Below are positions 1 to 64,000 of a stretch of DNA of 64,000 nt, in pieces. Positions within the stretch are counted from its first letter, which is position 1, and the number at the start of each line of letters is the position of its first letter. The DNA is taken from NCBI GenBank assembly GCA_964247055.1, contig OZ176057.1, positions 3,534,001 through 3,598,000 of the forward strand. The letters are read 5' to 3'. This DNA comes from Paragordius varius. Taxonomy: Eukaryota; Animalia; Nematomorpha. The position numbers and the translations under genes are program-made. The notes under the pieces were generated by a model. The model searched no databases, was not told the DNA's origin, and was given only the letters and a program-made list of their open reading frames with translations.

Positions 1-13296: not shown

Positions 13297-14186
13297 TTAA
13301 TATTTTGTTTCGGCGGATTTCCAAGTCACTAATATATAATATCGCTTACCAGTAGATGTAGACTCCGGTCTTTTGCCGAAGCGATTTAAATCGGTGATAG
13401 ATTGAGGCTTTAAAGTGACTACTACAATTTTACCGCTTTGGATCCAGACAAAGCCATTCAACACCGGCCCCAGCTCGATAAATTTCTTTTCATGACGCAG
13501 AATTTGCACTTTGCGATTTCCGATTCGAAATTTAATTAAGTTATGGGTACCATATCTCGAGATAATTATTTTTTCCCATGAGACATATATATAATATATT
13601 TGTGGTACATAATGCTTCTGCCAATTAATGTTTAATATCCATCATTAATAACTCTTGTACGTTGGCGTTTTCACTGTTATGTGATTTACAAGAATACTTT
13701 TTCAAATTAAAAATACACCTTTTAAATATTCAAATCTATGTTTCGCATGTTTAAAATCTTGTTTGCTATTTGCTTTAACCAATAAACGTTCAGGAGCCTT
13801 TTCTTCTGACGAAACAAAAAGAGCAATTGGTGCCGTAGTTTCAGGCACTTTCGAGATGGTTCCAAATACTAAAAATAAGACGCTATTTTTAGCAAACTCA
13901 TCTTGTGTGCGTATGTCGTTTATTCAAAAAAATGTACCAAATTAATCGTTTGCCTACTCTGTTGATGTCTTCTCTTAGTTAAATTGGTACTAACCAGGGT
14001 TTCCTCATAAAATTTAACCGGAATTTCACGGTCGGAACCGGAAATAGCTTGTATCCTAAAAAATAAAACCGTAAAGTTGGTTTCCTCAAAATAAACGGTT
14101 TTTTTAACCGGTTTTGTACATTTGAAACCGTTCCCATTTGGACCTGACTTTTCATTGGTTGATTTCCATTTAGTAGAAAAATACAT
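13297..14186 (-). other. Coding-like GC-richer island of unknown identity (broken ORFs)
   Basis: Three minus-strand stretches of 60-90 sense codons, one starting at ttttacag and one ending at a gtaagc donor-like site. They cannot be joined into one frame and show no recognisable domain. Confidence 0.25.
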
Positions 14187-15151
14187 CTGTAAAATATATG
14201 ACAGCTTTAATTAAGTATGAGACATTATATATGTGGCGGGATCTTTGTGTGCTTTCATATTGGCAATATATATATATATATATATATGCACCCAAAATTA
14301 TAAAAATTTATATATGATTGGCCAGAAAAATTAATTTAAATCTAATCCAATCCGTGGCCGTGGTTTGATTATCATAAGTATATATATACTGTGACCCATT
14401 ATTTCGTTATGGGTAGTATATTATGGACGCGGCAGTTAATGACTTTCATATATTATTTTTTAGAACTAAAAGATACAAGTAAGCGTAACCTGGCTAAATA
14501 TATCGCATTTTCCTTTTTCTAAGGAACTTTAGTATATAAAATATAGTTTTATATTAAACTATTTGATTAATACGGTAACTTTTTTCAATAGATCAAAATT
14601 TTACGTAAATAATTATGGTTGTTTTAAACATTTTCAGTAAAAATTGTCATAAATCCATTTTAATGAGATGCCTGGAAAAAATATTCTCATATGATTAATT
14701 TATTAGCAAGATAGTGTTTTAACAACACATTTTAAAATTATGTTATCATTTCTTTTGATATGAAACCAATATGATAAAATTACAAGAAAAATTCACACGT
14801 TAAATTTTATTTTAAAAACTAAAAACAATTAAAATTCCTTGTTTTGGAGGAGCTGTAACCCGGAGAATTTAAATATGGAACGGGGTGGTCCTTAAAAATT
14901 TGCAACCGAAACTGGGTTGGTAAGCCAATTGAGTGTTATTTGCTATCTACAACAAAGTACATATCACTATTCGCTTTATTAGTAATTAAGTCAATATTTA
15001 ACAACATGACATGATATTTTAATTTACAAGTGTATCCTTGAAATAAATAGAAACCAATTTAAAGGGACAAATTTTGGCAATTTTACAAATATTTGTTTGC
15101 CAACGTTCAAATCGATAAAAAAAATTCGCATATTATTATTTTGGGGTAAAA

Positions 15152-15723
15152 ATGAATATTAAACTCCTTATTCCGTTTCTACTCATTCTAGTAAGTATTT
15201 TTTTGTCATTTAAATGGACATATATTAATTTCAAGTCATTTGAATTTTGAAAAGCTCTTACTATAGTATAATATATTAGATATATTAGATAATATACTAT
15301 ACAGTGTATACAAAAATATTTAGTTAAACATATTAATTATATATAGTAATTTATCCGTAATTCATATATAATTTTAGGTATTTTATGTTTACCAATTTTT
15401 TAATTTCCCAACTGAATAAATCTTAAATCATATAAGGTATTATTAGTATTTACATAACTCTTACTTATAATTCTATCTATATATATATTTAGTTTTTAGC
15501 CATAATTGGAGGGCTTTTTGATGATATCTACAACAGTGCATTAGATGGTCAGTCAAGCCTAGTTAGTGCCCATGGTAATCGAAGGGGTCGGTCCAGAGGC
15601 GGTTGGGGTAACCGAAGAAACGGTCGGTCTTTTTCAAGGGGTCGTCCTGGAGGGTGTCGAGGTCGTCGCCCCATGGGTTCTGGTACAAGAATGTTCCGTA
15701 GAAATCGCAGAAGATTCGGATAG
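15152..15723 (+). CDS. Secreted Arg/Gly-rich cationic peptide precursor (89 aa); exons 15152-15190, 15493-15723
   Basis: MNIKLLIPFLLIL|FLAIIGGLFDDIYNSALDGQSSLVSAHGNRRGRSRGGWGNRRNGRSFSRGRPGGCRGRRPMGSGTRMFRRNRRRFG*. Perfect gtaagt donor, phase-0 intron inside the signal peptide, AATAAA directly after the stop. Confidence 0.85.
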
Positions 15724-16830
15724 AATAAATGCTAAGAAAATGTTACAAATCATATAATAATGCAATAAATTTAATTTAGAGTTTATAATATAAAACTTGT
15801 AGTTTATTATTTAGCATTATGTGGATTGGGGTAACAACAGACAGAGCTGACCATCTATTTGAGGGGTAGCCGCCTGACGGGTTCTGGCGCAAGAGTGTTT
15901 GGCAGGAGTCACAGAAGATCAGAATAAATGAATATAAAATACAGTAAAAACTGAAATTATACGGACAAAATGTAAAAATGTAAAGACATAAATTTTTTTC
16001 TAAAAGACAACCATACTTTTTAAATCTAGATTTATATCAATATAACTCATTGCTTTAAATGGAAAGTTTGAAATAGAGATATATAATACTAAATTTATAC
16101 ATTTGTAACTAATTTTATATGAGAAACAATAAGGTTTTGAGTATGGTTGTCTTTTAGAATAATAATATGTCTTTATATTTTTACGTTTTGTCCGTATAAT
16201 TTCGATTTTTTGTATATCAATTAGATTTTAAAATGCATTTCTAGTTTTTCATTTAGTTTTAATTGCCGGAACTTTAATTTAGAGTAGATATTGTGTAACA
16301 GACAAGGCTGGCCATCTTTTTTTGGCGGATCATCGCCCGACGGGTTCTGGTTTCGCCTATAAGTCGCAGAAGATTTGAAAATATATGAGTTTAATGCAAT
16401 AGATGTAATCTGGAGTTTATAATGTAAGATTTCTAGTTTTCCATTTTCTTTTCGTGCAAGATCGCTTTTATGAAAGAAAATGTGGAATGGGTGGGGGGGG
16501 TAACAAACGGCAATTTTTTGGGTCGACATGGAAAATGTTGAAGTCTCGCCTGTCGGGCTTTGGTACGAGAATTTCAAGTAGGAGTCGTACAGTAGGATAG
16601 AAAAAATGCTGTGAAAGGATAAAATTTAATTTAGAATCAATTAATTATAGGGTTCTATTATTTCATTTAATTTTGATTCTAGACGGATTTTATTATAAAG
16701 TTAAGACGGAGCGGATGATTCTTTCGCGAGTTCGTTGCCCGACAGGCTATGGTCCAAGATGTTACGCCGGAGTCGCAAATTCATGGTTAAAATTATTGCT
16801 GTAAAAATGAAATAAATTTGTGTTAAAATT
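15600..16830 (+). repeat. Tandem array of five ~190-215-bp units derived from the 3' end of the 15152-15723 peptide gene
   Basis: The core cgtcgccccatgggttctggtacaagaatg recurs with ggttctgg-like anchors at 15675, 15879, 16342, 16555 and 16744. The 463-bp gap equals ~190 bp plus a 271-bp MITE. Confidence 0.8.
15942..16212. mobile_element. MITE family A (TA-flanked, Tc1/mariner-type non-autonomous)
   Basis: ta-cagtaaaaactgaaattatacggacaaaatgtaaaaatgtaaagacat ... atgtctttatatttttacgttttgtccgtataatttcgattttttg-ta. ~45-bp TIRs and internal aaaagacaaccatact/agtatggttgtctttt. Confidence 0.85.
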
Positions 16831-18217
16831 AATGCTGTTTTACTAGTTTTTCATTTATTATATGCCATATTTATTAGCTTATAAGCAATAAAATTTTGAC
16901 TTTTTCTTTATTTATTGCTAATAATAACCCTATGCATCCACAGAAATAGAAATTATAAATTTTTCATTTGTTTATTTCTTACAAAAATTATTCTTCGCAT
17001 CTTTACAACTTAAGCTAGAAAAAAACAATGAAAATTCATAATGTGCTCATATATTTCTCCTTAAAACAACATAAAAGGACATTAGCATGTCTATATTTTT
17101 GGGAGTTCGTTGCATGTTTTTATAGAGATTAAGTAGTAAAATGTAAAAATGATGGTAAATTAAAATCTTTTAAGAAAGTTTTATTTCGGTCAAAATAAAT
17201 AATACTTATGGAATATGTTGGAACTTTTGCTTTAAAATTCACAATCAATTAAATAAAATTGTAAAATTCAATCACGATAAAATTATGAAACTGTTCATCC
17301 AAATTTGGTAAATGTCAATTGAAAAAATGGATTGAAAGGTTATTGATAACTGGGAATGAAAGAAATATAAAACAAAATGACAGAACTGGCTCGATGATGT
17401 AAAATAATGTTCCCTACATGGAAGAATCCACCATCTCATTAGAATCGTCTAATCCAGGGTTTCCTAAACTTTTGTGATTCCCGACCCCATTTATGATTGC
17501 GAGTTTCTTAACGATCCCAATAAATATAAAAGAAATTATATTATTTGATGATATATTTATCAGGTAACATTATACATATGCATATGAAAATATATAAATT
17601 TAGTATTCATTATGAAACATATAAAAATCTAAGATTGAAATTTGCACAAAATGTTATAGAAATGTTTTTATTATAGTTTCAAAACAAAAGTGGATTCTGA
17701 ACATCTTAATTCTCTCGAATATATCCAAGTAGATGCGTAGTAAATATTAAATTAGAGCTTATGAATCATACAATGTCTAAAGGAATTTAACACGAAATGT
17801 TTATATAGATTCTTCGAAAACACACTAATTTTGTTGATAATATTTATCAGGAATATTTTGGTTTTAATAGATTGACAATAATAAATTTACATTTTTTATA
17901 AATTTTTTAAACATTTTCTAAATTTATCAAGATATGATAATGGTCGGAATAGAAATGCTGAAATAAACAGTCCTTCCAAACCAGAAGAATTTATTGTTTA
18001 AGAAGCCCTGGTATCTGATTAACGACCGACCGTATCCATCGATCTTACACCTGTCCAACATACATTTTGACTGTCCATATATATATTGCCTATTTTTAAA
18101 TCTGAAATGCCGCCCGCATCTCTGTATTACACCTATTATCATAATTAGCCCTCACCTTAATGCAAGTTACGCACCAACTCCGTTAAAAATCCTGATTAAT
18201 TTCAACCGTCCTAATTA

Positions 18218-18447
18218 CAGTAAAAATTTATATTATACGGACGAAACGTAAAACTAAAGGGCAAGTATTTTTTAATAAATAGATGCCTATAATTTATATT
18301 ACCCAGATTTTTCCTACTTAACCAAATAATTACCATTATCAATGTATAATTTAGAGAGTATATCCAATGATATATTATCCCTTTTGCATTTCAAAATAAT
18401 GAAATTTATTTGAACTTTTTATTATATACGTATATTTTTTTTTACTG
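18218..18447. mobile_element. MITE family A, degraded copy
   Basis: ta-cagtaaaaatttatattatacggacgaaacg ... atacgtatattttttttactg-ta. Confidence 0.6.
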
Positions 18448-18472
18448 TATTATAACCAATATCTCAAGATAT

Positions 18473-18765
18473 CCATTCACTTCAAATTCACCCTTGAAAA
18501 TATCAAATTCGCCCTTGAACAATTCAAATTCACCCTAAAATAAATTAAGTGTTTTTTCAAGATTAAAAATTAGCTATGTTTTTTAATATTTTTAAAAAAT
18601 AATATTTTGTTTAAAATTAAAATAATATTAAAAAAAATAAACTCATCGATAAACATAAATTTTATACTAATAATGAGTTATATTAGCCCAAATCACATAA
18701 TTTATTTTTAGGGTCAATTTGAATTATTCAAGGGTAGTTTAATGGTAAATTTGAATTGTAAATGG
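18473..18765. mobile_element. MITE family B (TIR built from 21-bp aattcaaattcacccttgaac repeats)
   Basis: ccattcacttcaaattcacccttgaa... / ...agggtcaatttgaattattcaagggt...gaattgtaaatgg-tata. Confidence 0.75.
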
Positions 18766-20989
18766 TATATATAAAATATCCTATTATATGGAAACCTGTT
18801 ACACTTTTGCATAGAAAAATTATATAGTTAAATTTAAAACTTAAATTAGAATTTACCCCCAATATTTAAGCTTTATAATTAATATTTTTAATTGAAATAA
18901 CCCCAAATTTTAGGCTATAGGTGTACCCCTTTAAAATATTTTTGCAGCCCGCAAGAAATTTTTAAATAAAAAATTCTATAGAAAAATTAATTTTGTTAAA
19001 TAAATTCTGACGTCTTTCCAAATGTCGGCAATGAATTAACAAAAATTGTTAAAATATACCATTTTTTAGTCAAAGACAACACTTATTCAACCAAACGCAA
19101 CATGTTTCTCAAGTATCGCAACATTTTCCAATCAAAGATAAATGAAAATTGCATTTGCATGAAAAAATGTTAAAGTTTGCTTGAAAAAAATGTTGTTTTT
19201 GACTGAAAAATGGTACAAATTGTAGTTTTTTACAATTTTCTTTTAAACTTAATAAAACTGTTAAATCCCATATTTTTTGCCAATGCGTCCCGTCGGATTT
19301 TTCAATCCCAAAAAGCGGCCCGCGAAGTTATTGGAAATTATTAAATATCAATCAAATCATATTGATCTATTATTAATACATAGATGTAAAATAATGATTC
19401 CACCTTATATAAAACTAAAAAATAATTTTTCATGGTATTTTAAGATAATGTTGACTATCTCAGATCACCGTTAAAAAACTTTGTCATTGAAAACATCACT
19501 TTTAATTATATAGAATATAAAATAAGCCGTTTCAAACGGATATTAAATATTTTATAATTAGTTTTTTACCAATATATTTGCAAAAATTTATTAAAATTAG
19601 CCATATTCCTGTTATTAGATTAAATAAATATTAAAATAGTCTTAACTTTCATCTATGATTAGATGGTATCTAAAAAAATTATTTTCATGCTGATATACAA
19701 TATTATTGTTGATCATAGGTTTGGTTTTGGATTTATAAATGTAATCGTACCTCTTTCAAAAATATTTGAATAGAAGCTTCTCACGTGACATAAAACAGTA
19801 TAATATTGTGAAAATTGTTAAATGTAAAAAAAAATTTTAATATTAAAAATTTGTTTTATTCCGTATTCCTCACCCAATATTGTCACAAGTGACGCAAATG
19901 TAGATATTTGTTAAAGTAGAATAGATGTTTAGGGCAAATTTGTTTTTTTGCATATCACATTAGTTTTTAACCCCTAAAATTTGGTTTTATATACTGGTGT
20001 CATCAACTTAATAATTTAATAAGTTTTCTTGCTAGTAGAGTTTTGTTACACCTTGACTATTTCGAAATATATTTATGTAATATCATAAAAATATTAAAGA
20101 CGAACACCTTAAACCACCGATAGGGTGTGGTTGTTTTTAACCATTTTTTTAACAATTAAAAGTGTAGAATTACCAACTTTTATGTCAATAGCTATTGCCC
20201 TTGAAATATATATATATCATAAATTTTTATTTTGCACAAAGTCTGAAAATAATTGATTTAATTGAAAATGTTATTACACGGATTCTTAATCATTGCAGTA
20301 AGTAGATAATATTTGTTATATAAAATATTTATTATATAATTTTTTATTGGATTCCAATAATTCTGATAAGATTTGTAAAAGAATATTTTAGTATAACAAA
20401 AAAATATTTAATTTTATTATAATTGTATTATTTTAAAGCGATTAAAATAAGACAAAAGAAATGTTTTGTTGAAATTTTGTAATTTAATCTTTATAATTAA
20501 TTATTAAATGATTTCAATTATTAAAGTGAGTTTCTTAACTTAATCAATTTTATAACTCTATTTAAATATAATGACATCGAAACTCTAAAAATTCTCTATA
20601 TAATTTGAGTAAATTCCATAATGTCAGCTAACACTGCAATTCAAATATTGTATTAATTTAGATTATTTGAATTCATTCAGGCAAGCTTCTTAAGTATATC
20701 TTCATCCAAAAAGTAAAAATTATTTCCTTTTTTATTATTAATTTTCCCTCTCTTTTCCTACAAAAAATCTAAAATATTTGGAGAATATTATAATTCTATA
20801 GTGAAAGCATCAAAAAAAATTAATTAATTAAATACATAATCTAACTTCGTTAACTACAATATTCTCAAATTTATAACTTTTTCACATTGAAGCGCCAAAC
20901 AAATAAAACATATTTACCAGTTATATCATTTATCGGGTTTTTTTAAAAATATGATTCCGTAAGAAATCAATTATTTATATCATTTAAAA

Positions 20990-22000
20990 TATCCATCGGC
21001 ATATTCATATTTTGCCTATCTCACCAAATTTGATTTTCTCGTTTGTGGCAACCATTTGTAAGCCATTTTCCAACGTCTTCGAAATTTTTGAAGTGCAACA
21101 ACTTGAGGATGTTCTCCATAAATGCGAAGATGTATTGGTCAGATGGCTCCTAGGCAAAAGAGTACATATGCGGGAGAGTTTCCCATCAAAGAGATTTTAA
21201 CGTGTTTTTCGCTGATTTTGACATGTTAAACGGAGAGCATCGCATTAAATAACTTTGTTATATCTTGTTGTCAATCCTTGTTATTTTTCGCTTTATTCAT
21301 GGTTTATATTAATCTTTTGTCGGCGATAATGTGTAATAACGTCACCGGGTTCTAAAAGTTTTTAATATATAATACCGCTCCCATGGTCCTCTTGTCGAAG
21401 CAATTCAAACTTCGTGTTGATGGACCGGTTTGGTAAAATAAAAGCACGATTTTTTCCCTTAAATTTATAAAATAAACCCAATTTAAAATCACCGGAAATT
21501 CATTTCGTAATGTTAAAAGAGGATTTCACACCTTTTGTCATACCGGAAATTTATTTCGTAAGGTTAAAACAGGATTTTTTTGCCATTTTCGATTCGACAT
21601 CCATAATTGTGAAGCACATTTACATATATCGGTCGTTCCCATTGCTAATGGCCGTTCTACTGATTTTTTTTCTTCTACCAACTGCCGTTAAGTTTAAGTT
21701 GAGCAAACATCCAATAACTCTTGCACTTTATCGTCTGCGCAATTTTGTGGTCTACTAAAGCGCCTTATCTTTTCACATCGAATTAGCAGGTTTATTAATT
21801 CAAAACCATGTTTCATCACATGTGTAAATCGAAGTATGTTTACCATAGCTAAAAACCGGTAAACTATGACTTTTCTTTTGATAAAATATCTTTTTCAGGT
21901 ACAAAATTTGACGTGACTACTAAATATAAAAAAAATAAGACGATACCTCAGAAGTCGTTTAATGAGCAAAACGAGGAAAATTTAATCATCTGCGTATTTT
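20990..22000 (-). mobile_element. Decayed mariner (Mos1-like) transposon
   Basis: Minus-strand remnants, in order: DDKVQELLDV...ISRTAISN; GIIY*KLLEPGDVITHYRRQ...YNKVI*CDA; WETLPHMYSFA*EPSDQYIFAFMENIL...HFKNFEDVGKWL. These are the mariner HTH, GVLYYELL.PGET and WEVLPHPPYSPDLAPSDY motifs, with many stops and frameshifts. Confidence 0.85.
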
Positions 22001-22264
22001 TCACTAATGTTTTACTCAATCAAACCGGTAATAACTTATAACTAAACCTGGTTAAAATCTAGTTGCGAAAAAAGGCAAAGCCAAACTTTTTAATGTTTAA
22101 ATGCAGTTAGTTACAGATTCTAGATCATGCTTTATAGATGTCGGAAAATAATGTAAATAAATGTCATATATGAAATCATACAAGAATATAACTTTAATAT
22201 CTCCTAAACATATATAATCAAATAATTAAGATACCACAACTTTTTTATTTTATATTGGAAATAG

Positions 22265-22513
22265 GTTCTACTATTGGTCGTAGACATAAATGGAAGAATA
22301 AACCATCAAAATTTTGTTGATGCCAGCATTCAAGCTAACTCAAGATATGGGAATGGTAGACGTCATAATAATAGGGGAGGATCACGGGGTCGTCGGGGTT
22401 CTTTTGGTAGATTTTTCGGAGGTCAGCGAGGTGGGAGATTTTTCAATCGGACACGCTTTTTTAATCAAACTAACAGAACTTTTTTTAACAATTTCTTTTG
22501 GCGACGTGGGTAA
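22265..22513 (+). CDS. Last exon of a secreted Arg/Gly/Phe-rich cationic peptide precursor; first exon uncertain (candidate 20508-20525)
   Basis: aatag|VLLLVVDINGRINHQNFVDASIQANSRYGNGRRHNNRGGSRGRRGSFGRFFGGQRGGRFFNRTRFFNQTNRTFFNNFFWRRG*. An in-frame TAG sits immediately upstream, so a phase-0 splice is required. AATAAA at ~22568. Confidence 0.72.
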   Translation, partial: VLLLVVDINGRINHQNFVDASIQANSRYGNGRRHNNRGGSRGRRGSFGRFFGGQRGGRFFNRTRFFNQTNRTFFNNFFWRRG

Positions 22514-23390
22514 TTAGCCAATAATTATTGGATGATTCTTTTCTATACTTTTATTGCACGTTTTAATAATAAATGAGCGTTTTAACGTTGGTGTGATAGT
22601 TAGAAAATTGGTGGCTTTTAGTTTTTTAGTGGTTGAAATTGAAACATATGTTTATTTATTCAACACTTCAATACATTTTCCCTTTTTTGTAAGCGATGAT
22701 ATTGTGGGATAGTTTTTGAGCTCAAAATGGGAAACAAATTATTGTTTTGAAAGTTTTTTTTGTGATTTAATACTTCTCAAACCCTTTTTTCCTAGATTAG
22801 AAAAAATATATCGAAATCTCACAGTTTTAATATATAGCACCAAATTTAGATGGTTTCTAAATACGATTAAAACGAACACTTAATATATTTAAAATCAATA
22901 AATATTAAATTTTTTGGTAAATCGTAAGTCTAAAGTATTCCAAAGTCAATTATATATATTTTAATATAAATTTTTGCCTGTTGTGTCCACGATTTGATAA
23001 AATAAAAAATAGAGGCAAAAAATTTAGGCCGAGAATTTTTTAACAATTTTACATTTTTTTTAAAAAAAATTTATGCCTCTAAAAGGCTAAAAAATCATAT
23101 GTTTTTATTTGGCTCAGTGCTATGGTATTAAACTGCCCAAAAAGGTCAGGCGCTAAATGATAACATTTGTAAATAAGGGCAAAGGTGATTTTTATAACAG
23201 ATGTAAATGGTCCCAATTTGATAAAATAATTTTTATTGTCAAAATAATGTTCTCATAAGACTTTTAAAAGTATATAAAATAAATTTTACATATTAAGTCA
23301 CATATTTTGTACATACAATATTTGCTAAAGAATCAATTAAAAACTTATTTATAACGAAACACATACTAATAATATATAGTTTAGTTAGAG

Positions 23391-23554
23391 CAGTGGTACT
23401 CTCTCAAATTTAAGGGCCGCATAAGACATTTATCTAGGAGCCTGCACTGATAGTTCTTTGCCATATAAGCAGGTATTTAACTTTAAAAAGGCATATCAAA
23501 AAATAAAATTAACAATTCAGAGCCATAATTGAGCTCGCAGTTTAAGAACCATTG
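23391..23554. mobile_element. Small hAT-like MITE
   Basis: cagtggtactc...ggccgca...gctcgcagtttaagaaccattg ends, typical of hAT non-autonomous elements. The 8-bp flanks match only partly. Confidence 0.45.
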
Positions 23555-24463
23555 GTTTAAAGTCTCCATAGTGTACAAATTCGGTGCCCTGCCAACCATA
23601 ACACAAAATTAAACCACTAAATTAATCATTAGAGTTGCACCGATTTTGTCTAAAGATCTAGTCACGTGCTCATATAACAAAAAAGCATTTTAAATATGTC
23701 CACTGAATAGTTTTTAGATGAATAATTTGCCTTTTTAAGTTCTGTTTATACAAATCGCAAAACTACCTTTAAAAATGGAAAGTGTCTACAGTGGTTCCCA
23801 AAAGGGGGCCACCCGCCCCAAGAGGGCGGAAAAAAATTGGAGAAACGACCTTAAATCTATATATTTCCCAATCCTTTATCTGAATGATCCGTTAACCTAA
23901 CAATAAATCTTTATGATAATAAACCCTTTTCCAAGAGTTCAGGAAAAGGCATTTTAATTTAAATATTATTCAACTGATAAAATTACTCTGCTATTTTTAA
24001 TATCGAAAAATTTTGGATAAAAGCGCAGAACCCTTATTTAAAGTTATCTTGAATAGGCTTAGTTTTGATACCTTTTGGATCAACGATTTAATTGGATTTT
24101 CAACCTTCGTTCAACTCAAAATAGAAACAAATCGAAGAATGGTCAGGTGCAAATTATCAAAATTTTTACCCGATATGATTGATGAATATAATAATAAATT
24201 TTGCATTTTTATAGTTTTCGGAGGGGGGGGGGGGGGAGGGCACAAGAAATTTCTTTCAAGGTATTTTTTATTTTTTTTATCTAATAATACAAATTTACAG
24301 TAAAAAATTAAATATAACTTTATAATTTATATATATATTTATAGATACAAATATTTGCTATCATAAAAATTGTAGAAAAAGTTTTAATAGATTTTTTCCC
24401 AATTATATAGCTCACGGTACTCCAACAATTGGTTCACCATAAAGTTAATTGTTTACATATATA

Positions 24464-24811
24464 CCATTTACAGTTCAAATTCACCCTTAAACAATTCAAA
24501 TTCACCCTTGAACAATTCAAATTCACTCTAAAAATAAATTATGTATTTTCGAACTGATTTAACTCATTATTCAAATGAAATATATGTTTATGTTATAGTG
24601 TATTATTATACAGTATTATTTTAATTTAAAACAAAATTTTTATTTTTTAAAAATATATAAAAATATTGGTAATTTCTAATCTTAAAAAACTATATTTTAT
24701 TTGAGGGTGAATTTGAATTGTTCGAAGTTGAATTTGAATTGTTCAAGGGTGAAATTGAATTGTTCAAGGGTGAATTTGAATAGTTTAAGGGTGAATTTGA
24801 ACTGTAAATGG
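24464..24811. mobile_element. MITE family B, full copy
   Basis: tata-ccatttacagttcaaattcacccttaaacaattcaaattcacccttgaac... / ...aagggtgaatttgaactgtaaatgg-tata. Confidence 0.85.
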
Positions 24812-25272
24812 TATATTAAATATAATATATATTTTCAATTGTATTAGCAATTGAAGAATTCAAAGTTAAAAAGGCGTCTAAAAAACTTGAGATCATTTTT
24901 TTATAATAATATATTTTCAATTCATTTTTGTATTATGCGCCTAAAAGGCTGAAAGCATTATAATTTTAGGCTAATACCTTAAATACTTTTTAAGATATTT
25001 ATATTTTAAATCGCTCTGGGAAGATCATGTTAATTAGGGGGAATTTAATCTATATATACTCTTTGTAAATAAATTAAAGTCAAATAATAAAAATTTTAAG
25101 CGCTGTTCTTCATCTTTAAAAATCATAATTATTTTTATACCAAATTGACTCCGTGCATTTTATATAGCCTTAACTTACCGTTTGACCCAAAAATAATTAT
25201 GAAAACCAGTTTTCAAAATTTATATTTTTGGAAAAATTTAAATGATTTTTTGTTATTTGACACAATGAAAAT

Positions 25273-25763
25273 TTATTTTATACTTTCTTCGATTTGAAAA
25301 ATAGGAAAAAGGTTAATATAAACACTCATACTTTTATATAATAAAAGAAATATATAATAATTAAAATTTAAAAGCAGCATAAACAATATTATTGCACAAA
25401 TATGAGAATGATTTGTAGCGGAATTGCCAACATTACAAAAATCCTGTTTGCAACAAGAGTAACACATTTCAAGAGCAATTATATAGGTATCTAATCCTAT
25501 ACAACTAGATGAACAATTGTGTTTACAACCACGTTTGAACAAAGTTATATTGCCGTTTTGTCTTAATCTTGTAACCTAAACAAGAAATAATTATTGATCT
25601 ATACTGAACAAAAAGTGTTTGATGGGCATGTGACTATTTTTAAATTTTCAGAAAAAGTTCCACAATTTTTGTCCTCATCTAAATCACAATCGTAGCATTT
25701 CAAATTTTCACTTTGAATTATATTTAAAATCAAAATAAGGGCTGAAATAATGTGTCTAACCAT
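25273..25763 (-). CDS. Ly6/uPAR (three-finger, quiver/sleepless-like) GPI-anchored protein; exons 25763-25605, 25575-25273
   Basis: MVRHIISALILILNIIQSENLKCYDCDLDEDKNCGTFSENLKIVTCPSNTFCS|VTRLRQNGNITLFKRGCKHNCSSSCIGLDTYIIALEMCYSCCKQDFCN followed by a hydrophobic tail. Shows a signal peptide, a CxxC start, the CCxxDxCN signature and a GPI-type tail. Confidence 0.88.
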
Positions 25764-25998
25764 ACATTCGCAAACCAAGATGTTGAAAAATTTATACAAA
25801 TATATCAAAAATACATCATAATTATATTTTTAAAATTTAACATATATTAAGTTCAATTTTTTTCAGTGCTAATTATCAGTTTACTATCTGAATTTTAAAA
25901 ATGCCCATTCCAGTTTGGTTTATTTTTATATTTATAAACTGCTCCCAATTATAAGACAGTGTAAAAATTAATATTCTAATTGGCTAAGTGTTATTTAA

Positions 25999-27571
25999 CA
26001 CTTGGATACAACACATTCATTTTAGTCCTTCGATTTAAATTGGGGTAGTTAAATGTCGCACGCCTGTTTAAAAATAAATTTTTTAAAAAATATGGAAGGA
26101 ATCGATAGCATAGAATAATTTTGCACTTATATAACGTTAATAAACCCAAATATATGAAAAATTTTATTCAAAAATACTTGGTATTACTTATTTTAAGTTA
26201 AAAGCGAAAGGTAAAAATTTAGCCAAAGTGACATGTGTGAAATGGTAAAATTGAAAAATAATACAAAATATACCGCTTTTTCTATTTCTATCCATGTTAA
26301 ATGTAATTTAAATAAAAAATTAGCTTTTACCCTTAAAATTAAGTGAAGACGATATTTTGCATTTTGTAAAATTAAATTGGCGTTCAAATTGTTTGACATG
26401 GAATTTTTTTTCCAAAAATTTTATTTAGATATTTTGGGATATTTATATAATTATGATTAGGATAGAAGCATAAATTTAAATTGGGACTGTTTCCTTCACT
26501 AGTTTTTTAAAAATCCAAAATCAAATTTAGCCCGGGGTATTTAGATACCCCAATTTGAATCGAAGTCTTAAATATATTCCCTTTTTAATTATTATGAACA
26601 GCGTATATACCGCCATCTAAAACTAATTTTACTGATACCATACCCATAACACTGCACAATATGAATAATATTCAAGAAATATATATTCTAGATAAATGTA
26701 AGAGTTATCATGATGCTTTGACTTTAAGACTTGCATATAAAATAAGACATTTTGGACTTTTTACAAATGTTGAAAACACAAAATTTGCTCACGTTTTGCT
26801 CAATTAAATCTCTATATATAAGACATTTCAATCCAAAATTATTATTAAAATTTATTTATTATATGTAAAAAACAAAAAGTTTAAAAATAATAGTTGTAAA
26901 CTAACAAAGCATCAAATCCGAAATGGGCTAGTTTGTATAAAAAGAATTGGGCCTTGGATTTAGCCATGAAATTTTTATGTTTGACATATAAACAATATTT
27001 ATAATAAGACTTCGATTCAAATTGGGGTATCTAAATACCTCAGACTAAATTTGAGTTAGGATTTTTAAAAACTCCTGGAGGAAACGGTCTCAATTTAAAT
27101 TTATGCGTCTATTCTAATAAAAATTATATAAATATGCCAAAATATCTAAACAAAATTATGTTTTGAAAAAAAAAAATTCTATGTCTAACTACTTTGACGC
27201 CATTTTTATTTTACAAAATTTTTGCAAAATATCATCTTCATTTAATTTTAAGGGTAAATTTTAGGCTAATTTTTTATTTAAATTACATCTAAATTGTTAG
27301 AAATAGAAAAAGCTATTTTTGTAATATTTTTCAATTTTACCATGCACGCATGTCACGTTGACCAAATTTTTACCTTTCGGTTTTAGCTTAAAATAAGTAA
27401 TATCAAGTATTTTGAAAAAAATTTTTATATATTTAGGTTATAAGTGCAAGATTTTGCCATGGTTTTGATTCCTTCCATATTTTTTAAAGAATTTAATTTT
27501 AAACAGGCCTGGGGTATTTAACTATTCCAATTTGAATCGAAGGACTAAAATGAATGTGTTGTATCCAAGTG
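25999..27571. mobile_element. TTAA-flanked element or inverted pair with ~570-bp arms (piggyBac-like target site)
   Basis: ttaa-cacttggatacaacacattcattttagtccttcga ... tcgaaggactaaaatgaatgtgttgtatccaagtg-ttaa. 25999-~26567 mirrors ~27007-27571, with a ~440-bp unique spacer. Confidence 0.8.
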
Positions 27572-29796
27572 TTAATTTTGCTCAAATTTAACAAAATTGA
27601 GGTGCAACACATATTATTTTGAGGCATGATGAGAAAAAATGCTTCAAAAGGTTTTATAAAAACATTATTTAAAATTCGATGAAACTGACCATTTTTATGC
27701 TTAAGATTAAAATTTTCCTCTTTATTGCTTATTATAAAAGCAATTGTTTTTTTGGAAACTTTAATCTGAGTATAAAAATTTTAAATTAAAATAATAAGGT
27801 AATGAAAATGTTTAGATATAGATTTTCCACCATGCTTCAGAATACCATAAAAATCGCTTCACCAAAATTATGGTTATATTTTTTAAGCAGATTATGCATG
27901 TGAAAAAAAAATTATGATGTAAAATTTAGTAAAAATGCTTGCGCTATAGACTTTTGCCTTTATTTTAAACAGAACTAGCATTGACATGTCCCAAAAATTG
28001 CGTTTGGAGCTTACAACTAATATTTAAATCTAATATAAATATTGTTTTTTATATGCATGATATTTTTGTGATATTTAGAATGGTTGATTTTCACCAAAAA
28101 ATTTTAAAGAAATGCGCAATTTTGCCATTTTTGATATGAAGAATTAAGTCTCATAACATCTAAAACCAAAAGCACCATGATCAGATACATTTATCTAAAT
28201 ATTATTTCAACATGGTATTTTTTAAGGACACTATGTTAAAATATTCTTTCGTCTTAAAATATTATTTTAAATATAATATTTTTTTTATAAAATCTCCTAA
28301 ATTTAAAAGCCAACCTTTGTATTATGGAGAAGATAAGAATGTTCGGTATCCTTAAGTTGTATATAGTATTCTATCTAAATGCGTTTTTAGAATGTATTTA
28401 TCATGCTTCGAAAAAGCTTGAACTACGCTTGAACAAAACATTCCCAAAAATTATATTTTCGAAAATCGGTCCATTTTTTCAAAAATATTTATTTATATAA
28501 TAATCCAGCTATAAAATAAATTCATAGCCGAAACAGGGCATTATTCTTTATTTTATCACTAGCTCATTTCTAATGGAAATTTTTAGGGATTCACATCTAA
28601 TGATCTTGTTTTGTTATTTATATGAAATTATATTTTGTAATATTTGTGTAAACATTTGGCTTTCACCAAAAATATTTTTTTACACGTTTGCGCAAATTTT
28701 GTCATTTAATAAGAGGCAGTTACCATAAAAGTATAAATAATTTTTTTATGCATCTTGGAATGACCAAAACCAAAAGCACCATGATTATACTGACACATTC
28801 ACACAGATTTCTACAATTCATCAAAATCTCAAAAATCAAGAATTGAAATTAGATACGAGTTTTAAAAAATATAAGGGTATTAATTAAACATTCCGTTAAA
28901 AATAATTTTATTTATGTATCTATTATATTATTGCTTTGTCGATTGAATTTAAATAGTCTAAATAATTAAATTCCAGTGCCGATATATTGATATTTTTAGG
29001 GTCACATTTGCCATATGCTGCTTTTAGCTGGCTACATAACATTTTGAACAAGTTTGATAAGCTCTAGAATAAATTTAAAAATTATATTATACGGACAAAA
29101 AAGACAATTAAAAACGATAATTATTTTTTAAATCATAACTCTTTTAATATAACTCATCTTTTTGAGTTGCTAAACAGGGAGTAATGTAAATTTTTAATAC
29201 ACTAAATTATATAAGATAACCCCTCATTAGCTGTTTATTTTTTCCATGCGCGATGACCTTTTGGGGTTTCTACCATACAACTGAATAGTAAATTACTGGA
29301 AAGTTGTTTTGGTTAATTAATTGTCACTCCCGTGTTAAAAAACTTAATTTTAACAGTTTTTTGACTTCTAGAGTCCAATATTCAGATACCTATAAAACAC
29401 GATTCTAACAAACAATTATAATAAAAAAAATCAATTTATAGCTAAATTGTAATTCGAATTAAATTTTTCAACCATATACATATATTTGCCTACTGTATTA
29501 GCCATTTAAAAAGTTATTTAAATGGCGGCGAAAATTTCGAGATGAGGATTTTTGTGCAATTAATTATTTTTAAAATGATTTTATTGTATCATGCTTCTTA
29601 GAAGCTAAAAAAGCATTTAAATTTTGCTAAACAATAAAAATATTTAATTTTTTAAATGACCTGGGGTAAAAAAATACCTCAAAAAGTTAAGAAGTGTTAG
29701 GAACCTATTAAAATAAGCACATTATATTGGCAAGTTAATAGTTTTTGGTTTTGCAAAACACAGGCATAGCAACGAATGGTTAAAATTAAACAAATT

Positions 29797-30248
29797 TTAT
29801 AGACCCAGCGGCGTAATAAAAAGGCTAACAATAATGTGTAATGGTAGACAATAAAGTGGGTATTGTATATATTTGATGTAGGATGCATCAGGATTAGACA
29901 AAGTATGGTCATGTGTCTAAAAAATATACTTATTATTTTAACTTCTGTATATGAAAGCCGTTGAAATTTAAACCATATTTAACAATTATTTGTTCAAAAA
30001 AATTGCGAAAAATATAACTAACTTACCATAAGATCTTCCAGATTTTTGTTAACTTCTATATTATCAACTGCAGTTTTACATGATAATATATTGCTCTCCG
30101 TAATATATTTATGGTAATCGCTGTCTTTTTTGATGATATCTAAGAATTGTGTCAAATCATTTTCCAAAGCTTTTACCTTATTTTGAAATTGGGTTATCGC
30201 TTCAATATCCGTATCGATTGATGTTAATAGCTTTTCAAAACACTCCAT
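29797..30248 (-). CDS. Uncharacterised small protein, coiled-coil-like N-terminus with hydrophobic C-terminus; exons 30248-30027, 29916-29797
   Basis: MECFEKLLTSIDTDIEAITQFQNKVKALENDLTQFLDII...NLEDLM|THDHTLSNPDASYIKYIQYPLYCLPLHIIVSLFITPLGL*. gtaagt donor and ttttttag acceptor, phase 0. No family recognised. Confidence 0.5.
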
Positions 30249-31029
30249 ATAGTTTTATATATAATTAAAAAATAGTTATATTAATTGCATATATATGACG
30301 ATAATATTAAAATGGATATTCTAATTGTCACCTACAATGTTAAATTGGTTGTTTAAATGTCTTGTCAGGTTTCTAATTTTTAAGCAATAAAACGGCTTTT
30401 GAGGGGCGTTCAGGTGTTTTTATGATGGGTGGATAGGCTTATTTTTATCTAATTTTGGCCTAAGTATTTTTAAAAACTTAGTATTTAGCCTCTGTGTTAA
30501 AATTTATTTACAAAAATCATTAAAACAAAAATTATGAAGCAATTTTCGAAGTCACTCAAAAATTGTCGATTTCTAATCTTTTAAAACTTTATCCAATTTT
30601 TAATGTTTAGTCGAATTCAAGATATCATATTGTGTAACTTTTTTGTTGTTATGGAGCAATATTCAATAGATTTAAATAATTTTTTATTACAACTAGTATT
30701 CTTTAACGAACGCAACGCAATAAAAAACATATCTAAATTTGTAATAAATGTCCTTCTTTGAAACAACAAGAAAAGTCATTTGATATAATTTACCATATAC
30801 GTATATAATAATATAAGATGATTGATATTTAAATTAAGCAATATTTATAACATGAATGTTCGATTTGAAGATAAAAATAGAAAAATAATATCATGTATTT
30901 CATTTACACTATGTGCGTTTTTAAGGGCTCTACAGTATGGACATTTATGAATGTCCTCACACAATTATTTTCGGCAAATTGGCAACACAGACGTGTATGG
31001 TTAAATTTAGCATGTGCATACTGTAATAT

Positions 31030-31560
31030 TTTCATATGCTACGATTTTTTGCAATAAAAGATTTTAGCCACTCCGATTCCATGCACGCAATATTATTCCG
31101 CAGGATAAGTTTGGTGGTTGATTTTTTAGATGAGGTCGGTATTCAAGATTTTTTGTTTGGTATTAATATAGTTTTTGTCATTTTTTCATGGTCCGATTTT
31201 CAAAACTTTAAATTGTGACTGACACGACCATAAAGACTATTCACAATTTTGTTGAGATTGACAATGACAGGCATATATAAATGATATTTTAGCATAAACG
31301 CTATTCATTATTGAACCATCAATTGATATTGTTGATAATAACTGTATTTCAGGAATAGCTAAAAGTTTAATAAATGATATAGCAGTCATAATTTTAGTTT
31401 TGATTTTCTAGTAAAGGTTGCCAGTAAAAATATTTCCAGTATCCATTTATTGTAATAATGGTTTCCCCTAAATTTATCGGTATATAAAAGGCAATCTATG
31501 GATTCGGGATGGTATACAACTCTTTTGTATCATTTAATTTTAATAAAAAATTGGTTGTAG
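31030..31560 (-). mobile_element. Possible decayed non-LTR retrotransposon debris
   Basis: GC-richer tract with stop-riddled minus-strand frames faintly resembling the RT/zf-RVT C-terminus. Weak. Confidence 0.2.
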
Positions 31561-32998
31561 ACTATAAATCTATTTCTGGGTAAGATCTTGGTTTAACCCT
31601 GTTAAGCAGGTAAAAAGTGTGGAAAATATTTTTTAAAATTATTTCTGAGCAGAACACAAAAAGATTGGCAAGTTACGCAAAATTTATATATTTTTGAATA
31701 AATAGTCAATATGGCTGTTTACCGCCATTTTTTTATAATTGGATATTTGATTTCAGATGAATGCTGGGCATTATAATTTAGCTGCATATTTGGAGTAAAA
31801 TCCAACTTTCAGCGACCCAATAAAATTATTTTCGCATTTCGGTTAAATACTTCAACAATCATACGAAAACAAATCCATTTTATTTTTCAGAGATTTCCCC
31901 TTTGTATCCGGGTATTTTTAACAAAGCATTTGTATACAACATGAAGCAAATAGCTATTTTTAGCTGAATTTCAACAACAGTCAAAAAACTATTTCTATAT
32001 GCTTGATAATGACTTTTGATTCGGTAGAAAATGATCAATTTATGGTTTAATGTCATGTGAAAAAGGTGGATGATCACTGTAAATTAATTAACATGCTAAA
32101 ATTTAAACATCAGTAAAATAAAAATGAGTTATGGCTCTTTTTTTCCCATTTTATTCAATGTTAATACCGGAGAATTTTAAGAGAAAAAGATATAAACATA
32201 TAATGGTTTAAATAATTTTTCTGAGGACCATATAATCCAAAAACTATAGTGATTAGATACACTCTCAACCAGTTCATAAGTTTATAAAAAAATACACTAT
32301 TATAATAAGCTCCGAAAACAAATGTGCTTTCCAATAAAAACGAACCACAAATATTCTATTTAAAAAAATATCGAATAATGTTTTTATTTGGGATTTCCTT
32401 AACAAATGCAAGTCTGCCGAAGAGATTAGGTGAAAAAATCTAGAAAACGCAACTCTAGTTTCTTAATCCTAAGAAATAAGTAATACGTAGTACCCCTAAA
32501 AAACTTAATATAATGAAAGCGAATGTGATGAAAGAAAATTCCTTACTAGCAATAATGAAAATACGACCAAAAGATCACCTAAGGTAAAAATATAAGTCAA
32601 TAAAATATATTTTAATTTAATTTAGAACAACAACCCGATAACCGCAGTTTGATCGATAAGGAAATGGACTCAGACACATTAATTAGCGGAAATTAATGAT
32701 ATTTACCATGGACTGAAAAGGATAATCGAAAATGTCTATCTGCATAGTGAATATAAAAATTATATGATCACAAAAGAGATGAAACTTGTTTTAAAAAATA
32801 AAACCACTTTAAAATTATAATTGTCACCAACTTAACTCGCGATACTGTTACACTATCAAAATGAATTTTAATATTAAACCATTTATTATAATTGGTTTGA
32901 ACTTTTTTTATAATTCACAAATTATTTTATTTATAATTAAATTATATTAAAATTTTTGGTTAAAACAATTTTCAAACTTTTTGTTTTTACTTTTTTAA

Positions 32999-33813
32999 CA
33001 CTTGGATACAACACATTCATTAGAGTCCTTTGATTGAATAGTTGGATACCCCAAGCCTGTTTAAAATTCAATAATTCAAAAAATATGGAATAAATTAAAG
33101 TAATGGCAAAAATTTACACATTTATAACATTAATTAACCGAAATATATAAAAAATTTCATTCAAAGCAACTTTATATTTTAGGTAACCTCAAGTTAAAAA
33201 TTTAGTCAACATGACATGTGTGATTAGCCAAATTTAATAATAATACAAAATAAACCACTTTTTTTGTTTTTATCAATGTTAGATGTGATTTAACACCTTG
33301 ATTCAAATTGGGGTATCTAAATACCCCAGATAAAATTTAAATTATTATTTTTAAAACTACTATGAACGGTCCCAATTTAAAATTATACTATCCTAATAAA
33401 AATTATATAAATATGCCAAAATATCTAAAAAAAATTTTGTTTTGAAAAGTTCCATGTCAAACTACTTCGACGCCATTTAATTTTAAGGGTAAAACTAAAG
33501 ATAATTTTTTATTTAAATTACATCTAAAATTGATAGAAATAGAAAAAGCGGGTTTATTTTGTATTATTTTTTAATATTACCAGTTCACACATGTCACGTT
33601 GACGAAATTTTTACCTTTCGGTTTTAGCTTAAAATAAGTTATATCAAGTATTTTTATATTTATATATTTCGGTTTATTAATGTTATATAAGTGCAAAATT
33701 TTGGTTTCGATTTGTTCTTTACTTTTTAAAATATTTGATTTCAAACAGTCCCGCGGTATCCAACTACCCCAATTTGAATCGAAGGACTAAAATGAGTGTG
33801 TTTTATCCAAGTG
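32999..33813. mobile_element. Shorter derivative of the TTAA-flanked element; further fragments at ~33860-34050 and ~34330-34700
   Basis: ttaa-cacttggatacaacacattcat ... gtgtgttttatccaagtg-ttaa. 33296-33813 closely matches 27010-27571. Confidence 0.8.
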
Positions 33814-34788
33814 TTAAATATAAAATTAGCCTTCATTTTAAAAAATAAAATAAACACGATATTTTGCAAAGATTTTGCAAAATAAAAATGGCGTCCGATC
33901 AGTCTGACATGTTTATTAGATATTTTAGCCTATTTTTATAATTTTTATTAGGATAGAAGCATAAATTTAAATTGGGACCATTTCCTTCAGTAGTTTTATC
34001 AAAATTTTAAGTTTAGTCTGAGGTATTTAGAAAACCCAATTGCATCGAAGTGTTAAACCAAAATCTTATACATAATTTTTTTAACACTACATTACCTTTT
34101 GGGGTTATATCACAGAGCCATTTGATATCTGGTCATGAATTGAGAAAAGTATTTAATATAAAACGGCCAATTTTTTAAAAATAATATATCTTAAATATTA
34201 AAAAAAGTTTGATTTCATAGTGTTTTATAATTTGACAATTCGATATGAGGGATGTAAATATTCTAGGCTATTAAATTGATATATATAAAACTAATAAACG
34301 ACTAAAAGAAACCGTCCCCGTTAAAATTGCTTCTATTATAATAAAAATTCTAGAAATAACAAACTTTTTGCCTAATATGAAAGCTAAGATCAAAGTTAAT
34401 TTTTTTATTTAAATTACGTCTAACAATAATAGAATAGAAAATGTGATTTATTTTGTAATATTATATAATTTAGCTAATGCACACATATCATGTTGACTAA
34501 ATTTTAACCTTTGTGTATTACCTTAAAATAAGCAATATCAAGTATTGTAAATTTTTCATATTTCGGTTCATTAATGTTATATAAGTGCACACTTGTGCCA
34601 TGGTTTTACTTCAATCCATATTTTTTATAATTATTAAACAGGCCTCGGGTATCCACCCCAATTCTAACTGAAGGATTGAAATGAATGTTTTGTATCCAAG
34701 TAGTAACATCATCAAAATCTAATTGTTTAATATTATATCGGATCATATGTATGCCACTTTTTAGTGCAACAAAAAAATTTGATTAAAT

Positions 34789-37543
34789 ATGGATCATATG
34801 CTTAAAAAAATACTTATTTTTTTACTCTTTCTCCATGTAAAAGGTCAAAATTCTAATTATCAAATCTTTATTACATATCCTTTGCATGAATCTAATCCTA
34901 TGTTTGTGTTTCAAGGAAGTTTAAAATTTGTGTTAGTGTTAGAACGGATTGATGCCAAACATAAGGTATCATAAGTTTATATATAACATCTTTTGGCCTC
35001 AAACCTTTAAATTTTAATCTATTTTGACTTGTACTTTTTTTAGGCTGAATTAATCACATTTCATTTACCACAAAATATTGATAATTCCCTACATTCAGAC
35101 TGTAACGACACCGTTTGCTCGATAATTGGGAGTTTTCGCATTGATTCACAAAATTTACATTTTCCAAGTTTTTATTTAAATTATATATCAATTCTACATG
35201 GTTAATTTAATATAACAATTCTTACCACTTTTTATTTTAGGCAAAAATGCCGCAAACCTGAGTCAAGATTTGAAAGCTATTGAATGTTTAATAAATTGGG
35301 AAAATCATTTTGAGAAGGCTCAAAAGAATGAAAATCTCAGGCTGAAATGCGATTATATACCTTTAGGTATAAATAATAATTTATGATCTACTATAAACTT
35401 TATAAGTTTTCTTTTGCTCTTTTCAATTTTTATTAACGGAGGTTATTTATTTAATATTTTTGTAAAAAAATTTATTAATTTTATTTCAAAATTTTTATGG
35501 TATGAAATTGTAATTTTTATGTTACCAACTCTTTTTTTTTGTTTTGCATTAATTTAAAAATTAAATATAATATAAATTATATTAGAGATTTAATTTTACA
35601 ACGGTAAATTTTCGCATGTTAAACTGTGTGGAAATAACTTAAATAGTTATGCTCAGGAATGGATTTAATATTTTCGGAATTTAGTTAGCGGATACCATTA
35701 AGGTTATAACTATAGAATGCGATTTCGAAATATGTTTTAAAGTTTATATAAATGGTCAAACATATATATATTTTAAAAGTTAATAAATTGTAAATTAGTT
35801 TTTTTTGTGAAAAAATGTAAAATTTTTAGCCATCTCATGTAAAAATTGCAAAATTGGATATGTATTATATATATATATATATGTACCATTTTGATATGTG
35901 AATACCCCAAGTCAAATAGTTGTGTCTTGCTAACAAGCACGAAATTAGTCTACTGACGAAAGAGTTTCACATATCACATTATTTTCAGTTTTTATTATAT
36001 AATATTTTTTTTTGTTTTTCCTTTTTCATAATTATTTTTCACGGAACAAACAAACAATAACAATACCGCATTAAACGAGTAAGTTGTTTTGCTACCTTAT
36101 CTAACTTAGTTAGGGTTAGGGTTAAATAATCAATTCAAACGCTTTTTATATGTGAGATAATCTGTAAAAATATATAGCCTAAGGTTTTAAGTTTTTAAGG
36201 CTAATATATATTATCGTATTTCTATGATTTGTTGGATAGAAAACTCTACTAAACGCTATCGAAACATTGATGCAACTGTCAGTGTAAATACCCAAAATGG
36301 CAACTTACTAATTAAGAATCAGAATTACGCGGTAAAAAATGTATCTTTTGGTTGCGCAAAAGACAACCTTGAATTACAGTAAAGATTCATATTATTGTTA
36401 TTATAAGGACAAAACGTAAAAATTAAAAGATATATAATTTTTTTACGTAGATAACACAGCCATACTTTCTTGGACCCTCTATTTTATTTTTAATTACAAA
36501 TGCTTAATATCTATACTTTTTTTGCACAACCCCAAACGATTATTTACATGTGATAAACAATTAAGGTTAAATTGAAAGGCATGGTTGTCATTTTATCCAA
36601 AAAATTTATGTTTTGCCTTTATAAATTTATTTTTCTTTCTTTGTTAAGTCTATGGCCTCCTTTTGGAATTTTAACACTAGAAGCTCCTTTCCGTTTACAA
36701 ATTCTTTGGGCAAACTTGCACATAAAGTACGTTATTTGCAACTCATTTTTTTGTTCATTTGTATATATAATAATCTTTACATATTAATATTAAGGGATTT
36801 AGGCATTATAAAATTGTGTAATTTATTTCTCATAAGCCAATATTATGTCTCCTTACTGTAAAAATTTACTTTATTCCATTTTATCTCATTATAACTTTAA
36901 ATTTAACAGAGTTTTAAATTAAATAATGATATTTTCTCTCCATTATTAACTATAAAATTTAACTGCTGCATAAAACAGTATAACATTATAAGAAGTGAAA
37001 TTCAAAAATTACATATAAATTTACAACGTATTAAATTTTAATGTTGGAGTTTAGTTTAGTTTAAGATCTAACTTTTAATTGTTTAAATAAAGATTAGATT
37101 TGGGGTGAATATTTTATAAAAAATATATATGGGCTTATATAATATATAGTGAACACAACATAATGAATCATTTAAAACTTTTTAGTTTTTATTCATAAGA
37201 ACAAATTTTTCTTAATAGAGCCATTTCTTTGTCAGAAAATTCAACAACCACACAGAACAATGGAACTAATTTTACTTTAGATAATTATCATTGGGGACCA
37301 CGTAAGTTATTTGACAAAGAAAAAATATTATATGAATAGCTTATTTTCAAAAAATTTAATTTACAAATAAATTAAAATATCCACATTCTTTCAGTATTGT
37401 TTTATAAAAATAACCCATATATATATGGAATTGCAATGACATTTATTACTGATTTTCTAAAAAGCAGTTTAAAATTTTATTTTTCTTTATGTATACGGGT
37501 TTGAGTTTTTTAAATGTAATTTATAATTATAAAATCATTTTCT

Positions 37544-37598
<55 letters not shown>

Positions 37599-40500
37599 AT
37601 AATATCACTCAGAATACTGTCCTATGGAAGAAAATTCAATGCGCAAAAACAGTTCTGACATTAATTTAATTATGGACCCTCAAGGTAGTAGTATATTTTT
37701 ATTTTTATATGTGCACAAAAATACATTTAAATTTTTATATCCATATCTTCTTAAATGTTATGAATAAATTTGCATTCCTCTTTGTTTGTTACAATACACT
37801 AATCCCAAATAAAATCTTGTAATTAAAATAAAATTGATTTAATTATTTTTGGTATTACAGATAACAGAAAACATAAATGTTTCTTTTTCATACCTTTAAT
37901 TAACAATGGAAAGGTATATAAAAAAATTTAACTTTTAAGTTTAAATACTCTATTTATTCATCAATTTTAAATAAATCTTTACATATTTAGCATAGCTAAT
38001 TTTTATTTTATTTTCCTTGTTAGATGACAATAAACAACTATTCCAAGTTAATCAAACTTCTACAATACAAGCAAATAGTTTATCAAATCTTTCGAATATT
38101 TATAATGATAATTATAAAAATTATGGCGAAAATATTACAAATAGTACCACTCAAAGCCCATTCACCACTATAATCCCTGTACCTGGTATATATATCTATA
38201 TTTATATGTATAGATATTATATTATAATTTATAATTTTTTCTCACAGTTGAAAATGTATTTTGTTTTGTTAATAATTTGTTTGATACATAATCCTTCAAA
38301 ATGAATTCGTTTGACTTTTGATTGTTTTTAATGGAAAATTTCTTAATGGAAAACGGTTATATCAGGCGAATGTTTTCACGAATCAAATTCAATTTAGGTG
38401 TTTACGCTTTAACCCTAAAAAGTATAAATGAGTATTTAAACTGTATATTATATTAAAATCCAAAAAGTTAATAAATAGCTCATTGGTTTAGTATAAATGG
38501 TTTTTTTGCGAGGCACGTGATTTTACCATTGAACATAGCGCTGTCTTTTACATTTTTTCCAAAAAAACAACGCAATTCACTTTTTACTTTTGACGACCCT
38601 TTTCCGATTGGGAAACAAATGATTATTTTTGCAAAATATTTTTAATTCCTTTATCATATATATATTCCTATTTAGATAATCCAATTCTACCACCTTCAAG
38701 CGTACCACCCCTCTCAACATGGGTCATTTATTACCCCTCTTCTTCGAAAAATATGACCCGTTCTCATAACATTTTGCATGATTCTTATCATCAAAATGCA
38801 ACTGATGATTTCAAACATGCATGTTTTGTGTTGGAGAGTAGTTTAGCCCTTGATATTCAATATGGAGTTATTGTACCCATTATAAATCAAAATGGGACAA
38901 ATACGAGTTATGTTGTACAAGTGAGCCTTTTTTATCAATTTAATTTGCATTCCGACTTTTTTTTACAGTACGATTAAGTAATTAACTAACCAAGTAGGTC
39001 GGTAGGTAGACATTATTCATTAATTATTGTTTGATAAGGGCAGTATATACCATTTAAAATTCAAATTTACCCTTAAACAATCCAAATTCACTCTAAAAAT
39101 AAAAATAAATTTTTGGGATATAACTACTCATTATATGAAATTTATCTTTATGGAATTTATTATTTTTTCAGTATTACATTAAATTTAAACAAAATATTTC
39201 TTTAAAAATATAAATATTAAAAAACACATAATTTATTTTAGGATGAAATGAATTGTTCGAGGGTCAATTTGAAGTGTAAATATAGCAAAGATCAGTATTA
39301 TTGAATGGCTATAAGAATTTTTCCGGTTTTTACTACTATAAGTTATAATAAAGCTTTTTACTGTATACAATATTTTTCTAGCAACATTAAATAAAAAAGT
39401 ACCAATGTAATATATATATATATATGTATATAATCAACCTTTTTTTAATTATTTTTTATCTAACTACTTTGATTTTGCGTTTTATTTACATTAAATAACC
39501 GTAAAAATTATAATATTATATAAATAAAATGTGAAAGTTATAAAGACAGACAAACCCGCCTTTTTATAAACTTTAATTTTTGATGTAACCAAAATGATTA
39601 CAGTTTATAAATGTACGATTGATTTATAACCAATTTATATGTCCATTTGTGGTGTAGTCCTTATAATATATTTTTGTTTTTGCGTTTTTTTATTTAGTAT
39701 TCAATTATGCATGAGCATATATAAAAACTGATGCATATATATATATATATATATATACCATTTACAATTCAAATTCACCCTTAAACAACACCCTTAAACA
39801 ATTCAAATTCACCCTCAAATAAAATATATGTTTTTAGATTTAAAATTACACAATATTTTTATATATTTTTAAAAAATAGAAATTTTGTTTTAAATTTAAA
39901 TAATACTGAAAAAATAATAAACTATGCCATAAAGATATATTTCTCATTAATAATGAGTTATATTATAGTTCGAAAACACATAATTTATTTTTAGGGTGAA
40001 TTTGAATTGTTCAAGGGTGAATTTGAATTGTTTAAGGGTAATTTGACCTGTAATTGGTATATATAATTGCAATTCAATTTAAAAATTTAGCATTTGTAAG
40101 AATTTTTTTAACATCCATGTTTTACCATATTTTTGGTATAAAATGATTTTCTTTTCATTCTTGCAAAAAATAATTATAAAATTTATATGTGTACTGTTTT
40201 TCTAAATACGATTATGAAACATCATAAAAAATATCATTTGCTTTTTTCGTACCGACACCAGTTATGTTCAATTATAATTAATTTATTAATTAATAACATA
40301 GTAAAAAAAAAATATTTGTCGTAAGCTATGAAAATTTGTATACTTACCCTTATGATATAACAATAAACTATAATTTATTATATTCAAGTTAAAATTACAA
40401 TTCATCTAGCGATAATTGAATGAGTTTTTTTAAAATGAATGTTCGATTATCAAACGTAAAAATAAAATTAAAATGCAAACTATAAAATTAACCTATAAAA

Positions 40501-43500
40501 CATAATATAAACATGAGAAATAAAATAAAATTAAATCAAAAAAATTATAAAAACTCATTTATTTTTTTGTAGAATAAAACGGTCCGTATAGCTGTACCCG
40601 GTTACGATCGTAATAAAACTCAACACGCCCTACCCAACGGCGTACACATTAGAGGGAAATGTAATGTTAAAGCCAACTACATATTTTCCCCTTTTCCTTT
40701 TGCTTCGCAAGAGCTTTCAATCACCTTCCCCGTCAATAATATACGTTGGCAATTGAATTTTACCATAGAAAATGTTAATCAATCAGTTCCCAGTCAAAAT
40801 TTTACCATAAAAGGTATATATATATATATAAATTTATCCTTGAACAATTCATATTTAACCTAAAAATTTATGTCTTTTCGGGCGAATATGATTATTCATC
40901 ATCAATATGTAATATATCTTTATGGCATACTTTGAAATTTGTAAGTTTTAATTTTCAAACAAAATTTAATTTTCTTAATTTATATATAGGTAATTTTTTA
41001 ATTTTAAGATACCCCTAATTTATTTTAGGGTGAATTTGAATTGTTCAGGGCTATTTGAAGTTAGGATATATATATATCATTTGCAATTCAAATTCATCCC
41101 TAAACAGTTCAAATTTACCCTCGAACAATTCAAATTCACCCTCAAATAAATTATATGTTTATAAGATGAAAATTAACTATATTTCAATATATTTTCAAAA
41201 AATTAAATTATGTTTAAAATTTAAATAATACTGAAAAATAAACTATGCCATAAAGCTATATTTCATTTTGATAATGTGTTAAATTGGTTAGAAAACACAT
41301 AATTTATTTTTAGGTTAAATTTGAAATGTTCAAGGGTGAATTTGAGAAAATGGTATATATATATATATATATATTTCAAGAAGAGTAAAGACTTTTTATG
41401 TATGTATATATAGAGAAAATCAATAGTTTTTTTTCTTAGTAAATCGAATGTTTTGGGAAATTATATATAATAAAAAAATAATTTTTGATTTTTTTAACTT
41501 GATAAATATAAAATTGAATGGTTGATGCCAATTTGCTTGCACCTTTCTATCATATTTTTCACCCTAAAAATGATACATACTTGAGACTTTATTATAAAAA
41601 GATATTAGCTTCAAAAATATGGTATATTATTCAAAATAATATTTGTTAATTTATTCCTTTATAATTTTCATCGATATTTGATTTGTGAAAACATTCGCTT
41701 TACTATATCTTATTGTCAAATTTAAATTTAATTTCTTGTTAAAAAAGACGTATAAATGTTTGGAGTATATTATATTTGCAGAAAGTTTTTAATCTTAACA
41801 CTTAAAATACTTTGTCCTTTTTTTAGAACTAACAATAGTTTATATACCATTTACATTTAAAATCTTGACCAATTAGAATTCACCCTAAAATAAATTGTGT
41901 TTAAGATTTTCCATACATTTTTTTATATGTTTTTAAAAATGAAATTTTGTTTAAAATTAAAATAATACGGGAAAATTAATAAACTATGCCATAAAGATAT
42001 ATTTCATATTAATAATAAATTATTTAACTCGAAAACTCATATTTTAGGTGAAATTGAATCGTAAATGGTATATATTTTAATGTTAGAAAATATAATTGAG
42101 TTTTACGAAAAAAAGATTATGCCGTATATAACTCATATCACCTTAACCATATCAAGTACAAAAAAATAATCTGGATAAAAATATTTTAAACTTTGATAAA
42201 AGAATATTCACACAATCACATGAATTATTGTATTAAACAATTTTTGTTTCAAATATTTTTACTTGGGTTTGAAACCGTCCATTTTTATAATTTATTTATA
42301 TATTCTGATATATAGAACCATTCTATCGATTACAATCAATGAATTTGCGTTATAATACCGAATCTTTTGACGATGCAGTGCATCCAGGTAACATTGCACT
42401 TTTTATTTTTCCTTTTATAAATTTTTAAAATGCCTCCTTATTTTTGACATACAGTAAAAAATGATATTATACGGACAAAACGTAAAAATATAAAGACAAA
42501 TATTTTTTTTGAAAAAGATAACCATAGTTTTTAAATCATGATATATTTCAATATAACTCTATCTTTTAAATGGCAAGTATGAAAAAGATATATATATATA
42601 TATATATAATTATAACACAATCTCTATATTTTACAATTGTAACAATAGCTTATATGAGAAAAAATAAGGTTTAAAAAAATATGGTTGTCTTTTAGATAAA
42701 AATATTTGTTTTATATTATTACGTTCGTTTTGTCCGTATAATTTAAACTTTTACTATATTGTATCTTATTAAAATACATATATATATATATATATATATA
42801 AATCGTTTCCCCTAAACTGACAAGTTAGTTAGTTTTTTTCAATTATATGAAACTAAACATTAAAAACCGAAGAAGTTTTTAAACACTTTACGGGGTATTT
42901 TTTTGTGATTTAGCTGAAACCTATATAAGCTTACCCGATAACACGGCCATAGTCAAGGCCAATGGACCAGTGGTAGGCAATGAATTTTTAGGGTCTCCTC
43001 ATGCAAATACTACCTTGATTTGTATTTCACACACTCGGTTAGCCCTAAATGCCAATGTTAGCTTACACGCGTACGGACTCAAATTTCACCCATTTATCCC
43101 TTACAATTATAGCGCTAATATTCCACCCAAATACATTAATGGTTCAGCTCGGGAACCGAATAGCACAACATTGGATCCACACGCCTACTTTTTTAATCAA
43201 TGTAAGTGTCTTTTCATTTCTTTCTTGATTTTCTATCTATGCTTGAAAATGAGATTTTTTGGATAAAACTAGGGTGGTCTGCTTTGTTTTTATCATTGAT
43301 AATCAGTTGGGTTTTAACCCGTAAAAATGAGGGTTTATACGTGAGATTAATGATTGAAATTTAAAAATTTTGTAAATTTTTTATCCGAATTGAAGATTTA
43401 TATCTATAACCACACAATTAATACCACAATGCAAAGTATGTAACCAATTGAAACGCTTATATTAGTGCTTATAACCTCAGGATTATAAAGCAAAAAGGAT

Positions 43501-45484
43501 TGAAATTTTAATATTATTCTCATGTTTTAGATTTTTTGCCTTAATTATATACAGTAAAACTTAAATTATACGGACAAAAAGTAAAAATATAACGATATAT
43601 ATTTTTTTCTAAAAGACATTTATAAACCTTAATCTTTCTCATATAAATTATATAATTACATTTGTATATACAATCGATTTTGTAACCAATATACATATCA
43701 TATACTTTGCAATTTAAAACAATTAACTATTAAGTTTAAAAAAGTACGGATGTTTAGAAAAACATTTGTCTTTATATTTTTAGTTTTCATCTGTATAATT
43801 TAAAATTGTACTGTAAATATTGAATTACATTAATAAAAATGTGCTTAAACTTTTAATATTAATAATTTTACAAAATTAAAACAATTAAAACCATTTTCAA
43901 ATTACACCTCTCTTATATTTAACAATATGATATCCAATTCCGATATGAAATTTTAGGGTCGTTTCATATAAGGATTATTATATATATCGCAAACATTTCA
44001 GTATAGATTTGCCGTGCCGATAGATTCTATAGTGATGTTTTTCGTTCTAAAAGCCAAAAGCCTATATATAAAAATTTGGAAAGAAAAATTATTTTATCAA
44101 AAAAAAAATAATATATCATATATTCATATATATATATATTACAATGTTTAGTATGGATTTGCCGTGCAGATAGATTTATTAGTGATGTCGTCCCTATTGC
44201 AGTTGGTTCTGCTCTGGCACTCCTAATTGTGTGCGTTTTAGTAGCTTATATACTGGGGAGACGTCGAATCTCGGCCTCAAATAGTATATGAAATAATATT
44301 TATATAAATTTAAATTTTAATAACTGACATTCTTTAACGAATGAAAAATATGGTGTTACCAGATTTTGAGAAGATTTAGTTATCAATGGATTATACAATA
44401 AAAATGATATATAGAAATTTAAAAATTTAATTAGCATATTATTTTACCATTTTAAGCGGTTTCCACATCCTTTTGATTAACCAAAATTTTAGTTTTAAAC
44501 AGTTTATTCTTAAATCTAAATTAGCTAAATATTGATTGTGAAAACCATAAAAAATCAGAATTATTATATTAGCTCCTATATTATTTTTTTCTTATTTTAC
44601 GGCGAAATCCATATTCACTTACTATTCACCAAATACTCGTTGTTAGTTACTTTATTAGTATACTATATAATTTTTATAAACTAATAAATCATTTTTACTT
44701 AAATTAATGAAAAAAAACTTTTGATAGATGGTCATTTTTTTATTGTAAGAATATTTTTTTGGCTTTAGATCAAAAATTAGATATTTTTTGTTGCCAGTAT
44801 ATGTTTATGTAAGGATATATAGAAAAATACAAATATTGAAAGCAAACAGGTTGATTATATATATATATATATATATTTATGAATCATTTAAATTTATACT
44901 GTAAACTAAACAATTGAATATGATATCGAATATTAATATGGCTTAAAATGTATATTTATTGGTTTCATTTTCTTGTTTTGTTGTTTCCGTTATAATTTTT
45001 TTATTTCAATCAAAAATATATTTTACTTTTTTAAATTTCTTTTGTATATTTTTTTAAACAAACCATATAATTAAATTAACTTGATATATTTTAATTATAA
45101 AATATAATTGATATTAAAAAACCTTCGTATTTGTAATTTTTCAAGCACTTATGAGTACGGTACAATTATTAGACTCATTGGGGGGAGTCACAGATTTATG
45201 TATATTATCACCCATGCAATATTGGTTTAAATGCAGTCATTGAAAATCTTTACCTTAATTTATCCATCCTTATAGGGAATTTTTACAGTGTATATACATA
45301 TCTGTATGCAACTATTCTCTAAATTATTTTTACTACACTAATTTTTTTAGGTTATGAAAATGCTGGTGATTTAGATGGTGGTACATCAAACTCTGGAAAT
45401 CCCAATAGCCTTTGGAAACGTTTTAAACGCGTCGTAAAGTCAGGAACATCCGAAGAGCCTGGAACTTATCAACCTATTGAATAA
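34789..45484 (+). CDS. LAMP1: Lysosome-associated membrane glycoprotein (LAMP family), 13 exons, ~664 aa: 34789-34965, 35044-35167, 35241-35366, 36240-36378, 37219-37301, 37613-37684, 38024-38185, 38676-38920, 40573-40813, 42316-42387, 42914-43201, 44152-44283, 45351-45484
   Basis: All intron phases are compatible. Signal peptide MLKKILIFLLFLHVKG, many N-glycosylation sequons, a S/T/P-rich hinge, and ACFVLESSLALDIQY (cf. TCLLASMGLQLN.TY). TM CRADRFISDVVPIAVGSALALLIVCVLVAYILGRRR is the LAMP signature and the tail ends TYQPIE. Exact paralog assignment is nominal. Confidence 0.88.
39049..39277. mobile_element. MITE family B copy (LAMP intron)
   Basis: tata-ccatttaaaattcaaatttacccttaaac ... agggtcaatttgaagtgtaaata. 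Confidence 0.65.
39758..40057. mobile_element. MITE family B copy in a (TA)n tract
   Basis: (ta)n-ccatttacaattcaaattcaccc ... agggtaatttgacctgtaattgg-tatata. Confidence 0.8.
41077..41353. mobile_element. MITE family B copy between (TA)n tracts
   Basis: tcatttgcaattcaaattcatccctaaacagttcaaatttaccc ... caagggtgaatttgagaaaatgg-(ta)n; a further partial copy at ~40830-41050. Confidence 0.75.
41847..42068. mobile_element. MITE family B, internally deleted copy
   Basis: tata-ccatttacattt ... ggtgaaattgaatcgtaaatgg-tata. Confidence 0.7.
42452..42756. mobile_element. MITE family A
   Basis: ta-cagtaaaaaatgatattatacggacaaaacg ... cgttttgtccgtataatttaaacttttacta. Confidence 0.8.
43552..43813. mobile_element. 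MITE family A
   Basis: ta-cagtaaaacttaaattatacggacaaaaag ... ctgtataatttaaaattgtactg-ta. Confidence 0.8.
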
Positions 45485-46478
45485 TCATACTTTTTTTCAT
45501 TTCAATATATACGGGTTTCGGGTCTTAAAATTAAATTTTTTTACAGTAAAATTTGTTTTTTTAAAGTTGATTGATTCTTTTTCAACCACACATTATATTT
45601 TCACAAACAGTTTAATATCTTAGTTTAAAGTTTTACCCTTAGTTACGATACTAAAACCTTTTATTTTTAATTATCGAATTTCTGCCTAATTACATTTTGA
45701 CCCAAACCTTGTATTTAAACCATGATGCATGTGTAAAATATTTTTATTTCTGATATAAAAAGGAGAATCTAATTACAATGTGATTTAATTTGCGTTTTTT
45801 TTTTCAATTTATCTGTACACCCCACACAATAATATAGCTATACCCACTTATTCACTACTCTATTATTTAAACACATATTTTTTCCATTTAAATCAAAAGT
45901 AGTTTATATAATTTAGTATCAATGGATATTATTTATATATATATATCAGATTTTTTAGTTTTTTAATATATTTACTAATAAATAAATAATTGAAAATCAT
46001 ATATACTACCAATGAGTCGGCTTATAAGGCGAAATTAAACAGATACTCGGGTGTTTTATCATAACATTTTGAGGTCATATAAAATCTGTGCTTCTGTTTA
46101 GACAAAAGTTATTAAGATATCTCATATTTGGTTTTAATATCAGAGTTAAGAATTGGGAGTAATAGATAACAGGTAAAATATGCAACAGAAAAGGTGAGAA
46201 GTCACAGAAAACTCGACAACCATGATGTAAAAAAAACTAAACACCTTTATATTATTTGGCTAAGCAATCAGCTATGGAAAGAATGACATCGATTTTTATA
46301 TTAATATAAACAGTAATTAAAATAACGCCATACAAAATTGAAATAGACGCAAATTATACAAAAAAAGTCTGCTAAGCTTTGATTTAAAAACATGAGAATA
46401 TCATACCATTTTGATAATGATTGACAAGTGTTAGAAATACAATTTATTTTTACATATTAAATTTTATTAAAAAATTGG

Positions 46479-47831
46479 TCAACATGGCTGACAACCGCAT
46501 TTATCAATGACTAAAATCTGTTTTGTTATATAAATTATGTCTTTTATATCAATGGAGGTTCTTTTTTCCCTGGTTTGTGTAGGAACCTGAGGAGTAGATT
46601 TTATAAAATGAGATGTATGAGGTAATGTGGAATTATCATTCCGCTTTATACGATTAACTGTAATGTTGGGTTTAATAATTTTATAATCATTTCTTGATTT
46701 TTCCCCTTCAGTTTTCTTATTATCAACTTGAGGTGAAATATTCCTATTGGGTTGATCATATCTAACTTTGTTTGCACGTCCCGAATTAAATTGTGAAATA
46801 CCTAATTTATAGAGGAAATTAATTAAATTGCTATTATTACGGCTATTGTGGATGTGAATGTTGGTCATTGTGTGCTGTTTGTCAAAAATTTTATTCATAA
46901 ATCCATTTTTAGAATAATTTAAATTAGTTCTAGTAGATTCCTTGACTTCTTTAAAAAATTGAGCATCCTGCCCTAACTTTTTGATTAGAATTTTTCGACA
47001 CTTGATGCGAATAACCTCGTAATGTGCTCTAACAGGTCCACATGAAGAACAAAAACGAACTTTTGCCAGCATATCACTAGTTTGGTGTGAGCTAGGTTTG
47101 GCAGAATCTATATCTCTTCGTTTGGTAAAATGCGTATATTTATTGAGTTTAACATGTGGAGTAGCTGGAGAATCTTTTAAAATTTTATTCTTTTGTCGAA
47201 AGTTGTCATTTGAGTTGGTTGTAATTTGCTCATTTATATTGGCTTGTGATTGATAAAATTTGGATTTATAAGCAGATGATTTCGTTCGCACATCTGAATG
47301 GTGAGGTGGATAAACGAAACTATGACAAGCTCCAAAACAAAAATTATTTTGAATAGTGATTGGTGTCGTACACTTGTATCGGTACATGAAGCTCAATGAT
47401 GATGAAAATAATTCTTTGTCAAAGGAATAGATATTTGCATTATCCTTTAAATGATTAAGTTGATTATTAGGGTCAATATTAGAATGATCAAATTGGAAAC
47501 TTTCGAGTTCCTCCAAAACGCCATTCTCTGCTATATCAATAGTTTGATTAAACGGAACTTGTTTACATTTTTCTCTCCACCCAAATAATTCAGGGAACAG
47601 GGGAACCCGATACTGTTCAGGATATTTTTTGAAAATGCCATAAAGTTTATTCATCTCCTCGGGACTTTTTAAATCATGTTTTTCCGTGTTGCCTTCAGGA
47701 TTGTTATCAGGTGTATAAAGGTTGTAATTTTTTAAAGAGTATTGCATTTCTCCATAGAGGTCATATATGATTATCAAATTTATTAAGGAAACATAATGCA
47801 TATTGGAATTCCAATGGCTAAATTTAACCAT
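46479..47831 (-). CDS. DAN/NBL1/Gremlin-family cystine-knot protein (BMP antagonist-like) with three large insertions, single 450-aa ORF
   Basis: CKQVPFNQTI...CTTPITIQNNFCFGACHSFVYP...CSSCGP.....VIRIKC...ILVIDKCGCQPC parallels NBL1 (C..K.ITQ.V...C....IQN..C.GQC.S...P...CDSC.P......VTLEC...KI..CSCQAC). Hydrophobic N-terminal segment MHYVSLINLIIIYDLYG. Confidence 0.8.
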   Translation of the reverse strand: MVKFSHWNSNMHYVSLINLIIIYDLYGEMQYSLKNYNLYTPDNNPEGNTEKHDLKSPEEMNKLYGIFKKYPEQYRVPLFPELFGWREKCKQVPFNQTIDIAENGVLEELESFQFDHSNIDPNNQLNHLKDNANIYSFDKELFSSSLSFMYRYKCTTPITIQNNFCFGACHSFVYPPHHSDVRTKSSAYKSKFYQSQANINEQITTNSNDNFRQKNKILKDSPATPHVKLNKYTHFTKRRDIDSAKPSSHQTSDMLAKVRFCSSCGPVRAHYEVIRIKCRKILIKKLGQDAQFFKEVKESTRTNLNYSKNGFMNKIFDKQHTMTNIHIHNSRNNSNLINFLYKLGISQFNSGRANKVRYDQPNRNISPQVDNKKTEGEKSRNDYKIIKPNITVNRIKRNDNSTLPHTSHFIKSTPQVPTQTREKRTSIDIKDIIYITKQILVIDKCGCQPC

Positions 47832-49290
47832 TTAAACTTATATTAGCTTACAATTTTATGAAATATTACTTATTTTTAATCATTGGATATGTTTTTTTAC
47901 TATTACATATATAATTTTCCACCTCTCTCATAAAATTCATGTAATGAAACAATGGTATTTACATTTCAAAAAATAAACTAAAAAAAATTTATAAACATCA
48001 GACAACTTTTACAAAACATCATTTATCAAATGTTAAAATACATTTATTTTATACAACTTCGCATAAGTGTTAAATTTGATAAAACATTATTTTTTTAAAA
48101 AGAAAGTTCATTTTTATGATTTGTAGCTAACAGAGTTCATAAATACTACTTTGATTTATTCCATAATGGGAGGAGTTAATACTAACATGCATGAAAATGA
48201 AATATTATTGGTTAAGATATGTCTTTTATTTGGTGCAATGGAGAAAATATTATATAATGAATTTTTTAAACTCGCTTGAATACAATTGAATTTTCCCTTT
48301 GTGCATATTTGGAAAGCTAACAATATTCTACTGTTATATTTTTACAACACATTTAGCAGCGTTGATTAATGATTTTTACCAAAGTACACTTAGAAGTTGG
48401 GTGGCCTTAAATTGCAAAGATATACGAAATAAGATAAAAATATATGCTTAAAAAAATTATACAGGAAATGTTAATAAAAGCAAGAAAATTTGTATATCGT
48501 TATTTTATTGCCAACTTTATAAGATGGCCATAAATGTATTTAGGTTAAACAACAGTAAGGCTACAGGAAAAATCTAACTTTTTAGTACAGTTGCAATTTT
48601 CAAAGTAGAACCCTGTCACTCTTTTACAATCATGTTTTTAAATTCTTAAAATAGTTTTCAATATGATGTTAAGACACCCTCAATCCATATATCACAATCG
48701 GGTATTTAATAATTTAAATCATCTGGATATATTAAAAATTTAAGAGCTTAAAAAAACATGAATGGCAATATAAAATTATTTTTTTCTTATCCAAATAAAT
48801 CAGTTAACGTATTTTGTTTTATAGTTTTACCTTTTTAAAGATCCATGTAAAAAATAGGCATTTTGTTCAAATTAACATATTTTTCAAATTTTTTAGTCAA
48901 AATTTCATATGACCTAAATGTATTAAACAGCAAGGTTATTCTTAAAAATATATAATTGTTTACAATAAACACAAAATTAATAAAAAAATTTATTTTAAAA
49001 TTTATACATAAAATTAAAATTTTATACCATAAATTTTATTATAATATCACGTATTCGTATATTCGAAGTGATTCCATATACACTGTGTACTTATAGATAA
49101 ATGAATCTTGATTCATATGAAGTTGCTGGTTTTGAGGCTAATGAATAATTTATGAACACATTTGTGATAACTGCTCCATATCGGAAAATCGCAAAGTTAG
49201 TTCTCAATATCCCCAAAAAATTTTTCATTGATCAATAATAACAATTTGATTCTTTTAGAATTTTATCTATTTTACAAAATGAATAAATAT

Positions 49291-50642
49291 TTATTTTTTT
49301 GAATCCATATTATCTAAACTAATAACATTGGTGTCTTTATCGATATCAATTAAATCTTTGTGGGCTTCATCGGTGTTTTTTACGTTTTTATCCATTTTTT
49401 TCATTTTTTCAACACTCTTTTGCTGTTTGAAATCATTTTTGCCAGATTTCAATGCGTGGACTTTTCTTTCATTCATTAATGTATTACTGTTTTTATCTGT
49501 AAAATTTGATAATATAACTTGTTTTGTATATTAATATTCATTTAAAATGTTTAATAATGTACAAATATGATTAAAGTAGTTAGTAAACGGCTAAATGTTG
49601 TCAATTTTGAAAAGCGTACTTTATAAAACATTATGGTCATGATCTTATATATTAAATATTACTTTAATTTTAAAACGTGTTTTGGGAATGAAATATATAT
49701 TTGTTAAATATTTATCCAAATCTAAATGACTCAATTTGGTTAGAATAAAAGTTTTAAGATACGTCAACAACCTTTCATACCATTTCGAGAGATTTCACTT
49801 TTCTTATTAACCATATCGGTTTCAATTCTATCCGTGTCAGTTTGGGGTTCATTCGATTCTTCAACAATTGATTCCCAATCAGGAAATGAATCCCAGACGT
49901 CGGGTGTCGCAATTTCCTTTTTATGGTTATAAAAACCTCTTTTTAAGGCACCACTTTTGACATTTTTATTTGTGAGCACCTGATTTCTTTTCTTTTGTTG
50001 ACGTTGATTGGAAATGGAGGAATCATGTTGATAATACTTCTCATCAAGGTTAGATAAGTCTCGATTAAATTTTTGGGCTAACTGACTCGATTTTTGGCGC
50101 AAGAAATTAAGGAACTCCTCAAACAAAACATGCTCTATATTGTGTAAATGTTGTTTTTGTTGTTCTACCATATTTTGATCATTTACATTTTGTATTGATT
50201 GCTTATTTGCCAGTAAATTTTGATCAGTTTCAGCCAAATTATTTCCTTGGTCATTGTAATAAAAATCAAAAGCTCTTTTTTGTGTATCAAAACTGTCCTT
50301 ATCGGCATAATCGGCAAAAACAGCTTTTTTGCCCTGTTCAAATGCACTCCTTTGATCCATATAACTTCTCCGGTTTCTCAAATAAGTACTGCCATCTAAA
50401 GCTGAATCTGTGAAATAAAATATTTTCTCCTTTAACATTATAAAAAAAACCTATTTTGTAGCAACATATTAATAAATTTTTATACAAATAAAGTAAAAAC
50501 CGCGGTTAGAGTTATCAATGAATGAGGGGAATAGGTGACGTTTTTTTCGATAATTTAGGGCCTGGCCACAATATATATGCATAATAAAAAAACAAAAACA
50601 TATAATTATTAATTGTAGTTTTGATGTTATCATAAATAGCAT
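49291..50642 (-). CDS. Prohormone/neuropeptide-precursor-like secreted protein, 324 aa; exons 50642-50501, 50407-49781, 49496-49291
   Basis: MLFMITSKLQLIIICFCFFIMHIYCGQALNY-RKKR-HLFPSFIDNSNR|DSALDGSTYL-RNRR-SYMDQRSAFEQ-GKK-AVFADYADKDSFDTQ-KR-AFDFYY... Signal peptide, several convertase sites and two consistent phase-1 introns. Confidence 0.78.
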
Positions 50643-51406
50643 GTAATAATATAAGCAAAAAATTAGAATTTTCTAAATGCCTAAAAAAATAAAACACACT
50701 TAAAGGTTTAAGTGATATTTACCATTTACACCCCAAATTCAATCTTGAATTCAAATTTATCCTAATAATAAATTTTTTGTTTTTGCGCTAATAAAACTCT
50801 TATTAAATAGTATATTATTTTATGGTATAAGTTTTTCTCTGTATTATGTTAAATTTAACAAAATATTTTTATCAAAATATAATAACAATTTTGGATAAAA
50901 AACATATGATTTTTAGGCCAAATTTGAAATGTTCAAGGGTGCATTTTATATGTGATAAAAATATAGAAGATATAATCGGTGATGTAACGCAACTCGATTA
51001 GTTTTGTTTTATCTTTAACTTTATTTTATTATAAAGATTTTGACCGTTATCTCTCAAATAAAATAATATATTTTAGCCGTTGACCTCATTCATCGATCCG
51101 ATAAAAAAACTTTATTTATATCACGTACTAAAAATCAACAACCGTACTGTTTATTTCTTATTTTTTAAATATAACTTATTGTTTTTAATTACAAAGTACA
51201 TAAAGATGCGTTCCGGTTCCAAGTTCTATATTAATATTTTTTATCGCAATACCTCTATTTTTGGGTTTATATAAGGAGGAACACACAATTTCGAAGGGGG
51301 CAAAGTTGAGATTCTTGAAGCCCATATCTAAATAATATTTAATCAGGATAGTTTTTATTCATACCGATTTTGTGCACAGTGTATAGGTATTGATAATTAA
51401 TATCAG

Positions 51407-51526
51407 CATTCCGATGACGCTTATGGCTATAGGCTTACAAGTGAAGAAGTCATTACTGCATTCCTGTTAAATGCAATTCGAAAAAGGCAAAATTTTGCGG
51501 ACATTATGCCAAATATTTTTGGTTAA
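51407..51526 (+). CDS. Possible terminal exon of a peptide precursor ending RKR-QNFADIMPNIF-G*
   Basis: atatcag| followed by the open frame HSDDAYGYRLTSEEVITAFLLNAIRKRQNFADIMPNIFG*. No upstream exon could be fixed. Confidence 0.35.
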   Translation, partial: HSDDAYGYRLTSEEVITAFLLNAIRKRQNFADIMPNIFG

Positions 51527-54249
51527 ATCTATAATTTATCACAAATATTATTTAAATATGGCATACGCTATATTTAATAACAAACAATATTAATAAAATA
51601 TTTATTATCTTATGTGGGCTCCAAAGTCGCGAATTTAATTTTTCAAAACGAGAAGTTAAACGTAACAATGTGACATTTTGCGAAAGAATTAATAAAAGGA
51701 GAATTATTACATAAGCATATTGTTTACTCCATTACCTTTTGGTGTTATTTTATTTCCCAGTAGGATTTGAAATTTGAATTTTTAAAAAAATATTAATGGT
51801 TTTTAGCCGAATTAAAAAATTTTATTCTTTAGCCTTTTAGGCGCATTATACAAAAATTTTTTAATCTCGAACTTTTTTGTCGCTTTCTAGTAAGTTTTTT
51901 TAAATTAAAATAGGCAAATAAATGTAAATTATGGTAGAAAGTGAGAATAATTAACTCGAACAAGCTTTCAAGCTATATTTAACCAGCAAAATATGATATA
52001 TTTTGATTATAATGTTTGTTTAAATCGTATTTTAAAGCTGTTCCATTTTAGACTCTAGAAATTACAAAACTGATAACTTATCTAATACATGATAACATTG
52101 TTTAATAATTAATTTTTAATTAAAAACCTAAAACTGTATATTTAACGTCTGAGATTAACGCCAGTTAACTAGGACAATAATAATGCAAAAAGGTAATATT
52201 TTTGTATAATCTTGTTTAATTTCAGTTTGAAGCAAATTGGAAACAGTACAAAAACAAATGAGATGTTATTTTTAACATTATTATTTCCGAGTTTAAAATT
52301 GGGGTAATAAATATATCCTGAGGAAATGTGTGTATTTGGGGAAAATGTATCAAAATGATGGTCTATATGTTTTGCCTTTTATGAGTAATTTAATAAAGTT
52401 ATATACGCTTTTGTTCTGGTGCTCTCTATCAGAAAATGGGAATTGCGCAGTAGTACAAATTTATTTGGTGAAATTAATTTCATTCCAAAAATACCACTAA
52501 ATACTCTAATAAACAAAACAAAACAGTTTTCTCTTAAATTTTAATTTTAGATGACTGCTCTACAAGTTCTAATTCCAATCTTAAATAGGCTAGTTCTCTT
52601 ACACAAAAATGCCGAGTTAGTTTTAAATAAGATATTCTAAATTTTGAGACATTAAAAAAATTTTCCTCAAAAAATGGAACAGAAATCAATAAAGATATAC
52701 CGTTTTTAAATAATTAAAAATTATTAGTGATTTAAATTTTTTTAAATAAGGAAAATAGGTCAAAAGTAATAAAATAGATGTTTAATATATGATATTATTC
52801 ATTTAAAAACAAAACAAAAATTGAAGTGTTCAAGGATCAACTTTTAAGGTTCAAGGATTAACTTAAAGTGTTAAAGGATCTTGAAGTGCAAATAAAGTAT
52901 ATTTAAAATTTGGTTATTAATATTTAGACGTATTATCGGATAAACAAATTTATAAAAAATATTTAGCAATTTTACAAATGCTGAAAACTGTCATATATAG
53001 TGCATCGATAAACTAGGTTCTTCGTAAAAACATAAATTATCTCACATTGTATACATTATATCAAAACTACATTATTAATTTAACCTTTTTCAACTACTTC
53101 TAAAGACAGTTCGAAATTTCGAGATTAATAAATTTTCTCTTTGGTACCATAGGATTACTTTATCATATTTAAATTCATACATTCGCTTAGATTGCTTATT
53201 TGTCACTTTTCTAATGGTTTCTAAACAAAATATTCGAATAAAAAACGAAAGGTACTCAAAAGCTTCGGAAAATGGAATGCCAGTTAAGAAAAAAGTATTT
53301 TTTTACAAATTTACTTTTTATTTATTTAGAAAGAAGGATATCCTGTTGCAAAAACCACTTTAGCCCTCTTTATCTTTGTCGTCTGTGGATCATGTAATAA
53401 ATTTGTTTATATGATAATTTTTTAATTATTATTAATTAAAAGCTATTTAAGTTTGAGTTGTTTTTATTTATTTTAATTATTTAGTATTATTCCAAATCAT
53501 TCAAAGTATTCGGGGATTTGCCGGTTAAATACAAATTATAAACCAAATCTTGTACATTTAACCTAATACCTATGGATCAAGCAATTTTTTAATTAAATTT
53601 ATATTTAATTTATCATTTATATATAATGAAATAAATGTGATTCACAATCGACATACATTACATTGGGTCAAGGATGTTTAATAAAAAATTTTATTTATTT
53701 TAATTTCTCGTCGGTATTTACTTTTTTTTCGCTACACACCCAATTATATGCATAAACATTTTTAAATTAGTTACTCACTGCACCTTTACTTGATGAATTT
53801 GTCTTTCGTTCAAAATCGTTCGAAATGTGTTTTTTGATTAAACTACGAGGCTATTAGTAACTAGCTTTTTGTGTCAATTTAATCGGTTATACGTCCAAGT
53901 TGTCACCAATATTCTTAATCACAGGGTTGTGCTTTAGGGAGGTTATATTGGTTATTAAAGAAAATTTTAAAGTTATCTTTGTTTCACTCAAATATATTTT
54001 TTACACTGTTCTATTATAGATTTAGAATCTAACAAAATTTGCGCATCCAATTTATACTGTTTGAAAGATTTAACTATAGCCAATGTTATTTTGAAACTAT
54101 TAGACTTATCTATTCTTATATAAAATGTTTTTAAGAATTTTCATAAAATAAAACCTTTTAAATGATCCATATATGTGGATTATTTCGAAACATTGTTTAA
54201 TAGCTATCTCATAAAATTTTCAAAACGGTACATTCACACTATTATATTG

Positions 54250-55560
54250 TTTAGTGGTGTAAAGGCCCCAAATTGACGGCTAACGGAAAAAACCGCTATA
54301 CCATATTTTTTACCTTTTTATAAGTAATATTTAAAGCCCTCATTAAACTCGTATGGTTTCTTATTTGAAAATTATCTCCAAAGCCACGCCATTTTTGGAT
54401 GGCGTCTTAGTTTTAAACCGGTAGACCCCTACCCATAGGCCTATATGATAAAGCGCTAAGTTAAATTTTTTCCCTTTATAGGGAAAATATTTGGAATCAT
54501 CTTTAAGACTATCGTCTCACGGGTTTAATCATTATATGATGCCGTATTTTTAGGGCATAAAGGGCCCAAATTAACGGCTATTAAAAAAAGCCCCACCTTA
54601 ATTTTTACCTAGTTACGGGTAATACGAACTTTAAATAAGCTCATATGGCATAAGTTTTTAATTAGTTCCAAAACAACGCAATTTCTACATAGTGGCACAG
54701 TTTTTGGCAGGTAGCTTCTTACCCAGAGGCGGCATATAAAGAGTCGGGCAAAATTTTGACATGGGGAATTCTGGAATTATAACGTTTATATGTTCCCATA
54801 AGTTCTTGGAAATATTGATTCAAAATCAAAAAATTGTTCTATTGCGGCGAATTTTTCCGGCCGTAAAACTTTTCCTAGCGAATCAGAAATAACTCCCTAT
54901 ATTAAAATATTTGTTTAAGGGGTAATAAATATTTCAGGTCCTTATTAAATTTATATGGCCTGATAAGATCACTTACAATTAACTCTCCTACAAAACGCAA
55001 TTTTGATATGGTAGCGCAGTTTTAGGCGGGTAGCTCCCTATTTAAAGCTAATACAAAAAAAGGGCTAGATTAAAATTTTTGCCTTTTTAAGGAGAATACC
55101 TGGAATCATGATTCCATATGCTCTCATTAGTTTTTGGCAAAATTGCCTCAAAACTAAACTATCATTCGATGGTGGTGCATTTTTGTGTGTAAAGGGACTA
55201 ATTAACGGCTAATTTTTAAAAACCGCGCGGCATCAATTTTTGCCTTGTTACGGGTAATATTTTAAGCACCTATTAAACTCATATGGCCTGATAGGTTTTC
55301 TGACATTTAGCCCCAAAGGCGCGCTATTTCGAATGACGGGTCAGTATTTAGCGGGTATCTTCGTGCCAAGCAGCCAATATAAAAGGAACGCTAGACTAAA
55401 ATTTTTGCCTTTTAACAGGGAATACCTGGAATGATTATTGAATTTTTACGGTCTTATACCTTGGGCGAAAAATAGATTGAAAAAATTATTTTTGTGGACT
55501 TAATTTTTTTGAAAAAAATGATTATCTTACGGGGTGAGTGGGTAAACAGAGGGCCCAAAT
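54250..55560. repeat. Diverged tandem array, about four full units of ~300-350 bp plus the start of a fifth
   Basis: Recurring blocks aaagggcccaaattaacggcta (54262, 54559, 55192, 55539), ttacgggtaata, attaaactcatatggcctgata and aaatttttgccttt...gggaatacctggaat. Confidence 0.75.
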
Positions 55561-56289
55561 TAAAAAAGCGAGCCGACTCAGCACAATCGAAAAAAAGTTA
55601 AAACACGTTTTCGGGAAAATTGTCTCAAAGACATGATTTTTAAACACTTCTGTTTACAAAAAAAACTCCGTTTTTTACACGGGGTGGACCCGAACTGGGG
55701 GCCTTATTTAAAAAGGCGAAGGTATTGTCGGGGCATTCATTAATGATTATATTTTTTCGATATTTGGATTTGAATGGGTCTAACGGTTTTCCAGGAACGG
55801 ATCACAAAGCCACCACCTTCCATTTTTATAAATATATAGATTAAGCGTCTTTGATTGGATCGTTTGTTTCTTGTTAATTTTTCGTTTTGGCTGAGTTTTA
55901 TCAGTCATTGTTTCAGGTGACAAACCTGATTAATTTTAGATTAAACTACTCTTGTAAACAAGCCTATTTATAAGATAGTTATATTTGAAACGTATTTTTG
56001 CACCAAGTTCGGAATATATGAAACAAATTTTTTTTATGCATGTGATAGTTTTCATCCAAAAAATTGATGGTCACCAAACGCCAAAAGGGCTCAATTTCGG
56101 TTATAATTTTTTTAATTACCATTATAAACAATATTCTAATTTCTTCTGCAATTTCCGCTAAAGCTAGGATATCCTCTTTATAGTTCCATGTGTTACGTTT
56201 AAATTTCGCTTATAATTTGGTGCAAATTATTTTATTGTGCCGTCCGAATTTGGAATAAAAATATCTTTTAATTTTATTTATCCAACTAT

Positions 56290-56560
56290 CTAATATGATG
56301 TAATTGGAGTATCTGAGGCTCATTGTATAAACTGTTCAATTTATCTTAATTGCATCCATGTTAGGTCAGTTATATTTTCTTTGTTCCGGACACAATATAT
56401 TTTGTTATTTTTAAACAGGATCATTAACTAATAATTTAATTGAACAACATAGAAAAGTTGGTGCATTTAAAAGTTGTTAAGATCGCTGTCGATATGTGTG
56501 GCTATTTCGTAAGTGTAGTTACGCCAGCTTAATACGGCTAGATGTGTGATGGATATCAAC
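56290..56560 (+). mobile_element. Possible LINE apurinic-endonuclease remnant
   Basis: DVIGVSEAH (cf. DIIG.SETHW) and a downstream MCGYFVSVV (cf. MGDFNA.VG), in broken frames. Confidence 0.3.
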
Positions 56561-57090
56561 TGTTGCATTATAAGTTTCGTTTCTTTCGTTAAATTATTAT
56601 CGACCCATCGCATTTAACATATCCAACGTATATTGGAAACCATGTTCCTGCTTGGGTATTGGACAGTTCGGATTCTACTGTCCCTTGAATACGTTTTTGG
56701 ATGCTGATTTTTAGCAAGATCTTGTAAGTTTAATTTAGAAGAGATATGGTTCTGTAGTTGTTAAAGGATTTAAGATTTCCTTTTTGAAAATTGGTTAAGT
56801 ATATATATAATATATACTAGCTGATACTTAAAAGGTCTTAAAATTTTTTTTTGTGAAAAATACACAGGCCCACTTTTAACATATCAAAATAACATTTTAT
56901 ACTATTATAAGTAATTAGTGTCGATGTAATATGTTAGAAAAGGTATATTCGATCTATGGATTACAGAATTTAAAAAGTTAATCCATCTACTTAAAAAAGT
57001 TAAATATAAATATATATAACCTCAATAATTATCGATATTAATTATTAAACTTTAAAATATGAAAATGTATATAATAGTGCAAAATAATTA

Positions 57091-57362
57091 CAGTAAAAAT
57101 TGAAATAAAACGGACAAAACGTGAAATATAAAGAAAGATATTTAAATGATAACCATATTTTTATAACCTAATCTATCCTATGAAATTCTAATTACAATTA
57201 TAAAATATAAATTTATTGTGTTACCAATATACAACTTTATTTTATGATGGGCAGTTTAAAATAATAAATTATAACCAAAATAATTAAGGGTTGTTTTTAG
57301 AAAAAAATATTTGTCTTCATATTTTAACTAATTATGTCCTCGTAAAATTTCAATTTTTACAG
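57091..57362. mobile_element. MITE family A
   Basis: ta-cagtaaaaattgaaataaaacggacaaaacgtg ... gtaaaatttcaatttttacag-ta. Confidence 0.75.
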
Positions 57363-57934
57363 TAATTTTAATAAAATACGTGTTCAAAGGTAATAATTAT
57401 TATCATAATCCCCCAAAAATTAATATTATATCACAATGCAAAATAATGAATGATTTTACATCAAAGTTATAAAGTCTTACAAGCCTAAATATTTGAAATT
57501 TTTAACAAAAAATATGCAAAATATATATGTTGGACAGGTAAAAGAATTAAAAATCATAGAAAAAACAAGGTGTAATGTGGTTTTTGTGTGGGTATGTTAT
57601 ACAGTTCTTATAATTTATATAATTTACACTAAGGTATAATGAAATATACAGTATGTCCATTTATGTTAGCCAATTGGTAATACAGGAGTGTATGATAAAA
57701 AACAAATTTTGTCCATAATAAAATAATCAAATCGAATGATGTGAGATAGGAAAAAATTGTTTAATTTCAATCATTCATTGTTTTTTATCCATACGCTACT
57801 GTATTACCAGATAGCCGAAAATAATTGTAGATAATATTGTATAATGACAAAAATGTGAGAAGACAAATAAACTAAAAAATTTCAAGAAAAGATTCATTTA
57901 AGAAATTATAAATGTTATTCCTAAATTTTCCATA

Positions 57935-58543
57935 TTAAACTGATGTGTTAGGATTGCTTGCTTGTTGTTGAACTAACATATCTATTGCCGCATTCACATC
58001 CCCAAACGTTGAAATTAATGCTAATAAAAAGAATAAAATTTAGATTAAAGACACATAAACACGCTTATATAAACGAATTATAAATACATAATATATCTCA
58101 AAAAAATAAACCATTTTGCACACAATAAATTTATTATGAAAAAAATGGCAAAAGGTTGCTAATATTTTATTTTTTCAAAAACCGCGTTTAAAAAATAAAA
58201 TCATATTTTAAAGTAAGATGGGTTTTTACATCTCTATCCGTTTTCACGCAATCCAAAAACAATAAAATGAGTTTAAAAAGTAGGAATTATTTTCCATGAA
58301 AGAAATTAATAAATAATTAAACTTTTAATGTGCTATTTCACTTTTCCTTAAATTCAAGTATACAGTATGCATTTTAATGGTTGCTTATTTCACATTATAA
58401 TAGGGCAATTTGCATCGCAGTAGTGTATTGAAAAAAGAAAGGAATAGATTGTTTATGTAACAATTTATTACGTTTTCTATACACTACTGTGTTTCAAATT
58501 GCCCCCTACTATAGTGTGAAATAAGCAACCTTTAAAATGCACA

Positions 58544-58577
<34 letters not shown>

Positions 58578-59779
58578 TAGGGCAATTTGCAACACAGTAG
58601 TGTATGGAAAAAAGAAAGTAGATTGCTTATTTAACATCTTGTTGCTTTTTCCATACACTACTGTATTCAAAATCGCCCAAACAATAGTGTGAAATAAGCA
58701 ACCATTAAAATGCATATACTATATATATACCTCTTAAATTAGCTTCCTTGTTGATGAAACCCATATTTGATAATTGTTGTAATTGAGATTGATAAATTTC
58801 TTCACCTTGAGCTGGTGTCATATTTTCCTTAAATTTTTTATCATATCATATAAGAGTAAAAGTTAAAAAAAGGCGCATATATTAAAAATACCACCCCAAT
58901 ATTTATTTTCACCACAAAATTATAAATATTATTTAATGAATGGGAAAAATAAATATCAATACTCCATTTTTGCTCAATGAATTGAAAATAAACTTAGAAA
59001 AAGGAGATATTTAGGTATAAAATTAATATTTCCTTAATATTAACCTTTGTTAGCAGTTATCAATAAAACCATTTGGAATTAATACGCAAAATTTGAAACA
59101 ACACATTATATAAAACCTTAAATCATAATGTATTTTCATCTTAAATGTTAAAAAAATATTACCTCTATCAAGGTGGGTGTATTCCCAGGCTGTATATTTG
59201 CTGCGTTTGTGTTTAAAGTTCCTATTCATACATTAACGAGAAAAAATATATACAAATTGATATGGAATTTCAAAAAATATGTGTTTTGACACTAAAAATT
59301 AAAATGGTATAATCAAAATGTTGAGTTAATGTGTGTTACCGCCCCTCATAAATAAAGTATCGGGTATTTTCTAACGGCGGCATTAAGAATGGAAAATATA
59401 TTATTTGTAATACCAGTTTTTGGTGTATATATATATAATATATATTTCTGTTAATTATTTTATAAATTAATATTAATATATAGAACAGACTTAACAAAAA
59501 CTTTTATTATAATCAGCCAGGTATGATTTTTACGATAATAATAATAATAATAATATTAATGATAAAAACGCACAATTTTGACTATATTGGATGTTATATT
59601 TTTACATATTAAGCGTTATTTTCATGTGTTTTAATTATTATTTTTTTATAATTTTTTGCACATTATTAAAATATTTTTCGTTATATAGAGCATAAGGATT
59701 TTATCTGTCATGATTACTTTAAAAGGGAAAATTATTTTTTTTAATCATATATTGTGAAGAAAAAAAAACTTAAAACTTG

Positions 59780-59813
<34 letters not shown>

Positions 59814-61614
59814 TTATTTTTCGAAAAAATCTATATAGTTTAGATTAAAAAACACCACCCCAAAAAACAATTTTTATTTTACTTAGAATCAAATTTTTTT
59901 TGCTAAAAAAATATAGACCTGGTGTCGCATTCAACGTTGACATATTTTGAAACATTTGCATCATAAAACGTGACATTAAGTCATCAGAATTACTGGTATT
60001 TGGTATTGTTGTCCCTGGATTTTGGGATTCTAATGCACAAAAAAAATATTTTATATACCATTTACACGTCAAATTTACCCTAAAATAAATTATGTGTTTT
60101 TTAAAAAATTACCGTTATTTTATATTTTCGAAATAAAAAATTGTGTTTAAAATTAATATAATGCCGAAAAAATATAAAACTATATCGTAAAAATATATTT
60201 CATATTGATGATAATTTATAATATCCCGAAAACACATAATTTATTTTAGCATTTCGAAGGGTGAATTTGAATTGTAAATGGTATATATAAAATAAATTAA
60301 AACATTGTTTTTTTTCAATAAACCTTTGAAAAATATGAATTTTAAAGTGGTATAATATTAGAAAAAATAAGACAGTAAATAAGTAATAATCATAAATTCG
60401 TTTTTTAAAATGATAAAATTTGACATAAAATGTTATTTTCATTATTAATTTTATTATAACTTATATATGTATGGCAAAGTTGTTTTAGACATTTGAAACT
60501 TAAAAAAGGATATAAAAATATTGACTTTATCCGAAATCGACAACCACATTTTATTCAAAAAAACCTTCCCTAAAATTTTAGATAAAGTATTCACAAGTTT
60601 CAATTTTAATTGCCAATTTGTTAAACTGTTTAACAATGAAATAAAAAAAGGATTTTTATTTAAGAAAAAAATTATATACCAGTTTTTGTAGTTTTATTAG
60701 TAGACGCATTCTCAGAACTCCCTTTGGAATTATTACCGTCATTGGTAGAATTCGGATCACCTGATTTTTCACTCGAATTCGCAGGGAATAAATTTGTCGA
60801 AGTAGGTATTAACGAACTTATTGCCGGTATATTTAATCTAAAATTTTTGAATTAAAAAGCGAAAAACCAAAAGATAATTATAAAAATATTTTATTATTAG
60901 GTTTGCTAATATATATCAATATTAAAAAATGTCAAAAACAGATTTTACAAGAAAGCGAAATATATAATTTCATAAAATTTTACCATAAGTCAAAAATATA
61001 TTTTTTATTTTTTATAAAATGGTACACATTTGTCTCTGATTCCAACATATAATTTTTGATAAAACAATGATTCTGGTTTCAAAATTTATAAATATTTTTT
61101 TAAAAAACACGAGTGTTTTACGTTAAAATTGAAATTGTACGGACAAAAAAAGTAAAAAAAATATTTATTTCTACATGACAACAACCATACTTTTTTTATT
61201 CACCTTAGTTTTTCCCATATAATTTATTCAATTAAACAATTATATAAAATATATATAATTGATTGTGTTATCAGTTTCTATCTCTTTATTCATACTTTAC
61301 AATTTTATTTAAAAAAACATTTAAAAAGTATGATTACGTATTTTAGAGAAAAATATTTGTCTTTATATTTGTTTTTAACGTTTTGTCCGTATAATTTCAA
61401 TTTTTACTGTAAGTGTTCTCTACTAAAAGATATGCCGGTTCTAAAGCGCATGTTAATTAGCTTCTAGTTCCAATAATAAAAATTTAAAATTATAAAAACA
61501 AATAAAACAATAATTTTATCGTAAATGAAACCCATATTATACCTTAATATATGGGAAAATGAGGAATAGAAATATATAAGAAACTTTACTATTATATATA
61601 TTTAACAATTGCAA

Positions 61615-61658
<44 letters not shown>

Positions 61659-62366
61659 TTAAACAGTAATTTTAAAACACTTCTTCAAAAGAATATACAT
61701 GAGATCATAATTCATATATAAATATTATAGACCATTTACATATCAAATTTACCCTTAAACAATCCCTAAATATAAATGAGTTTTGGAACTAATATAACTC
61801 ATTATTAATATATCTTTATGACATTTATTATTTTTTCAGTAGTATTTATTTTAATACATTTTATTAAAATTTTATAAAAATAAAGGTAATTTTTGAATTC
61901 TTAAAAGACTAATTAATTTGTAGGCTTGAATTGTTCAAGGGTGAATTTCTATCGTTCAAAGGGGAATGTGATTGTTTAAGGGTGAATTAGAATTGTAAAT
62001 CGTATATATATTTACTCTTAACATAATTTACCCTAAAAATTAATTTACAAACCCATTAAATTTTTCTTATAAAAATCTATAAAATGTGAAATTTGAACAA
62101 AAAAATCACCATACCCAGGGATCAAAGTTGGTGCTTCTTGTTGTAAAATAGCAAGACCCTCTTGAATTTGCATTAGAGCTTTCATGGCTTTCGGGTTACT
62201 TAAAACGCTTTGTAAATTAGGGTTTTGCATCTTTCGGGCGATTGGAATAAAGAAAAAATTATATGAAACCATAACTTTTATTTAAAAAAACTATTTACTG
62301 GTTCAATAAAAGAGAACCTAAATTAGTCTATGCTTGGTTATAAAAGTTTAAAGTTTAATATTATCG

Positions 62367-62401
<35 letters not shown>

Positions 62402-64000
62402 AAACTGATGCAATATTCATTAATTATCCGCTATAACCGCTAATTTTTTATCAGTTTATGTTAATGTGTTTAAGTGAAATTAAGGGATATCCATATTAAA
62501 CAATAAAAGAGGAATTATTACGGTACTTTTTAAATTATGGCTTTAATTATTCTAAAAAATTTATAAAATATAACATACTTGTTGAATAAAGAGTGGTAAT
62601 TGAGCCTTAATTTGTGCAGCTAAGGTTGGATTATTTGCAAACATTGGGTTGGACATTATAATCTAATGTACATGTGTAAAATAAAATAAAAAAACATTTG
62701 AATTAATTATTATAGGGTCAAAAAATAATTAAATGATAAATAATAAAAAAAATTTTGCTAATTAAAAAATGCGTTTTATTTATATGCAATAAACCATTTT
62801 AGTACCAAATATTGCTACAATATACATTTTAATGGTAGTTTTCACACTATATATAGGCGATTTGGAACAGGAGTGTATAAAAAAACATCAAAATAAATAA
62901 CCAATTATTTCCTTTCTTTTTCCATACACTACTACTGTGTTGCAAATTGCCCGCCCTACTATAGTGTGAAATAAGCAACCATTAAAATGCATACTCTAAT
63001 GTAAAAATACAGTCATGTATCCTTTATTTTATCTAAAATTTATTTTCTTTCGTTAAATAGGGGTATAAATATTTGGTAAAAAATGGAAAAAACAAGAGCT
63101 CTATGGTGATTCTTATACTTTTTTGATGAATATGATTTTGTTAATACCATAGAGCTCTTGTTTTTTCCATGATAAAAAACATAAACGTTAAAACTAAATG
63201 ACAATATATATTTTAGAAAAGACAATCCCAGCCAAACTCTTTCAAACCTAAACTTTCCGTTCATAAACATTATAATATCAATTTCCATCTCTTCCTTAGT
63301 CACATAGTACTACAATACTATTAAGAATAAGTTATATTTGAAAAAGACTATGGGGGTTGCCTTTTTAAAAAATATTACCAGAGTTAAATATTTTTGCGTT
63401 TTGTCGGTTTTCTAATTTTTACTGTAATTTTTTAATGGAAATTTTTTAAAAAAACGTTCATCACCTAATATTAATGATAGGAAAGTTAAGTAAAAAATTA
63501 TATTTCTAAACATCTTATGCTATAAAAGGTAATATCTTTGACACTTTTATTTTATAGACATTTTTCAAAAATTTTAATTTTAAAACAAATTTCAAGGTTA
63601 AAAGAAAAGCCTAATCATCAAATTTTAGTCAGTGCATACAAAATTAAAATTAAAGAAAAAATATATTACAATGAAGACAATATATATATGCTCTAGTATC
63701 AAACTTGTTTCGGGATTTAACCATTTTTATCAGAAATATCTCTCAGCCGAACAAAAAAGTTTGATTTTTTTTGTAAAAAATGACAATTTTTAATAAAACT
63801 CATATGTTTTTCCATTAAAAATTGTTTAAACATATCTTTATGGACATAAATATTTTGTTAACAAAAACATCTGTGCGTAATTAATCCTATTTTATTCAAA
63901 TAAAACTTTTGTTGGACAAAAAATTTTTTTCAGAATATCTATCCACCTACCTGTTCATACATGGATGGATTATTACTCAGGGTTTCAAGGGTACTTTTCA
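57935..64000 (-). CDS. UBQLN1: Ubiquilin, 3' part: exons 64000-63951 (partial), 62662-62579, 62230-62115, 60837-60680, 60029-59919, 59221-59163, 58827-58731, 58020-57935
   Basis: STI1-like repeats IMSNPMFANNPTLAAQIKAQLPLFIQQ-MQNPNLQSVLSNPKAMKALMQIQEGLAILQQEAPTLIPG and UBA domain [40 protein letters not shown]. All phases are consistent. Paralog number is nominal. Confidence 0.93.
58363..58720. mobile_element. MITE family E, two adjacent ~150-185-bp palindromic copies separated by (TA)n; a third copy at ~62822-62998
   Basis: agtatgcattttaatggttgcttatttcacattata...tatagtgtgaaataagcaacctttaaaatgcacatact, with internal gggcaatttgca..cagtagtgtat / atacactactgtg...aaattgccc. Confidence 0.8.
60058..60281. 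mobile_element. MITE family B
   Basis: tata-ccatttacacgtcaaatttaccc ... gggtgaatttgaattgtaaatgg-tatata. Confidence 0.75.
61121..61409. mobile_element. MITE family A
   Basis: aaaattgaaattgtacggacaaaa ... ttttgtccgtataatttcaatttttactg-ta. Confidence 0.75.
61732..62002. mobile_element. MITE family B
   Basis: ccatttacatatcaaatttacccttaaac ... aagggtgaattagaattgtaaatcg-tatata. Confidence 0.7.

What the first reader, a model, noticed from the sequence alone, without database searches (positions are those of the whole stretch)
46479..47831. DAN-family cystine knot split by three large insertions carrying convertase sites
Seen: Cys spacing is C-64-C-10-C-3-C-91-C-2-C-13-C-166-C-1-C-2-C, whereas DAN/Gremlin proteins have roughly 13, 14-18 and 15-19 residues in the three expanded intervals. 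The constrained spacings (CxGxC, CxxC, C-13-C, CxC) are intact, so selection keeps the knot. Insert 2 contains TKRR, and insert 3 contains RIKR and REKR, the latter 20 residues before the final Cys cluster. Established: these loops form the fingers that bind BMP, and R-X-K-R is cut by furin. Inference: a proinsulin-like precursor in which linker peptides are removed to give a multi-chain disulfide-held antagonist, or protease-gated BMP inhibition. The inserts could instead be unrecognised in-frame introns.
Basis: partly seen in the sequence, partly recalled or inferred. Interest (0 to 1): 0.76.

Follow-up and report, generated by a model that had tools for sequence, protein, structure and literature searches.

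The report
Hairworm DAN cystine-knot with giant loops
This is a real, intron-free gene of a horsehair-worm relative for a secreted BMP-antagonist-type (DAN family) cystine-knot protein whose three surface loops have grown to 64, 91 and 166 residues. The same layout occurs in the hairworm Gordionus, but the proposed protease-cutting sites are not conserved there.

Summary
The ORF at 46479-47831 (minus strand, 450 aa) has exactly the reported Cys spacing and basic motifs, and it passes Pfam's DAN threshold.

The inserts are translated sequence, not introns:
- They have no in-frame stops, against 3-29 stops in the other frames. The chance of staying open is about 7e-3, 9e-4 and 3e-6 for the three inserts.
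- They show codon-position bias like the core.
- The listed haplotype indels inside the ORF all preserve the frame.
- The only relative found among 1.8 billion representative proteins, a 460-aa Gordionus protein, carries large inserts at the same three places inside one uninterrupted exon.

A two-sequence AlphaFold model gives moderate confidence (pLDDT 50-70) only for the four core strands. These assemble into a fold that best matches NBL1 and Gremlin-1.

Other cystine-knot genes of this genome (an NBL1-like gene, BMP2/4, a glycoprotein-hormone-like gene) are not expanded.

Inserts 1 and 2 share no detectable sequence between the two worms. Insert 3 keeps one short helix motif. RIKR and REKR are absent from Gordionus, so the proinsulin-like or protease-gated reading is not supported, though not excluded.

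No RNA data were available. Function as a BMP or Wnt modulator is inferred.

This is a new variant of a known family and of moderate interest.

The parts
46479..47831 (-). Complete single-exon ORF, 450 aa plus stop. A DAN-family cystine-knot protein with three expanded loops.
   Evidence: Single copy in the genome.
47763..47795 (-). Probable signal-peptide hydrophobic core, aa 13-23 (YVSLINLIIIY). It resembles Gordionus SILLLIIIYYG.
   Evidence: It is the most hydrophobic 11-mer of the whole protein in both species. No signal-peptide predictor was available.
47568..47705 (-). Conserved pre-knot N-terminal region, aa 43-88 (…FKKYP…LFPELFGWREK).
   Evidence: Significantly similar to Gordionus (z 8.2); 37% identity.
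47529..47567 (-). Strand beta-1 with the first knot Cys (C89), aa 89-101. It includes the sequon NQT.
   Evidence: AF2 strand 90-98 with pLDDT above 50; 50% identity to Gordionus.
47388..47528 (-). Insert 1 at the tip of finger 1, aa 102-148, acidic (net charge -7). The C89-C154 interval is 64 residues, against 13 in canonical proteins and 28 in Gordionus.
   Evidence: No similarity to Gordionus (z 0.2). pLDDT below 50. An in-frame +ATT haplotype indel lies at 47462.
47304..47387 (-). Strand beta-2 plus CxGxC (C154, C165-FGA-C169) plus SFVYP, aa 149-176. This is the best Pfam DAN and Gremlin-matching stretch.
   Evidence: AF2 strands 148-166.
47064..47303 (-). Insert 2 in the wrist (loop 2), aa 177-256, net charge +7. 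The C169-C261 interval is 91 residues, against about 18 canonical and 107 in Gordionus.
   Evidence: No similarity to Gordionus (z -0.1). Frame-preserving haplotype indels at 47151/47154. Codon-position chi-square p 0.0055.
47115..47123 (-). KRR tribasic site (aa 237-239) in insert 2. Gordionus has KYKR in a roughly similar position.
   Evidence: The conservation is not statistically supported.
46986..47063 (-). Strand beta-3 with C261-SS-C264 and C278 (C-13-C), aa 257-282.
   Evidence: AF2 strand 263-284 with pLDDT 62-65.
46542..46985 (-). Insert 3 at the tip of finger 2, aa 283-430, net charge +16, with four N-glycosylation sequons. The C278-C445 interval is 166 residues, against about 17 canonical and 137 in Gordionus.
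   Evidence: Codon-position chi-square p 2.9e-5. No Pfam or Atlas match.
46794..46847 (-). Conserved motif inside insert 3, aa 329-346 (NSRNNSNLINFLYKLGIS; Gordionus …DNNLVNFLNKYGIN). A short helix is predicted here.
   Evidence: 50% identity. It drives the only significant insert similarity (P 0.018). AF2 helix 334-342.
46641..46652 (-). RIKR (aa 394-397), a furin-type motif not conserved in Gordionus.
46560..46571 (-). REKR (aa 421-424), a furin-type motif not conserved in Gordionus.
46482..46541 (-). Strand beta-4 plus the terminal C445-G-C447-QP-C450, aa 431-450. This completes an NBL1-like set of 10 Cys.
   Evidence: 50% identity to Gordionus. AF2 strand 432-448 with pLDDT 62-63. NBL1 has five intramolecular disulfides (PMC7473711).
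46443..46468 (-). Two AATAAA polyadenylation-type hexamers, 11 and 31 nt after the stop codon.
   Evidence: Read directly from the sequence. Not verified on RNA.

Best explanation
This is a genuine, single-exon, single-copy gene of a horsehair-worm relative. It encodes a secreted DAN-family (Gremlin/NBL1-like) cystine-knot protein.

The four beta-strands and all knot cysteines are kept. Long, translated and probably disordered N/K/S/T-rich extensions have grown out of the three places where the fold tolerates them: the tip of finger 1, the wrist loop and the tip of finger 2. The expansions predate the split from Gordionus. They are kept as open reading frame but drift freely in sequence and length, apart from one short helix motif in insert 3.

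The most likely function is inferred, not shown. The knot core traps a BMP-type ligand, and the genome has a BMP2/4 ortholog and at least four other TGF-beta loci. The glycosylated, strongly basic finger-2 and wrist extensions would act as spacers or as a matrix/heparan-sulfate tether, an exaggeration of the basic finger-2 heparin site of Gremlin and sclerostin. They would not be linkers that are cut out.
For: Shown:
- Pfam DAN is above threshold in both species (34.4 and 25.1 bits against 22).
- All ten best ESM Atlas feature hits are DAN-family clusters (score 0.84, a lead only).
- With a two-row alignment, the AF2 model reaches pLDDT 50-70 only in aa 87-100, 151-167, 262-282 and 430-450.
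- That model's best matches among 48,161 chains are NBL1 4x1j_B (Z 7.4, rmsd 3.0 A, 86 aa, 26% identity) and Gremlin-1 5aej_A (Z 7.3, rmsd 2.4 A, 84 aa, 29% identity). The first 36 rows are all cystine-knot growth-factor folds.

The inserts are coding:
- There are 0 in-frame stops, against 3-29 in the other frames. The chance of staying open is 7e-3, 9e-4 and 2.6e-6.
- Codon-position bias has the same third-position T excess as the core (p 0.037, 0.0055 and 2.9e-5).
- The listed haplotype indels inside the ORF are all multiples of three, whereas all but one of those in the flanks are single-base changes.
- There is no tandem repeat and no other genomic copy.

Ortholog:
- The sole hit among 1.84 billion representatives is Gordionus XP_065318940.1 (E 4.8e-7; pairwise BLASTP 1e-18).
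- Its spacing is 28-9-3-107-2-13-137-1-2, all within one exon covering aa 8-460.

The expansion is gene-specific. In the same genome the NBL1-like L001, the BMP2/4 gene L003 and the glycoprotein-hormone-like L010 are unexpanded.

Support for the tether idea:
- Insert 3 has net charge +16 and insert 2 has +7.
- DAN-family antagonists bind heparin through finger 2 and loop 2 (PMC6154108).
- The N-terminal hydrophobic segment is the most hydrophobic 11-mer in both proteins.
Against: - There is no transcript evidence at all. Every run that holds the locus behaves as DNA, and the one with ORF-centred coverage carries a Hi-C ligation junction.
- The AF2 core confidence is only 50-70 and Z is below 8, which the tool calls middling.
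- Ligand binding is untested. The complex prediction with the worm's own BMP2/4 gave no answer.
- The Ca-Cb interval is not canonical in either species.
- Only two species are known, so 'conserved architecture' rests on a single comparison.
- The heparan-sulfate tether role is by analogy only.
- The excess of R-x-[KR]-R motifs (2 observed against 0.13 expected, P 0.008) is not explained by this reading except as a by-product of basic composition.
Confidence: 0.6

Rival explanations
1. Convertase-processed precursor. Furin/PC-type enzymes cut at KRR (insert 2) and at RIKR/REKR (insert 3). This would yield a two- or three-chain molecule held together by disulfides, or BMP inhibition that is switched on or off by cleavage.
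For: - R-x-[KR]-R occurs twice against 0.13 expected (P 0.008).
- The genome encodes at least two P-domain convertases and uses RSKR ahead of the mature domain of its own BMP2/4.
- The knot topology would keep the cut chains together (Ca-Cf, Cb-Cg, Cc-Ch, Cd-Ci as in sclerostin; established knowledge).
- Gordionus has KYKR in insert 2, near the target's KRR.
- A weak internal similarity aligns KRR-D with RIKR-N (P about 0.015).
Against: - RIKR and REKR have no counterpart in Gordionus.
- The insert-2 dibasic match is not robust. Global alignment does not pair the sites, the insert-2 interiors have z of about 0, and 32% of shuffles give an aligned dibasic pair.
- The sites do not bracket the inserts, so most of each insert would stay attached, unlike a C-peptide.
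- Basic runs in finger 2 are normal in uncleaved family members (PMC6154108).
Confidence: 0.12
2. It has the same fold but is not a BMP antagonist. It would act as a Wnt/LRP modulator (like sclerostin or SOSTDC1), as a hormone-like LGR ligand (bursicon, GPA2/GPB5 or norrin type), or as a parasite-secreted factor aimed at the insect host.
For: - Fold rows within one Z unit of the top include norrin, C. elegans GPA2/GPB5 and SOST.
- DAN members act outside BMP signalling (PMC7473711).
- The top ESM Atlas hits are SOSTDC1 clusters.
- The conserved insert-3 motif contains N-L-I/V, which superficially resembles the NxI LRP-binding motif of sclerostin (from memory, a weak lead).
Against: - Pfam Cys_knot scores 15.7 bits, below its cut-off of 24, while DAN is above its own.
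- Bursicon's extra Cys (CxCC) is absent, since the protein has CSSC.
- The sequence-level best matches are Gremlin-1/2 and NBL1.
- NxI-like triplets are expected by chance in an N/I-rich protein.
Confidence: 0.2
3. The inserts are unrecognised in-frame introns (large ones, or the 22-33-nt introns reported for this genome), so the mature protein would be an ordinary small DAN protein.
For: There is no RNA data to exclude it directly. Earlier notes of this scan report very short introns in this genome.
Against: - The joint chance that three AT-rich introns of 192, 273 and 498 nt stay open in frame is about 1.6e-11.
- The same holds independently in Gordionus, where an RNA-seq-guided annotation keeps them in one exon.
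- The codon-position signal matches the core.
- Haplotype indels preserve the frame.
- The GT…AG candidates of 20-36 nt mostly fall on core, pre-knot or conserved-motif residues. The rest are frame-shifting, and at 7-12 residues each they could not account for the inserts.
Confidence: 0.02
4. It is a decaying or non-folding relic. The cysteines persist but the protein no longer forms a knot, and the ORF is kept by chance or for another reason.
For: AF2 confidence is low overall (mean pLDDT 35.6). Inserts 1 and 2 are unconstrained in sequence.
Against: - All 10 Cys, the CxGxC, CxxC, C-13-C and CxCxxC spacings and the four strands are conserved at 43-50% identity. A housekeeping fragment (DMXL C-terminus) is only 37% identical between the same two species.
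- The ORF is open in both species.
Confidence: 0.04

Closest known systems
[quoted passage not shown]
   Same: - Pfam DAN is above threshold.
- The beta-2/CxGxC/SFxxP stretch is Gremlin-like (TIxNxFCxGxCxSFxxP).
- The 10-Cys set with terminal CxCxxC is as in NBL1, which has five intramolecular disulfides.
- The CxxC and C-13-C spacings match.
- The predicted core superposes on NBL1 and Gremlin-1 at Z 7.3-7.4.
- Finger 2 is basic, as in Gremlin.
   Different: - The three loop intervals are 64, 91 and 166 residues instead of about 13, 18 and 17, so the protein is 450 aa rather than about 180.
- The subfamily (Gremlin or NBL1) is unresolved.
- Ligand binding and dimerisation are untested.
Gordionus sp. 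m RMFG-2023 uncharacterised protein LOC135926936 (XP_065318940.1 / CAK9299930.1)
   Same: It is the only relative found. It has the same architecture: a signal-like N-terminus, a conserved pre-knot region, four conserved strands, inserts at the same three positions, a CxCxxC end and a single long exon.
   Different: - Insert lengths are 28, 107 and 137, and there is an extra CxxC inside insert 3.
- It has no RIKR/REKR equivalents.
- The sequences of inserts 1 and 2 are unrelated.
- It has a longer N-terminal region.
- No shared neighbouring gene was found.
Sclerostin/SOSTDC1 loop 2
   Same: This is a DAN-family member in which the wrist loop (loop 2) is long and flexible and, together with finger 2, carries basic residues and functional binding motifs.
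   Different: Sclerostin's loop is about 24 residues, not 91. Sclerostin has 8 Cys. Any LRP5/6 binding here is pure conjecture.
Asn/Lys-rich non-globular inserts within conserved domains in AT-rich genomes (Plasmodium falciparum type; from general knowledge, not tested here)
   Same: The genome is AT-rich (25% GC). The inserts are enriched in N, K, S, T and Q, sit in surface loops of a conserved fold, and have poorly conserved sequence.
   Different: Here the expansion is gene-specific, since three other cystine-knot genes of the same genome are unexpanded. The inserts are not low-complexity by entropy (at most 1% of 12-mer windows fall below 2.2 bits). Their positions are conserved across two deeply diverged species.
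Proinsulin / TGF-beta proproteins (convertase-processed, disulfide-linked precursors)
   Same: Basic R-x-K-R motifs are present, convertases are encoded in the genome, and the disulfides could hold cut chains together.
   Different: The sites are not conserved in the ortholog and do not bracket the inserts. No prodomain-and-mature-domain logic is apparent.

Membership tests
DAN/CAN family (Pfam PF03045) | Match to the family profile above the curated gathering score | tested here: met
   34.4 bits against a cut-off of 22, E 2.4e-8. The Gordionus ortholog scores 25.1 bits.
DAN/CAN family (Pfam PF03045) | Eight-membered-ring cystine-knot cysteines: CxGxC, CxxC, C-13-C and CxC | tested here: met
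   C165-FGA-C169, C261-SS-C264, C264-13-C278 and C445-G-C447. All are conserved in Gordionus.
DAN/CAN family (Pfam PF03045) | Canonical loop lengths (about 13, 14-20 and 15-19 residues) giving a compact domain of about 90-110 aa | tested here: not met
   64, 91 and 166 residues here, and 28, 107 and 137 in Gordionus. This is the feature that makes it a variant.
DAN/CAN family (Pfam PF03045) | Two-finger growth-factor fold like solved DAN proteins | tested here: met
   The AF2 core (pLDDT 50-70) best matches NBL1 (Z 7.4) and Gremlin-1 (Z 7.3), and 36 consecutive rows are cystine-knot folds. Caveats: low model confidence, Z below 8, and Foldseek found nothing significant.
DAN/CAN family (Pfam PF03045) | Secreted (signal peptide) | tested here: inconclusive
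   The N-terminal segment is the most hydrophobic 11-mer in both orthologs (Kyte-Doolittle 2.08 and 2.33). No dedicated predictor was available.
DAN/CAN family (Pfam PF03045) | Binds and antagonises BMP-type ligands, usually as a non-covalent dimer through beta-2 | not testable with these tools
   The complex prediction with the worm's own BMP2/4 gave no answer. Candidate ligands exist in the genome.
Proprotein-convertase substrates (proinsulin-like precursors) | Basic cleavage motifs conserved in orthologs and flanking the excised segment | tested here: not met
   RIKR and REKR are absent in Gordionus. The insert-2 dibasic match is not above chance. The sites do not bracket the inserts.
Proprotein-convertase substrates (proinsulin-like precursors) | A convertase is available in the organism | tested here: met
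   There are two P_proprotein loci, and the organism's own BMP2/4 carries RSKR before the mature domain.
Proprotein-convertase substrates (proinsulin-like precursors) | Actual cleavage of the protein | not testable with these tools
   This needs expression and gel or mass-spectrometry analysis.
Bursicon / glycoprotein-hormone cystine-knot hormones | Bursicon's extra cysteine (CxCC) and 11-Cys pattern, or a Pfam Cys_knot match above threshold | tested here: not met
   The protein has CSSC, not CxCC, and 10 Cys. Cys_knot scores 15.7 bits against a cut-off of 24.

The most novel reading that the evidence does not exclude
The giant finger-tip and wrist extensions are functional modules of a hairworm-specific secreted DAN protein. 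Examples would be a protease- or matrix-gated BMP/Wnt modulator, or a parasite factor released into the insect host that uses the conserved insert-3 helix and basic tails to dock on host matrix or receptors. That would show that a cystine-knot growth-factor fold can carry 100-170-residue functional loops at all three of its extremities.
Probability: 0.1. Interest if true: 0.7.

Novelty: new variant of a known kind. Interest (0 to 1): 0.4.

Why it matters
DAN-family antagonists are compact proteins of about 100 residues in the knot domain. Their finger tips and wrist loop determine ligand, heparin and LRP binding.

This natural pair of orthologs keeps the knot while tolerating 28-166-residue extensions at all three extremities. 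It shows how much these positions can carry, which is useful for engineering cystine-knot scaffolds. It also gives a first look at BMP-pathway modulators in Nematomorpha, a barely studied parasitic phylum.

It is a practical warning as well. Ordinary sequence searches miss the gene: a 5.8-billion-protein word search found nothing, and Gordionus has it annotated only as 'uncharacterised'.

Tried and rejected
- The word-index protein search with the whole ORF found nothing. With the two-sequence profile it found only the Gordionus protein.
- AF2 on the single sequence was useless (mean pLDDT 31). Foldseek against the PDB found nothing at E <= 0.001.
- An alignment that added the paralog's exons as fragments (A2) was misaligned by MAFFT and was not used.
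- Complex prediction of aa 85-450 with two copies of the worm's BMP2/4 mature domain gave 'no answer' (ipSAE 0.00). This counts neither for nor against binding.
- RNA evidence is absent. No run on record as RNA holds the locus, and the RNA-labelled run that was laid on the locus (X6) gave nothing. X5, whose coverage looked ORF-centred, shows a GATC|AATC junction at a genomic GAATC site. It is therefore most likely a Hi-C DNA library, and the coverage pattern most likely reflects AT bias.
- Synteny was not shown. ORFs from 6 kb on either side of the Gordionus gene match nothing else in the window. The DMXL-like neighbour in Gordionus maps to another contig.
- Searches of insert 3 alone in Pfam and in the ESM Atlas gave nothing.
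- The mini-intron scan gave no credible candidate.
- The spliced model of the paralog L001 was never joined.
Full report
**What is there**

The window is 25% GC throughout and belongs to a 110.6-Mb, 44-contig assembly. The ORF at 46479-47831 on the minus strand is by far the longest stop-free frame in the 64 kb: 450 aa against 228 for the next. Its ten cysteines lie at 89, 154, 165, 169, 261, 264, 278, 445, 447 and 450. Pfam's DAN model is passed (34.4 bits, cut-off 22, E 2.4e-8). PDB sequence searches pick Gremlin-1/2 at the stretch ITIQNNFCFGACHSFVYP.

**Are the inserts translated?**

Four independent lines say yes.

- Stop codons. The window's stop density is 0.0745 per codon. The three inserts have 0 in-frame stops, against 3-29 in each other frame. 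The chances of staying open are 7e-3, 9e-4 and 2.6e-6.
- Codon-position bias. Nucleotide composition differs by codon position in each insert (p 0.037, 0.0055 and 2.9e-5). Third-position T is 0.39-0.45, against 0.49 in the core. Only 0.4% of random 444-nt window segments reach p < 0.001.
- Haplotype indels. Two DNA samples of the organism carry divergent haplotypes. Every listed indel inside the ORF preserves the frame: +AG with +T in one contig, +TAT, +ATT and -6. All but one of the listed indels just outside the ORF are single-base changes. Not all variants were listed by the tool.
- The ortholog. The only relative among 1.84 billion representative proteins is a 460-aa protein of the horsehair worm Gordionus sp. 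m RMFG-2023 (XP_065318940.1; E 4.8e-7; pairwise BLASTP 1e-18). Its gene has a tiny first exon, a 378-nt intron, and then one uninterrupted exon for residues 8-460. Its Cys spacing is 28-9-3-107-2-13-137-1-2. The same three intervals are therefore enlarged in a second, also AT-rich (26%) genome, whose annotation was guided by RNA-seq.

Earlier notes of this scan report 22-33-nt introns in this genome. I listed all GT[A/T]…AG candidates of 20-36 nt in the ORF. Most fall on core, pre-knot or conserved-motif residues, and the rest would shift the frame. None could account for the inserts. The intron rival is left at about 2%.

**Where the inserts sit**

Between the two worms, the four strand-plus-cysteine segments are 43-50% identical: 89-101, 149-176, 257-282 and 431-450. 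So is a pre-knot region (43-88; z 8.2). The interiors of inserts 1 and 2 show no similarity beyond composition (z about 0). Insert 3 keeps one motif, NSNLINFLYKLGIS against DNNLVNFLNKYGIN (P 0.018).

AlphaFold2 with the two-row alignment gives pLDDT 50-70 for exactly 87-100, 151-167, 262-282 and 430-450, all as strands, and below 50 everywhere else. An exhaustive structural comparison with low-confidence parts trimmed puts NBL1 first (4x1j_B: Z 7.4, rmsd 3.0 A, 86 residues, 26% identity). Gremlin-1 is second (5aej_A: Z 7.3, rmsd 2.4 A, 84 residues, 29% identity). Norrin, GPA2/GPB5, SOST, PDGF, GDNF and others follow, making 36 consecutive cystine-knot folds. Z below 8 is middling by the tool's own warning, and Foldseek found nothing significant. 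I therefore treat this as supporting rather than proving the fold.

Using the sclerostin disulfide map (established knowledge: Ca-Cf, Cb-Cg, Cc-Ch, Cd-Ci), the positions are as follows. Insert 1 is at the tip of finger 1. Insert 2 is the wrist, or 'loop 2'. Insert 3 is at the tip of finger 2. These are the three extremities of the fold, and the sheet faces are left free.

**Is it just an AT-rich genome inflating everything?**

No. The same genome has a second DAN gene (L001) that is clearly NBL1-like (E 3e-10 to 4x1j). It has canonical 13- and 20-residue intervals and ordinary introns. The genome also has a BMP2/4 ortholog whose mature domain matches the Pfam model end to end, and a glycoprotein-hormone-like knot of normal length. 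The inserts are not tandem repeats, are not repeated elsewhere in the genome, and are not low-complexity by entropy. The expansion is specific to this gene.

It is also old. A housekeeping fragment (the DMXL C-terminus) is only 37% identical between the two species.

**The convertase idea**

In favour:
- R-x-[KR]-R occurs twice against 0.13 expected (P 0.008).
- The genome has at least two P-domain convertases.
- It uses RSKR in its own BMP2/4.

Against:
- Gordionus has no counterpart of RIKR or REKR. Its single [KR]x[KR]R is KYKR in insert 2.
- MAFFT and BLAST place KYKR next to the target's KRR. A plain global alignment does not, the region has no significant similarity, and 32% of shuffles give an aligned dibasic pair.
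- The sites do not bracket the inserts.
- Basic clusters along finger 2 and loop 2 are the known heparin-binding surface of Gremlin and sclerostin (PMC6154108).

Insert 3 has net charge +16 and insert 2 has +7. I therefore read the basic motifs as part of an exaggerated basic, glycosylated tail, and give processing about 12%.

**Function**

Nothing was shown directly. By family membership, the most likely role is an extracellular trap for BMP-type ligands (PMC7473711 for the family). Candidate ligands are present in the genome. A complex prediction with the worm's own BMP2/4 returned no answer. Roles in Wnt/LRP or LGR signalling, or towards the insect host, cannot be excluded.

**RNA**

No run on record as RNA holds the locus. 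The run with ORF-centred coverage (X5) carries the junction …GATC|AATC… at a genomic GAATC site. That is the hallmark of a two-enzyme Hi-C library, so it is DNA (inference). Transcription of the gene in this species is therefore unverified.

**Verdict**

This is a real and unusual member of a known family: a DAN cystine knot with three giant, translated, mostly unconstrained loop extensions, shared by two deeply diverged hairworms. Its processing mechanism is not supported.

Noticed in passing
L001 (G000:C4:1127183-1130329), exons about 1329-1412, 1504-1635 and about 2206-2271: This is a second DAN-family gene, a clear NBL1 ortholog. Exon B matches NBL1 4x1j at E 3e-10. It has canonical Cys spacing, a CSCRNC end and ordinary introns of about 90 nt or more. 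It serves as an internal control showing that the expansion is gene-specific.
   Followed up: partly
L003 (G000:C6:8741064-8744369), ORFs 1495-2508 and 2624-3178, minus strand: This is a BMP2/4 (Dpp) ortholog, 39-52% identical (by local BLASTP) to vertebrate and arthropod BMP2/4. It has an RSKR convertase site before an unexpanded mature domain. The prodomain N-terminus lies in a separate ORF about 115 nt upstream. At least four further TGF_beta loci exist in the genome.
   Followed up: partly
window 47104-47108 (run X5): The X5 contigs end in …CCGATC joined to AATCTA… at a genomic GAATC site. This is an Arima-type Hi-C ligation junction, so this 'organism B' run is DNA of the same or a near-identical organism, not RNA.
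   Followed up: partly
window 45800-48600: There is high heterozygosity. Dozens of SNPs and several indels separate haplotype contigs in two DNA samples. The listed SNP density is about 1.0% in the ORF (6 synonymous, 8 mostly conservative replacements) against about 1.8% in the flanks. Only part of the variant list was shown by the tool.
   Followed up: partly
window 47085-47276 against 46608-46778 (aa 186-249 against 352-408): There is a weak internal similarity between insert 2 and insert 3 (P about 0.015 by shuffling). It aligns KRR-D…SH with RIKR-N…SH. It could be a partial ancient duplication or a composition effect.
   Followed up: partly
window 49764-50438, minus strand: A 224-aa Q/N/K-rich ORF lies 1.9 kb upstream on the same strand. 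It has no Pfam family and is not in the protein collection. It is the second-longest ORF in the window.
   Followed up: partly
L010 (G000:C7:3511650-3514958): This is a single glycoprotein-hormone-type Cys_knot locus (31.4 bits) inside a 260-aa open frame. Its knot domain is of normal length.
   Followed up: no
L011 (Gordionus OX940785.2:36102401-36116158) and L013 (G000:C1:7278305-7281547): In Gordionus the gene's neighbour is a 4357-aa DMXL/Rav1-like WD40 protein. Its counterpart in this genome lies on another contig and is only 37% identical over the C-terminal fragment. No synteny is shown, and the divergence between the two species is deep.
   Followed up: partly
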